A stretch of DNA of 64,000 nt from Okamejei kenojei (lineage: Eukaryota), in the NCBI GenBank assembly GCA_035221665.1, contig CM069151.1, positions 33,914,001 to 33,978,000 on the forward strand, in the 5' to 3' direction. This document shows, piece by piece, positions 1 to 64,000 of the stretch. Position numbers and translations under genes: made by a program. A model generated the notes under the pieces. It did not search any database, was not told where the DNA came from, and worked only from the letters and a program-made list of their open reading frames with translations. Positions within the stretch are counted from its first letter, which is position 1. Each line of letters opens with the position of its first letter.

Positions 1-164
1 TCCAAGATTGCCTGCCTCAAAAAGTGCATTCCAAATAATATGCAAAGGCAATAAAACGATCAACATTCTAACAGTTTGAGTTTGCTAATCTGTGGTCCCA
101 GTTCCCCCCCTGAAAACCTGAAATCCCCCCCTGGGGGGAATTCCCCCCTGGTTGAGAACCCCTG
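1..164. mobile_element. End of a hAT/Charlie-like non-autonomous DNA transposon (truncated by window edge)
   Basis: Ends GGTTGAGAACCCCTG (150-164), reverse complement of a CAGGGGTTCTCAACC Charlie-type TIR, followed by CTCTAGGA, resembling the NTCTAGAN target preference; subterminal C/G-run palindromes at 125-148. Confidence 0.6.
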
Positions 165-599
165 CTCTAGGATATACACCCCTCGTAGAACATCTGTGTT
201 AAGTCTATAGTTAACTTTCATTAATTATATGTGTATGTAATTAACATCATAATAATATATTTTTTCTGCATTTTACTATACCCCTGTTGTGCTATTATCC
301 AGTAGCTGTGGCATAATTCGGAAGACTTCTTTCCTTCCTTTATCAAAGGCATCAGAGATTTCAAATTGTTAACAATTATAGAATTCCATTCTGCCTCTGG
401 ATCTTCCATCACTTTCTCATCTCTCTCCCTCATCTTGTTCATTATCATGTTTTCACTATCCCTTTTATTTCTCCACTGATCTTGAATGATCAGTCTTTAG
501 CGAAAGCTTCAACTTTATCACTTATACCCCACTTCAATGAATTCTATCACCTTCATTTTGCTGATAGTTTCCACCCAGGTCTCACTTTCACATGATCCA

Positions 600-2075
600 T
601 CTTTCATTTCCCTTACCGTTCTCAATTTCCCAATTCAGGGGATAGATTGTTGGCCAGTATTCTATACAAGCCTACAGTCTCACACAACTATCTATGATTA
701 TACCTCCTCTAAACCTATTTCCTGTATAGAGTACATTCCATGTTCCCAGTTTCTACTGTTCAATTGTATCTGTTCTGATGATGATGCTTTCCATGCCTTC
801 CTTTCTCCATAAACACAATTTCCCTTCACCTACTGTTCCCTTACCTATACTTCTGCCCTCACCCTCTCTCCTCCCAGAAAAGTTTCCTTTCGTCCTCCCT
901 TCCATCTTCCATGTTCAATGGATCATTCCCTGCAATGTCCACACCTGGTGTCAGGACAACAGCCTCCTCTTGAATCTCACAAATACTAAGGAGCTGATTG
1001 TGGACTTTAGAAAGGCTCAACATCCGAGGACATACATGCCACTGGAGACAAATGGGACTACGGTGGATAGGGTGAACCTTTACCACCTCAGGCAGCTGAG
1101 GAAATTCAGAGTCTCTCTGAGGATCCTTCAGTGCTTCTACTCTGGGGCTGTAGAAAGCATCTTGTCCGGCAACATCTCAATCTGGTTTGGGAACAGCTCT
1201 GCCCAGAACAGGAAGGCTCTGCAGAGAGTTGTGAGTTCAGCCGAACGCACTATGGAAACTACACTCGCCCCCCTGCAGGACCTATACACCAGGAGGTGCA
1301 GATCCAGAGCTAGCAACATTATGAGGGACCCCTACCATCCCAGCAATGGACTGTTCCAGCTGCTACGGTCAGGCAAGCGCCTCCGCTGTCATGCTGTGAA
1401 AACAGAGAGGATGAGACGGAGTTTCTTCCCACAGGCCATCAGGACTGTAAACTCTTATCTCACCAGGGACTGATTTACTGTTGTGTTGTGTCTTTTTTTC
1501 TAAAATGTAAATACTGGTTCTGTTCTATTCTGTTCTGTTGCTTTTTGCACAATCCGCAGACATTGCCACTTTCATTTCACTGCACATCTTGTACGTGAAT
1601 GTGACAAATAAAGTTGACTTGACTTGATCTTCAATAGAATGCCATTGTCAGATGCATTTTTCCCTCCACTCTCCTTAAAGCATTCAGAAGTAAATGCTCC
1701 TTCTACAAACCTCTGGATACTCTCCAATTTCTATCAATCACTTCCTTTCATGTAGAACCATCCCATGCAAGTGCCCTTTTAACTTTTCTCTTTAAGCCCA
1801 ACAGTAAGCCAAATACTCCTTCCAGTTGCAAAATCTATTCCATTTGTACTGTTTTCAATTTAGAGTAGTACCTTAGACAATCACAATGTTGTCTCCTGTA
1901 GATTGGAGAAAATGCAGATTAATTGACAGCTTTGCAGAATATTTATATTATCTACTTAAGGTGACCAGTCACTTTTCACTTTAATTCTCTATTTCATTCC
2001 CACTCTGCCATGAGACAAAATTTGGCCATCAGAACTTTACACTGAATTCATCAATTTCAGATAACCATCCTTTTT
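600..2075 (+). mobile_element. Decayed Penelope-like element (RT C-terminus and GIY-YIG region), split by a Rex1/Babar insertion
   Basis: IPCSQFLLFNCICSDDDAF (735-790) resembles the PLE IP.SQFLR..RICS motif; 1820-2000 resembles the degenerate GIY-YIG region; the sequence resumes after the insertion at about 1628. Confidence 0.55.
940..1627 (+). mobile_element. 5'-truncated Rex1/Babar-type LINE, 3' end
   Basis: ORF 778-1473 contains WCQDNSLLLNLTNTKELIVDFRK, LRQLRKF, VESILSGNISIWFGN and SFFPQAIR motifs; 3' tail AATAAAGTTGACTTGACTTGA at 1607-1627. Confidence 0.8.
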
Positions 2076-3094
2076 TTAATTTGTATTGAAGCAGCCAGGT
2101 CTGGTGAAAAATCATTAGCCCTCTTCACAGATGTTGCCTAATCTGTTGAGTATTTCAATTCCCTTATTTCAGATTTACAGCAGCTGTAATATTTTGTATC
2201 TCAACGTTCACAGTTTATTTTATTCTCTGTTCTGTTTTCATTCATCTCCTTTTATATACCTCTTATCGAGAAAGATCAACTACAGTTAACAAACCATCAA
2301 CACCCTCTCAGTCAGCATCATTGCTAATTCTATCAATCTTTCTTCACCTTCATAGATGTTCCCTTTGTTCTGATCTCCTCTCCCCTTTTGCTGCCTTAAA
2401 CAATGTCTGATTTCTATATTTTTCTAGTTTTGATGAAAAGTTATCGACCTGAACTTTTGACTTTCTTCCTTCATAGACACTGCTTGACTGGCTGAACATT
2501 TGAGCATTTTCTGTTTTTACTATGTTTAACTTCTGCTGATATAATTATTAATCTTTCAAATATTACTCTTAATTGATTCTTTGCTTTTGGCAAAACTGTG
2601 TCTAAAGTTCTTCACTTGTTGTAACTGTCTGGCTTGTCTACAAATCTAATCTTCCCAGAACCATCTTCAAAACTAATTTAGAGTTTGGCGAAACTTGACT
2701 TCAGGCACCTTTAATTAAAGAGACCTTAAAGGATGGAGTTATGGCAATTAGTGTAGATAGTCAACTCTAACTCAGAGACTGTTTACAGAGTGTTGTTTAG
2801 CCTGGGAGTAAAGTATCCAAAGCAAATGATTACCAGATTGGTATTAAAACAACAATTAATACACCATTCCATATCAGGACCTGGTTGTCAGTTGCCTCCC
2901 AGACCTGTTACTTGCTTGATTTGACTTTGCCAAATGTAGGGAACTTGAAAAGAGGCTTCCTGGGAGGTATAAAGGACTGTCAACAAAGGGTGGACTCCTT
3001 AATTAAAAACACTCCTTTAGTGAAACAAGAAATGGGAAGGGAGCCTAAATAAATAGGGGATCCTCCTAAAAAAGGGTCTGAATTGGCATAGTCC

Positions 3095-6005
3095 TAGAGC
3101 CTTAGTCCTAGAGTCGTAGAGTCAAGAAAGTCAAGAGTGTTTTATTGTCATCTGTCCCGGACGGGACAATGAAATTCTTACTTGCTGCAGCACAACAGAA
3201 TCCTAGAGTCCTAGAGTGAAACAGTGTGGAAAAATAGTCCAACTTGCCCACACCGGTCAACGTGTCCAACCAACACTGGTCCCACCTGCCTGCATTTGGG
3301 CCATATCCCTCCAAATACATGTATCTATCTAATTGCTTCTTAAACATTGGGATAGTTTCTGCCTCAACTACATCCTCTGGCAGCTTGTTCCATACACCCG
3401 CCACCCTTTGTGTGAAAATTTTAACCCTCAGATTCCTATTAAATCTTTTCCTTAAACCTATGTCCTCTGGTCCTCGATTCACCTACTCTGGACAAGAGAC
3501 TCTGTGCATCTATTCCTCTCATGATTTTACACACCTCATAAGATCACCCCTAATCCTCATGTGCTCCATGGAATAGTGTCCTAGCCTACTCAACCTCTCA
3601 TAGAATCATAGAAAATAGGTGCAGGAGCAGGCCATTCGGCCCTTCGAGCCTGCTCCGCCATTCAATATGATCATGGCTGATTATCCAACTCAGTATCCTG
3701 TACCTGCCTTCTCTCCATACCCCCAATCCCTTTAGCCACAAGGGCCACATCTAACTCCCTCTTAAATATAGCCAATGAACTGGCCTCAACTACCTTCTGT
3801 AGCAGAGAATTCCACAGACTCACCACTCTCTGTGTGAAAAAAGATCTTCTCATCTCGGTCCTAACATACTTCCCCCTTATCCTTAAACTGTGACCCCTTG
3901 TTCTGGAGTCCCCAACATCGGGAACAATCTTCCTGCATCTAGCCTGTCCAACCCCTTAAGAATTTTGTAAGTCTCTATAAGATCCCAACTCAATCTCCTA
4001 AATTCCAGCGAGTACAAGCCGAGTCTATCCAGTCTTTCTTCATATGGAAGTCCTGCCATCCCAGGAATCAGTCTGGTGAACCTTCTCTGTACTCCCTCTA
4101 TGGCAAGAATGTCTTTCCTCAGATTAGGAGACCAAAACTGTGCGCAATACTCCAGGTGTGGCCTCATCAAGACCCCGTACAACTGCAGTAGAACCTCCCT
4201 GCTCTTGTAATCAAATCCTTTTGATATAAATGCCAACATACCATTCACTTTCTTCACAGCCTGCTGCACCTGCATGCCTACTTTCAATGACTGGTGTACC
4301 ATGACACCCAGGTCTCGTTGCATCTCCCCTTTTCCTAATCGGCCACCATTCAGATAATAGTCTACCCCCCCGTTTTTGCCGCCAAAGTGGATAACCTCAC
4401 ATTTATCCACATTATACTGCATCTGCCATGCATTTGCCCACTCACCCAACCTATCCAAGTCACCCTGCAGCCTCCTAGCATCCTCCTCACAGCTAACACT
4501 GCCCCCCAGCTTCGTGTCATCCGCAAACTTGGAGCTGTTGCATTCAATTCTCTCATCCAGATCATTAATATATATTGTAAATAGCTGGGGTCCCAGCACT
4601 GAGCCTTGCGGTACCCCACTAGTCACTGCCTGCCATTCTGAAAATGACCCGTTTATTCCTACTCTTTGCTTCCTGTCTGCCAGCCAGTTCTCTATCCACA
4701 TCAATACTGAACCCCCAATACCGTGTGCTTTAAGTTTGTATGCTCATCTCTTATGTGGGACCTTGTCGAAAGCCTTCTGAAAGTCCAGATATAACACATC
4801 CACAGGTTCTCCCTTATCCACTCTACTAGTTACATCCTCAAAAAATTCTATAAGATTCGTCAGACATGATTTACGTTTCATAAATCCATGCTGACTTTGT
4901 CCAATGATTTCACCCCTTTCCAAATGTGCTGCTATCCCACCTTTAATAACTGACTCTAGCATTTTCCCCGCTACCGATGTTAGACTAACTGGTCTGTAAT
5001 TCCCCGTTTTCTCTCTCCCTCCCTTTTTAAAAAGTGGGGTTACATTAGCTACCCTCCAATCCTCAGGAACTACTCCAGAATCTAAAGAGTTTTGAAAAAT
5101 TATCACTAATGCATCCACTATTTCTGGGGCTACTTCCTTAAGTACTCTGGGATGCAGCCTATCTGGCCCTGGGGATTTATCGGCGTTTAATCCATTCAAT
5201 TTACCTAACACCACTTCCCGGCTAACCTGGATTTCACTCAGCTCCTCCATCTCATTTGACTCCCGGTCCCCTGCTATTTCCGGCAGATTATTTACGTCTT
5301 CCTTTGTGAAGACAGAACCAAAGTAGTTATTCAATTGGTCTGCCATGTCCTTGTTCCCCATGATGAATTCACCAGTTTCTGACTGCAAGGGGCCTATATT
5401 TGTTTTAACTAACCTTTTTCTCTTCACATATCTATAAAAACGTTTGCAGTCCATTTTTATGTTCCGTGCCAGTTTTCTTTCATAATCTATTTTCCCTTTC
5501 CTAATTAAGCACTTTGTCCTCCTCTGCTGGACTCTGAATTTCTCCCAGTCCTCTGATAGGCTGCTTTTTCTGGCTAAGTTGTATGCTCCATCTTTAGTTT
5601 TGATACTATCCCTGATTTCCATTGATATCCACGGATGCACTACCTTCCCTGATTTATTCTTTTGCCAAATTGGGATGAACAATTGTTGTAGTTCATCCAT
5701 GCAGTCTTTAAATACCTTCTATTGCATATCCACTGTCAACCCTTTAAGAATCACTTGCCAGTCTATCTTGGCCAGTCTATCTTGGCCAGTCTATCAGTCT
5801 CTCCCTCTAGCTCAGACACTCTAGTCCTAGCAACATCCTCGTAAATCTTCTCTGTACCCTTCCCAGCTTGATAACATCTTTCCTGTAGCATGGTGCCCAG
5901 AAATGAACACAATACTCTAAATGTGGCCTCACTAATGTCTTATACAACTGCAACATGACCTCCCGACTTCTATACTCAATGCTCTGACTGATGAAGGCCA
6001 ATGAG
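3095..6005 (-). mobile_element. Older CR1 LINE 3' fragment (3200-3599 and about 5800-6005) hosting a younger CR1; short Rex1-like tail at about 3120-3200
   Basis: FTQRVAGVWNKLPEDVVEA..FKKQLD (3108-3482 ORF) and LYKTLVRPHLEYCVHFW (5807-6001 ORF); CTAGAGTC-type tail repeats; CTCAACCTCTC continues as CTCCCTCTAGCTCAG across the insertion. Confidence 0.75.
3598..5797 (-). mobile_element. Young 5'-truncated CR1 LINE with nearly intact ORF2 reverse transcriptase
   Basis: ORFs 4744-5700 and 3883-4704 share one frame, separated by a single TGA; motifs KSPGPD, NYRPVSLTS, YLDFQKAFDKV, GVPQGSVLGP, YINDL, KFADDTK; 3' frameshift near 3900; TTCTATG tail at 3598-3614. Confidence 0.92.
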
Positions 6006-6827
6006 ATTCAAAGAGATTAAGTGGGGACAGAAAAGTTCCATTTTAAAAAGTGGGGTTATACAACAGGATTGAGACGGCTGGTATAGGAGGATATTTCTAA
6101 AAGTGGCAGGGAATGAGAACGTTTTCTTGACAGGCGAATAAAGGATCAATATTGACAAATGTTGAGGGCTTTTGTTAAGGATCCTTCCAGAGTATATGCA
6201 AATTCGAATGGGTATAATAGCAAAGGTTAATCTTGAATCTAAAATGAAGTAATGTCTGCAGAGTAAGAGGACATGGTCTATTACTTCACATACATTGGGT
6301 TGTAGATAGGAAATTTGGCCCGAAGTTTCTGTAATAACTTGAGGGCCAATTAGAAAATGAGATGGCGAGGATTGTAGCTTGCTTTAGAGGGATGATCTAA
6401 ATGCTCTTAATTATCTATGAGTTGATCCATTTTAAATTTTAATCTGTTATATTAGTGTTGAAGAATTCTGTTGCTGCCTTTAGTGAATTATGTCTGCTTG
6501 TCTTTGCTGGTCTGTTAAATCTCAGCATGCTTCAATATTTGAAGTGTTAACGATGCTCTTTCCCTGTTCTTTCCCTTTCCCTGATTGTCTCTTACTTTTA
6601 CCTTTCACCTTTACCTTTGCTCATGTAATCCCTATTCCTTCTCACTCCACCCCCCCACTTCATCCCCACTATACTCAACATTTTCTTCTTCATTTTCATT
6701 ATTTTTTCAATCACCATTCTTCTTTCCATTCCTTTTTTTTTCTGATTTGACTGTCTTTTTTCTTACTGCTCATTTCTCTTTTATTTCTTTAAATATTCAT
6801 AAATATCCACAAATGCCCCCTTTTTTT

Positions 6828-6829
<2 letters not shown>

Positions 6830-6865
<36 letters not shown>
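6830..6865. repeat. (TC)n microsatellite
   Basis: Uninterrupted TC dinucleotide run. Confidence 0.95.
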
Positions 6866-6868
<3 letters not shown>

Positions 6869-7065
6869 ATTGGAATTGTTTTCTTCTTCCGTTTTTCTGT
6901 TTATTTGCACCTACATCCTTTGACATCACAATTATTTTTTTCATCTGCTTTTAATTGGTTTCCTCCCTGCACATCTTTTTCCCTGTCTGATTCCAATGTT
7001 ACTGTCACCTTGCCATCCCTGTCTGTTTTTGTCTATCTTTATGTCTATTTTCCATTCATACATGA

Positions 7066-7635
<570 letters not shown>

Positions 7636-7975
7636 CCAGGTACTGAAGTTTCATATTTTATTATCTTTATGAAAATATTAGTAAGATTAGGTTTGGTGGG
7701 TCACAGTTTGGCAGCCATGGGGACAGAAATTGACTAGAGCAGGTCAAAGTCTGCAACTGAGTAAGATACAGTGTGGAGTTAAACAAGTTACAAATTGGAG
7801 CTGACACACACTCTCTACACATTATTCAGTTGGGTGAAATTTAATCCTAGTTGTGAACCAATTAAGGCAATTTAGGAACAGGATTTGTTAGTCATTCCTC
7901 TTCCTATCCTAATTGAGGACACACAGGGCAATGATCAGAAACAACAACTCTCATTGATTTCCCTTTTCTGTGCAG

Positions 7976-8295
7976 CAGGATTCTGGAGCAGAAACGTTGG
8001 TTGATTAGTCTTCTCTAACCCAGGCATCTCAGGGCAAAGATTTACAGCAGAGACCCTGCCTGTCTTCACCTCTCACCCAGAGACGGTGGTGACCCTACTG
8101 CTGTGCTTGGGCTCAGCAGCCCCGTGACAGATGCAACAGATTAAAGTGGGATTGCAGTGCTGTAGATGTTTACTTCTGCCTAGACCCGTTGTGCACTCGC
8201 TCGGCCTCCTTCATTGCCATCGTGCAGTGATTGTGCTGCGTGTATCATGTTGTGACAGCTGTTTGAGATTAAAGCATATCGCTGTCTCTCTGCCT
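7976..8295 (+). other. Probable 3' UTR terminal exon of the CCDC136-like gene
   Basis: Acceptor TTTCCCTTTTCTGTGCAG|CAG at 7975/7978; ATTAAA poly(A)-type hexamers at 8140-8145 and 8268-8273. Inference only. Confidence 0.4.
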
Positions 8296-9019
8296 GATTT
8301 ATAACTTTGTGAAAGAAACCTCTCCAAACACTGCCAGTGTGCCCCTTCTCTGCCAGAAGTACGGCAAGAGACGTGCGGTGACGTTCCCCACAAAGCAGAT
8401 TTGTGGCTTCAATTCACCAGGTGCAAGTTCCCGATCTTCCCAGAGGTGGGGGATTTGGGAATTCTGCAGAGTCCTCCCTGGGAAACTGAATAGGGTTGTA
8501 GTAGAGGGGAAGGAGAGCCTCGTGGACTGGGGGAAGAATCCCATGCAAAGGGGGGAGGGGAGAGTCTATAGTGAGGAAGGCAAGAGGAAGTTTAAGAACT
8601 GAATAGTCCCCCCTCCCCCAGAAATGCAGGAAGGGTGTAGGGAGGCTTGTGGGTAGCATAGCCATAGTCGGGGGAGGAGGGGGAATGAGGGGTGGTGGTT
8701 GGGTGTAGTTCACAGGGAAGGTACACAATTGACTGGGAATATAATGTTGAAAAAAAAACACCAATCTATATCAAAGGGAGAGCCCTGAGAAATAATCTGC
8801 ATTGTATTAGCAGTGTGTGAGGGAGGGATACTGTTGATAGAGAGGGGGGGAGGAGTGGCAGGCAGCACAGAGACAGTTAGGGTTACAGCTGGAATTTATC
8901 TGTGACCTTTTGCTGCTTTCTTTCCTGCACAGAGTCGAGCTGGAGTGTGGATTCCATTAGAGCTGATCATTCTTCCATATCTCAGCCTCACTCCTGACTT
9001 CTCAACTGCCACAATTTGG

Positions 9020-9780
9020 TTGTTCCTTTTCCTCCTTTCCCTCTTCTCTTCCTATCCCCACCTTCCCACACCCTCTCACAATCCTCAATCCTCATAATCT
9101 CCTCATGTCACCATACTCTCTCATTGCTTTCTTCCTTTTCTCACTTCTTCATTTCTCTTGTCCTTTTCTTCTAACATCGTCCTCTCTTCTACTTTCATCC
9201 ACACCCAATTCTTTCCTCCCCCTGCCTCTCCTTCCCTTTTACCATCTCCCCACTTCACCTTTTCTCTTCCCTATCTTATTCTCTCCCTCCCCTAATTCTC
9301 TTTCCTATGATTTTCTTCCTCACAATCCCCTTCCCCATCCTCTTATTTGCATCCATTAGCTCATTCTTGTCCTCTCTATCCATGTTCATCCTGCCATTCT
9401 TGGCCTCCCCACCTCACTCCTCATCACCTCTTTCCCCTTTATCTTTCCACTCTCCCCTTCCTCGCTCTCTTATTCCTCACCTCCCGTTTACCTCTTCATC
9501 TCTTCTCCTATGTCTTGCCTCTACCTTCTCTCACTTCCACCCATATTTTTCCCCCTGTGCCTTCACCTTGTCTCCCTACCTCTTTACCACACCCATCTGC
9601 CTGCCTCATCCTCACCTTGTCCATTCACCTCTTCTGTCCACGTCTTCCCCTTCTCTTCTTCCCCCCAAGCCTTCCCCCTCACCTCTCTTGCCTCTTTCTC
9701 ACTCTTTCCCTCCACTTCTTTCACCTTACATCTTCTGCCTATGCTACATTTTGTCCCTTCAATTTTCCCTTCCACTTTCC
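9020..9780. repeat. About 760-bp polypyrimidine low-complexity tract
   Basis: Plus strand is overwhelmingly C/T with very few G; explains the P/L/S/F-rich ORFs here. Confidence 0.85.
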
Positions 9781-10244
9781 CATTAGTTTTAAGATTGCCT
9801 GCTCTTTCTCTCAGTGTCCTGTCATCCTGCTGTCCTGGGAATGCTGCTGTACATACCGGCTCATCTGGAATTTCTGAACCCATAAGTGCACTGCACACTG
9901 ATCTGTATCTGTTTTCTCTGGCAATTTTGCACAAAAGCTTTTCTCGAAACATATAATGAAATGAAGAGCAGCTGCCAATGAGGCACTCCAGAGCTGGGTG
10001 GAGTCAGAGATCATATGTGTGAATTAACAGAAACTTAATTATTGAGGTTATAACCAGAGCTCTCAGAATGTTCAGATCTTTTGATGGCCTCCCGCGTGTA
10101 GAAAGACCAATTCTTCAATGACATCACCTTATATATTGATGATCTGCTGCATTTCCTGGTGGAGTTTTGCCCATTAATCTGGTTTGGATTCCCAGATTAT
10201 GATCAATTGACCCTCGATGATTAGTGGATTATGCTTCACTTTCT

Positions 10245-13200
10245 GAATATCTGACACCAACTGATTCTCAACCAGTGCCTGACACACTATGATTGATCGA
10301 TTGATTGTCAATGGCAGTCTATCAGTGAGTGACCAAATCTCAATGATTGACTAAATTTGAGTGAGTGATCTTCAGTCAAAGGTCAGTGACCAAACCAGTG
10401 ACTGACTGAGGTCAGGGAGTGACCAATCCTCGGAGCATGACTGATCTTTAGGGAGCATCCAAATGCAGGAGATGACTTAGCCCCAGCCATCAACCAACTT
10501 CACTAACTGACTGGATGACCCTTAACAAGTGAGCAATAATCAGCAAATCACTAAACTGAGTAACTGATGGTCAGTGGAATATTGACCTTTGCGATTGAAA
10601 TCCTCATCAAGCGACAGTATTTGGGTGCTTGGAGCAGACTTCAAATAACACTCGGACACGGGAGCACACTAACAAGCTTCTTTATTCCAGGACGCCACTT
10701 TGAGTCTCTCCAATTCTTGGGGAAAATCCCCAAATCTTGGGGATTTTCCCCAAGGGTCTGTGGGTGGCTGATCCTTGGAGAGTGACTGATTCTCAGCAAG
10801 TGATCAATCGTCAGCAATTAACTAGCGTCAGTGAATGATTATCCTTCAATGATTAACTGGCATCAGCATTTATTGGATCAGTGATTGACTGGTGAGTCCC
10901 AGCCCTTGGAGAGTAACTAACCCTCAACAAAAATTGAGTCCCATTAAACAAACAAATCCCTGTAAGTCACTGAATTTCAACAAGTGACTGATCTTCATTG
11001 ACTGGGTGAGCTTTGAGGAGACTGATCCCTACCTGATGACAAACACTCAGTGAGTAACTGGTCCTCAGTGATTGACCTCGTGATTGACTTTTAGAAAGTG
11101 ACTGATTCTCAGAGAGTGATCAACACTGAGCAAGTGTCTGGCTCTCAGTGAGTGAATAGCTCCCAGCAATTGAATGACATCCCCAGCGAGCGGCTGTGGT
11201 TCCGAGAGTTCCAATCTTCAATGATCAACTGATCTCAATGGCTGACAGGCGGAGTAATTCACCTTCAGCAAGTGTAACCATAAGCAAATGATTGAATCTC
11301 AATCAGATGCGGATCCTCAGTAAGTGAGCGACCCTCAGAAAGATTCTCAGTGGGTGAGGACCATTAGAGAGACTGATCCTCAGTCAATGAATGATACTCA
11401 GAGTTTGTATATCGCAGTGAGTGAGGACCCTCAATGAGGGTCAAACGTCAATGAGTGAGGACCCTCAATGACTTCTAACCTCTGTGAGTGCGTGACTCAT
11501 AGAGACTGATCCTCAGCGAGTGAGTGACAGTGAGTTTAAATCTCAATGAGTGAGTTACTCCTTGAGACTGATCCTCAGTGGGTGAGTGACCTCAATGAGT
11601 TTGAATCTCAATGAGTGAGTGACTTAGAGACTAATCCTCAATGGGTGAGGACTCTGGGACCTCCGTAGAGACTGACCTTCAGTGTGTGAGAGACTCGGGG
11701 AGACTGAGCCTTGGTGAGTGCATGAACTTCAGAGAGACTGATTCTCAGTGAGTCTGGACCATCAAGTAGACTGATCCCTGGTGTGTTAATCACGCTTATG
11801 TGTGAGGACGCTTGGGGAAACTGATACTCAATCTTGTCAGACCAAAGAGAATCCTTGTACATTGAGAAATCCACTCAATAATTGATATCCTCAGCGAATG
11901 ACAGACCCACACAATATAATCAGTCCCCAACAACTTACAGAACCTCAATGAGTGACTTGCCCTCAGGAGGAGAAGCACAATGACTGACATCCTCAGTAAA
12001 TGGCTGATCCTCTGCAAGTGGCCTATCCAAAATAAAAGTCCTCAGTGCTATCAATCCCAGAGAATAGGTGGCCCTCAGCCAGTGACCAGTCTTCAAGAAG
12101 TGACCAATCCTCAGTAATTGGGTGACCCTCAGCGATTGACTGGCCTCGGTGAATGAACACCATTTATCGGTGGCCACCCTTATTTATTTCGTGATATTAG
12201 CCAGTGGCTGTCCCTCAACTAGTCACTGACCCTCAGCAAGATCTAGGGAGAGCTAGCTAACTGGATCTAGAATCGGCTTCATGCTAGGAAGTAGCGAGTT
12301 GTGGTAGAAGATTTACGACTGGAGGCATGTGATCAGTGGTGTGCCTCGTGGATGCCTCATGGATTGGTGCTATTGCTATTTGTCATCCATATCTAATGAT
12401 TTGTGTATGAATGTATAAGGCATGTCTAGTAAGCTTGCAGATGACACTAATATAGGTGGTATAGTAGACTGTGAAACTGCTTATCAAGAATTACAGTGGA
12501 ATCTTAATCAGCTGGTTAAGTGGGCCAAGGAATGGCAAATGTAGTTTAATTCAGATAAGCGTGAGGGGTTACATTTTGTGAAGTCCTACCAGTGCAGGAC
12601 CTTCGCAGTGAATGGTAGGGCACTGAGGAGTATTGTGGAGCAGAAAGATCTAGGAGTACAGGTACATAATTCTCTGAAAGTGGCATGTCACGGGTTGATC
12701 GGGTGGTGAAGAAAGCTTTAGACACATTAGCCTTCATCAGTCAGAATTGAGTGGAGAGGATGAGGGTGAACTTCGAGTATTGTGTTCAGATTTGGTCACC
12801 CTGTTATTGGGAAAGATCCATTAAGGTGGAAAGAGTACTGAGATGAAATACAAGGATGTTTGCCAGGATTCAAGGGCCTGAGCTATTGGAAAATGTTATG
12901 CAGGCCAGGACTTTATTCCTTGAAACAAAGAGGATGTGGCGACAGTCTTATAGAGGTGCATAAATCATGAGGGGAATAGATAGTGTGAATGCACAAAGTA
13001 TTTTTCCCCAGAGTTGGGGAATCAAGAGCTAGAGGGCATAGGTTTAAGGTGATATTGGAAAGATAGAAACTTGAGGGGCAGGTTCATCACACATAGGATG
13101 GTGGGTATATGGAATGAGCTGTCAGGACAGGTAGTTGAGGCAGGTACAGTACAACATTTAAAAGACACATTGACAGGTACATAGATTGGAAAGGTTTAGA

Positions 13201-13925
13201 CTGATAGGGCCAATTGCGGGCAAATGTGACGAGCTTAGATGGGTAGCTAGGTCTGCATGGACGAGTTATCCTGAAGGGCCTGTTTCCATGCCGTAAGACT
13301 ATGACAAAGTGACTGATGGTCAGTAAGCGTCCAATTCTCAGTGGATACTGACCCTCAGTGACTGACCATTCCAGGCATTTGACCGATTCTCAGCGAGTAA
13401 CCGAACCTCAGTGAGTGACTGATGCTCAGTGAATGACCAATTCTCAGTGAGTGACTGATCCTGACTGAGTGAACAAACCCTCAGTGAATCATGAATCCTG
13501 AGCAAGTAGCCGAGTGATCGATTCTCATTAAATGACTAATTCTCAGTGAATACTGATCCTCAGTGAGTGAACAGTTCGCAGTGAGTGATGGATCCAGAAA
13601 GACCGGATCTTGGTGAATGAGCAGCCCTCGGTGAGTGATCCGCTCTATGACTATGACCTGACACTTGGTGATCTTGAGTGAGCATCCCTCCATGAGTGAC
13701 TGATCCTCGGCAAATGAACAGCCCTTGGCGGGTGATCAATCCTAAGACCATGCCCTGACGTTCGGCGATCCTGAGTGAGCAAACCTTCGAAGAGTGACTG
13801 ACTCTCGGCCAGTGGTCAACTATCAGCTGTTGACTGATGCTGATCCTCTGCGATTAACTGGCCTCAATGATTGGCCAACCCTTGGCAAGTGATGGACCCA
13901 AACAGAGTGAGTGAGTGATTCTCCA
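10245..13925. repeat. Degenerate minisatellite, about 18-bp unit, consensus near CTCAGTGAGTGACTGATC, interrupted by a CR1
   Basis: For example 13407-13463 CTCAGTGAGTGACTGATGCTCAGTGAATGACCAATTCTCAGTGAGTGACTGATCCTG; the same unit recurs through 10245-12240 and 13285-13925. Confidence 0.85.
12241..13285 (+). mobile_element. Decayed 5'-truncated CR1 LINE inside the 18-bp satellite
   Basis: Degenerate GVP.G and K.ADDT (12431-12448 AAGCTTGCAGATGACACT), YCVQ.WSP, and CR1 3' tail GAAGGGCCTGTTTCC..CTATGAC; many stops. Confidence 0.8.
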
Positions 13926-14404
13926 TGGCCGATGCTCTTCCACTTTACCCGGGGAATGCTCTGGGTGGTAATCAGCTGATTGCTGAACTTTGGATTGCCC
14001 TTGGCAACTTTATTCATGGTGGTGCTCCTTGGGTAGTTGGTGTTTTACTGTTTGGGCATGTTGGTAGCACTTTAAAGATTGCTACTGTGAGCTGAATCCT
14101 GGTAATTCACAGATACTGAGTATTACAGATGGAGTTATGGTCCAGTTGGGCTCTACTTGCAACATCACTTGCACCAACAATATTACGCTGTAGCTCATAT
14201 GAAAATAAAACCAGTAATCATATCACTTTTAAGCTTCCCTTCTTTGTGAGAACATGTACCGTTTATATAATTGTTCCTCATAATCCAATCCCACCATCCC
14301 CTCAGTTATTCTGGTAACTCATTATACTTTATACTTTTGACACCATTTGTCATTATGTTGATGAAAAATGGTCACTATCTTCTAAATGGGGTTGTACCAA
14401 TAAT

Positions 14405-15920
14405 CTAGTATGGGTTTATTATTGTCATGTGTACAGTAAAAAAACATTGTTTGTGTGCTGTCCAGAAAATGCATACAATGTAAGAGCTCATCAGATAGTC
14501 CAAAAAGAGAAAATAAACAGAGTGCAGAATATAGTCCAACATCTTCTGAGAAAGTAAAGATTTTATTTAAAGTGCATGGGCAGGAATAAGGTCGATTGGA
14601 AAATTGGGATTAATTCCCCAGTGTGTGAGAGGTCCATTCAAGAGACATATCAACAGCAAAGAAGCTGTTCTTCAATTCGGTGGTACATGTTTTCAAGCTT
14701 TGGTATAATCTGCCCAACAGGAGAGGAGAGCAGAGAGACTAAGCGGGGAATGAATGGTCCTTATTCTGTTGCCCACATCCTGAGGCAGCATGAAGTATAG
14801 ATGGAGTCAATATATGATGGATTGGGCTGTGTTTACAACTCTGCACTTTCTTGTCCTCTTGGTCAGAGCCATTGCCATACCAAGCCATGATGATGCTGGT
14901 TTTGGTGTTTTCAAGAGAGAGTTACAGAAGATTCGGCTCTTAGGGCTAACGGAATCAAGGGATATGGGGAAAAAGCAGGAAAGGGGTACTGATTTTGGAT
15001 GATCAGCCATGATCATATTGAATGGCGGTGCTGGCTAAAAGGGCCGAATGGCCTACTCCTGCACCTATGTTTCTATGGTACATCTGTAGAAATTGGTAAG
15101 AGGTTTTGAATACATGACAAATGTTCTTTAGTCTTCAGAGATGTGCTGGTGTGGATATTCAGACCAGGACAAATTGATGGAAACATTTACACCTAGAAAC
15201 TTGAAACTTTTGACCACCTCCACTTCAGCACCATTGGTTCAGACTGCGGTATGTATTCCACCTGCTTCCTGACATTGATGACAAGCTCCTTCATTTTGCT
15301 GGCATTGAGGGAGAAGTTGTAGTCTTGGCACCATGTTACTAAACACTCCATCTCCTACCTGTTCATTGTTCAGATCCAGCCCATGCAGTGGTGTCATCTA
15401 CAACTTATAAATGAGTTAGGGCAGAATTGGCTGCATAGTCCTGAGGGCATAGGGAGTGATATAAGGGGCTGAGGGTACAACCTTATGGGGCACTGAAGCT
15501 GAGAATTATTCAAGATGTTTTGTCACCTATCTGTACTGATTGCAGTCTATGAGTCAGTATGCTGAGGATCCAGTTGCAGATGGGAGTGGTGAGCCCTAGG
15601 ACCAGAGGTTTGGAGATGTTATATTGGAGTTATGGTGTTGAAGATGGAGCTATAGCCAATAACTTGGAGTCTGATGTAGATGTCCTTGTTATTCAGATAT
15701 TCCTGAGGTAAGTGTAGGCTCAAGGAGAAGGCATCTGCCATGGATCTGTTGCAACAGTATACAAAGTACCTTGGATCACAGCTGTTCGTGAGACCGGAGT
15801 TGACCTGTGCCATAACAACCTCTCGAAGCGCTTCATGATGGCAGATTTTTGAGCCACTGGATGGTAGTCATTAAGGTACACTTACAAAGCTATTCTTTGG
15901 TACTGAGATGATTTACCATT
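14405..15920 (-). mobile_element. Decayed Rex1/Babar-type LINE with nested CR1 3' end (about 14905-15078, +)
   Basis: TTTATTATTGTCATGTGTACAG tail at 14415, degenerate RT motifs (GTGGTGTCATCTACAAC = VDDTT on minus strand; D..KAF near 15640); nested GATCAGCCATGATCATATTGAATGGCGG CR1 tail. Confidence 0.65.
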
Positions 15921-16672
15921 TAAAGTAGGTGGGAAAATAATCAATGAAGAAGCAGGAGAGCCTTGCTGTTTTAGGACATCATTTACTACATCACGGCACT
16001 TGATTTACTTTGCTCTTAGCTCTATTTTTCACAATTTGCTTTCAGTTTTTATGCACATTAATTACTTTCCAGTGAAGTCTCTTTAAAGTTTTGTCTCCGT
16101 GAAGCAGTTTACATTTTCTGCAATGAGTGGCACCTGCCACTTGTCTGCCCAATTTTCAAATACCCTTAGAATTCCTTTAATTTGTCTATCTCCAGAATCA
16201 TCTATTACTTCAGGCAGTGTACTTGTGATCCCCAGATCCAGATGTTCAAAATTAATATTATTACATTCTAGTTGTCAGTGTAGAAACATTATACACAATA
16301 ATGTATGCATGTTATTTAAATATTACATACATTATGTCATACCTGCTAACTCAGTTTACTGTACAGTATACCTGAACATATGCAATAACACATGATGTGG
16401 TATAAAATGCACAACATGTAAAATAATGTACGTAAGTAATAAACCCAGCTACATGAGAAGTTATAGGAATGAGTGCATTTTGTGTAGAAAAATAAGAATA
16501 CGCAGACCAATGGAAATTTTCCAGAAGTATGTAGAATATTTTCATTTTGAGTTGGTCCGTTGCTCTGTTGACAATTCCAGGAACCTGAATGAGTCTAGGT
16601 TTGGCCTGGGATACTAGTAGTAGCTGTGACCTGAGATCATTCTTTCTCCTGCAGCAGTGGACATCACAGAAA

Positions 16673-17329
16673 CAGAGATGCCAACCCTAAATTTAGTTCA
16701 CAGTAACATTTAACCCATTTGTCCGTAACAAATGGGGTTAAATGCATTTCTCTCCGTAACATACTCACCTGGGGTTGTTGCCGGCGGCTATGCGCCTGCG
16801 CACTGGTGCAGATCAGCGGGCTGCCGGCGGGCGGGTGCGGCACATGCGCACTTGGCAAGGTTGCCGGCGGGTCTGCGCCTGCGCACTGGGTGGGGGTGCG
16901 GGGGAGGCCCGGTGATGGGGCTGCCGCGAGCGGCCGGCTGGCGGCAAGAAAGTGCCGCTGATCGCGCGGGCCGGCGCGGCCCGGGCTCTGGGCCGGGCGT
17001 GGCGTGGCTCGAAATGGCGCCAGGCCCGGCAACCCTCCCCCACTGCGCACGCGCGGCCACTGTGGCCCGGCAACCCTCCCCCACTGCGCACGCGCGGCCA
17101 CTGGGGCCCGGCAACCCTCCCCCACTGCGCAGGCGCGGACACTAGGGCCCGGCAAAGTGCCGCTGATCGCGCGGGCTGGCAAACCGGGGACACATGGCGC
17201 CGGTGTTCACCACGGGAGGAACACCGGCGCGGCGGTGTTCCGTAACAGCATGTTTGGCTGCCGGAACACCGTAAAAAGGTTATTTCGCCGGGATAAAATA
17301 CGGCGAATCCGGGACACTTGGCATCTCTG
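16673..17329. mobile_element. Young CpG-rich hAT-like MITE, 657 bp
   Basis: Perfect 12-bp TIR CAGAGATGCCAA (16673-16684 and 17318-17329); 6-bp direct repeat CAGAAA on both flanks (16667-16672, 17330-17335); internal 41-bp tandem repeat about x3 from 17023; no transposase. Confidence 0.85.
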
Positions 17330-17502
17330 CAGAAACAGTGCTCCACCTGATCCACCATTGTGTGTGCTAATGAATATTCTAAATGCTGCAGCCAAGGTTC
17401 CGTTGATAATGTTCAGATGCAGTACAGTCTCCCATGGGAAGATGAATGCATCTGAAAGAGCAGTATGAATTTTCTCAGAAAAATAAAAGAATGGCAGGGG
17501 AT

Positions 17503-18335
17503 GTAATATAGATAAATGTGAGGTTATCCACTTTGGCGGCAAAAACAAGGGGGCAGATTATTATCTCAATGGGGTTAGGTTAGGTAAGGGGGAGGTGCAG
17601 CGAGACCTGGGCATCCTTGTGCACCGGTCACTGAAAGTTGGCTTACAGGTACAGCAGGCAGTGAAGAAAGCTAATGGAATGTTGGCCTTCATAACAAGAG
17701 GATTTCAGTATAGGAGTAAAGAGGTTCTTCTGCAGTTGTATAGGGCTCTGGTGAGACCACATCTGGAGTATTGTGTACAGTTTTGGTCTCCTAATTTGAG
17801 GAAGGATATCCTTGTGATTGAGGCAGTGCAGCGTAGGTTCACGAGATTGATCCCTGGGATGGCGGGACTGTCATATGAGGAAAGATTGAAAAGACTAGAC
17901 TTGTATTCACTGGAGTTTGGAAGGATGAGGGGGGACCTTATAGAAATATATACAATTATTAAAGGACTGGACAAGCTAGATACAGGAAAAATGCTCCCAA
18001 TGTTGGGGCGAGTCCAGAACCAGGGGCCACAGTCTCCTGAAGTCTTAGAATAAAGGGGAGGTCATTTAAGACTGAGGTGAGAAAAAACTTTTTCACGCAG
18101 AGAGTTGTGAATTTATGGAATTCCCTGCCACAGAGGGCAGTGGAGGTCAAGTCATTGGATGGATTTAAGAGAGAGTTCGATAGAGCTCTAGGGGCTAGTG
18201 AAGTCAAGGGATATGGGGAGAAGGCAAGCACGGGTTATTGATAGGGGACGATCAGCCATGATCACAATAAATGGCGGTGCTGGCTCGAAGGGCCGAATGG
18301 CCTCCTCCTGCACCTATTTTCTATGTTTCTATGTT
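17503..18335 (+). mobile_element. Young 5'-truncated CR1 LINE
   Basis: ORF 17595-18053 with QRDLG, LYRALVRPHLEYCVQFWSP and RGDLIE motifs; closely similar to the 3598-5797 element; TTCTATGTTTCTATGTT tail. Confidence 0.9.
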
Positions 18336-21300
18336 CTGCAGTAACCAACAGCTTCAGTGGCAGCAGTTTGGGGTATTGAGTAGTCAATCATCCTTTGCAA
18401 CTGCTCTGCTCCTCCGGAACATATGACACACAGAACAAAGACGGTTTCTCTTCGAGCAATGCTGTTACATTGCATCTAACAACATAGAGGCATTGAGAAG
18501 AAGCCCTTAACACTATATGGTACATCATCAAAATCATTGATTCCTGCAAAACCCCAGAGATTCTGGTTTCCAATCCCTTTCCGTGGTATACTCTGAATTA
18601 ATTCTGTGTAATCACCCTCAAAAACTCTTAAGAATTATGTAAGGGGTATATCTTAGCAAGAGGCTTCTATAATGGAGCTGACTGTGCAATGTAGGGGAAT
18701 ATACCCAGGTAGTTCTTTGTGAATAGTTAATTTTCTATCCAGGTTCTACCTTGGCAAATTGTCTTCAAATAGAGTTGGAGGTGGGAATGTGGTGCTTGGG
18801 GAATGTTAGACAATTGAGCACGTCACTATTCAGATAGATATCACTTTTATCTTTTGCTCACACCAGTTGCCAGCATCCATTCTGGGTGACATTGTGAAAT
18901 TTGCTTCCAACAATTTGAAGATCACGTCCAACTTTACATCTTGATCGGTTAAATTATTAGATAGTAGCTTAAAGCCTGTTAGGCAGTGAAGAAGAATGCT
19001 ATTAATTGTTCTATTCCTGAGCACCGCTTCTGTTCCTAAATGAAAGAGATATCTTAAATTGACCAATAACTCTGCAATCACTGGTGGTCTGGATCTATTC
19101 ATCTTTCAGAATAGAATCCTTGAGCTCAATATCTGGAGAGGAAGTGAGCTGACATTCCAGACATGTACATGTTGTTTTGCTGGCAACATCTGTGTTCTGC
19201 TCAGTTTGGTTTGGCATTACGGAGAGAGTGAGGGGTGAGATGGTGGGATAGTGCTGTTGATATTGGATAAACAAAAGAGTAGAATACATCAAGTACTTTG
19301 GGTTGATAAGAGACTGTGGAGAGTCCGTAGGAATAATTTGGAATCAAGGATGACGAATTCACCAAGACAATGTAACGAGCTTGTAATTGAGACACTATTC
19401 TAGTGAGAGAATGGACCACAGGGATGGATATGAGACAATATTGGGTGTGGAATAATAGGATTTGTTTTACTTTGATGAAGGATTTTGGGGAAAGAGCAGG
19501 ATAATGGGATTAGTTTGGCATTGATACAGGACATTGGGGAAAGGGCAGGTTAGTGGTATGGTTTGGGATTGATAGAAGGCAGTGACGAGAATGAGGCAGT
19601 GGGATTAATTTTAAATTAATAAAGGACAATAGGGAGGTGGCAAGAGCGAATGATTAGGTTGGGTTTGCTCTGGGAAGCTGATACTGACATGGAATACCAG
19701 CTTGTGCTGTAAATTTCAATTTATGGATGTTTTGTTGATCCCATGTTTCTGGTTCTACTGTGCTGCAGAAATAAACTGAGTGCTGCCATTCCTTATGTTG
19801 AACCACTTACATTTTGGAAAAATTTAGTTTTTGAAAACGAATAAAATATACCTCTAAAGTCTGCTTGATATTTGATCCAATGCTTGAGCATAGACATCTA
19901 GAAATGCCTGCTTTAATATAGTGTTTTTAAAGTAGTACAATATCCCTTGACACTTTGGAGGAGCATTATCAAACAAATGTTTGATTACAAGCTGCTTGAA
20001 TAAGAAAATAGAAGTTTAAAAGATTGATCAAATAAGTTGTTTTAAGGGTTGTCTTACAGAAAAAGGTAGAGGAACAAATTCCAGAGATTGCGGCCAAGTA
20101 CTGTAGATTATGGCCGCGATTAATAATATGGTCAAAAACAATTGGGACTGGGGGAATGTAGAGATTTAGGAGGGATGCAGGGATGGAGCAGGTTGAAGAT
20201 GATTGATGTTCATTCTTTGCCTCTGATCACTGACTCACCCAGCTGCTATCTGTCTCATGGTTATAAATGTTGTATAACTATTTCTGCTGGTAATTTCATT
20301 GGTACTGAATGTAAGTAAGAAACAATTTTCTTGTAAAGTGAATTATTGGATTGAGGACCTACATTTGAGGGTCTTTTTTCTTTACATTGCACACCTTTGT
20401 GGCATTATCAGATGAGCCCTTTACTCATTTATAGACATACTCTTGGTCAGCTGCTCTGGGAGTGAATCAAACTAAGGGAGGAATGAGAAGATTAGCTGTG
20501 TCCAGCACGGCTTGCCTTCTTTCCACCTTTGTTTTCACTTTCATGTGTTAACCTTAACCTGTGCACCTAGCCTCACACCCTTTCGGCCAGAACTGAAGGA
20601 TACTTTTGGATGCACAGATTTCCCTTTATTGCTTTCTTGGGGCCAAGCTTGCCACAAAGATTATAGTCATCTGTGATCTGCTGTCATGCAGGAAATTACA
20701 TTGGTTGGGAGCAAACTGCACCATCTACACTTGAAACCCAATTGTCAGGAAGAGATGAAGTTCCAGGGAGGCTTGTGATGGGTCCTTGGGAATCCAGAAC
20801 TCCAGTCCCCACCTCTGTCTGCAGATGTGGTCCAGTGCAGCAGTAGTTCCTCATCAAGTCTCTGGGGAATACTGTCCTCTCACACACTAGAAATGGAGAC
20901 CAAGAGATCCTGCTGCTCTGTTCCCCAAGCATAAGATTTCTTGACTGTTCAGGCCCTTGAGACATAGGGTCTTGTAAAGTAAAATGGTCCAGTGATGAAG
21001 TCCAGCAGAATCCCGAATCCCAGAAGAAAATATGTTTTTGTGTCTCCCCCAGTGATGAGGTTTCATAATGACCTAACCATTATTGAGATGATCCAGGCCA
21101 GATGGGATCTTTGAACCTCCTCTTGCTTGCATCAGAGACAAACTCTCCTTGAGTCCTGTACATCCTTGACTTCACTTCTTCACAAGATCATAGTTGAGGT
21201 CAATTGGATTCCTGTCCGCACCTCCGAGATGGGACCCAGCTAACCCAGGATTCCCTAGAGACAGGACCCACAACTTCTGCTCACCTCTGAGCTTAAATTC

Positions 21301-21699
21301 CCGAAACATTGGCTCTAAGCAGGGTTGTATGCATTCTCCCTAATCCACCTACAGATGTAGAATACCAAGGCAACAGGAATTGCATCGATGGTATAGAGGG
21401 TCTACAAATATCAACCAGAGATGAGGTACAAAGGTTCTGGCCCATTAGCAATGTCTCACTGCTGCTGTACTTTGTTATCAGATAATAAGGCTCTGTTCAT
21501 TTATTGTTGGAGCTGTGGAATGTATTTGGCTTATCAATGTTTTAATATTAAATATATTTGAAATTGATCAAATGATTCATATTTCTGTGTCATGAAGGAC
21601 ATTGAGGATCCATTACTCCTGGATAATCAAAGAAATTCAACCTGATAATATCAGAATAGTGATCCTATAATAAAAGGAGTTTAATTCTGAAAGGTCAGA

Positions 21700-22870
21700 A
21701 GTGAGTCATTGAGTATCCAATACAGAAACAGGCCATTCAGTCCAACCTATCCACCTGGACATAGAGGCTCATCTAAGCTAGTTTCATTTGCTCATGTTTC
21801 ACCCATACCCCTCTAAACCTTGAACCTTCCAAATGTTTTTAAAATGTTGTCATTGTACCTGCCTCAATCCTTCCTCTGGCAGCTTGTTCCAATATATGAA
21901 TCACCCTCTGAGTGATGATGTTGCCTCTTATAAGTCTGTCCCCATTCCTAAACCAATGCCATCTAGTTTTTGATTTCCTTTCCCTGGGAAATGACTGTGT
22001 GCATTCATTTTATCTATGCCCATCATGCTTTTACACATCTCTGTAAAGTTACCCTTCAGTTTCCTATGCTCCAAGAAATGAATTCCTAGTTTGCTCAACT
22101 TCTCATTATAACACAAGCCTTTGAGTCCTGGCAATATTCTCGTAAATCTTCTTTGCTCTCTTTCCAGCTTAATGGCATCTTTCGAATAGCAAGGTAACCA
22201 CAACTGTACACTATACTCCAAATGTGACCTCACCAATATCTTGTACAACTGCAACATAACTTTCCAACTTCTTGTACTCCGACCGATCTATTCCACAGTA
22301 AAAACCATTAAGAACTATTTATAAAAAATCTCATCCTCCTGCGACTCTACACATAGACGACCAAGCTGATCTTTAAGGGGATCTATTTCTCCCCAGCTAC
22401 CCTTTTACTCCTAATATACCTGAAGAATCACTTGGGATTTTATTTTACCTTGCCCTTTTTTTGCCTTCCATGATTTCCATTTTAAATGTACTCTCACACG
22501 TGTACTCGTTGAGGGATGTGCTTGATCCAGATGCCCCAAAACAGGCATTTCATCTCCTGACTGGAGCCTCAATATCTCTCACCAGATTTCCGTAAACGTG
22601 CCAGTCTTGCTTTTCACCATAACACAAACATGCTGTCCATGAATATTGCTATTTCGCTTTTTAAATCCTCCCATTTACCAGACATCGTTTTCTCGGCAAA
22701 CAGTCTCATCCAACTGACTTCTGGAAGCTCCTGCTGAATGCCTCAAAAATGGACCTGCCCCTATGTAGGACCTTAACCTGTGGATCAGTTCTATCTGTCC
22801 TCATAACTATTTAAAAACTAATAGTATTCTTGTCATTGTCCCAAAATGCTCACCTACTAACACCGCAGTC
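21700..22870 (-). mobile_element. Old CR1 LINE fragment with internal deletion
   Basis: MLQLYKILVRSHLEYSVQLW ORF 21928-22257; CR1 tail near 21705-21740; a more 5' part of ORF2 is juxtaposed at about 22285. Confidence 0.75.
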
Positions 22871-23503
22871 ACTTTGCTGGGCTAATAGGCAGGTGATAGT
22901 GAGAAATCAGACAACAGGTGAACATGTGAGAGAAGCATCTGTTCTAGGATCTTAGTCCAAACATAAAGATTTACTGTCTTGGATACAGAAGGTTAGAAGG
23001 ATCTGGCATAGGAAATGTGAGTCAGATCCTGAACAGGGACTAGAGGAGCAATGGAGATGATTAGAAACCCCAGCATTGGTCTATGAGGAATGTCACACAC
23101 GGGTCACCCAACTAATTCAGAAGCTGATGCCTTGTGAGGCACCTTTAAGGTATGAAGGAAAACATATTTAATTACTTTATTAAAGTGAAAGGCAGTGGTG
23201 CTGGAGCGTTCGATAATGGGTTGTTACATTGCTGAGTGATGATGCCCAGCCCCTGGCAATGATGCCTTGTGCTAAATGTGATCAATGAGGACATGCGGAC
23301 AGCTATTCTTGTAAGGAGGCAGGAGGTGCAGAAATAAATGAGTAAAAATTAACCTATTATTTTAATACTGGTCCTAAGATATTCAGAAATAGCAGCTGAG
23401 CTCAGTGTGTTTGGTGCTCCCTTTGGATTTCCATACTGTCACTTTTTGTTGTAGAAATCCAACCACATCTGTAGAATAGGAAATGAGAAAAGGGGAGGGG
23501 GTG

Positions 23504-23528
23504 GGAGAGAGAGAGAGAGAGAGAGAGA
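23504..23528. repeat. (GA)n microsatellite upstream of the FLNC promoter
   Basis: Direct GA run. Confidence 0.9.
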
Positions 23529-23999
23529 TGGGGAGAATTATGTCCAGGGGCATTTATCTATTCGGCGGGACAGAAGTCTCGGTTAATTGCACCCTCCGAG
23601 GATTAACTTGAATAAAGGTGGAAGTGAAGCGGATTTGCCCTAATCTGGATTATTAATCCATTGAATACACATTTTCCTGTAGAGTTTATCACTAAATACA
23701 ATGAAAACATTTGAGTCCCTTCCCCAGGGGAGTTGACCCATTGAATGGGAGGTACAGGTTAATACTTGAAAGAGTAGATTTGGGGCAAGTAAATTGAAGA
23801 TTAGTGAATTAACTCTTTCATGCATTGGGAGTGATGTAGGTTGACAGACCATCCTAACGTGGAAAAGTTAACCCATTTGGGTGGATGGATGTTAATTCAA
23901 CCACAGAATAAGCTGGGAAGCCCCAAGGCAGCCCCCTCTCCCTCTCCCTCTCCCCCTCCCCCTTTACTGGAAAGTTCATCTATGAACACACAGGCAGGA

Positions 24000-24413
24000 A
24001 CCCGGTTAACCCATTCGTGCCCTCGAGTGTTTGCTGTTCTAAAAATAAGGCCGGAGTGCGCGGCGCCGCGCAATGAGCGGGTGGCTATGATTAGCCGCGG
24101 GAGCGGGGAGGGGCGGTCGCCGCGGGCCGCGAACACTTGATTCGGTGCGGGGTTTATATGGACATGGCCTCGGGATTCCTGGCGATCCTGGGCTCTGACG
24201 TGAACTCGGAGCAGCCGTCACTGATTAAAAAGTGCGGCTGGGCTGGGAGCGCGATCATTCGGCGAGAGGGAGCCGAGGAGAACAGCCTTCGGGCGGAGTG
24301 GACACTTGGTGTTGGGCAGCGGCAAACGCGGACTCACTCACTCACTCACTCACTCGCGGCTTGTGCACCGACCCCGCAAAGTTTGAGCAAAGTTTGAGCG
24401 CCACATCCCGGCC
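24000..24413 (+). promoter_or_regulatory. FLNC: FLNC CpG-island promoter and 5' UTR
   Basis: Sharp rise in CpG density (about 24050-24830); MEF2 consensus CTAAAAATAA 24039-24048; GC box GGGGAGGGGCGG near 24105-24116; CRE-like TGACGTGA 24196-24203 and CGTCA 24216-24220; TATA-like GATTAAAAA 24223-24231; (ACTC)n 24332-24355; GCC|ATG start context. Confidence 0.7.
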
Positions 24414-24759
24414 ATGACTTCTCTGGATCAGCAAGGACATGCCGCCAACGGGCAGGACGACGGCGAGATGCCGGCAACCGAGAAGGACCTGGCGGAGGAC
24501 GCGCCCTGGAAGAAGATCCAGCAGAACACCTTCACCCGTTGGTGCAACGAGCACCTCAAGTGTATGAACAAGCGCATCGGCGACCTGCAGAAGGACCTGG
24601 GCGACGGCCTGCGGCTGATCGGGCTCCTCGAGGTCCTCAGCCAGAAGAAGATGTACAGAAAGTACCACTCGCGGCCCAACTTCCGTCAGATGAAGCTGGA
24701 GAACGTCTCGGTGGCCCTGGAGTTCCTGGACCGAGAGCGGATTAAACTAGTCTCTATCG
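24414..24759 (+). CDS. FLNC: Filamin-C exon 1 (CH1 domain)
   Basis: [37 protein letters not shown]; donor G|GTAGGT; 346 nt, ends phase 1. Confidence 0.95.
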
Positions 24760-25619
24760 GTAGGTGCCCCGCCCGCCGTGTGACCCCCTAGTCCTCCTCT
24801 CGCCCCCCACCCCCTCCCTCCCTCCCCTCTCGCCCAGCCTTCTCGATGGGTCTCGCTTACAGTACCTGGGACAAACCAGGTGTCAGATCCAATACCACAC
24901 GCTCACCCTGTGGGGAGCAGGGGACCCACACTCAACCCCTTGCCTTCAGCCTACTCCTGGGGCAGTTCCTTCGATACTTTGATACGATAACCCAGAGTTT
25001 CAGCAGAATAAGGAGAAACATCTCCTCCAGCGGCACAATGGTTTGTAACTGGGGACACACACAGTTGGGGGTGATGAACAAGTTCACCAGCGTGGTTAAA
25101 ATGTACTTTTACGATCTGAGATGGATCGGGCAAGCAGATTATTTTGTTGTAACCTTTGGCAGCGAATGGGATTTGAGGGGAGGGCGTGAACGGACCTATG
25201 GAGGAAATGAGGCAAACTGCTTCCAATTTCTGCCTTCTATCCTGGATCGCTCTCTGAATTCCGTAATACACTAAATCTGGACAAATTTCAATTTATACAG
25301 AATCTTATCATGTCTCATAACGGCTAGTACGGCTGTAGCTAAAATTAGTAATTTGGCAATGAGTGTGTGTGATAAAGGGACCCATTGCCCTGACCCAGAA
25401 GGCCATCTGATGGTGCTGTGAATCCATGGGCATTGTTAAATCCAACAGCAATGTTGGAAATGTGCGCCAGGAAGAGATTCAGCCTATTGATTCCACATCA
25501 ACTACCAACAGTTCAATTCTTCCTCCTTTTCCTAGCCTTGCAAAACACACTTTTTAACGTTATTTTTGCTATTTCCCATGGTAATCCCATGATGGTAACT
25601 CACAGTAGCAACTAATCAG

Positions 25620-25745
25620 CAGGCGTTTGGGATGTGGGAGCACGGGATGAAACCTATGTTGTTATTGAGGGAATGTGAAAACCTCACACAGATAGCACCT
25701 GAGGTCAGAATTGAACACAAGTCCCAGGAGATGAGACTGTCCCCG
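25620..25745 (-). mobile_element. Decayed tRNA-derived SINE fragment
   Basis: TTTGGGATGTGGGAG..ACCTCACACAGATAGCACCTGAGGTCAGAATTGAAC resembles the reverse complement of the SINE at 28076. Confidence 0.55.
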
Positions 25746-26859
25746 AACCGAAGAGTAGTGGAGATTCTGCCCAGTGTTCTGACCGATACATATTTCAACC
25801 ATCTTCACCGATGCAGGTGATTAAATGATTGATCACGATTAATGATGTTGGAATTGTGTTCCAGATAAACTACTTGCTGAGTTTCCTGAAATACAACAAA
25901 TCACTTCCTGAGTATGGTCGCTGTCAAGTGGTCTGGGTATTATAAGGATGTGAAGGGGCCAGTCTTTTTAACATTGATAGTACTTTTGAATGAATAAGGG
26001 AACTTCAATACCTCTTATCTTCACCACAGCATCTCAGACAGCGAGACTGACCTGGACCATGGCATTCTGTGGTTTGTCATTTGTTCCCCGAACTCTCTAC
26101 CTCTCCACTGCTATCTCATTGACCAAACATTTTGTCACCTGTTACAAAAAATGTCAGTTTTTGTCTGGTACCTGATCCTATGGAGATCCCGGGGGATCTT
26201 TGCTACATTGAAGATGCTACGACATGCAAGTTGTTGTTGTTGTAGGGCCAGGGTTGGTTGGGAAATGTTTTCTGTTTTCCTCCACATTCTTGTTTCATAG
26301 TTACTAGTAGCAGCTGATGAGGGGATTAGATTGCAAGAAGGGATGATAGGGAGTCCTGGCATGAGTTACATGCTCTTGTGCTACTGTGGAGTTAGTGGGT
26401 GTGCTTGATATAGTATCTCTCCATAATCTCTCCTACACTCATTGGCAATTACCAATTGGGATCTGAACGCTTTCATCTGCATGCCCACACATTAGTGATT
26501 TTTCTCCTAGTGTTTGGGGTAGAAAAATGTACATATCCTGTTGCAGTCACATGAAAGTGATCCTTGCATTTACTCTACATGTATTCATCTTTTGGGTAAA
26601 TATTTAAATCTCTGAATTGTGACTATAAGGGGAGTGGCTCCCAACCTTCAACCCTTTGTTTTGGTTGCTCATTTAATCTTGACCTGGAGTTAAAACCGTC
26701 TTGGCCCCTGTCCTGGAGACAGCAAAAAATGATCAGCCATGAACTTACTTGGCCCCTTGAATCAGTTTGATCAGTGAAACAAAACGGTTCAGTCGGCAGT
26801 CATTTGTTTTCTGTCCTTTTTGTTTCCAATTTTCCTTTAATTTTCCTCTTCACCCGCCC

Positions 26860-27200
26860 TCCACCCAGACATCCATTCAGGAAGTCATTTCTGTTGGTAG
26901 CTGCCGGGTTCCAGCTGTCTTGCAGTGCTGTGGTTCAACGGGTTGTCCTTCCAGAATATTCCCCACACATTTGCAAAGTCATGCCTGTCCCAAGTCGCTC
27001 TCCTCACCCCCTTCCCCCACCCTGTGCTGAGCTTGAGCTATATACAGCTGCTCGGGCAGCTGGCAGGAATGTGTCAGTGATAACCTTGGAGTCTGACAGC
27101 TTGCCATGTCCCGGCTGTCCCCCAGCGCCGCTCCTTGCAAGAGCCTGCCTGTAGGGTTTGCATGACTCTGTCAAATACCCAAGGGCCCAGCCCGCCCCAC
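26860..27200. promoter_or_regulatory. Candidate muscle enhancer in FLNC intron 1
   Basis: CAGCTG E-boxes at 26912, 27045 and 27057; TEAD/MCAT GGAATG at 27066-27071; non-repetitive, locally GC-richer sequence. Motif-only inference. Confidence 0.35.
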
Positions 27201-27351
27201 CCGCATTGAAGCAGCTTTAGTGTGAAATGGTAGACTTTAGAGGGTTACAGACTCCTGCATGGCCAACTGCATCAGGAGTGTCAATTAAGTATGTTTAATG
27301 TCAAAAAGGCTAAATTAGTTGGCATAACCAGGTCCAGACAACCTGGCTGTG

Positions 27352-27445
27352 GACCCGAAGAATGGTCTTGACCCAAAACGTTGCCCATTCCTTCTCTCCA
27401 GTGATGCTCCCTGTCCCGCTGAGTTACTCCAGCTTTTTGTGTCAA
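27352..27445 (+). mobile_element. Penelope-derived short repeat with decayed hammerhead core
   Basis: CCGAAGAATGGTCTTGACCCAAAACGTT..GATGCTCCCTGTCCCGCTGAGTTACTCCAGC; same family as 30372, 40745, 51515, 53203 and 60631. Confidence 0.6.
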
Positions 27446-28075
27446 TCTGTGGATTTGTACTCCTTCATTGCCAATGATTTTGATGCCAGTAGTGGCTGAG
27501 CTGTAGCCTGGTCCTGTGGTGACTGGCCCCATCCCAGAGTGTTGCGGTTTCCTGTGGTTCCTGGCTATTGCACTTCCCCTGGCTCTTTCCCTTTCGTGTC
27601 TGTTTTAATTCCAGCTAGGTGTTCCCTTCCTCCCTGAGGTTTTAATCCTTCTGTACCTCCTTGTGCCTCCCACATCATCTCAACACCATGCCAAAAATTC
27701 TTTCCATTCAGTCTAATTAATTTTGTGATTTTGGTTTGTTGAAAATCATAAACTTCCTCCATTTGCTGTCTGACATTCACCTTTCTTCAGAATCACCATT
27801 GCTATTCATCTCATGGCTGAACAAGCACAATTTCCATGCTTCTGTTGCTAGTGAATGTGCTGGAGTTCCTGCTGTGTTGCGCCATTAATCGATTACTGCT
27901 TTGTTGCACACAATTAATTTTGATTATTCCTGGCCACTGGAGGTTTGATTCTTATCCAGGGTTTGAACAGTGAAGTAAGAGAACATGTCGGGACTGGTCA
28001 GTAGGTTGGGCAACACCTTGGGAAAGAAAACTGGACTTATAAGCTGTGATTATATGCAGACCGTTCATTCTGAAT

Positions 28076-28353
28076 GGGCGCATGGTGGCGCAGCAGTAGG
28101 GTTGCTGCCTTACAGCGCCAGAGACCCAGGTTTGATCCGGGTGCTGTCTGTACGGAGTTTGTACGTTCTCCATGTGACCTGCGTGGGTTTTCTCAGGATG
28201 CTGCGGTTTCCTCCCACACTCCAAAAAGTAGAGGTTTGTAGGCTAATTGTCATGGTGTGTGTAGGATAGTGTTAGTATGTGAGAATCGCTGGTCAGAGTG
28301 AACTCGGTGGGCTGAAGGGCCTGTTTCTGTGCTGTATCTCTAATCTAAACTAA
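28076..28353 (+). mobile_element. tRNA-derived SINE (HE1/V-SINE-like) with CR1-type tail
   Basis: A-box TGGCGCAGCAGT, B-box GGTTTGATCC (28129-28138), central GGAGTTTGTACGTTCTCC..GTGGGTTTTCTC..GGTTTCCTCCCACA domain, tail GGGCTGAAGGGCCTGTTTCTGTGCTGTATCTCTAA. Confidence 0.85.
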
Positions 28354-28364
28354 TGTTCCTTGCA

Positions 28365-29745
28365 AAGAAGAACGTGTATATTTTGAAAGGGAAGTGGAGT
28401 AAGCTTGCTCGAGTGATAAAAAAAACTGGACTAAAATCTACTTTGAATATTTGAAGAGATTAAGGTCAGTGAAGGCAAATGTAGGTGTTCTGCAGACAGA
28501 AATGGGGGAAGTTGTATTTGGAACAAAGTGGAAGAACAATTAACTGCATTCTTTGGTTCTATCTCCACACAGGACACAGATAACCTCCCAGATGGATGAG
28601 AGAACCAAGGCCCTAGAGGGAGTTGGACACTGCCTGTATTTGTTGGGAAATACCTCTGTTCAATTTCACTTGCACTAAAAGATGATAGATTACCAGGCCC
28701 TGATAATCTACATACCAGAGTACTGAAGGAAATGGCCCTGGAAATAGTGGTCATCGTCTAAAATTCTTTATACCAGAGCAATTGTTGCAGACTAGAGGTC
28801 TTTTTAAAAGAAAGGAAATGCAGTGGAAAAAGAGGGAATTACAGAGCAGTAAAAGTAATTGCCAGTTGAGAAAATGCTGGCATCAGTTACAACAGCAGAA
28901 TACTTGGAAAACATTAACAAGATTGGACATAGTTGGAAAGGGTTTATGAAGGCGAAATCATGCAATTTAATGGAATTTTGTATGAGAATTTAGTTTACAA
29001 ATTAGTTAAGGTAGGACCGGTAGATGTGGTCTATTTCATTTTTTAGTAGGCTTTTGACAAAATGATAAGATTAGGGTACACATTTAAAGTGCATGGGATT
29101 GAGGTCAATATTCTGACAAAGATTGAGAGTTTGTCAGGAAATGGAGCAGGAATAAACATGGGCAATGACTAATGGAGTACCACAGGGATTTGCTGTATGG
29201 ATCTTAATGTAACTCAATGACTTTAGATGAGAGATGTTGCATTTAGTTGCCTAAAGTCTGTGTATGACTGGGGGAGATGGGGTGACTGAGTAGCAGGCAA
29301 AAAGGGCTCCACTGTGACTTTGACTAGTTCTGTGAGTGGACAAGTGTTTGACAGATACAGTTTGACATTATCTATTTTGGTACCCAAAAAAAATGAATAG
29401 AGATTATTACCACAATGGTGATAGATTGGATGAAACTGGGAGATGCAATATGAACTGAGTGTCCGGCCATATCAGTTGCTGAATACAAGTAACCAGGAAG
29501 CCAAGTGGCACATTTACATCAGTACAGGAGCAGATATGTCAAATGCCTCTACCCTGGGCTTGGAGACCATATCTGGTGTTTAGTGTGCAGCTTGGAACTG
29601 GTGAGGGAGTGCAACCAAGTTTTGCTAAACTCATTCCCGGAATGGTATCTCTCATTTGACAGGAAAGATGCAGTTGATTGTATGCAATCCAGGGTGGTGA
29701 ACCTATAGAAATTCTCTGCCACAGTAAGCAATGGAGATCAAATTA
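28365..29745 (+). mobile_element. Old, heavily mutated CR1 LINE (ORF2)
   Basis: Degenerate PGPD.LHTRVLKE (28693-28730), GFMKAKSC, AFDK and GVPQG motifs. Confidence 0.75.
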
Positions 29746-30049
29746 GCAACATGGTTACTGAAGTGAATGGTTGGCTCCAGTCACTGTTACAAAAAGGCCA
29801 AATGTACAATGTCTGCTTGTACTCTTTAAGCTTCTGTTGTTAATTGTCATTCACTCGGTATAGTGACCACCTCCGTACATGTGATCCATTTTACCTTGGG
29901 GTTCCCATCCAACTCTGGTCTTAGCTGCCTTCTCTGACTGACTTGCTGGCAGCAAGGAGCCCGCGATAGCCAACTGTGGAGAGGATTAGTGATTTTATGT
30001 GAAACTTCTTCGAATTGAGATGGACGTGGTTGTTACTTGTGAGTGATGC

Positions 30050-30310
30050 GATATAACTTTATTTATCCCAGGAGGGAAATTGGTCTGCCAACAATCATAA
30101 CACACAAGATACATGAAACATGGAATTAAAGTGACAAGTGGAAAGGATTGAGGATATGCAAAGATTGGAGAGGTGGGGTGCGGGGGGAAGGAAGATCTCC
30201 TGTGGTGTTCTGTGCTGCATCTTAGTGGCACCAGTCTGTTTCTGAAGGTGCCCCTCTGGTTGACCAGTGTGTCATGGAGGGGGTGAGCTGCATTGTCCAA
30301 GATGCTCGAT
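30050..30310 (-). mobile_element. Rex1/Babar LINE 3' fragment
   Basis: LDNAAHPLHDTLVNQRGTFRNRL; tail CCTCCTGGGATAAATAAAGTT on the minus strand. Confidence 0.7.
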
Positions 30311-30371
30311 CCATACTTGGATTCAGATACTGGCTTCCCATCTCTGAGCTATATCTCCCTAATCATGTCGA

Positions 30372-30472
30372 AGGTAGACGCAAACTGCTGGAGCAACTCA
30401 GCTGGGTCAGGCAGTATCTTTGGAGAGAAGTAATGGATGACGTTTTGGGTCGAGACCCTTCTTCAGACTGAT
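30372..30472 (-). mobile_element. Penelope-derived short repeat with minimal hammerhead motif
   Basis: Minus strand TCAGT CTGAAGA A GGGTC TC GACCC AAAAC GTC; intact stem II, GAAA changed to AAAA at a CpG. Confidence 0.7.
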
Positions 30473-30699
30473 TCATTTCTCTGTAATTAGCTTGTGTTTT
30501 GGACTGTTGTTTTAGTGCATGTTGGGAGAAGTGGAAATAATATTGTTCAGAGTGTTCTCCTCTCAAAAGAAAAGGAGTGGCCTTTGAGGAAGCAAGAAAT
30601 GGCGGTGTTAGGCTGGGTTCCGAATGCGAGTAGAGGTGATGGTGGGTGGGTGCCTTTTGTTAATAAGCTGGTTTTATTTCTGCTTGGTGAGTTAATCTA

Positions 30700-31260
30700 C
30701 TAAATTGAAGCAGGCCACCTTTGACCTATGGGATGTGCATCCTGTGTCGTATGGAAACTCCGGGACAAATCCTGTGTTTTGGACAAACACGTGTGCTGGG
30801 AGTGTTGTCAGCTGGGAGAGCTTGAGGTCTGGGGGTTTGGACCTTGACTGCTAATGTCGCTGCAGTCCGTTTGAGTGTTTGTGGCTAGCACATTGTAGAG
30901 AATGATCGTCCCACAGCTTGAAGGACTGGATGATTGCCAAACTCCTCAAACCAAAACCTGGCTTGTAGTTCTGGAGAAACCCAAGGGATATGCTCTCTAA
31001 TCAGTGTTTGTTTCTGAGAACAGACAGGATGAGGCTTCCCCTCTGTAGTGCAGATGGTCAATGTCATGACCTCGCGGGAGAGTCGACTCTGCGGAGAGGA
31101 GAGCAGCAGGAATAGAGGATTTCACTGGGGAGAGCTTCCATACTTGTAGATGTGATTCCAGGATGGAATATTGCCACCCTGGTGCCAGGGCTAGAATACC
31201 AATGAGTGGCTGCTGAAAAAGTGGGAGGCTGAGTAGCCAAGGGACGTGTTCCATATTTGT
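30700..31260 (+). mobile_element. Decayed CR1 5' region (ORF1 zinc finger and esterase-like remnants)
   Basis: C..C..W..R..C..C pattern at 30733-30810; RAAGIEDF (like RA.VIGDS) near 31099 and CHPGAR (like CLPGAR) near 31172. Confidence 0.5.
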
Positions 31261-31274
31261 ACCAAAGCCTGAAA

Positions 31275-31535
31275 AGAAACCATTTCATCCAGATAGTTGT
31301 GAATCTGTGGAATTCTCTGTGGAATTCTCTGCCACAGAAGGCTGTGAGGCTAATTCACTGGATGTTTTCAAGAGAGAGTTAGATATAGTTCTTGGGATTA
31401 ACGGAATCAAGGGATATGGGGAGCAAGGACCCGTGTACTGATTTTGGTTGATCAGCCATGATCATATTGAATGGCAGTGCTAGCTCAAAGGGCCGAATGG
31501 CCTACTCTGGCACCTATTTTCTATGTTTCTATGTA
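31275..31535 (+). mobile_element. CR1 3' end
   Basis: GTTGTGAATCTGTGGAATTCTCTG..GATCAGCCATGATCATATTGAATGG..TTTCTATGTTTCTATG tail. Confidence 0.85.
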
Positions 31536-31599
31536 GGGTTGAGTACAGGATCGAGGGTGTCCAGCAGGTTGACTTTGAATAAAACAGTGCTTTTGGTGC

Positions 31600-32340
31600 C
31601 ACCCGCTGGGTTTGCAATGGATTTGGGGAGGTTTGAAGCCATCTTGTCAGGAGGATATGAGATTAAATGTAGGTTTGGAAGGTAGAGAACGGGAGGGAAA
31701 TAGACTTGGAAAGATGTAGATGGATTGGATGTTGCCAATGAAGTTTGATCCAGAAAGGTGGGGTAATGCATTTGGAGCGGGGAAGAGAATACCCAATAAA
31801 CAGGAGAAAATTGAGAAGTATTGCTGCAGATACATCAAAGTAGTGGTTATAAAGCCATATGGGATTCTTTTATTAACTAAGACCAAATCTAAGAGCAGGG
31901 AGGTGATGCCAAAACTGTATGCAACATTAGCTAGACCACAACCTGAATGCTGCATACAGTTCTGGCCACCACATTTACAAGAAGGAGCTGCTTGTACTGG
32001 AGAGGGTACAGAGGAGATTTGAAGTAGTTGCAAGGACTGGGTAATTTTTGCTATGAAATAAAATTGAACATGCAATGGTTGATTTATTTACAGCAGAGAC
32101 GACTGGAGAGGTCTTGAGTGTGGTTTATAAAAGAGAGTTCATAGGCAGAGCATATTTTCCTTGGTGATGAGATTTAAAAACCAGGGATAAAGATTGAATT
32201 TCATCGATAAAAAAGATTAAAAGCAGTATAAAATATATATTTTTACTGGGGTTGGTAAATATCTTGTTGCACTGCCTAGGCAGTTGATGAGTTGTAAGCT
32301 GCAGTTTTATGGACCCAGGCTAGTAAATGGGATTATAGAC
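31600..32340 (+). mobile_element. Old CR1 LINE fragment
   Basis: KSREVMPKLYATLARPQPECCIQFWPP (ORF 31720-32022). Confidence 0.65.
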
Positions 32341-32473
32341 ATTGTCCTGCAGCACGGAAAACAAATGCAAGCCAACCTCATCAATGCTCTTGTTACTGTA
32401 AATTAGTCACAGATTCATTTTCTAACATGTTTACCCTTGGGTTTCTACAGAACTACAAGCCATTTTTAACATG

Positions 32474-32850
32474 TTTACCTTCCATTTCTTTGTTCATACT
32501 TCAATTGGCAAGCTTCAATTAGATCTAAGGTTATTTGAGGAGGTTCCACACTGCAGATGTCAAACTCACTGGGTTGAACAAACAGATACACAGCACATGA
32601 AATCAGAGCCAGATTAAAAACACAGGCATCAATATTGATGCATTGCATCCCTGCTGGTCAAGAAAGGTCCACCCAGAGTAATCTGCGTCGCTGTGTGTTT
32701 CCATCTGATTCTTTTCAGGTTAAAGGTCATGTGCTGTGTTGCTGTTTGTTCAACCCAGTAAGTTTAATGTCTGTGGTGTGGAACCTCCTTGGATAATCTG
32801 GCATGTAACTGATTGGCAATAGAATTATGGGTTAATGAATGGAAGGTAAA
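32474..32850. repeat. Long imperfect inverted repeat (foldback or old MITE)
   Basis: Arms 32528-32600 and 32727-32799 are near reverse complements; outer TTTACCTTCCATT (32474-32486) pairs with AATGGAAGGTAAA (32838-32850). Confidence 0.85.
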
Positions 32851-32856
32851 TGCGGT

Positions 32857-34995
32857 ATAGACCATAGGTGCCGGAGGTCGGCCCTTTGAGCCAGCACAAT
32901 GTGATCATGGCTGATCATCCGCAATCAGTACCTTGTCCCTGCTTTCTCCTCATATCCCCTGACTGCTATCTTTAAGAGCCCTATCAAGCTCTCTCTTGAA
33001 AGTATCCAGAGAACCGGCCTCCACCGCCCTCTGAGGCAGAGAATTCCACAGACTCGCAACTCTCTGTGGAAACCTTGTGAACTTACACTGTACTCCCTAA
33101 ATAGCAAGAATGTCCTTCCTCAAATTAGGGGACCAAAACTGTACACAATACTTCAGGTGTGATCTCACTAGGGTCCTGTACAACTGCAGAAGGACCTCTT
33201 TGCACCTATACTCAACTCCTCTTGTTATAAAGGCCAACGTGCCATTCGCTTTCTTCACTGCCTGCTGTACCTGCATGCTTGTTTTCATTGACTGATGAAC
33301 AAGGACTCCGAGATCCTGTTGCACTTCCCCTTTTCCCAACTTGACACCATTTAGATAATAATCTGCCTTTCTGTTTTTGCTACTAAAGTGGATAAGCTCA
33401 CATTTATCCACATTAAACTGCATCTGCCCACTCACCCAACCTGTTCAAGTCACCCTGCATTATCATAGCATCCTCCTCACAGTTCACACTGCCACACAGC
33501 TTTGTGTCATCTGCAAATTTGCTAATGTTACTTTGAATCCCATCAACTAATAATTTATGTATATTGTAAATACTTGCGGTACCTCACTAGTCACTGCCTG
33601 CCATTCTGAAAGGGACCCGTTAATCCCTACTCTTTGTTTCCTGTCTGCCAACCATGTCAACACTCTACCTCAATGCCATGTGCCCTAATTTTGCCCTCTA
33701 ATCTCCTATGTGGGACCTTCTCAAATGCTTTCTGAAAGTCCAGGTACACTACATCCACTGGCTATCCCTTGTCCATTTTCCTAGTTACATCCTCAAAAAA
33801 TTCCAGAAGATTGGTCAAGCATACTTTCCCCTTCGTAAATCCATGCTGACTCGGACCGATCCTGCTACTGCTATCCAAATGTGCTGCTATTTCATCTTTT
33901 ATGATTGACTCCAGCATCTTCCCCACCACTGATGTCAGGCTAGCTGGTCTATAATTCCCTGTTTTCTTTCTCCCACCTTTCTTAAAAGGTGGGATAACAT
34001 TAGCTACCCTCCAATCCACAGGAACTGATCCTGAGTCTAGAGAACATTGGAAAATGATCACCAATGTGTCCATGATTTCTAGAGCAACTTCTTTAAGTAC
34101 CCTGGGATGCAGACCATCAGGCCCTGGGGATTTATCAGCCTTCAGTCCCAACACCATTTAATGCCTAATGTGGATTTCCTTCAGTTCCTCCGTCACCCCA
34201 GATCCTCTGGCCACTAGTACATCAGGAAGGTTGTTTGTGTCCTCCTTAGTGAAGATGGATCCAAAGTACCTGTTCACCTCATCTGCCATTTCCTTGTTCC
34301 CCATAATAAGTTCACCTTTTTCAGTCTTCAAGGGTCCAACTTTTGTCTTAACTATTTTTTTCCTCTTCACATACCTAAACAAGCTTTTATTATCCTCCTT
34401 TATATTCTTGGCTAGCTTACCTCATCTTCTCCCCGTATTGCCTTTTTAAACATTATCCAATCCTCTTGCTTCCAGCTCAGCTTTGCTATGTTGTACTTCT
34501 TCTCTTTAATTTTTATACTGTCCCTGACTTCCCTTGTCAGCCACGGTCGCCCCTTACTGCCTTTGGAATCTTTTTTTTCTCTTTGGAATGAGCTGATCCT
34601 ACACCTTCTGTATTTTTCCCAGAGATACCTGCCATTGTTGTTCCACTGTCATCCCTGCTGGGATATCTTTCCAGTCAACTTTGGCCAGCTCCTCCCTCAT
34701 GGCTCCATGGTCCCCTTTGTTCAACTGTAACACTGACACCTCTGATTTACCCTTCTCCCTCTCAAATTGTAGATTAAAATTTACCATATTATGGTCACTA
34801 TCTCATAATGGCTCCTTAACCTCAAGTTCCCTTATCAAATCTGGTTCATTGCACAACACAAAATCCAGAATTGCCTTTTCCCTGGTAGGCTCCAGTACAA
34901 GCTGCTCTAAGAATCCATCACAGAGGCACTCCACAAACTCCCTTTCTTGGGGTCCAGTACCAATCTGATTTTCCCAGTCTGCCTGCATGTTGAAA
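32857..34995 (-). mobile_element. CR1 LINE ORF2 (endonuclease C-terminus to RT and 3' end) with several internal deletions
   Basis: ORFs EPTREKAILDFVLCN, KSPGPDGLHPRVLKE, NYRPASLTS, QHGFTKGK and LYRTLVRSHLKYCVQFWSP in the correct order. Confidence 0.9.
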
Positions 34996-35683
34996 TGATT
35001 TTGTGGCTAATTTGAAGTATTGAGGGTTGTATGGTTTGCATATGTTTTTCTTTCAAAAGGTAATCAACAAAATAACCACTGCTGAGCAAAGCTGAAGAAA
35101 CAGCAGCAGTGTGAATAGTAAAGCTGTGTAGCCTGATTAAACAGTGTTTTTCTGGAGCATCGAAGTCTAGAATGGTGATATCGGGGTTAATATCGCTTTA
35201 ATGATGACATCTCTAGCTCGTCATTTTAAAGTTTGCAGATGCAACAAAACACAAACAATCAACAATAAAAAGTAGAAATGGGTAAATGTGGGGCGGATTA
35301 TATTTATGCATTGAACTGGAACATTTTGGAGTACATATTTCATGAGCTAAATGACCACATTTTATGGAACTTTAATTTTGAATGCATACATAATCATCAA
35401 AGGTAAAAGGTGAGATAAAGGGAATTTGTTTGTGGAATTCAATATCAGATTTTTTTAATTTAAAGTTTATTAAGCATGTATGATCTCTGGATTTGTGAGT
35501 TGTGCTTCACACATTATTAGATGGTAGAGTTATGATGAGGGGTATAAAGGGGGTTTAGTACAGTTTCCTGTCATGAGGAATCTTGTATGGAAAGAATCAA
35601 AGCTGAGAACTGGAGCAGAGGATTAAGGAAGATTTGATGCAGGTTTTCAAAATCATGGAAGGCTTTTTCGGGGGCAGGGTAGA

Positions 35684-35975
35684 ATATAGTGTAGTGTAGA
35701 GACACAGTGTGGAAATGGGCTCTTGAGCCTCCCGAATCTGTGCCAACCAACGATCACCCGTACATTAGTTCTATTCTACACATTAGTGGCAATTTACAGA
35801 AGCCAATTAACCTACAAACCTGTATGGAGATGTGGGAGGAAAACGGAGCACCCAAAATAAACCCCCACTGTCACAGGGAGAATGTACAATCTCCATACAG
35901 AAACACCCATAGTCAGGATCGAACCTGGGTCCGTAGTGCTGTAGGGCAGCAACTCTTACTGGCTGCACCACTGGA
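35684..35975 (-). mobile_element. tRNA-derived SINE (same family as 28076), followed by a Rex1-like tail at about 36015-36165 (+)
   Basis: B-box reverse complement GGATCGAACC at 35916-35925; TGTGGGAGGAAAACGGAGCACCC core. Confidence 0.8.
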
Positions 35976-37394
35976 AGAACAATGAACAATGGAGGACCTG
36001 GCATGGTGGGACCAACGGGAGGGGGGGGGAGAATAAAGGAGGAGCGGGCGGGGGGTACTTTGTAACTTTGTGTGCGCCGTATGTGGTGACTCTTTGTACA
36101 CCTTGGGTATGCAAGCAAAGACTTTTATTGTGTCTTGTCACATGTGACATTAAAGTATTCCATTCCATCGTGCAGAAAGTTATCTGAATTGCCCTGCCTG
36201 AAAGGGTATGGAAACGAATCCAGCTGCAACTTTCAGATAAGAATTGGATAAACAATTGAAAGTGGAAAAAAATAAGGTGTGAGGGAAATGAGCAAGGCTG
36301 TGAGACATATTGGCTGCTCTTTTAAAGCATGGGTGCAGCATGCAGGGCTAAACTGCCCGCATTGTATGATTTGTCCAAACAATACAGTCACTGTTGTTCA
36401 GGGTAAAGATCACTAACAATCTCACTGGACTGTCATTCTTTGACAGTCAAACCCTCCATATGGAGTTACTGTTTATACAGGGTAAGGGTTATTCAATGTA
36501 ACTTAGAGTCAACGGTGTATTCAGGGTAACGGCTATATGGTGTAACTGTACATACCTTGTTCCCTCAGGGTTGGGGTTGTCCATTGTCTCGAGGCACATG
36601 GTTTAAACAAATGATTCTTGCCCTGCATACAGAATGGAATCACTGTTAATTTAGGCAGCTGGGAAGAGTTGCTAATGTTTCAGTTGTTTGGAAAGATAAC
36701 TCTTGTGTGTCTGTATCCTTTCATGGTAAAGTATGAATGAATCTTCAGTCAAGCCAGATGAGCTCCTGTGTCAGCTTATGTCTGAACAAATAGTTTGGAC
36801 TTTACATCACCTTCTATCTACGCAGAATGCATGCAGCAGACTGGTACACTCGCTGTGTCTCTCTCACTCCCATTGGTTGGTAGTCAGTGCTTGCCACACT
36901 CGTAGTGGAGTGTGAGGAGGGATTAGTTAGGAATGCAGCGGGTTGGAAGTTTGTGGATAAGGGCTGTGCATTGGAACTTTGGGGGGGGGGGAGGTTTAAG
37001 CTTGAGTGGAATCTCTGACAGCAGTGCTCCTTTCTGTGACAGCTGTGGGCTCACTGCCAATCCGGGTACGGTGTTGGAGGAAATCCTTCTGAATTCTGCA
37101 TTGAGAGGCGGAGGAAAGACTAGCCCTGAAATCTTTAGGATCTGCTGCCTGGTTACACTGGAACGTTGCTGAAAATATCACTGGCTGTGGCCCCAGCCAG
37201 CAATTCCCAGATGAGTGAGAGTGATCTCTGCAACAGCTGGGAAGCTGTGGCTCACAGGGAGAGAATTACTCATGGTGGGGGCTGGTTCCAGCACTTGTTT
37301 TGATCAAGCCTTGGACAATCACTGACCAGAGAGTTCCTTTTTGATTTCCTTCAATGCAGTCATTTTCCTGTGAATAATACATGATTATTGAGAG

Positions 37395-38595
37395 CCACAA
37401 GGATCTGATTAAGTTGGCTGCTCGGCCATTTCTTAAGATCAAGGCTGATCCTTTCCCTTGGTGCTACTTTCCTGTACTCACCCAAAAGGCTTGAATTACC
37501 TCAAGTTCTAAAAATATTGATCTCTGCCTTGAATATGTTGACCTTCCACAGTCCTCTTGCAGAGAATTCTGAAGATTTACTCGACCTCCTGGGAGGCAAT
37601 ATTTCTTGTCTGTCCTGAACAGATGATCCTTTATTCTGACACTGACCACTGCTTCCAGACACTCCATCGCTGTTGTTAAACCATGTGAGAATTTTATGGG
37701 TCACGTTTTATTCTACCAAACTTGAGTACAGAGCCAGTCTACTTCATCCTGCTTTGCATAATAAACCCACCAAGCCACGCCATTAGCCAACTGTATTGCT
37801 TGTTGTTCCTGCATATTAATTTTCAGTAATTCCTGTAAGATCTCTCTTTTGGGGTTTCTTGCCATTTGGAAAAACGCTTTCTATATATTTTTTGCAACCA
37901 AACGGAATCTTTTTCCCCACGTTTCCTTTGCCATGACCTTATCTTTTCATATCTTCTGAAAGCCTGACGGCACACACTGGTGCCAAACTTTCTATTGTTA
38001 GTAAACTTGGATTTGTATTTGATTTTGCCTCATTGTGGATTCAACTGAGCAAAGACAGCGATTCCTGCAGCATTACTACCAAACAATCAATTGATTCCGT
38101 TTTTTCTGACCATTCACCAATCCTTGATGCATCCCAGTATGTTATCCACAATAGTGTGAACTTTTAATAATAGACTTCTGAAAGTCTAAATACTCAGCAT
38201 CAACTAGTTTCTCTTTGTCTCCTCTACCCCAGTCTCTGCCACAGAAGGTAGTTGAGGCCAGTTCATTGGCTATATTGAAGAGGGAGTTAGATGTGGCCCT
38301 TGTGGCTAAAGGGATCAGGGGGTATGGAGAGAAGGCAGGTATAGGAGACTGATCAGCCATGATCATATTGAATGGCGGTGCAGGCTCGAAGGGCCGAATA
38401 GCCTACTCCTGCACATATTTTCTATGTTTCTATGTTTCTACTATTTATGTTCTCAAAATGCACTCTGAAAGATTTGCCAAAACTGAATTCCCTTTCATAA
38501 ATCCATGTTGACTCTGTTCAATCCTGTTAATATTTTCTAGGTGTCCTGTTACCACTTCCTCAAAATAGATTCTAGCATTTCCCTGCCACTGCCAT
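37395..38595 (-). mobile_element. Old CR1 fragments with a nested + strand CR1 3' end (about 38230-38420)
   Basis: YLDFQK (38175-38195, minus strand) and QHGFMKG (38490-38510); nested GATCAGCCATGATCATATTGAATGGCGG and TTTCTATG tail. Confidence 0.7.
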
Positions 38596-38961
38596 GCATG
38601 AAAGTTAGGGAATTAATCTTGAATTGTATTTGTTTGGTGGACAGGCACATCATTGGTGTTACAGACTAAAACTCACTTTCCGCCATCTCGTCAACACTCC
38701 AAATGCAGATCCTACATACACTTGGCAAGCCACAAACTAGTGTTTCTGGGCTGGGATTTTAATTGGTTAGTCACTCTTTTTGCAGATCTTTTCGAATGCT
38801 TTCCTTGAGGTCCTATTTTATTTGACTGTGTTAGCCCATTCACATGTGCCCATCTGTCTCCCCCTGCCTTGTGTCTCTGTCTCATGAAGGATTATTATTG
38901 TCATGCTGAATGAATGCTTCACTGTTGGGTTCTAACCCAAGGCCTGGTTTGTAATTCGCAG

Positions 38962-39210
38962 ATAGTAAGGCTATTGTGGATGGGAACCTGAAGCTTATCT
39001 TGGGACTGATCTGGACCCTTATCCTCCATTACTCCATCTCCATGCCTATGTGGGAGGATGAGGACGATGAAGACGTTAAGAAGCAGACTCCCAAGCAGAG
39101 ATTGTTGGGATGGATCCAGAACAAGATCCCACAGCTGCCTATCACCAACTTTCACCGGGATTGGCAGGATGGCAAGGCACTGGGTGCATTGGTGGACAAC
39201 TGTGCACCAG
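38962..39210 (+). CDS. FLNC: Filamin-C exon 2
   Basis: GCAG|AT; [30 protein letters not shown]; G|GTAAGA; 249 nt. Confidence 0.95.
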
Positions 39211-39956
39211 GTAAGAGCTCGGCAGTGAGGGAGAGTGCAGTGGGATAAATGAGAGGGGAAGGGGAAGGATTGGGTTTAAACCTGAGTGAATTGCTGCAAG
39301 GTTTGTTTTGAGTGGAGGGGTAGTTGTATTACATGTTTGAGGTAGCTTCCAAAATTGACAGTATCAATTGGGCCATGGGGTTATCAGATGTGTAGCTGCA
39401 CAGGGGGTCACTATTTCCAGAATGAACCAGTTGATGAAGGTGACCCTCACCGTCTGTGTGATGGTAGCAGTGCTGTAATCGTGGTGCTGGTTGAGGAGGG
39501 GGGGCACACCAAGACTTTGCAAAGCACAGGGGTGGATTTGAAAATGCTGAGTTGGCAATGTTGGAAATGCTTAACAGAGCTGTATACAATTAAAGCTAAA
39601 CAGAACCAGATGTGAGCAGGGCTGGCACCATCTCAGCTCCTGCTACATGATTAGGCATGAACAGGAGCATGGGTGCTGATTCAGCGTGCACTCGGTAGTT
39701 GAGGGGCGCGATTGCTGATCAATGAATCTACAAATGATCGACTTCAATAAAAGCTCACTGTTAACTGCAGCTTCCAAGTTTCCGGTCCAAAGTTATTCTG
39801 CATTAGAGATCCTGAGCAATTATAAAGCTACCCAGAGCTAAGCTGAGCAAATGCTTTTGTAGATTTGTTTTGTTTGCGTGGGTTTTCTCCCTGCCTGATG
39901 CAGGGATTCCATACTTCATTGTCCCTTTGTTTATAAGGTGTTCATTGTGCCCACAG

Positions 39957-40054
39957 GTCTGTGCCCTGACTGGCAGGAATGGGACCCGAATCAACCCGTG
40001 GGGAATGCCCGTGAGGCCATGCAACAAGCTGATGATTGGCTGGGAGTTCCTCAG
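39957..40054 (+). CDS. FLNC: Filamin-C exon 3
   Basis: CCACAG|; [33 protein letters not shown]; |GTGGGT; 98 nt. Confidence 0.93.
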
Positions 40055-40304
40055 GTGGGTGTCTCCATTGTCATCCCCCATTGTTTGCATAGATACAACA
40101 GAATCTGGTGAAATAATGTCCTTGGAATCTCTCCCTCTTCTCAATCAACGCTAGGCTCCTCTGTGCGCGAGCTCTTGGAATCCCGACCTCGCTGATGCTT
40201 ACTCCGATCCTCACATTTCTCCTCGTCCTTGCTTATCCATGCGTGTCTGTCACATTTAACCCTTTCCCAGCGCTCACCCCTGACCTCCTTTGTCCACTCT
40301 GCAG

Positions 40305-40452
40305 GTGATTGCCCCTGAGGAGATTGTGGACCCCAACGTTGATGAGCACTCGGTGATGACCTACCTCTCCCAGTTCCCAAAGGCGAAGCTCAAGCCTGGT
40401 GCTCCGCTCAGGACAAAACTCAACCCCAAGAAAGCTCGAGCTTATGGGCCAG
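40305..40452 (+). CDS. FLNC: Filamin-C exon 4
   Basis: TGCAG|; [36 protein letters not shown]; |GTAAGG; 148 nt. Confidence 0.95.
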
Positions 40453-40744
40453 GTAAGGACAATCCCTTCATGTTTTGCCCAAAACTTGGCCCACTGACTA
40501 TCCAGTAAATATTATTCAGTACGTATCATGTTTCCAAACATAAGATGTGGTCTTAGTCTGAGAATACCCTCTTTAACCTAGAATAAGGGATAGTTTTCTG
40601 TCCATTGTCTGTCCAATCAGCTAGGTTAAGGAGCAACAGTTGATGATAGTTCTGTGGAAGCTCTTTGACCTGGGGTAATATTTACTGGTGTGTCAGCTTG
40701 ACCATGGCCTTAAACCTGGTTTGAAGGATGATGAGACATACAGT

Positions 40745-40835
40745 CATACAAGAAGGGTTACGACTTGAAACGTCACCCATCCTTCTTCTCCAGAGATGCT
40801 GCCTGACCTGCTGAGTTACTCCAACACTTTGTGAA
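40745..40835 (+). mobile_element. Penelope-derived short repeat (hammerhead core partly decayed)
   Basis: AAGAAGGGTTACGACTTGAAACGTCACC..GATGCTGCCTGACCTGCTGAGTTACTCCAAC. Confidence 0.6.
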
Positions 40836-40917
40836 TATCTTGAGGGATGATGATGTCCTTTGACCTGGTAGCAAAGTTATTGTGATATATTTAAATGTCC
40901 CTTGTGTTTGCTTCTAG

Positions 40918-41036
40918 GTATCGAACCACAGGGTAATGTAGTCCTAAAGCCAGCGGAGTTCACAGTCGAGACTATCAATGCTGGTCTTGGAGAGGTCCTG
41001 GTCTTTGTGGAGGATCCTGAAGGCCACACTGAAGAG
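40918..41036 (+). CDS. FLNC: Filamin-C exon 5
   Basis: CTTCTAG|; [27 protein letters not shown]; |GTACTC; 119 nt. Confidence 0.93.
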
Positions 41037-41109
41037 GTACTCGGTGTGTGGGAATGGGCCATGCTTTCTTTGTTATTAGTTCCAGCATGTAAATATTGTT
41101 TAGAAGATC

Positions 41110-41680
41110 ATCAATTAATGTGCATCTCTACTTGTGGCACACTTATTATTGGTACATGTACCAAGGTAGAGAAATCCAAGGAATCCAATCTGAGAAAGTG
41201 GTGTCCAAGCAAATCATACCGGACATCAGGTAGTGAAAAAGAGCAGAATACAGTGTGGTAGCTACATAGAAAGTACAGGTTTAAAACATGCATGGGTTGC
41301 AGTGATGTGGATTGGAAAGTCTGGAATTTATCCCGAGCACATGGGAGGCCAATTCAAGTGGCCCTCCCATGTGATCACAGTGGGGAAGAAGCTGTTCATG
41401 AATTTGCAGTTGTAACTCTCTGCAGTTTCTTGTGGGCTTGGCAAATCAGTTGCCATAATCCCGATACAATATTTTCTATGGTGTCTTTGTAGAAATTGAT
41501 GAGTCATTCGGGGGTTGCTGAATTTCCTTATTCTTCTGAGTAAGTCGAGGTTTTGGTGTGCTTTCCTATCCATACCATTCATGTGGTTGGACTAGGATAG
41601 ATTGCTGGTGATATTTACACCTAGAACCTGAACCTGGATCTCCACTTGAGCACCATTGATACAGACTGGTGTGTTCCAAA
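41110..41680 (-). mobile_element. Decayed Rex1/Babar LINE fragment
   Basis: RKAHQNLDLLRRIRKF and FMNSFFPT motifs (ORF 41328-41582). Confidence 0.65.
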
Positions 41681-41820
41681 GGGAGCAAGTATCATTGGGT
41701 TAGAATTATTATGTATGCACTTCTTGTGTGAGCTGAATCTTCTGTTGCCTGTGTTGTTCAATGGGCTGCTGTGGGAGTAACCAGTTGCAGTATAATGACC
41801 ATTTTGTTTTCTTTGTATAG

Positions 41821-41898
41821 GCACGTGTGACTGCAAACAATGACAAGAACCGCACATACTCTGTTTCCTACATACCCAAAGTTGCTGGCCTTCATAAG
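41821..41898 (+). CDS. FLNC: Filamin-C exon 6
   Basis: TGTATAG|; ARVTANNDKNRTYSVSYIPKVAGLHK; |GTAAGT; 78 nt. Confidence 0.93.
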
Positions 41899-42592
41899 GT
41901 AAGTCTTTGATCATTCCAAAGACTTCAGTTCATTCAGAATGAGCTTTGGCTCCATCTTCACAGGTCTCATCATTTTGCACTGTGTGTAAAATGCACCATT
42001 CGTAGGTTTGCTTGTGCATTGACCTGTAGATCTGGTATTCCTTCCATGTTTTCATCACCAAATAGGGCTGTGTGGGAACCACATGTCAGAATCTATTTGG
42101 TGAAATGAGCACTGCGATTGACCCCACCCTTTGTCATGGGATCCTAAGGAAATAGTTCTGTTGCTCGAATGGTTGATCTGCATCTCATTGCTGGTCCCTG
42201 TTCTTAAATTATAACTGGGGATGGGAAACTATCAATCTTGTCTTTGAAGATCTATTTTTGCACCCAGAATCCAAATGTTTTTGTTTTGGGGTTTGCTGGC
42301 AGGGTTTGCAGGTTTGTTTCCACATTTCCTCTTCCCACCAAATTGGAGGAAATGGTTTCCAAATACCTCGCTGACTTCCTGAATGATCACAAGCTCTATC
42401 AGATAGCCACTTAATCTTCCAAACCTGACAACACAACCACTCAAGTCGGATTGCAGTCACTGATTTGTGCATGCATGAAATGGTGCACATGGCTGTGGAG
42501 AATTTGAAGTTTTTGGGGGGCGATTGGAGCCACTGGTACACAGCAGTCAATTTTTTTTGCTTTAATACTGTTACCTTTGTGCTTGCTTCCAG

Positions 42593-42755
42593 GTAACAGT
42601 TTTATTTGCTGGACAGCAAATTGACAAAAGCCCTTTCAAAGTCCAGATTGGTATGGCTCTGGGTGATGCCAACAAGGTGACTGCTCAAGGTCCTGGTCTG
42701 GAGCTGAATGGGAATGTGGCCAACAAGCCAACGTACTTTGACATTTACACGGCAG
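42593..42755 (+). CDS. FLNC: Filamin-C exon 7
   Basis: TTCCAG|; [27 protein letters not shown]; |GTGAGG; 163 nt. Confidence 0.93.
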
Positions 42756-43303
42756 GTGAGGTACAAAGTGATGTGTGGATCTCCACTGGAAATCCAGTGA
42801 TGAAGTGAGAGGAAAGAGGGGTTTGTAGCTTAGGAGAGGTGTGGTGGCTATCTTTGGAATTTCTCAGACAACATTTGAAGTTTTTAATCAGAATGAAGAC
42901 AAAGTCAATGAAATGACATTTGAAATCTGAAAGTAAATTAAAAAACAACTTTTTGGAATAAATGTCCTCTGTCAGAATTGAAAAGTGATGTTGCAAACAA
43001 AGAGAACTCTGGCCCAGTTCTTGGATCTGTACTTCTCTTCTAAAGCCTCCCTTAATTCTGCAGAGATCTGTACTGTTTCACCAGGCTGTTGTGTTCTTGT
43101 GTTTAGTATCCCCTTTGTGATGAAAAAGTTGAGGCTGGAGAGGGGTTGTGTTGAGTGACCAGATGTATCTAGGCACCCTCCACTGATTGCACTGCATTTT
43201 AATGTTGACTTGGAGTGAAGGATGAATTCCATCCTCTGTACAGATGGCAGTGTGCTGTTGCTGTCACTGTACTGATGACGGCTCTTTTTTTCCCCCCCCT
43301 CAG

Positions 43304-43504
43304 GTGCTGGGTCAGGAGATGTTGGCGTGGTCATTGTTGATCCCCAGGGACGGCGGGATACGGTGGAGGTGATTCTGGAGGATAAAGGAGACAATGTTCT
43401 CCGCTGCACATACAGACCTCTGCTTGAAGGTCCTCACACCGTCCATGTTACTTTTGCTGGAACACCAATACCCAAAAGCCCCTTCACTGTGAACATCTCT
43501 GAAG
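43304..43504 (+). CDS. FLNC: Filamin-C exon 8
   Basis: CCTCAG|; [33 protein letters not shown]; G|GTAAGG; 201 nt, ends phase 1. Confidence 0.94.
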
Positions 43505-45482
43505 GTAAGGTCCACACACTACATGTGGGCTCTTTGTGTAAGAAGCCTTTGCCTTTCATTCATCCCCTATCCTCTACTCTTTCTCTCCCTAAGAGACGAG
43601 CAAAGGGTGACATATGGGGTAAGAAACCAAAGGAGAGGTTAAGAGATGGGGATGGATTGAAGATAACATAATGCAGGGAGAGTGAAGGAGGGTGAATGTT
43701 TGGGAACGGGGGGAGTGAGAATGATGCTCTGAGGTGAGGCAGGGAGAGTGAGTTTTTGTTGGAGGGGGTTTGTATCCTGGGCATGATGGAGTTTATGAAT
43801 TGTAGGATTTGTGAAAGTAGCGAGAAATCAGGAGCACAGGTGGGCTGTGAGGGAGGATGGGAGCAATTGAAGGCTGACGCTTTGAAAACTGTAATTGGAT
43901 TTGATCCTTGTATTAATGTCAGAAATACCATTAATTGTGTATTCATTATTTCTCTTTTGCGCAAAGATCATCTTTTGAATGGATCGTGTGGGTCTACTCA
44001 ACAACTCTCACAAGCTGTCTGTATATGCACTTGTGTGTTTAAAAAAAAAACCAAAAAAAAACCCCAAAACCTTCATTTCTAAAGCCCCCTTCATAACGCT
44101 GGGTTGCTCAAATGTTTTGCAACGAGTGAAGTCACTATTTCAAAAAGAGTCATGGTCGCCAATTGTGCACATCATAACTAATATCTTTTGTATATGACGC
44201 TGAGGGAGTTAAAATATCAACCAGAATACCTGTTGAGAGCACTGGTTTTCTAACAGTGCTGTCAAATATTTTATATTCTCGGGAATGAGGGTGGCTTCTA
44301 GTATGGAACCTGAAGTTATTATATGACTGGGAATAGGCAGTGTTGTTATCCTGGGCAATGACTCTTCAGTTCAATAATGTTCCATTGGTGATCCGATCCT
44401 GTGGTATCAGTTTTGTCTCTATGGTTAGACCCTAATTGCATGATTCTTCAGCACTGTTACCAAGCCAAATGATTTAAGATCTAGTATTCTGGGGAGGAAT
44501 CTTGCTTCACTATCCATACACATTCAGTTTATAAGGTGTTAATTTCCTAGAATAATTGAGTCATGTCAACATTCATTAAATGATTACGGAGGTGGTGGGG
44601 ACTGGAGTTAAGAATTAATTACTTGTGCCCGGCTGGAGATTTGGCCAAACAGACGTGAAAATGCTTCCATGTCAATTGACTAGCTTCATTTCCAGACATT
44701 ATCTATTAAGCACTTGGCATTTGGGCAAGGTTGAGGACTGCAGAATGAGAGAGCATATGTTTTTATTCTCCAAGAGTTGACCAGTTAACTTGGACTGTTG
44801 TCTTGTCCGATGAAGCCTGCCAAGAACAGCCAACAAATTACTTTAGTGATGAACAGATGCATCTCATTGGGAAGCTGTTATCAATTTACTCGTGTATATT
44901 AAGGAAAATAAAACCGCCTTTGTTTTGCGGAATAGCTTGTCTTTGTGGGCTTTGGCAAGATAGAAGAATCTGACAATCTGGTCGGAGTGGTTGATCTTGC
45001 TCTCTCAAGCTCTCATTTTAAAATTAAACCTTTGCAGATGCTCCCCTGGTTGTGGGGGGACACAAGATTAAGAAAAAGTGATGGTCCTGAAAGTTAGAAA
45101 TGGCTAGTGCGTAGTTGTTGAATTAGCATCCGAAAGGCTGTTTAATAAGGAAAGTTAGGTTTGGGCTGTTTCGCATGGGACAATAGTGAAGCTGCAAGAA
45201 TGCTTGGACCGTGGCTACCTGGAGCTGGGTCCATTGTGTTGGTGGACATTTGGAGGTTGAGGCCATGGTGGTGATTTGAGAGCTAGGGCTGTGCAGGTGT
45301 TGCAGTAAAACTGGGATTGGGTGGCATTTGGACCACTCTGAGAATGGGACTGTTTTGCGGATTTGTCAGCTTGGAGGGAGCTCCATGTTGCCACATCCCA
45401 CTGTACTGCAGGAGAGCCTGGATTTTGCCATTCACACCTTTTAACCTCTCCTTCTCTTCCTCTGTGCTTGGACTGACCTCAG

Positions 45483-45608
45483 GATCCTCCCCTCTGGCCC
45501 AGGCTGCTACACCAGCTCCAATTATGATCGTTCCTCAGTCCATCCACACCCCGCCGGCAGACAAGGCGAAGAAAGCGCCGCCCCCTCCTCCCAAACCCAA
45601 ACGAGCAC
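45483..45608 (+). CDS. FLNC: Putative alternative proline-rich cassette exon of FLNC between exons 8 and 9
   Basis: CT-rich tract then CTCAG|; 126 nt, phase 1 to 1; in frame reads GSSPLAQAATPAPIMIVPQSIHTPPADKAKKAPPPPPKPKRA; donor AC|GTTAGT. Confidence 0.65.
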
Positions 45609-46458
45609 GTTAGTATTGGCCTGGACTGAGGGGCTGCCTCTGCTTGTGTCTGTCCAAGGGGACGCTGGTTGGGCTTGTCTGTATGCGTGGTCGTGATATC
45701 TGTAAACACCGTGTCTGTCCAAGTGGCTGCTTGGGGGATGGTGGTTTTGCTTGCTCTGTGCATGAGGGTACTGGCTCCGAGGCCAGTTCAGGCCCTGGAT
45801 GTCACTGGCTCCAAGTCAGTGCAAGTCCTCTGAGGGTAGAGGGTGGTTAGTGCTGCCTGTTCCTGGTCATTACTAACTTGGTCATCAGCTGTTGTGCTGT
45901 GGTTCTAGGTGGGCACATTGGCTGCCGTGTTCTGCTGAATGGCTCTGCTCCTGCCAGGCCTTGAGTGGAATGGGTTGTAGATTACTGGTTAACTTTGGGT
46001 ATACTTTCCATAATGACTTTTCCTCCCACTGTTTATGGTTGCTCTTTTTGTTTGATGGAGACGAGACGTGATTAAAATCTTGCTCGGTTTGTGCTTTCCT
46101 TTTGCGGACAGGTAGGTGATTTGTCATCTGTACGTGGAGAGGTTGGGCTCTCTCTCTCTCTCTCTCTTTTTTATCCATCACGATGACAATCCTTGCTGAC
46201 TAGTATTACCAGTGTTCTGGGTACTGAGTGGGTGTCTTGATATCCCTCTGAGATTAGTGTGTGTTGTCTGCGGGACGGGATTTGGAGCGCACACGGCTGG
46301 TTTATTCGCTTGCTGAGCCAGCAGGTGGTTTGATTCCTCGTGTATCTGGAATGCTGGTAGATGTGGTTACTGCGATGTGACTGTGGACTGTAGGCTCTGG
46401 GTGGGCATTTTGTGCATTTGATGGGTTGACATTAACCTGACTCGTGTGTTTCTTGCAG

Positions 46459-46596
46459 CATGCAATCCCAATGCGTGTCGAGCCTCGGGGAGAGGCCTGC
46501 AGCCCAAAGGGGTGCGAGTCAAGGAAGTGACCGACTTCAAAGTCTTCACCAAAGGAGCTGGCACGGGGGAACTGAAGGTTGTCATCAAAGGACCCA
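46459..46596 (+). CDS. FLNC: Filamin-C exon 9
   Basis: TTGCAG|; [29 protein letters not shown]; |GTAAGT; 138 nt. Confidence 0.94.
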
Positions 46597-46982
46597 GTAA
46601 GTTGGTTTGTAGGGACTGCGCATCTTAGCAGGCTCTTTGGACATTGGAACTTCAGGGCCATTGTATTGTTTGGTGGAGACGTGCGTATCCTGGCATGTGT
46701 TATGGAAGAAGGTGGTTGGGGGATGAGGGTGTGTGGTAAGTGATGGAATACGTGTTCCCTGTTTTAACGTTGGGTTGATTTCGGAGTCTGCTGTGGACAT
46801 TCTCTTTATTTTGCTCCACACCTCGCCTGTGCATTTTGCTTTTGTCCTTGGATTGTAAGCCGAGTCACTGCCTTGGTGAATGATTTGCATTGCACCAGGG
46901 CTGAGGCAGAAGAATTGGGACACCTGTGGGCAATGCAGCAATTGGCCAAAGCCTCTCACTGGTCTCGTATCTTTCTTTCCAG

Positions 46983-47109
46983 AAGGCACAGATGAACCCG
47001 TGAAGGTTCGTGACATTGGCGAGGGTATCTATGAATGTGAATATCATCCGATGATTGGAGGCAAATATGTGGTGACCATCACCTGGGGCGGTTATGCTAT
47101 TCCAAGAAG
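46983..47109 (+). CDS. FLNC: Filamin-C exon 10
   Basis: TTCCAG|; [21 protein letters not shown]; |GTGAGT; 127 nt. Confidence 0.93.
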
Positions 47110-47431
47110 GTGAGTCATACATAACCAAACATGTGGTTCATTTAATTCGGACATCAAATGAACAGTGCTTCATTTTTGCTTAACGTCTACAGAAAGGCCT
47201 CTCCCCATCCCTGGCTCCATCTCTGTTTGTCTGTCTTTCCTCTGGGACCCTGAGTGAATCTTTCACTTTCAAAGTATTTGACAACACAAATAAATGTTCA
47301 GCATAACACTTGGAGAGATTTCATGTTTGTGTTTTCAGTATAATCTCAGGAATCTTTTGTACTAATGCTAATGCAGTACCAGGAGATGTTGTGTTGGGTG
47401 TGCATTCAACTATCTATGTGTTGCCCTCCAG

Positions 47432-47568
47432 CCCCTTTGAGGTGCAGGTTGGACCTGAAGCTGGTGCCCAGAAGGTGCGAGCCTGGGGACCCGGACTGGA
47501 AACTGGCGTTGTGGGCAAGTCAGCAGATTTTGTAGTGGAGGCCATTGGGACTGAAGTTGGGACTTTAG
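47432..47568 (+). CDS. FLNC: Filamin-C exon 11
   Basis: CTCCAG|; [27 protein letters not shown]; |GTAAGT; 137 nt. Confidence 0.94.
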
Positions 47569-47767
47569 GTAAGTGTTGTTGCTTCCTGAGATACTGGAGA
47601 GGCTTCCCTTTTAAGGTGAACACTGGTTTGAAACCAATGTATTTGCTGCATTTCCTCCCTGTTCAATCCGCATTCAATTGAGTGCAATAATGAGACTTAG
47701 AAATACATCAGGATGAGTTTTCTGTGCCTTGCCTGTCTTGGCATGCATGTCTTGTTTGTGTGAATGT

Positions 47768-48471
47768 ATTTTTTTTAAATTTATTTTTATTAGAAGTAGT
47801 GTACATTACAGTAGTTTAAGCCAAAAATAACATACTACATTTCGTGTACCACATCTTGTTTTAAACTTTAAGAAGAAGAAAAATAGAGAAAGTTAGATAA
47901 GATAGTAAGTGCGTGAAAAAGTGAAAAGGAAGAACGCGTAGAACAGGAGAAAGAGTAAAAAAAACAAAAAAAAAAGGAAAGGGACAAATAGAAAAAATAA
48001 AATATAAGAAAATAAGATAAAAGAGATGTACCTACTTCGTATCTTTGCACACCCCTCACCAGGTCCTGAAACCGTTTATTTTCAAAGTTATGTTGCACCC
48101 TATGCTTGTAATAAGTCGATAAATGGAGACCAAGTCTGATTTGCCTGCTAGGACGAATCTCATATCTTCGAGGTGTAACATTTCGGACATATTTAAAATC
48201 CACATTTTTACCGTTGGTGTGGGAGCGTTTTTCCAGAATTGAAGTATGAGTTTTTTTTGCCATTATTAAGCCAAATTTAAGGAAACTCTTTTGGAACGAA
48301 GTCAGCTCAAAGCCTACTTCCATTGTTCCAAAAATAATCAATTCTGCGTTCGGTTTCAGTTTTATTTTAAATAATTTTGTAAAAATTTCAAAGATTTAAT
48401 TCCAAAGTTTTTGGATTTTTATGCAAAAAACAAAGGAATGTGCTATAATTGCTTCTTGGGATCGACATTTA
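47768..48471 (-). mobile_element. 5'-truncated L1-clade LINE with perfect 14-bp target-site duplication
   Basis: TSD GTTTGTGTGAATGT at 47754-47767 and 48472-48485; T-run (poly-A tail on minus strand) from 47769; minus-strand C..AH.F..C.KI..W C-terminal ORF2 motif. Confidence 0.85.
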
Positions 48472-48581
48472 GTTTGTGTGAATGTCTAATGTCTAGACAT
48501 TCACCTTCAGTTTGTATGAATGTCTAACAGCTTGTGGCCTCTTATCTCTGACAACGATTGGTTGTATCTTTCTTTGTCCAG

Positions 48582-48775
48582 GTTTCTCCATTGAAGGTCC
48601 CTCACAGGCCAAGATCGAGTGTGATGATAAAGGAGACGGGTCGTGTGATGTGAGATACTGGCCCACTGAGCCCGGTGATTATGCAGTGCATGTGATTTGT
48701 GATGATGAAGATATTAAAGATAGTCCTTTCATGGCTCACATCCTGCCGGCAAACAATGAAAGCTTCCCAGAGAAG
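48582..48775 (+). CDS. FLNC: Filamin-C exon 12
   Basis: GTCCAG|; [36 protein letters not shown]; |GTGAGT; 194 nt. Confidence 0.95.
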
Positions 48776-49389
48776 GTGAGTGTAGAGCAAATGTGTGGCA
48801 TGGGCAGAGGCCTGGGGATCGACTGGGTCGGTGGTGTGATTACTCTCTTGAGACTTTGGAATTTGGTACAGGGCGCACGTCTTGAAGTTTACAAACAATT
48901 CCAAAAATGAGTAAGTGAAATATTTTGGAATAATAAATCTCAACCTGTTGGCTGTGGATGAGTGCACACATCCCACAAACATGACCACCATTAAATTCAA
49001 GAGGGAAATTTGCATAAACTAGAATGAGAAGATTGGAGTTGATTAAAATTTTTGCACAAAAAGTGAAGAGAAATTTCTGCCAATCTGGGTGCGTCACGTA
49101 AGAGCATAACCTTAAACCTGGGGATCCTGTGTCCTCTGCCAGTAGTAGATTATAATGCTTCACTCAAGATAACCAACAGGGACTTGTTGTATAGAATTAA
49201 CTGTAGGTTGTGGCTGTGTATCCTTAGTGCTACAATTCCCTGCACTAGCAGTTGTAGGTCCTCAGCTGGGCACTGAATTGTCAAGATGGATACTGTGCTC
49301 AGGACTTAAAGGTGAAAGTTAGAGGTGTTTTCCTTAGTTTGAATACTTATTGTATGTGAATACCACATCTAGCTGAAAAAACCCATGGT

Positions 49390-49560
49390 TGCAAAATACA
49401 AACTGCTGGAGGAACTTGGGGTTAAGCAGCATCCATGAAGACCAAAGGACAGTTAGCATTTAGGATCAAGAACATGCGTCCTGTCAACTATCCACTTCCT
49501 TCCGGATGCTTCCTGATGAGTGTTTTATTTTGCTCCAGATTCCAGCATCTGTAGTCTCTT
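49390..49560. mobile_element. Penelope-type terminal-repeat remnants in inverted arrangement
   Basis: AAACTGCTGGAGGAACT..GCAGCATC (minus-strand copy) followed by GGATGCTTCCTGA..TCCAGATTCCAGCATCTGTAGT (plus-strand copy). Confidence 0.45.
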
Positions 49561-49651
49561 TAACCTTGTGGATTAGTTCCTGTTTTCCTTTTAACATGTT
49601 TTTTGGTGGGTGACGTAACTGTTAATAATGTTTTACCAATCTTGCTCTCAG

Positions 49652-49765
49652 GTAAAGGCTTTTGGCCCGGGTCTGGAACCAACTGGCTGCATTGTGAACA
49701 AACCGGCTGAGTTTACTATTGATGCCCGGGCAGCTGGCAAGGGTGAACTCAAGATCTATGCACAG
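49652..49765 (+). CDS. FLNC: Filamin-C exon 13
   Basis: CTCTCAG|; [30 protein letters not shown]; |GTAATG; 114 nt. Confidence 0.94.
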
Positions 49766-49984
49766 GTAATGACGTGAAGTCTTGGTGAATGGCAGTGGGG
49801 GTCAGGGAGGTGGGCAAAGATGTGGGAGTGGGCTTGCTGATCAATATCTACAAACTGAAGCAGGTGTCAGCAAGTTGGAGAAGTAGTGGGAATTTTCTAT
49901 TTGAAAAGGTTTCATGAGATTTTACTCGAGTGTTTTAGGATTCTCAGCAATAGCTCGCCCTGATTTCTGTTTGTTTCTCTCAAG

Positions 49985-50128
49985 GATGCAGAGGGCGTTC
50001 CTATCGACATCCAGATCAAAGATAACCGGGACAACACATTCTTCTGCGTGTATGTGCCACAGAAGCCCATCAAACACACGATCATCATCAGCTGGGGCTC
50101 GGTCAATGTCCCGAACAGTCCCTTCAGA
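49985..50128 (+). CDS. FLNC: Filamin-C exon 14
   Basis: CTCTCAAG|; [30 protein letters not shown]; |GTAAGT; 144 nt. Confidence 0.93.
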
Positions 50129-50581
50129 GTAAGTGGGGAGAGGGAGGGTGTGCAGGGGCAGGTGGTGGTATGAAGGGCCCATCCCACCAAAGGGAGGCCC
50201 ATAGAGTTGGAGGCACGATCTAGAAACCAGGTGACTGGTCTTGATGTCCACGTGGGTGATGATGGTCAATTAAATCAGTGGGGTTGGGCCAGTAAGATGA
50301 AAATTGGTGGGTGCAGTGATGAGCAGGAGAGGGAATGGGATGGGCCTGTGTGATAGTGATGGGTATGAAGGGGAGTGATGAGTCAATGAGCAGCACAAAG
50401 GGAGGTAAATGGTGGGGATGGACTTGGTTCTGCATATTGAGTTTAATTGGGTCTGCAACTGACCGATTTATTAAACACTCTGCTACTGGTCCCGCGCTTC
50501 TCACATTCCAGCCTATGCATTGCAGTGGAATATGCTCCGAGTTAACTGTGTGGTAACCTTTGCATTTTGCATGTGCCGCAG

Positions 50582-50705
50582 GTATCTGTGGGTGAAGGGT
50601 GTCATCCACAGAAGGTGAAGGTGTATGGACCAGGTGTAGAAAAAACTGGACTAAAGGCCAATGAACCCACTTACTTCACAGTGGACTGCAGTGAAGCTGG
50701 TCAAG
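50582..50705 (+). CDS. FLNC: Filamin-C exon 15
   Basis: CCGCAG|; [41 protein letters not shown]; |GTGAGT; 124 nt. Confidence 0.95.
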
Positions 50706-50924
50706 GTGAGTCCCTGGGGTATCCTCCACCCAGGTCTTGCTGTTGTTTTTCAGAGTAGTGGAATAAACCCAACAACTTCAAACCAAATGCTAACCTTTTT
50801 TGGGGGGGTTTGGGGGAGAACCAGTTAATAAGGGATGATGTTATGGAGAAATTGCTACATCATAGGTATCAAAACCAGTTGCAGCATGGAAGAAGGCTAG
50901 GAATTGGTTCATTATTCTTGTGGT

Positions 50925-51450
50925 TACTGGGAAACGGTGAAAAACCTTGTTTTGTGATGCACTAGGGACAAATTGCTCTCCACACGAGTACAACAGGTAA
51001 TGCAGATGAGAAAGGAAACTGTTAGAATGTTGTGTTGCAGCTACAGAGAAAGTGTCAATATACAAAAAAGTGCAGGGGTTGCAGTGAGGTGGATTGGAAG
51101 GTCAGGAATCCATGACTATCAAATGAGGGGCCTGATCAAGAATCTGATAATAGTGGGGAAAGAAGCTTTTCATGAATCTGGTGGTATGTGGTCTTCCTTT
51201 TGCTTCTTCTGCCCAATGAGGGGCGAGCAGAGAGAGTGGTTGAGGTGTGAATAGTCCTCTATGTTGACATCTTTCCCTAGGCAATGTGACTTGTGGTTGG
51301 AGTCTGTTTTGGTGTAGTGCTGTGGGTTGAGGCTGGTTTTGTTTAATGAACTGGGCTGCATCTACAACTTTGCAATTTGTGGTTTTAAGCAGAGTAATTG
51401 CCAAATCAAGCTGTGATACATCTGGATGGGATGTTTTGTGTGGCAAAGGA
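50925..51450 (-). mobile_element. Decayed Rex1/Babar LINE 3' fragment
   Basis: TTRFMKSFFP motif and KVVDAAQFI in ORF 51102-51542. Confidence 0.6.
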
Positions 51451-51514
51451 ATGCAAAGGGATTTGAAGAACAAGTAATGGAGGATAGAAACAAAGAACTG
51501 CAGATGGTGTTTAA

Positions 51515-51643
51515 TACATAAGCTCACAAAGTGCTGGATCAACTAGCAAGTCGGGAAGCATCTCTGGAGAAACTGGATAGGTGACGTTTTGGTCAAGCAC
51601 TTTCTTCAGACTGACATTTTGGGTCGAGACCTTTCTTTAGATC
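51515..51643 (-). mobile_element. Penelope-derived repeat with two tandem hammerhead-like cores
   Basis: Minus strand CTAAAGAAAGGTCTCGACCCAAAATGTC AGT CTGAAGAAAGTGCTTGACCAAAACGTCACC. Confidence 0.65.
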
Positions 51644-51791
51644 CAGACCTCTTGTAAGCTGATAATTGTGAGATGATGCCGATAAATATGGTCTATCACT
51701 GTAGATGTGTAACAGCATGGTCCTCAATATTACAAACCATATTATAGGCTTGGGTGAATGCTGGGTTGACCTGTGACCTCTTCTCCAACAG

Positions 51792-51952
51792 GTGATGTGA
51801 GCATTGGCATCAAGTGTGCGCCAGGGGTTGTGGGACCAGCTGAGGCTGACATCGATTTCGACATCATCAAGAATGACAATGACACATTCACAGTGAAGTA
51901 CACTCCCCCGGCTGCTGGGCGCTACACCATCATGGTGCTGTTTGCTGACCAG
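51792..51952 (+). CDS. FLNC: Filamin-C exon 16
   Basis: CAACAG|; [41 protein letters not shown]; |GTACAT; 161 nt. Confidence 0.95.
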
Positions 51953-53202
51953 GTACATAATGCTGCGTGGACTCTGTTGCACCATTGCTGGGAGTTCCTT
52001 GCTTGCCCTATGAGGACTACGAGTTGGTGATTGCATCTCCCAAAGGAGATGCAAGCTGTTTGTCCTTCTCAGTTCATTAAAACCTGTGATTCTCGATGTC
52101 TGCACTACCTGGTATTGAGGGTAAACGGGAAGAATCTGTGGGTGGAGTGAGGTGAGGGATCAGTCTGGTTTTTGTACTGTAGACGGATGAAGGTGGATGA
52201 TTGTGCAATTAATAACGTGATTATCGGGTTAAAATAAACACTCTTTACTAGGTTGTTGGTAAATCCTGAAGGGTTGTGCAGTAGCTGGAGAACCTTCTGA
52301 ATATGATCAAGCCTTGCCCCGATGGTTTACCTACCATAATTCCCACCAAGATTTATAGCGCAACTCTGAAATCTCCAACTTGCTTTTTGTGGGGCTGTTG
52401 CAGACTTCCACAAACCAGGATGAAGACTGCATCCTGTCATCTCCCTTGGACTCCCTAGTTCGAAGTTTAAGATTCCTGCCACCCCTCCCCCTCCCGTCTT
52501 CAGAAGAGATTTCTCTCCATCTGTCAAATGAATCCTTTCTGTCTTTAATACCTGAATCACACCACTCCATGAACCTCTAGTCCAGGTATCATCTTTCCTT
52601 AATCCACAGGAGTACATTATTGTTATTCTGGTAAATTTGCACTGCGGCATTGAGGTGTAGTCCCCAAATTGGGGTCTATCCAGAGCTCATCCAGCTGCAG
52701 CACAATTCCAGGCCTCTTCAGGATAAAACCCAAGGTTCTGAGCTTGCAGATCTGCAACTAACTTGCAGATCATGCTGAATGCCGTTCAGCTCTGAATAGT
52801 CCAGATTAGTTATCTCCAGGACTGTGTAAAATGGAGCAGATTTAGTGCTTGTGAGAGCTTGTTCTTGCTTTTTGAACAAATAGATTTGTAAAAAGAGTAA
52901 ATTCTTTTTTAGAAAAGAGCTTTTTAGAAAAGAGCAGTTTGGCATGATGGAGTAAGAATGTTGCCTCGTGTATGCGTGTATGCATTTAACTTGAGCCCAT
53001 TGAGCCCAACACTGCGTAGTGTTGGGGGAGCATGATGGTTGCTCAGAGGCTGTGCGGGGACCTATCAGCTACCCCCGATAGACACTTGCAATCAATGTAA
53101 CTGGACCCCACATTATCAAGGTTGGGTTTATTTTGCTCATTACTGCACATGGGATCTTGCTGTGTAATTACGGTGGCCATTGCCGACAAAAGGAACCCGT
53201 TA

Positions 53203-53297
53203 ATTCTGAAGAAGAGTCTCGACCCAAAATGTCACCTATTCCTTCGCTCCATTGATGCTGCCTCACCTGCTGAGTTTCTCCAGCATTTTTGTCTACC
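53203..53297 (+). mobile_element. Penelope-derived short repeat with hammerhead-like core
   Basis: CTGAAGAAGAGTCTCGACCCAAAATGTCACC..GATGCTGCCTCACCTGCTGAGTTTCTCCAGC. Confidence 0.65.
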
Positions 53298-53780
53298 CTC
53301 GTTAATTCCCTAGTTTAAATAACAGTTGGGCATTTTGCTCCTTGTGGGGTGTGATGAGATTCCTTTAGTAGGGGAAATCTAGAAATAGGAGGTCATTTTT
53401 TAGAAAGGGGGTCTTTTCCGAGGGGGAGCTGGGGCAACAGAGTGTCTCGGAGGGTTGGAGAAGTGGAAATGTGATAGATTAGGAGGGACTGTGGACTTAA
53501 GGGTGCAATCTAATTGGACATAAATGATGAATGATTGGTCAATGAATGGCAGGGCAGCATCAAGGGAATAAGTAGGCCACTGCTCCTCATGGGTATGTTC
53601 CTTTTGAGAGGCATGGGTGGCATGGATAGAGCGTGGCAGAGCCTGGTTAATTCATTGTCAAAGTATTGTCTGAGATACATTAAGACAACATTTACTGTAT
53701 TTAATAGCACAATGTAGTGCATTGCCCGTTTTAACCTCCGTAGTCCCTGTTTTGGCGCATTTTTATTCACCAACCAACAA

Positions 53781-53807
53781 CCCCCCCCCCCCCCCCCCCC
53801 CCCCCCC
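53781..53807. repeat. C27 homopolymer
   Basis: 27 consecutive C, ending 67 nt upstream of exon 17. Confidence 0.9.
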
Positions 53808-53874
53808 ACAAATAAAACTACCATCCATGGCATTTGTATCTACCCTAACCATAGTCTGTCCAATTTATTTACAG

Positions 53875-53965
53875 GAGATTCCCATCAGTCCATTCTGCAT
53901 TAAAGTGGAGCCATCCCACGACGCTGGAAAGGTCAAGGCTGAAGGTCCCGGACTGAGCCGGACTG
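53875..53965 (+). CDS. FLNC: Filamin-C exon 17
   Basis: TTACAG|; [30 protein letters not shown]; |GTGAGG; 91 nt. Confidence 0.94.
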
Positions 53966-54414
53966 GTGAGGCAAAGCTGATCGACTGTGTGAGGTGTGAT
54001 CATTTAGTGGGTCACCAATCCTCCAGGACAATCCTGGACTTACCAGTAAATAACATCTCTCACACAGATGTTATTTACTGAGGGCTGTCAATTGTAAGAA
54101 ATTTAATTCTCAAACCCATATCATCCAAAACCATTTGGTCAGTGACAGTGCAGGTTCAATTGGCGAGAGGCCTCGACTTCTAATTCTAAACCTGACCATC
54201 ATGTACAGACTGAGCCCAGTGCTTAAGGCCTGTGTTAATGTGCAAACCCTCACTTTTGGGTGTGGCATAATTGGGAGTGGGGCTGGTGTCATGGATACAG
54301 GTTTGTGTGGGTATATTGATAAAAGCAGTGAGAGATGGGGTGGGTATTAGTTGCAGATGTCAGAGTTTATGGATCTGTACTGAACTCTGAATAAACTATG
54401 TATGTTGTTTACAG

Positions 54415-54584
54415 GTGTCGAGGTCGGGAAACCCACTCATTTCACGGTCAACACCAAAGGGGCTGGCAAAGCCACACTGGATGTGCAGTTCACTGGAGCC
54501 GCAAAGGGAGAGGCTGTTCGTGACTTTGAGATAATCGATAACCATGACTACTCCTACACAGTGAAATACACTGCTGTGCAGCAG
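54415..54584 (+). CDS. FLNC: Filamin-C exon 18
   Basis: TTACAG|; [28 protein letters not shown]; |GTGGGG; 170 nt. Confidence 0.94.
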
Positions 54585-54840
54585 GTGGGGGAATGATGAT
54601 GGGCTGAAAGTTGAGATGGGGTTGGGGTTTGCACCCGGGGGACACTTTGAATCCAGTGGCAAGTTGTATCCCGTGGGTTGGGAGTGGGGAGTTGTGCACT
54701 GATTGGTGCAGTTGGTTATCTTCTGTGGCAAATGTTTGGGTTTGGTTAGTTAAACGAGCTTGGAGTTGGGCATTGCATGCACTGACCAAAAGTTTACTGA
54801 AGTCTCTTTTAACAATCATTGGGCTGTGGTCTTGTTGCAG

Positions 54841-54958
54841 GGCAACATGATGGTGACGGTGACCTATGGAGGCGACCAGGTTCCGAAGAGTCCATTTACC
54901 GTTAATGTGGCTCCACCTCTTGACTTGAACAAGGTCAAGGTTCAGGGACTAAATAACA
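54841..54958 (+). CDS. FLNC: Filamin-C exon 19
   Basis: TTGCAG|; [33 protein letters not shown]; |GTAAGC; 118 nt. Confidence 0.94.
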
Positions 54959-55596
54959 GTAAGCATGAACACTTGGTGAATATCTTTTTGTCATCATGCT
55001 TAGAAACTATTGGCTTATATCAGTTGAGGCTGGTAGGAATGTACCCAAGATATCTCAGCATGACCCTCTTCCACAGTAAGCAGTCTCTGCTTTGTATATA
55101 TCAAAAACTGCAGTTGGTCTCTCCTGCCGCTCACTCTCCTCTCCACCCACTGTTAAGTATTGGTGTGTAATTCCTTGTGTTTTGTCTTTTCACCCATTGT
55201 GCCTTGTCCCTTGCATCACCATGGCTCTTCCAGCCTGTCATCTGTTGGCCCGCTGAAATCTGGCATCTAACTAATTCTCCATTTTTAAATTACTCCGCTG
55301 TTGCTGGTGATTTCTTCAGCTGCAGAGGTCCAGAGTTCTAGAAATGTATCTTAAAATCTCTGCTGTGTTCTGCTTTTTGCTTCCAAATGAGCCTCTTTGA
55401 CTGGCAGCATTACCACAGCTCTGATCACCAGTGAGGGCTGGGAGTTCAGTATCTGAATAGAGGCTTACGATTTCTGCCCTTTGATGTTGCATTCCGTGGT
55501 TCAGCTTAGTCTTTTGTAAAATAATTCATCTTTTAAAGTGCCGCAGGATATGCTACTCTGCTAAAGGTACACACATCTTGTGTGTTTGTGTTGCAG

Positions 55597-55859
55597 AAGT
55601 TGATGTGGGGAAGGATCAGGAATTCAGTGTCAATACTCGAGGTGCAGGGGGACAGGGGAAGGTTGACGTGAAGATCACATCTCCATCCCGCCGTCCCATC
55701 CCGTGCAAGGTGGAGACTGGACCTACCAGCGATGTTTACTCGGTCAAGTACATGCCGCCTGAGGAGGGACCATACAAGGTGGACGTTAGCTACGATGGAC
55801 ATCCAGTTCCTGGAAGCCCCTTCACTGTGGAGGGAGTCATGCCTCCTGACCCTACCAAG
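55597..55859 (+). CDS. FLNC: Filamin-C exon 20
   Basis: TTGCAG|; [27 protein letters not shown]; |GTGAGG; 263 nt. Confidence 0.94.
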
Positions 55860-56129
55860 GTGAGGACACCAATGTAGCAGTGGCTCACTGCATTGCAGGA
55901 GCTCTGTCTAACACTGAAGGCTCGGAGTTGGATATCCTGTGTACTTGTGGAACTGAAAATATTTTCTGCTCCCACCCCACCAACCCTGAATGGAAATAAT
56001 GCTCTTTCTGTTCTGCAACCCCCCCCCCCCCAATATTCATCCTCAGTCATTATCACATAAACAAAGAGATCATTATTACTTACCACTTTGTGAGAGCTTG
56101 ATTTACAGTACATGACTTTTCTTGTGTCG

Positions 56130-56560
56130 TAGCATTTAGAACAGTGTAGCATAGGAAGAGGCCCTTCAGCCCACCACATCTCTGCTCATCATGATGCCAA
56201 TTTAAACTGATCCTGTTGGCCTGGACATGGTCTATATCCCTCCATCTGCTTCCCATTCATATCCCTGCCTCTTAAATGTTGGTGTACGTGGTTCCAGCAC
56301 CAACCCTGGCCGTGTGCTCCAAGCCTCTACCACCTCTGTACCACTAGATATTTTATAAAAACCCGACTTGCAAATTATCTTTTTAAACTTTAGTCTTCAT
56401 CCTCTGTTCCAGCTAAAGCGATGCATGATTGCTCAATTGGTCCTTAATAAAACTAATCTTGTGTGATCCAGGCCACATCAGGGTGATGGTCTTCTGCATC
56501 CTCTCCAAAGCCTCCACATTATTCCTGTAATGTGGCGGTGACGAGAACCACACACAAGAG
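56130..56560 (-). mobile_element. Old CR1 3' fragment
   Basis: TAGAACAGTGTAGCATAGGAAGAGGCCCTTCAGCCCAC tail (reverse complement of a CR1 3' end). Confidence 0.6.
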
Positions 56561-56764
56561 TCCAATTGATCCTAACCACATGGCCAAAAATACTCGATTG
56601 GCAGTAAAGACATCGTGGAGTGTCCTGAGCTTGTGCAATATGTGAATAAAGCTTCCCAGTGATGATAGTTCTGTCAGAACAATTGCAGTTTGACATTCTG
56701 TATGGACCACACATGACTGCATGGGTCTGAGGGAGTTAAATGAGGCATTTTGATTGTATTTTAG

Positions 56765-57362
56765 GTGCGGGCCTATGGGCCAGGTCTCAAAGGTGGTGTG
56801 GTTGGAAAAGCAGCTCCCTTTGCCATTGATACCAAGGGTGCTGGCACCGGTGGTCTTGGATTGACTGTGGAAGGTCCTTGTGAAGCAAAAATTGAGTGCC
56901 AAGATAATGGTGATGGCTCCTGCTCCGTCTCATACCTTCCAACTGAGCCAGGTGAATACACAGTCAACATCCTGTTTGCTGAAGCCCATATTCCTGGCTC
57001 CCCCTTCAAGGCGGACATCAAGCCTGTCTTTGACCCGAGCAAGGTCACTGCCAGCGGACCTGGGCTCGAGCGCGGAAAGGTTGATGAGGCAGGAACGTTC
57101 ACTGTGGATTGTTCCAAGGCTGGGGAGGCTGAACTGACGATCGAGATCATCTCCGAGACTGGTGTGAAGGCGGAGGTTCACATTCAGAATAACAGCGACG
57201 GCACCTATACCATCACCTATATCCCACCATTCCATGGGATGTACACCATTACCATCAAGTATGGTGGGCATGCCGTACCCAAGTTCCCAGCTCGTGTCAG
57301 GGTCGATCCAGCAATTGACACAGCAGGAGTGAAGGTGTTTGGACCAGGAGTGGAGCCTCGTG
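56765..57362 (+). CDS. FLNC: Filamin-C exon 21
   Basis: TTTTAG|; [44 protein letters not shown]; |GTAAGA; 598 nt. Confidence 0.96.
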
Positions 57363-57766
57363 GTAAGACAATCTACACCCGCACCTACTGTTGCTATATG
57401 TGGATCCTGCAGTAGAGCTAGATTTGGGAGAATGCTATCTTTGAGACAAAGTGATGGAATAAACAGGCAATTAAATTGTTTGCAGAATTGGTTTCATTTT
57501 ACTGATTCCAATATTTTCCAGTGGCTGGGAGGGGAAGGTCCAGATGGGGAGCTGGTCTCTGTGGTTGGGAGAGTCTTTTGGTGGAGAGCTGTCCTCTTTG
57601 GGGAGTGTCTGTAACTATTCAATGACATCAAGTAATTTGTGGGTGTGGGGGGGATTGCTGGGGTTGTTAGTGGGTGTTGAGGATCTGTCGTGGAAATGAT
57701 CAGAACAGGATCACTGCTGTGGTGGGGGTAAAGAAGATTTAATCCCATTTTGATTCTCATTTTCAG

Positions 57767-57940
57767 GGGTACTCCGGGAGGTCACCACGGAATTTACTGT
57801 GGACTGTCGATCTATCAACAAGACTGGTGGGAGCCACATCAAGATTCGTATAGTTAATCCTTCAGGAGCCATGACTGACAGTTACATCAAAGACAATGTT
57901 GATGGCACCTACCATGTGGAGTACACAGCCTATGAAGATG
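57767..57940 (+). CDS. FLNC: Filamin-C exon 22
   Basis: TTTCAG|; [23 protein letters not shown]; |GTGAGT; 174 nt. Confidence 0.94.
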
Positions 57941-58620
57941 GTGAGTGATGCTTGCCGTATCTGTTTGAAGTTTTACATATTGCCTATTTTCTTGAACATA
58001 GTTTCCTGTTAGGTTTCCAGTCATTCTGAGTTCCATTTCTGGTGAAGTAATCCCACCAGCCTTTTGCAAACCTGTAGGGATGTGGGGCATTTGTGGTGAA
58101 AGTTAATGGACTTGCAGAAAAGATTACCCAGTCTCTGTCATCCAGGCAGACTGATATTGGGGACTGATCCCTGACTCCTACATTTGTTATTTCATGTTTT
58201 GATTGCTAATAAAAGGATCTTGCCCTACCTTTCCTCCTTTGTGTTGCAAGATTCCCTGCTCTCTTCCAAGTGAAGATGAGGGATATCTTTTTAACTTTGA
58301 AAGCAAAGGTCTTGATAAATGTTGAGGAAATGATTTGCCTAGATGTGATCACGGCTTAAAGTGGAACAGTCCTTCCACAGGATCATATTCCCCTCTGTCT
58401 GTTGACGGGCTCTTAGCTTTTGGTATAGCAGTGACTGTTGCTGAAGCTTCCCCGGATCATACATTCCTTTGGTGTGAGCAAGAGGTCCCTTAGTGGTATA
58501 TTTTAATGTGTAAAATCTAGGGGGTATTAGGGAAAGTGATGTTGGTTTCTGGGCAGTTTTGAGATGAGGAGCATTTTGTTGACGGCCTGCTGAGAGGGCA
58601 TGTTTTTATAGTTTAATTAA

Positions 58621-59380
58621 CTGGACCAAGTGGGACTCATCGGGTCCCTGTTACACGGGAGGCCTGATCCCCAATGCAACATGTTCCCCCAACGCAATAT
58701 TCCACCACTCACTCACTCATAGCCCCCACTGGAGGCCTGGTCCCCCAATGCAACCCATTCCCCAACTCCATATTCCACCACTCACCTGTTCCCCTAACGC
58801 AAGCCACTTCCCTAATGCAATATTACACCACTCACCCATAGCCCTCAACTGCACGGGCATGGCTCATTTCCCCTCATTCTCCAGCACTCCCTCCCCCTCC
58901 TCTTCACCCTCCCTCTTTTTAAACTTTAAAAAGAAATCCAATTCCCTGCCCCTGACCGTTACAATGTTTTGGAGTTGGAATTGGATTATTTTACAGTGAT
59001 AGGTTAAATGTTGCTTTAAAAAAAAATGTAAATGAGATCCCATTGTGGGGTGAAGCACTGCTCTTGGGCAGTTTATGTAAATGAGATCCCATTGTGATAT
59101 CGTAGCTGCTAACTGCCACTGCAACTTCAAGTGATTTTTTTTTTCCAAACTGGATTTTGTAATTTGAAAATATGAATAACTTGTAAAATATACCATCAAT
59201 CTGAACAAAACATGATAAAAACACACCGCAATAAAAACACGGGCCAATTGTGAGTAAGGTGGTCCAAAAATTGTGGAACTATCATGTGCCATTTTGGCAT
59301 AGTTCCGGGAGCACATGGGCACACACGCACGCACGCAGACAGACAGAATCACAAACAAGATGAGAGTTTTAGTAATATAT
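58621..59380 (-). mobile_element. Non-autonomous Helitron-like element A
   Basis: Minus-strand 3' end CCAG|T (variant of CTAG) at 58621 with GGGACTC-ATC-GGGTCCC hairpin at 58632-58648; terminus nearly identical to element B; internal direct repeats at 58658-58850. Confidence 0.65.
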
Positions 59381-59381
59381 A

Positions 59382-60022
59382 CTAGACCAAGTGCAGATTC
59401 GTTGGGTCTGCTCCCCCAACACACCCGTTCCCTACCAGTAACCCCCACGGGAGGCATGGTCCTTCAACTCGAGCCGTTTCCGAATGCAAGATTCCAGCAC
59501 CCCCAACCTCCCTCATCAGTGGGCTTAAAAAAAAAATCCAATTGCACCTGCGTGTTGCAATAGCAATTTGCCCTCCCCCTCCTGTGAGGTGAAAAGTTCA
59601 GTGTGCAAAAGTTCCTGTGTCGCAACATTGTATCAAAGTGTGTTGGAAGCTGGCAGGAATGATTTTAACAGTAAAAATCTTGTGAAAGTTGGCTTGTTTA
59701 AAGCTTTAATCGCGAATAACAAGAAATATAGGATGAAATCTTGAGTGAAGCTGATCATTGCTAGCCGAGCCATTGTGACATCATCAGTGGAAGCTGGTCG
59801 CTTTAAATTCAAAGTCTTTAGATGTTTTTAAATTTCTTACTTATCAGTAATAAGTTGAGAAATAAAGCATAAAATGTTCAGATAAGGTAATCTCGGCCTA
59901 GAGGGGAAATGTGTCAATCAGAATATGTAAAAATGTTATCGTTGCCGCTTAGTGTTTTTGCGAAGATGTAAAGACAACCACATCTACACACGTACTAGAT
60001 CAGACTTTTAATAAGTATATGA
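59382..60022 (-). mobile_element. Non-autonomous Helitron-like element B
   Basis: Minus strand begins A|TC (60022) and ends CTAG|T (59382); hairpin GCAGATTC-GTT-GGGTCTGC at 59393-59411, 11 nt from the end; no TSD. Confidence 0.75.
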
Positions 60023-60038
60023 TTTTTTTCTCTTTCAG

Positions 60039-60201
60039 GAATGCATATGATTGAAGTGCTCTATGATGATGTCCTAATCCCCAAAAGTCCATTCAGAGTT
60101 GGAGTCACTGAGGGCTGTGATCCTAGCCGTGTTCGGGCGTATGGTCCAGGTCTGGAAGGAGGTCTGGTGAACAAACCCAATAGGTTCACAGTGGAAACCA
60201 G
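60039..60201 (+). CDS. FLNC: Filamin-C exon 23
   Basis: TTTCAG|; [38 protein letters not shown]; |GTAAGG; 163 nt. Confidence 0.94.
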
Positions 60202-60630
60202 GTAAGGTGCAACCTTAAATAATGTATAAAAGTTGGGTCTTCACAGGGATACATTTAATTGCTTCTGTTGTCTACATGGACTGTCCCTTCTTGTGGCCAT
60301 CTCCAACCATTAAATATCCAAAAGGAGTTTTTCCTATTATCTCTCATAGAAATGAAAGATACCTTGGATTATTTTCTCATGTTTGCATTTCCCCAAGCCC
60401 ACTGGCCCTGGCTTTCATTGACTATTCTTGGATCTTGTGTCATAAGGACACACCAATGTCTTGATGACATTCCATCTGCACCAATCCCAATAAGCATTAA
60501 CCCTCTTTATACATCTCCCTTCAGAAGGGAATGTGACCCTACCTTCCATTTGCTGATCCGCAATTACCCTCTATGGGTTGGAGCAACACTGTGATACTGA
60601 TCCCTTGTGATACTGATCATTTCTAAGGAT

Positions 60631-60725
60631 CAGTCTGAAGAAGGGTCTCGACCAGAAACATCACCTATTCCTTCTCTCCATAGATGCTTCCTGACCTGCT
60701 GAGTTACTCCAGCATTTTATGTCTA
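60631..60725 (+). mobile_element. Penelope-derived repeat with the best-preserved minimal hammerhead core
   Basis: CAGT CTGAAGA (60635-60641) AG GGTC TC GACC A GAAAC (60655-60659) ATC ACC. Confidence 0.7.
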
Positions 60726-60939
60726 TTTCTAAGAATGCGCCATGGGATTGGGGACTTCCCAACAAAGCCAAAATTTGAAGCTTGTTTGGGATGGTTGTGA
60801 GGGGGTGGAAACAAACAAAATGTCATGAATTGGTTTACTGATTTTCGACATTACATCTGAACCTGTAACCTGAGCTATGCTCATCTTTACCTTTAACTTG
60901 GCCTGACTATCTTCCTCTCTACTTTTTTTTCTCCTTTCA

Positions 60940-60980
<41 letters not shown>
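60940..60980. repeat. (TC)n microsatellite in the exon 24 polypyrimidine tract
   Basis: Direct TC run ending 30 nt upstream of the acceptor at 61010. Confidence 0.9.
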
Positions 60981-60982
<2 letters not shown>

Positions 60983-61010
60983 TTATCCCCTCCCTCCACT
61001 CTCTGCTCAG

Positions 61011-61171
61011 GGGTGCAGGCACTGGAGGCCTGGGACTGGCCATCGAGGGCCCCTCTGAGGCGAAAATGTCCTGCAAGGACAACAAAGATGGCAGTTGCAG
61101 TGTTGAGTACATCCCTTTCACTCCTGGAGACTACGATGTCAACATAACGTTTGGGGGGCACCCGATTCCAG
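61011..61171 (+). CDS. FLNC: Filamin-C exon 24
   Basis: GCTCAG|; [41 protein letters not shown]; |GTGAGC; 161 nt. Confidence 0.95.
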
Positions 61172-61868
61172 GTGAGCAGTTCTGCCCAGCCTTGCACCGA
61201 GGGATACCTTGTCCCAGTGACAAACGGAAGCAGTTCAGCAACTGATGTATTGGGCCAGTCCAAGGCCAGTGAGGATCAGAGCTCTTCTCTAGTCTTCTAA
61301 CATTGCCTCTCTCTGGCCTGCTCCATGTGCCTCCTCTGCAGCAAAATCATAACACTTCTTAAAAATGTGTAAAATAAGGGAACTGAGAGGCCATGTGGCC
61401 CTTTCAAATTGTTCTACCATTCAGTGTTCATTGCTGAATGTCCATTGCTATTCCCTTTTCTCATTTATTCCCATATCCTCAATTCCTTCAGAGTGCAAAG
61501 ATCCATTTTGAATCGGTATCCACAGCCGTCGGGAATAGAACATTCTAAAGCTTTGCCATTCTGCTGGGGAGGGGGAGGATGTGAAAGTTCTTGCCGTGAG
61601 CACAATGGCTGCCAATTAATACTCCAGTGTTTTTACTGAGACCATCATTCATCTAAATTCTGGAGAATATAGGCCCCTCCAAACTGCCTTTTCCACATTT
61701 GGGCTGCCTTCTTAAATCAACTGAGTGTACCTCTTATTTCAAACTCTCCACTGTGCACTGTGGGTTAACTGAAGCTGTTGATGTCTCCACTTTTCTATTA
61801 GCTTGTATGCTGTTTGTATTTTGCTGGGGCAAATCAAGACGAGGTGTGATGCTTGTTTGTGTTGATAG

Positions 61869-62036
61869 GAAGTCCCTTCCGTGTGCCAGTGAAGGAATTG
61901 GTCGATCCCAGCAAAGTGAAGTGCTCGGGTCCTGGCTTGGGCACAGGAGTACGTGCACATGTGCCGCAGACGTTTACAGTTGATTGCAGCAAAGCTGGGC
62001 TGGCACCACTTGAAGTGCTGGTCCTTGGGCCCACAG
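61869..62036 (+). CDS. FLNC: Filamin-C exon 25
   Basis: TGATAG|; [30 protein letters not shown]; |GTAAAT; 168 nt. Confidence 0.94.
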
Positions 62037-62371
62037 GTAAATCTTGGCTGGCCTTATGTTGGTGGTGTGAGGATAGGTGGAAAACGTAAAGCCTTGCTAA
62101 TGCAGTTTGAGGGAGGAAGATGGGAGGAATTTTGTGGGAGGGGTATATGTGGCTGTGAGATGAGCTGAGTGGAGAGGGCAAGGTTCGCTGCTCTGAGAGG
62201 GGTCATTTTATCTGGGAAAAGGTATGCTTGCTACGGGGACAGCATTGCACAATCGTGAAGGTGGTGGAAAGGAAGAGGGAATGGTGGGAAGAGAGGACGG
62301 GTTCCAAGAGGAATTGGGAGAAGTGGAAATGGCTGTGGTTGTTGGGTGAACGTTGACTCTGTTCTATCCAG

Positions 62372-62495
62372 GTGTATCAGAGCCAACAAAAGTTATTGAT
62401 AATGGAGATGGAACGCATACTGTTCACTACACCCCAACCACAGATGGTCCCTTCACTGTCTCTGTGAAATATGCAGACCAGGAGGTTCCACGCAG
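62372..62495 (+). CDS. FLNC: Filamin-C exon 26
   Basis: ATCCAG|; [31 protein letters not shown]; |GTGAGC; 124 nt. Confidence 0.94.
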
Positions 62496-63040
62496 GTGAG
62501 CAAGAGCTATAGCGTCTGACTGCATGTTACTGGAGAATCTAGAAAAAGTTAATGCCTAGATTTTGAAGGCATTATTGAAGGTCCCACTAAATTTTGAGAG
62601 ACCAGATGATATAGATTTAAGGCAGACCCAAAGGAAAATCTGGTCTTTTTTTGTGTATCTCATTCTTTACCTTGCGGTTCCCTTGTTTTAATAACTCTGT
62701 GATTCTTCACTATAGAGGGCACCAGGATAATTCTCGCGTGCCCCTACTAAGAATCTATATAAATCTTAATACCTGCATTTAATTCTCTCCCTTTAGAAAT
62801 TAACTCCAGTGCTTCAATTAACTTCATGGTATTAATCAGGGTTGTTACTGTGCCCCCGATCCTTGCATGTTTGTGTGTGTCACTTTATCAAGCACTTTTT
62901 TCCCCCCCAAATATTTATGTGCACATTATCTGCACTTTATCCTTGACAACCCTTTGCCAAGTTCCTGAAAAAAGTCACGCTGCCATTTGAATTAAAACCC
63001 ACTCTTCCAGGAACCAGTTAATTTTATTTTATTTTTGCAG

Positions 63041-63197
63041 TCCCTTCAAGATCAAGGTTCAGCCAACTCATGATGCCAGCAAGGTGCGAGCAAGTGGGCC
63101 AGGACTCAATGCCTCTGGAGTGCCAGCTAGTCTCCCGGTCGAGTTCACGATTGATGCCAGGGATGCTGGCGAAGGGCTGCTCACTGTCCAGATCATT
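63041..63197 (+). CDS. FLNC: Filamin-C exon 27
   Basis: TTGCAG|; [53 protein letters not shown]; |GTAAGT; 157 nt. Confidence 0.95.
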
Positions 63198-63826
63198 GTA
63201 AGTCTGGACCATATCTCCTACACATCTTTATTAATATGCAGTACAACCAGGCCCAGACATTAATGATCTAAGATTGTTTTAAGGAGACATTGACTAATTT
63301 TCAACTCCACCAAATGATGTCCAAGTGACACTGCCTAGTTCCAAGCTGTGATCACATCTGAAAGGAGGTTCTGCATTCTTGGAACAGCTCCTTTGCGTTC
63401 CATTGTTGCGTGGCTGCATTGTTACTGATCTTTGACAAGGTTATGAAGTTCATTGGACAACTCGATACTTAAACAATAGTGCACCTTGTGCTTGCTGAAC
63501 AAATACTTGAGTGTTTATTTAACGGAAGTTTCAATCTATGATCTGTTTGTGCACTCCAAACGTTGTTTATGGTATCACAAGTGCTTGGGCCAAATATTTA
63601 TTTCAACCTATAAACCAGTTGCTCATATATAGAGATGAAGATCTTCTGCTGTAAGGAATGTTAGGATTGTTTGACTTGCTTTAAGCATTGCAGTGGCAAC
63701 TTTAGGTGGCTGAGGGCACTTGGCCATGTCCCATTAGCGTGCATGGGTGTAAATACAGGCAGTCTACGTGAAAGTTGCTGTGGCCCGTCCTGTGCTGTTT
63801 GATGTTAATAATATTGTTCCATTCAG

Positions 63827-64000
63827 GATCCTGAGGGCAAACCAAAGAAGGCAAACATCCGCGATAACGGAGATGGGACGTACACTGTGTTCTATGTCCC
63901 TGATATGACTGGACATTACACCATCACTATCAAGTATGGAGGCGATGAAATCCCCTATTCACCATATCGAATCCATGCCATTCCTACTGGAGATGCCAGC
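63827..64000 (+). CDS. FLNC: Filamin-C exon 28 (partial, truncated by window end)
   Basis: ATTCAG|; [58 protein letters not shown]. Confidence 0.94.

Follow-up and report, generated by a model that had tools for sequence, protein, structure and literature searches.

A proline-rich cassette exon in FLNC intron 8, found in predicted isoforms across jawed vertebrates, as a likely switchable SH3-docking linker between Ig repeats 2 and 3

We found a 126-nt cassette exon in the filamin C gene (FLNC) of the ray Okamejei kenojei, within the 64,000-nt stretch of genomic DNA that was analysed (the window), and it is almost certainly both real and alternative. The cassette recurs in predicted isoforms across jawed vertebrates. 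Its 42 residues are predicted to make up a disordered linker separating Ig repeats 2 and 3, which on balance is likely to act as a switchable SH3-docking site.

The cassette (45483-45608) has AG and GT borders, a stop-free frame and phase 1 on both sides, and the coordinates, phases and open frame given in the preliminary description were all confirmed on the sequence. Since eight exons precede it in the tblastn exon map, the host intron is intron 8. The features on which the analysis draws are as follows, with the slash marking an exon end.

43304..43504, plus strand: FLNC exon 8 (end of Ig repeat 2), phase-1 donor G/GT; spliced alignment to a relative's protein, contigs of 4/4 runs
45440..45482, plus strand: likely branch point TTTAAC, a pyrimidine tract of ~25 nt and the CAG acceptor; sequence, acceptor used in run X1
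45480-45482, plus strand: CAG acceptor of the cassette; sequence
45483..45608, plus strand: cassette exon, 126 nt, adding 42 aa between Ig2 and Ig3; open frame, splice scores, contig joint, homologous isoforms
45533..45556, plus strand: a conserved block, PQSxxTPP, whose Thr-Pro is nearly invariant; P 78/78, Q 74/78, T 73/78, P 76/78 and P 75/78 copies
45578..45604, plus strand: PPPPPKPKR, which fits PxxxPK(P), PxxPx+ and PxPxPK and misses the first Pro of PPxxxPKP; motif counts, consensus from PMC3810769
45609..45614, plus strand: weak donor GTTAGT (C/GTTAGT), score 3.3; matches the junction of predicted isoform P0135, absent from reads
45759..45764, plus strand: TGCATG, 3' of the cassette, an RBFOX-type element; also in 19% of dinucleotide shuffles
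45872..45877, plus strand: ACTAAC, 3' of the cassette, a QKI-type element; 3.5% of shuffles
46459..46596, plus strand: FLNC exon 9 (start of Ig repeat 3); spliced alignment, skip joint in 4/4 runs

Inclusion of the cassette changes the junction from E-A-C to E-G-SSPLAQAATPAPIMIVPQSIHTPPADKAKKAPPPPPKPKRA-P-C, and the resulting linker reads G-SSPL...KRA-P. An in-frame addition of 42 aa had been proposed; the net gain is right, but the junction Ala is also replaced by Gly...Pro. Splice matrices were derived from 18 further junctions in the same gene (those of exons 1-21, leaving out the two around exon 11). Intron 8 offers 84 AG..GT candidates that measure 60-300 nt and are open and in frame, and of these the cassette had the top summed splice-site score (9.9 vs 3.8 for the next). 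Its acceptor is middling (outscored by 14/18) and its donor is outscored by 17 of the 18 constitutive donors; GTTAGT is the sole open in-frame donor for this acceptor within 300 nt. The exon-like composition described earlier was also upheld: the GC content of 0.619 is matched or exceeded by none of 259 overlapping 126-nt intronic segments, and the CpG count (n = 7; observed/expected 0.70, vs 0.29 and 0.39 in the flanking intron) by three of them. Within reach of our searches, both the DNA and the peptide of the cassette are single-copy in the genome, the three peptide matches elsewhere all having E values of 0.58 or worse. Two repeats were seen nearby. A 26-nt inverted repeat, 85% complementary (43630-43655 and 45428-45453), has its second arm across the likely branch point and tract; it might hide the acceptor, or it might be a purine/pyrimidine match that arose by chance. 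Close 3' of the donor lies a GT-rich direct repeat of 21 nt (45646-45666 and 45711-45731), a possible splicing element.

Transcript evidence came from contigs of 4 of the 24 listed public runs, whose RNA status is a guess, none being recorded as RNA. The skip joint 43504-46459 (exon 8 to exon 9) is present in all four. The two cassette junctions named in the preliminary description fared differently: joint 43504-45483 (GT..AG, exon 8 to cassette) was recovered in one run (X1, labelled 'RNA? (probably DNA)'), in a contig that ends at 45549, and joint 45608-46459 (cassette to exon 9) in none of the four. No contig of these runs covers 45550-45608; the records were filtered, and hence this gap is uninformative. 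The cassette-to-exon 9 junction is present in the predicted isoforms of relatives. Because the inclusion-joint contig in X1 has a depth of 184, compared with 564-625 for flanking exonic and 3-6 for intronic contigs, these data suggest inclusion of very roughly one third in that run, contig depth being a poor measure.

We further compared the cassette with RefSeq and UniRef proteins, and found it in predicted FLNC isoforms of chimaera, sharks, rays, bichir, sturgeons, teleosts, lungfish, amphibians and squamates. Its presence in predicted fish isoforms, as anticipated, is borne out by the first six of these groups, whereas the idea that it was kept in fishes alone is contradicted by the last three. 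The peptide search turned up a Heptranchias RefSeq protein carrying the insert, and the closest named matches were ray and shark proteins, which places the window in a cartilaginous fish. In these predicted isoforms of non-mammalian vertebrates, known from automatic annotation only (e.g., XP_067833806.1 of Heptranchias, XP_072922819.1 of Hemitrygon X2 and XP_062839468.1 of Anolis X1), the same exon occurs at the same position, measures 41-45 aa in nearly all and is accompanied by skip isoforms; inclusion and skip forms are paired within one species in a ray, in sharks and in lizards. Because it occurs in predicted isoforms from chimaera to squamates, the cassette is, as judged from sequence comparison, ancient and already auto-annotated, its copies being predicted models and not curated proteins.

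The wider search returned 504 proteins, of which the best 120 were listed. For the linker count, 17 of 182 proteins were dropped for want of flanking anchors, leaving 165, among which the linker is at least 35 aa long in 110 (77 distinct), the one-residue skip linker in 53 and intermediate in two. Together with the ray's own, the distinct linkers gave 78 copies, grouped by source names (teleosts by elimination) into chimaera (1), elasmobranch type (10), bichir, sturgeon and paddlefish (3), teleosts (44), lungfish (1), caecilian and salamanders (3), frogs (7) and squamates (9). These copies are related and not independent, given that 44 are teleost, and nine squamate misses of a motif may equal one event. 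Linker length is 42-43 residues in 88 of the 110. When P0135, from a close relative, was compared with 13 bony-vertebrate and chimaera proteins, the last 31 cassette residues were 52-74% identical and the first 12 were 0-33% identical, compared with 47-78% for hinge 1 and 70-89% for Ig2/Ig3; the cassette is conserved no better than hinge 1. TPPK is found in 42 of the 44 teleost copies, and the Thr-Pro of the PQSxxTPP block is a possible proline-directed kinase site. As to an invertebrate origin, the cassette profile matched 1 of 150 representatives, a snake fragment, and no invertebrate; a protein atlas search with the cassette gave no usable match.

Other inserts were observed at this site. 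The distant filamin P0185 has its own long low-complexity insert after residue 460, directly behind Ig2 and without a cassette-profile match; the Ig2-Ig3 site may be tolerant of repeated inserts. Cyprinid flnca proteins (P0119, P0339, P0344 and P0345) carry a proline/lysine insert of 18-19 aa at the same Ig2-Ig3 junction, which is not clearly alignable to the long cassette; PxxxPK is kept in this short zebrafish-type exon in Danio and not in Rhinichthys.

An AlphaFold2 model of the Heptranchias homologue P0002 (a 554-aa fragment with a 40-sequence alignment; pTM 0.30, the truncated CH domain also being low) gave pLDDT <50 at residues 270-310, a span that coincides exactly with the cassette; two folded Ig repeats precede it and three follow. 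The solved filamin A chain 4M9P, which we take to be a compact Ig3-5 unit, aligns to P0002 from residue 312, and the cassette peptide had no Pfam match. The cassette is predicted to be an unfolded, hinge-like (H1/H2) linker between Ig2 and Ig3, and the disordered hinge envisaged in the preliminary description agrees with this shark model. We also considered whether the hydrophobic IMIVPQ stretch docks in cis, adding a beta strand to an adjacent Ig domain; the P0002 model shows no such docking.

We then focused on the proline motif. PxxxPK is the best-kept motif of the cassette (76/78 copies, including the ray's, vs 30% of residue shuffles). PPxxxPKP is found in 62/78 copies vs 3% of residue shuffles, its first Pro lacking in all 10 elasmobranch-type copies, the ray's included, and PxxPx+ (PxxPx[RK], class II SH3) in 69/78, including the ray's, with 0/9 squamates and 51% of shuffles. 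The ray copy also fits +xxPxxP. In five squamate copies the sequence is PPPTLPKP, as it is in the crystallised XIRP2 peptide, and squamates have L or M at exactly the residue left free by the nebulette consensus. That SH3 consensus is PPXXXPKP, with PXXXPK as the minimal form; most ligand contacts come from Pro and Lys and none from the preceding Leu, and the Xin peptide KKKPQLPPKP, which has the minimal motif only, did not bind nebulette SH3 (PMC3810769). Because the ray copy misses the full PPXXXPKP, the cassette is only proposed to act like a nebulin SH3 ligand. The genome contains the SH3 exon of nebulin along with two close relatives of it (82% and 77%); SH3 matches in the genome number at least 103, and proline-rich motifs suit many SH3 domains. 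Docking to SH3 or WW domains had been suggested; the SH3 part stands as a candidate site, PxxPx[RK] being present, but a WW group I ligand was rejected, with PPxY absent from the ray copy and from all 77 homologues. SH3 docking is, somewhat probably, the main job of the cassette. The nebulin/nebulette/LASP family would be the likeliest single partner, and that a nebulin-family SH3 domain is the actual partner is a tentative proposal.

In the mechanism that we propose, the first 12 variable residues would serve as a spacer and the P-x-x-x-P-K-P-basic end would lie in the SH3 groove. At Z-discs or repair sites, where Xin and XIRP2 employ the same motif, filamin C that includes the cassette would have its actin-binding end anchored to nebulin or nebulette through their SH3 tail, and the Thr-Pro, ten residues upstream of the SH3 motif, could tune docking by phosphorylation.

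Several other explanations were weighed against this mechanism. A chance pseudo-exon or splicing noise would suit the weak donor and the 3' junction seen in 0/4 runs, but it is already largely refuted and scarcely credible, given conservation in the predicted isoforms of eight vertebrate groups, the best rank among 84 candidates and an acceptor joint at about one third of the flanking contig depth in run X1. Docking to the SH3 domain of another adaptor, either CAP/ponsin (SORBS1) and relatives or a CD2AP/CIN85-type protein, is a sub-case that competes with the nebulin family and seems doubtful to us. The ray copy fits PxxPx+, +xxPxxP and PxPxPK, and PxPxP[RK], which we take to be the CD2AP/CIN85-type SH3 motif, is found in 22/22 chimaera, elasmobranch, lungfish and amphibian copies, but in only 1/44 teleost, 0/3 basal ray-fin and 0/9 squamate copies, the squamates also having PxxPx+ in 0/9. 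CAP (SORBS1, ponsin) is tabulated in the accessible text of PMC7216277 as a binder of FLNC repeat 2, which adjoins the cassette, but R2 is present even without the cassette. The linker might instead have no SH3 partner and work as a hinge, mechanical or regulatory: an extended spacer by which the actin-binding end is uncoupled from the rod, its conserved residues being kept as a kinase or protease site. Calpain sensitivity is given as a feature of filamin hinges in the accessible text of the same review (PMC7216277). Predicted disorder, conservation akin to that of the alternatively spliced hinge 1, the uniform length (42-43 in 88/110 linkers), the near-invariant Thr-Pro with TPPK in 42/44 teleosts, and the shorter, unrelated-looking inserts that zebrafish flnca and mouse have at this site are all consistent with such a hinge. 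However, a pure spacer needs neither a free first third with fixed last two thirds nor PxxxPK in 76/78 copies, and we regard this explanation as unlikely.

The loss of the cassette in mammals that had been inferred earlier clashes with a published mouse Flnc exon. In the available portions of PMC10770608, 'exon 8a', at chr6:29,441,974-29,442,036 of mm10, is a 63-nt, in-frame, optional exon between exons 8 and 9, reportedly conserved across mammals, whose inclusion is ~10% in wild-type mouse muscle (gastrocnemius is the tissue named in the preprint) and <1% in a myotonic dystrophy (DM1) model, and whose junction peptide was found in 5/5 wild-type and 0/5 DM1 samples. Its tail [K/R]VAPP, taken from the junction peptide only, occurs verbatim in seven frog copies and as [KR]V[AP]PP in 22/78. 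Because this tail equals the frog K-V-A-P-P just before the PKP core, exon 8a would be a truncated orthologue; alternatively, a loose alignment with the last part of the shark exon is conceivable, as is the absence of any relationship. We consider homology between mouse exon 8a and the cassette more probable than not. The contrary explanation, in which exon 8a is independent and the long exon was truly lost towards mammals, and perhaps birds, is less probable but deserves weight: exon 8a is half as long (63 vs 126 nt) with five residues visible in the accessible text, and it has a Pro end, vs a Thr end in 67/78 copies including all squamates. Moreover, the long cassette was found in no mammal, bird, turtle or crocodile among the best 120 of 504 matches, nor among 12 further ones, and five bird sequences have the skip form. 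However, this absence rests on cluster representatives only, in a set without mammalian FLNC, and exon 8a shares the intron and phase, is in frame and muscle-expressed, has a tail seen verbatim in frogs and is reportedly conserved across mammals (PMC10770608, available portions). Under homology, mouse exon 8a would be a shrunken descendant of the cassette, as would the short flnca exon of zebrafish. A broader joint reading, which as a whole is speculative and improbable, holds that ancestral jawed vertebrates had a splicing-controlled third FLNC hinge that bound nebulin or nebulette SH3 directly and linked filamin C to thin-filament ends without Xin; that mammals kept the front of the exon (8a, to K-V-A-P-P), with the Thr-Pro block retained and the SH3 site lost; and that what is left is a DM1-sensitive coding exon, unannotated although the gene is a major one in cardiomyopathy. 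Three literature hits were discarded, as 'FLNC' in PMC6105124 is an unrelated abbreviation and 'exon 8a' in two other papers belongs to other genes.

Because of the weak donor, the RBFOX- and QKI-type elements and the mouse data, we infer that inclusion may be muscle-regulated, through this donor and downstream RBFOX/QKI/MBNL-type elements. ACTAAC occurs in the first 300 nt of 0/18 other introns, and the two elements occur jointly in 0.8% of shuffles, the motifs having been chosen after the fact. YGCY 3' of the cassette (n = 9) is above all 18 control introns, but 27% of shuffles reach 9, and enrichment of MBNL sites was dropped, the excess vanishing against shuffles.

When exons 8 and 9 were used as queries, a single further filamin gene emerged from the genome, on contig C16 (G000:C16:55412667-55414612), and no third paralogue was seen among the best-scored candidates. 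Intron 8 of this other gene has no cassette-profile match, FLNB-named proteins among the matches have the skip linker, and the cassette was found in FLNC only. Elsewhere in the locus, open frames at 17487-18050 (upstream of FLNC) and 31720-32019 (intron 1) presumably are LINE reverse transcriptase fragments, which they resemble. The hinge-1 exon (32 aa) lies just past the window (L002:3861-3956), and a ray isoform has an optional 8-aa segment near residue 1679. The repeat-20 insert (81-82 aa), the usual fixed mark of FLNC, is absent from several predicted lizard and sturgeon isoforms (P0169, P0176, P0173, P0180, P0177, P0157, P0156, P0166 and P0009); as of 2002, its splicing was unreported according to the accessible text of PMC2199218.

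Papers on chicken cgABP260 reportedly describe a proline-rich insert. In the accessible text of the filamin C literature, only hinge 1, hinge 2 and the repeat-20 insert appear (PMC7216277, PMC2199218, PMC3207142, PMC8002584), and the review speaks of two hinges and one known splice choice (PMC7216277). In a search that left most subscription journals out of reach, we found no description of the long exon's function, conservation or motif, in keeping with the earlier statement that no functional description was known. The conservation depth of the cassette, its nebulin-type motif and its possible truncation in mammals are, as far as that search reached, unreported. A third, optional filamin C hinge, conserved between chimaeras and lizards, would give the actin-binding end a further protein contact that can be tested, and bears on the open question of nebulin SH3 ligands in muscle, of which few are established (PMC3810769). 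It also offers evolutionary context for mouse exon 8a, an as yet unexplained exon whose inclusion is lost in a model of myotonic dystrophy, and flags zebrafish and frog filaminopathy models as differing from mammals. If binding fails, the cassette is an ordinary conserved exon already listed by annotation pipelines.

Three known systems resemble the cassette. As far as the accessible text of PMC10770608 goes, mouse exon 8a shares its intron, frame and phase, with a junction ending Pro-CNPNACR as in the ray, and has minor inclusion in muscle, but it measures 63 and not 126 nt, its visible tail is VAPP and not PKPKRAP, and no motif or function is proposed for it there. Filamin hinge 1 (repeats 15/16) is likewise an alternatively spliced non-Ig rod linker of similar conservation, which, in the accessible text, is removed during myogenesis and common to FLNA and FLNB (PMC2199218, PMC7216277); unlike hinge 1, the cassette lies between repeats 2 and 3, is found in FLNC only and is proline- and lysine-rich. 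Finally, the Xin and XIRP2 ligands share the PxxxPK(P) core, squamate copies agreeing with the crystallised XIRP2 peptide over its first eight residues, and belong to the same Z-disc and remodelling compartment as filamin C. Unlike in Xin and XIRP2, the motif of the cassette sits in an optional exon of filamin C, and the ray copy is without the first Pro of the full consensus.

What the first reader, a model, noticed from the sequence alone, without database searches (positions are those of the whole stretch)
45601..46120. Cassette donor overlaps an in-frame stop: possible three-way switch (insert, poison exon or short filamin), in the intron equivalent to that holding the FLNA poison exon
Seen: the donor reads GCA C|GT TAG T, so if it is bypassed the frame ends at TAG 45611-45613, giving a 510-aa product (actin-binding domain, Ig1-2, Pro tail, no dimerisation domain). 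Downstream lie an ATTAAA (46071-46076) followed by a GT/T-rich stretch and a strong second donor CAG|GTAGGT (46111/46112). These would give intronic polyadenylation or an NMD-triggering exon respectively. Knowledge (recalled, to verify): mammalian FLNA has a PTBP1-repressed poison exon (9N) in the intron after coding position c.1429, which aligns with this intron. Inference: an ancestral regulated exon at this position in the filamin family, coding in FLNC and poison in FLNA.
Basis: partly seen in the sequence, partly recalled or inferred. Interest (0 to 1): 0.72.

Follow-up and report, generated by a model that had tools for sequence, protein, structure and literature searches.

The report
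Filamin-C cassette beside hidden poison site
A cartilaginous-fish filamin C gene has an optional proline-rich exon that is spliced in or out, in the intron where human filamin A and B carry decay-triggering poison exons, and a hidden splice site 0.5 kb downstream likely adds a similar decay switch.

Summary
The motifs are all present: TAG 45611-13, a 510-aa read-through product, ATTAAA 46071-76 and CAG|GTAGGT 46111/2. The gene is cartilaginous-fish FLNC. Exon 45483-45608 is a real in-frame cassette: transcript contigs show skipping (4 of 4 runs) and inclusion, and the insert is conserved from sharks to teleosts, lungfish and salamanders. The donor-overlapping stop is unremarkable (4 of 28 donors have one), and poly(A)-like hexamers occur in 17 of 28 introns. 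No short filamin was found.

(1) The human FLNA poison exon (57 nt) and the FLNB poison exon (98 nt) both lie in this same intron, judged by flanking exon sizes. (2) The 'second donor' is also the best acceptor among 2027 intronic AGs of the gene. An exon starting there hits an in-frame TGA after two codons.

This is the anatomy of a recursive-splice or cryptic poison exon, and a better counterpart of the FLNA/FLNB exons than donor bypass. Its use was seen in 0 of 4 runs, and its conservation is untested. Sequence homology among the three exons is not shown.

The parts
43304..43504 (+). FLNC exon 8 (201 nt, end of Ig repeat 2, phase-1 donor AAG|gtaagg)
   Evidence: same length as the exon upstream of the human and mouse FLNA poison exon
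45483..45608 (+). In-frame 126-nt proline-rich cassette exon (42 codons) between Ig2 and Ig3, with a weak acceptor and the weakest donor of the gene
   Evidence: joints 43504>45483 (X1, X5) and 45608>46459 (X5); insert in 73 of 97 fetched relatives; site scores
45609..45614 (+). Cassette donor gttagt, with the in-frame TAG at 45611-45613
   Evidence: 4 of 28 donors carry a stop at +2 or +3
45759..45764 (+). TGCATG, 151 nt below the donor (RBFOX-type motif; label recalled, function untested)
   Evidence: the motif also occurs in 11 other introns of the gene
45872..45877 (+). ACTAAC, 264 nt below the donor (QKI-type motif; label recalled, function untested)
46066..46111 (+). Predicted strong 3' splice site: 44-nt AG-free zone holding ATTAAA (46071-76; possible branch region, or a poly(A)-like hexamer), pyrimidine tract, CAG
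   Evidence: rank 1 of 2027 intronic AG, above 23 of 27 real acceptors
46112..46119 (+). GTAGGT donor motif directly after the AG; read as an exon start it gives an in-frame TGA at 46117-46119 after exon 8 or after the cassette
   Evidence: rank 1 of 2153 intronic GT
46112..46324 (+). Predicted cryptic (poison/RS) exon if the next-best donor CAG|GTGGTT at 46325 is used (213 nt; stop about 205 nt above the junction); its end is a guess
   Evidence: no transcript support
46459..46596 (+). FLNC constitutive exon after the cassette (138 nt, start of Ig repeat 3)
   Evidence: same length as the exon below the FLNA and FLNB poison exons

Best explanation
This FLNC intron holds an in-frame proline-rich cassette exon that is spliced in or out, and a second, hidden AG|GT site at 46111/2 that likely acts as the acceptor of a recursive or poison exon. 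SHOWN: skipping and inclusion, and a conserved 39-42-residue insert between Ig2 and Ig3 from sharks to salamanders. INFERRED, step 1: 46112 outscores the acceptors of the cassette and of the next exon (11.5 against 6.0 and 7.6), so it would capture some upstream donors. INFERRED, step 2: after exon 8 it would rebuild a strong donor (9.9) and be re-spliced without trace, giving the skip form. INFERRED, step 3: after the cassette it would rebuild a weaker donor (5.0), so a downstream donor (6.7) could win and keep an exon with a stop at codon 3, a decay target. The TAG in the cassette donor and the ATTAAA are likely incidental to donor weakness and to the 3' splice-site region.
For: Spliced joints: skip in 4 of 4 runs laid, cassette acceptor in 2 of 4, cassette donor in 1 of 4. 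Of 97 fetched relatives, 73 have the insert, 20 lack it and 4 were not parsed (the set was found with the insert, so it is biased). Ten columns are invariant in 8 aligned inserts. The dual site ranks first both as donor and as acceptor. With the shared CAG|G set aside, the tract has P=0.017 and donor positions +3..+6 have P=0.032; 0.026 such sites are expected in the gene's introns and 0.0007 in an 850-nt intron. No site as good occurs in 407,802 other bases (the scan finds 46112 as a positive control). The region is single-copy. FLNA and FLNB NMD exons lie in the same intron, and mouse Flnb inclusion rises from 0.16 to 0.84 with cycloheximide. Upstream-dependent competition at recursive sites is described in PMC5126111 and PMC6224609 (passages).
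Against: No joint at 46111/46112 in 0 of 4 runs (contigs drop rare and NMD-degraded forms). The scores come from a matrix trained on only 27 sites of this gene, and the thresholds were set after the fact at the site's own values. The interval is only 2.95 kb, whereas classical cryptic recursive sites lie in long introns. 12 of 28 real exons of this gene begin with GT. The likely FLNB paralog of this genome has no comparable site and no DNA similarity in this intron (score 28, shuffles mean 27.3). Only the hinge-exon FLNC event appeared in the human and mouse NMD tables searched (one file was cut when stored).
Confidence: 0.5

Rival explanations
1. An ordinary two-way cassette exon only. TAG, ATTAAA and the 46111/2 site are chance or unused sequence.
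For: Only skip and 45608-donor joints were seen, and the X5 contig joins 45608>46459 across the region. Donor stops and poly(A)-like hexamers are common. No matching site occurs in the paralog intron.
Against: The site is first as both donor and acceptor in 34.6 kb, and none as good occurs in 408 kb. It falls in the very intron where FLNA and FLNB carry NMD exons.
Confidence: 0.3
2. One reading: the weak 45608 donor is bypassed and 46111/2 serves as the donor, giving a 629-nt stop-containing exon that is degraded by NMD. The site could also be dual-specificity and act both ways.
For: The cassette donor is the weakest of the gene (2.5) and the second donor is strong (10.6). The stop would lie 498 nt above the junction.
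Against: It does not explain the top-ranked pyrimidine tract and the AG-free zone. X5, which includes the cassette, joins 45608>46459 and shows no 46111>46459 joint. The TAG is not needed, because the extension is frameshifting and has later stops.
Confidence: 0.14
3. Intronic polyadenylation at ATTAAA 46071 yields a 510-aa filamin (actin-binding domain, Ig1-2, Pro tail).
For: A hexamer followed by a G+T-rich stretch, among the top 4 of 46 in the gene. The reading frame would close cleanly.
Against: Such hexamers occur in 17 of 28 introns. The G+T-rich stretch is the acceptor's pyrimidine tract. None of 97 relatives ends at the tail, and the one hit among 77-2000-aa proteins runs on into Ig3. 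A strong U1 site 35 nt downstream would be expected to suppress cleavage (recalled knowledge).
Confidence: 0.06

Closest known systems
FLNA poison exon (exon N / 9N; Zhang et al. 2016, seen only through review passages in PMC8652244, PMC5816070, PMC13542418 and supplement rows of PMC13078869)
   Same: Same intron: flanked by 201- and 138-nt exons. The predicted 46112 exon would likewise carry an internal in-frame stop.
   Different: The FLNA exon is 57 nt, PTBP1-repressed, neuron-included and proven NMD-linked. The FLNC exon shown here is 126 nt and coding. The 46112 exon is only predicted. Sequence homology is untested.
FLNB poison exon (98 nt; supplement rows of PMC13078869 and PMC11188260; review passage PMC12652946)
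   Same: Same intron by flanks of 198 and 138 nt; NMD-stimulating.
   Different: It works by frameshift. No clear counterpart is visible in this genome's likely FLNB locus.
Annotated FLNC isoforms of fishes and amphibians (e.g. XP_072922819, XP_048409865, XP_043944575, XP_078533924)
   Same: Same proline-rich insert, annotated with and without it.
   Different: These are automatic models. No paper on the exon turned up in searches. No amniote hit was found (weak evidence), and the human FLNC review passages list only the exon-31 isoforms (PMC7318287).
Cryptic recursive-splice exons (Sibley 2015, via passages of PMC5126111 and PMC6224609) and dual-specificity splice sites (Zhang 2007, named in PMC5126111)
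   Same: A 3' splice site immediately followed by a 5' splice-site motif, a downstream competing donor and an early stop codon.
   Different: The intron is short (2.95 kb), no intermediate was observed, and the site sits next to a regulated coding cassette.

Membership tests
Filamin C (FLNC) | Highest similarity to annotated filamin-C over the actin-binding domain and Ig repeats | tested here: met
   1615 of 1673 aligned positions identical to P0003, filamin-C X2
Filamin C (FLNC) | Insertion in Ig repeat 20, absent from the other paralogs (PMC7318287 passage) | tested here: met
   The gene continues in L021 with 89-97% identity across P0035 residues 2154-2276; that this range holds the insertion is recalled
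In-frame cassette exon (45483-45608) | Length a multiple of 3, no stop, both skip and inclusion junctions exist | tested here: met
   126 nt; joints; isoform pairs within species
Poison (AS-NMD) exon, for the 46112 exon | Inclusion creates a stop more than about 50 nt above a later junction (rule recalled) | tested here: inconclusive
   In-frame TGA at 46117-19; met if the donor at 46325 or 46357 is used, not if 46130 or 46142 is used, although later junctions of the gene still lie downstream
Poison (AS-NMD) exon, for the 46112 exon | Inclusion observed in transcripts | tested here: inconclusive
   0 of 4 runs show it, but contigs drop rare forms
Poison (AS-NMD) exon, for the 46112 exon | Rises on NMD inhibition | not testable with these tools
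   Needs a bench or perturbation dataset
Cryptic recursive-splice site | 3' splice site directly followed by a 5' splice-site motif (YAG|GT) | tested here: met
Cryptic recursive-splice site | Rebuilt donor stronger than the exon's own downstream donor | tested here: met
   9.9 after exon 8 against at most 6.7; not met after the cassette (5.0) (gene-trained scores)
Cryptic recursive-splice site | Located in a very long intron | tested here: not met
   The exon 8 to next constitutive exon interval is 2954 nt; so it is filed as working like, not as a classical member
Cryptic recursive-splice site | Junction intermediate detected; site conserved | not tested
   No raw reads were listed and no orthologous intron DNA was compared
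Intronic polyadenylation isoform | Hexamer plus downstream GU/U-rich element beyond background | tested here: inconclusive
   4 of 46 hexamers are as good
Intronic polyadenylation isoform | Transcripts or proteins ending there | tested here: not met
   None among 97 proteins or the 77-2000-aa search; no loose end there in 4 runs (contigs cannot show RNA ends)
Ohnologous exon of FLNA/FLNB poison exons | Same intron position and phase | tested here: met
   Flanks 201/138 (FLNC here, FLNA), 198/138 (human FLNB), 195/138 (C16 paralog); the downstream exon matches the start of the FLNA Ig3-5 chain
Ohnologous exon of FLNA/FLNB poison exons | Sequence homology of the exons or their flanks | tested here: inconclusive

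The most novel reading that the evidence does not exclude
The Ig2-Ig3 intron was already a regulated splicing slot before the vertebrate filamin triplication. FLNA and FLNB kept it as PTBP1-controlled poison exons. Fish FLNC keeps both a coding SH3-ligand-like cassette and a recursive acceptor whose fate (silent re-splicing or decay) is set by whether the cassette was chosen. That would couple isoform choice to mRNA level in one short intron.
Probability: 0.27. Interest if true: 0.65.

Novelty: new variant of a known kind. Interest (0 to 1): 0.42.

Why it matters
The FLNA poison exon is a disease-relevant switch (periventricular heterotopia), and FLNC dosage matters in cardiomyopathy. All three paralogs have an alternative exon in one intron, which points to a shared ancient control point. 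It also names a specific place to look for a hidden NMD or recursive element in human FLNC intron 8. The fish cassette adds a conserved proline/basic linker to a rod region that mammalian work treats as uninterrupted. Without proof that 46112 is used, the finding is a database-annotated cassette plus a positional coincidence.

Tried and rejected
Stop-in-donor as a signal: rejected (4 of 28 donors). Short filamin: no protein support. No run was on record as RNA; the four laid runs are coded relatives whose spliced joints show transcript origin. Uncovered parts are no evidence: X1's inclusion contig stops before the donor, and low-depth intronic pieces lie both inside (45839-46055) and outside (46184-46336) the proposed extension. 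Only 4 of the 24 listed runs were laid, and no DNA run was compared, so conservation of the intron stays open. A third filamin locus (FLNA) was not found in three own-genome searches. The C16 paralog is likely FLNB (2 of 3 domain comparisons favour FLNB, 1 tie). Its intron shows no similarity to this one; the protein-level matches come from a poly-C run. No Rfam match in 43500-46500. The prokaryotic promoter scan is irrelevant here. No usable ESM Atlas hit. The representative-protein search had not finished at submission (ticket). The primary FLNA paper was not held. The strings c.1429 and c.1429+182 were not found. Supplements of PMC8819188 and PMC11653684 hold no filamin rows, and the FLNA rows of PMC6224609 concern other introns. 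One supplement file of PMC13078869 was cut when stored and one of PMC11188260 was not searched, so an FLNC row there could be missed. Earlier-findings look-ups returned nothing.

Full report
GENE AND OBSERVATION. The window holds the first 29 exons of a filamin gene on the + strand, from ATG 24414. The exon map gives an open frame with 1615 of 1673 aligned positions identical to a stingray filamin-C model. The gene continues to the C-terminus downstream. It is cartilaginous-fish FLNC. The finding's donor closes a 126-nt phase-1/1 exon (45483-45608) between a 201-nt exon (end of Ig2) and a 138-nt exon, which matches the start of the FLNA Ig3-5 chain 4m9p. TAG 45611-13, the 510-aa read-through, ATTAAA 46071-76 and CAG|GTAGGT 46111/2 are all as described.

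THE CASSETTE IS REAL AND TWO-WAY. I laid 4 of 24 listed runs. They are contigs of close relatives, and the tool only guesses that they are RNA, but they carry GT..AG joints. Skipping (43504>46459) is seen in 4 of 4 runs, the cassette acceptor in 2 of 4 (X1, X5) and the donor 45608>46459 in 1 of 4 (X5). No joint uses 46111/46112. Protein searches and cluster look-ups gave 97 sequences: 73 with the insert, 20 without, 4 unparsed and none ending at the proline tail. The set is biased towards the insert. Carriers include sharks, rays, sturgeon, paddlefish, teleosts, lungfish, newt and axolotl. No amniote appeared, which is weak evidence because candidates need shared 5-residue words. Eight aligned inserts keep ten invariant columns. 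The PxxP/basic end looks like an SH3-type ligand (interpretation from general knowledge, untested). TGCATG and ACTAAC below the exon hint at RBFOX/QKI-type control (labels recalled; the motifs also occur in other introns).

THE STOP AND THE HEXAMER ARE NOT SPECIAL. Four of 28 donors have an in-frame stop at +2 or +3. The cassette donor is the weakest in the gene (2.5 against 3.1-12.9), as expected of an alternative exon, and its T at +3 creates the TAG. An extension to 46111 would be 629 nt and frameshifting, and would meet another stop after 45847, so the TAG adds nothing to a poison route. AATAAA/ATTAAA occurs 46 times in 34,559 intronic bases, in 17 of 28 introns. Four of the 46 have as G+T-rich a downstream stretch. 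The search of 77-2000-aa proteins gave 1 hit among 30 candidates, and that hit splices on into Ig3. The short-filamin arm has little support.

With matrices trained on the gene's other 27 donors and 27 acceptors, it ranks first of 2153 intronic GT as a donor (10.6). It also ranks first of 2027 intronic AG as an acceptor (11.5, above 23 of 27 real acceptors and above both neighbours, 6.0 and 7.6). It has a 44-nt AG-free zone, in which the ATTAAA sits at branch-point distance. Setting the shared CAG|G aside, the tract has P=0.017 and donor positions +3..+6 have P=0.032. That gives 0.026 expected sites in the gene's introns. None as good occurs in 407,802 other bases on both strands (positive control). 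The region is single-copy. Caveats: small training set, thresholds set after the fact, prior selection for the donor match, and 12 of 28 real exons here start with GT. Read as an exon start, the site gives two codons and then TGA (46117-19) after either upstream exon.

MECHANISM (INFERRED). Passages of PMC5126111 and PMC6224609 describe recursive exons. An acceptor followed by a donor motif is spliced to the upstream exon; the rebuilt donor then competes with the exon's own downstream donor; retained exons often carry stops. Here the rebuilt donor would score 9.9 after exon 8 but 5.0 after the cassette, and the best downstream donor scores 6.7 (46325, giving a 213-nt exon). Exon 8 to 46112 would therefore re-splice silently into the skip form, while cassette to 46112 could keep the stop-bearing exon and be degraded. 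No step of this was observed, and the interval (2954 nt) is far shorter than classical recursive introns. It works like such a site at best and is not filed as a classical member.

LINK TO FLNA AND FLNB. Review passages confirm a PTBP1-repressed FLNA poison exon (PMC8652244, PMC5816070, PMC13542418), and one names Flnb too (PMC12652946). The primary paper was not held, and c.1429 was not found. Supplement rows of PMC13078869 place the human and mouse FLNA NMD exon (57 nt) between exons of 201 and 138 nt. They place the human FLNB NMD exon (98 nt) between exons of 198 and 138 nt. In this gene, 201 and 138 are the exons flanking the cassette, and no other such pair occurs in the window. The mouse Flnb exon rises from PSI 0.16 to 0.84 in cycloheximide (PMC11188260 supplement). 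So all three paralogs have an alternative exon in one intron. Against common descent: the lengths differ (126, 57 and 98 nt). The second filamin locus of this genome (C16; likely FLNB; flanks 195/138) shows no dual site and no similarity in this intron. No FLNA locus was found. Searches found no paper on the FLNC insert or on the three-paralog coincidence; the library lacks most subscription journals, so the primary FLNA paper may already note the FLNA/FLNB match.

VERDICT. Two arms of the proposed three-way switch are shown. The poison arm is plausible but probably runs through an acceptor at 46112 (about 0.5 for the whole reading, 0.3 for a plain cassette, 0.14 for donor bypass, 0.06 for polyadenylation). 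Novelty: new variant of a known kind. Interest 0.42.

Noticed in passing
L003, - strand, about 3565-3460 (G000:C16, intron +354/+368 to +460 below the 195-nt exon): Exon-like stretch of 92 or 106 nt (frameshifting) in the same intron of the likely FLNB paralog, with a moderate acceptor and a weak donor. A possible counterpart of the 98-nt mammalian FLNB poison exon; unproven.
   Followed up: partly
G000 whole genome: Only two filamin loci were found in three searches (C21 FLNC, C16 likely FLNB). FLNA is missing from the assembly, too divergent for the first look, or lost.
   Followed up: partly
window 46139-46180: A (CT)n and T run about 30 nt below the dual site, rich in PTBP1-type CU motifs (13 tetramers in 46112-46260 against 3-6 in nearby windows; motif label recalled). 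The read-laying tool skipped this repeat.
   Followed up: partly
window 3886-5718 (-), 33100-34421 (-), 730-1470 (+): Broken reverse-transcriptase-like frames of LINE/CR1 type upstream of FLNC and in its first intron (family label recalled).
   Followed up: no
P0014, P0016: Tilapia filamin sequences that also carry a ferret name in one source; probably a database mislabel and not evidence of a mammalian insert.
   Followed up: no
L020 + 4838 and L022 + 3008: Two weaker YAG|GT sites with pyrimidine tracts further down the FLNC region.
   Followed up: no
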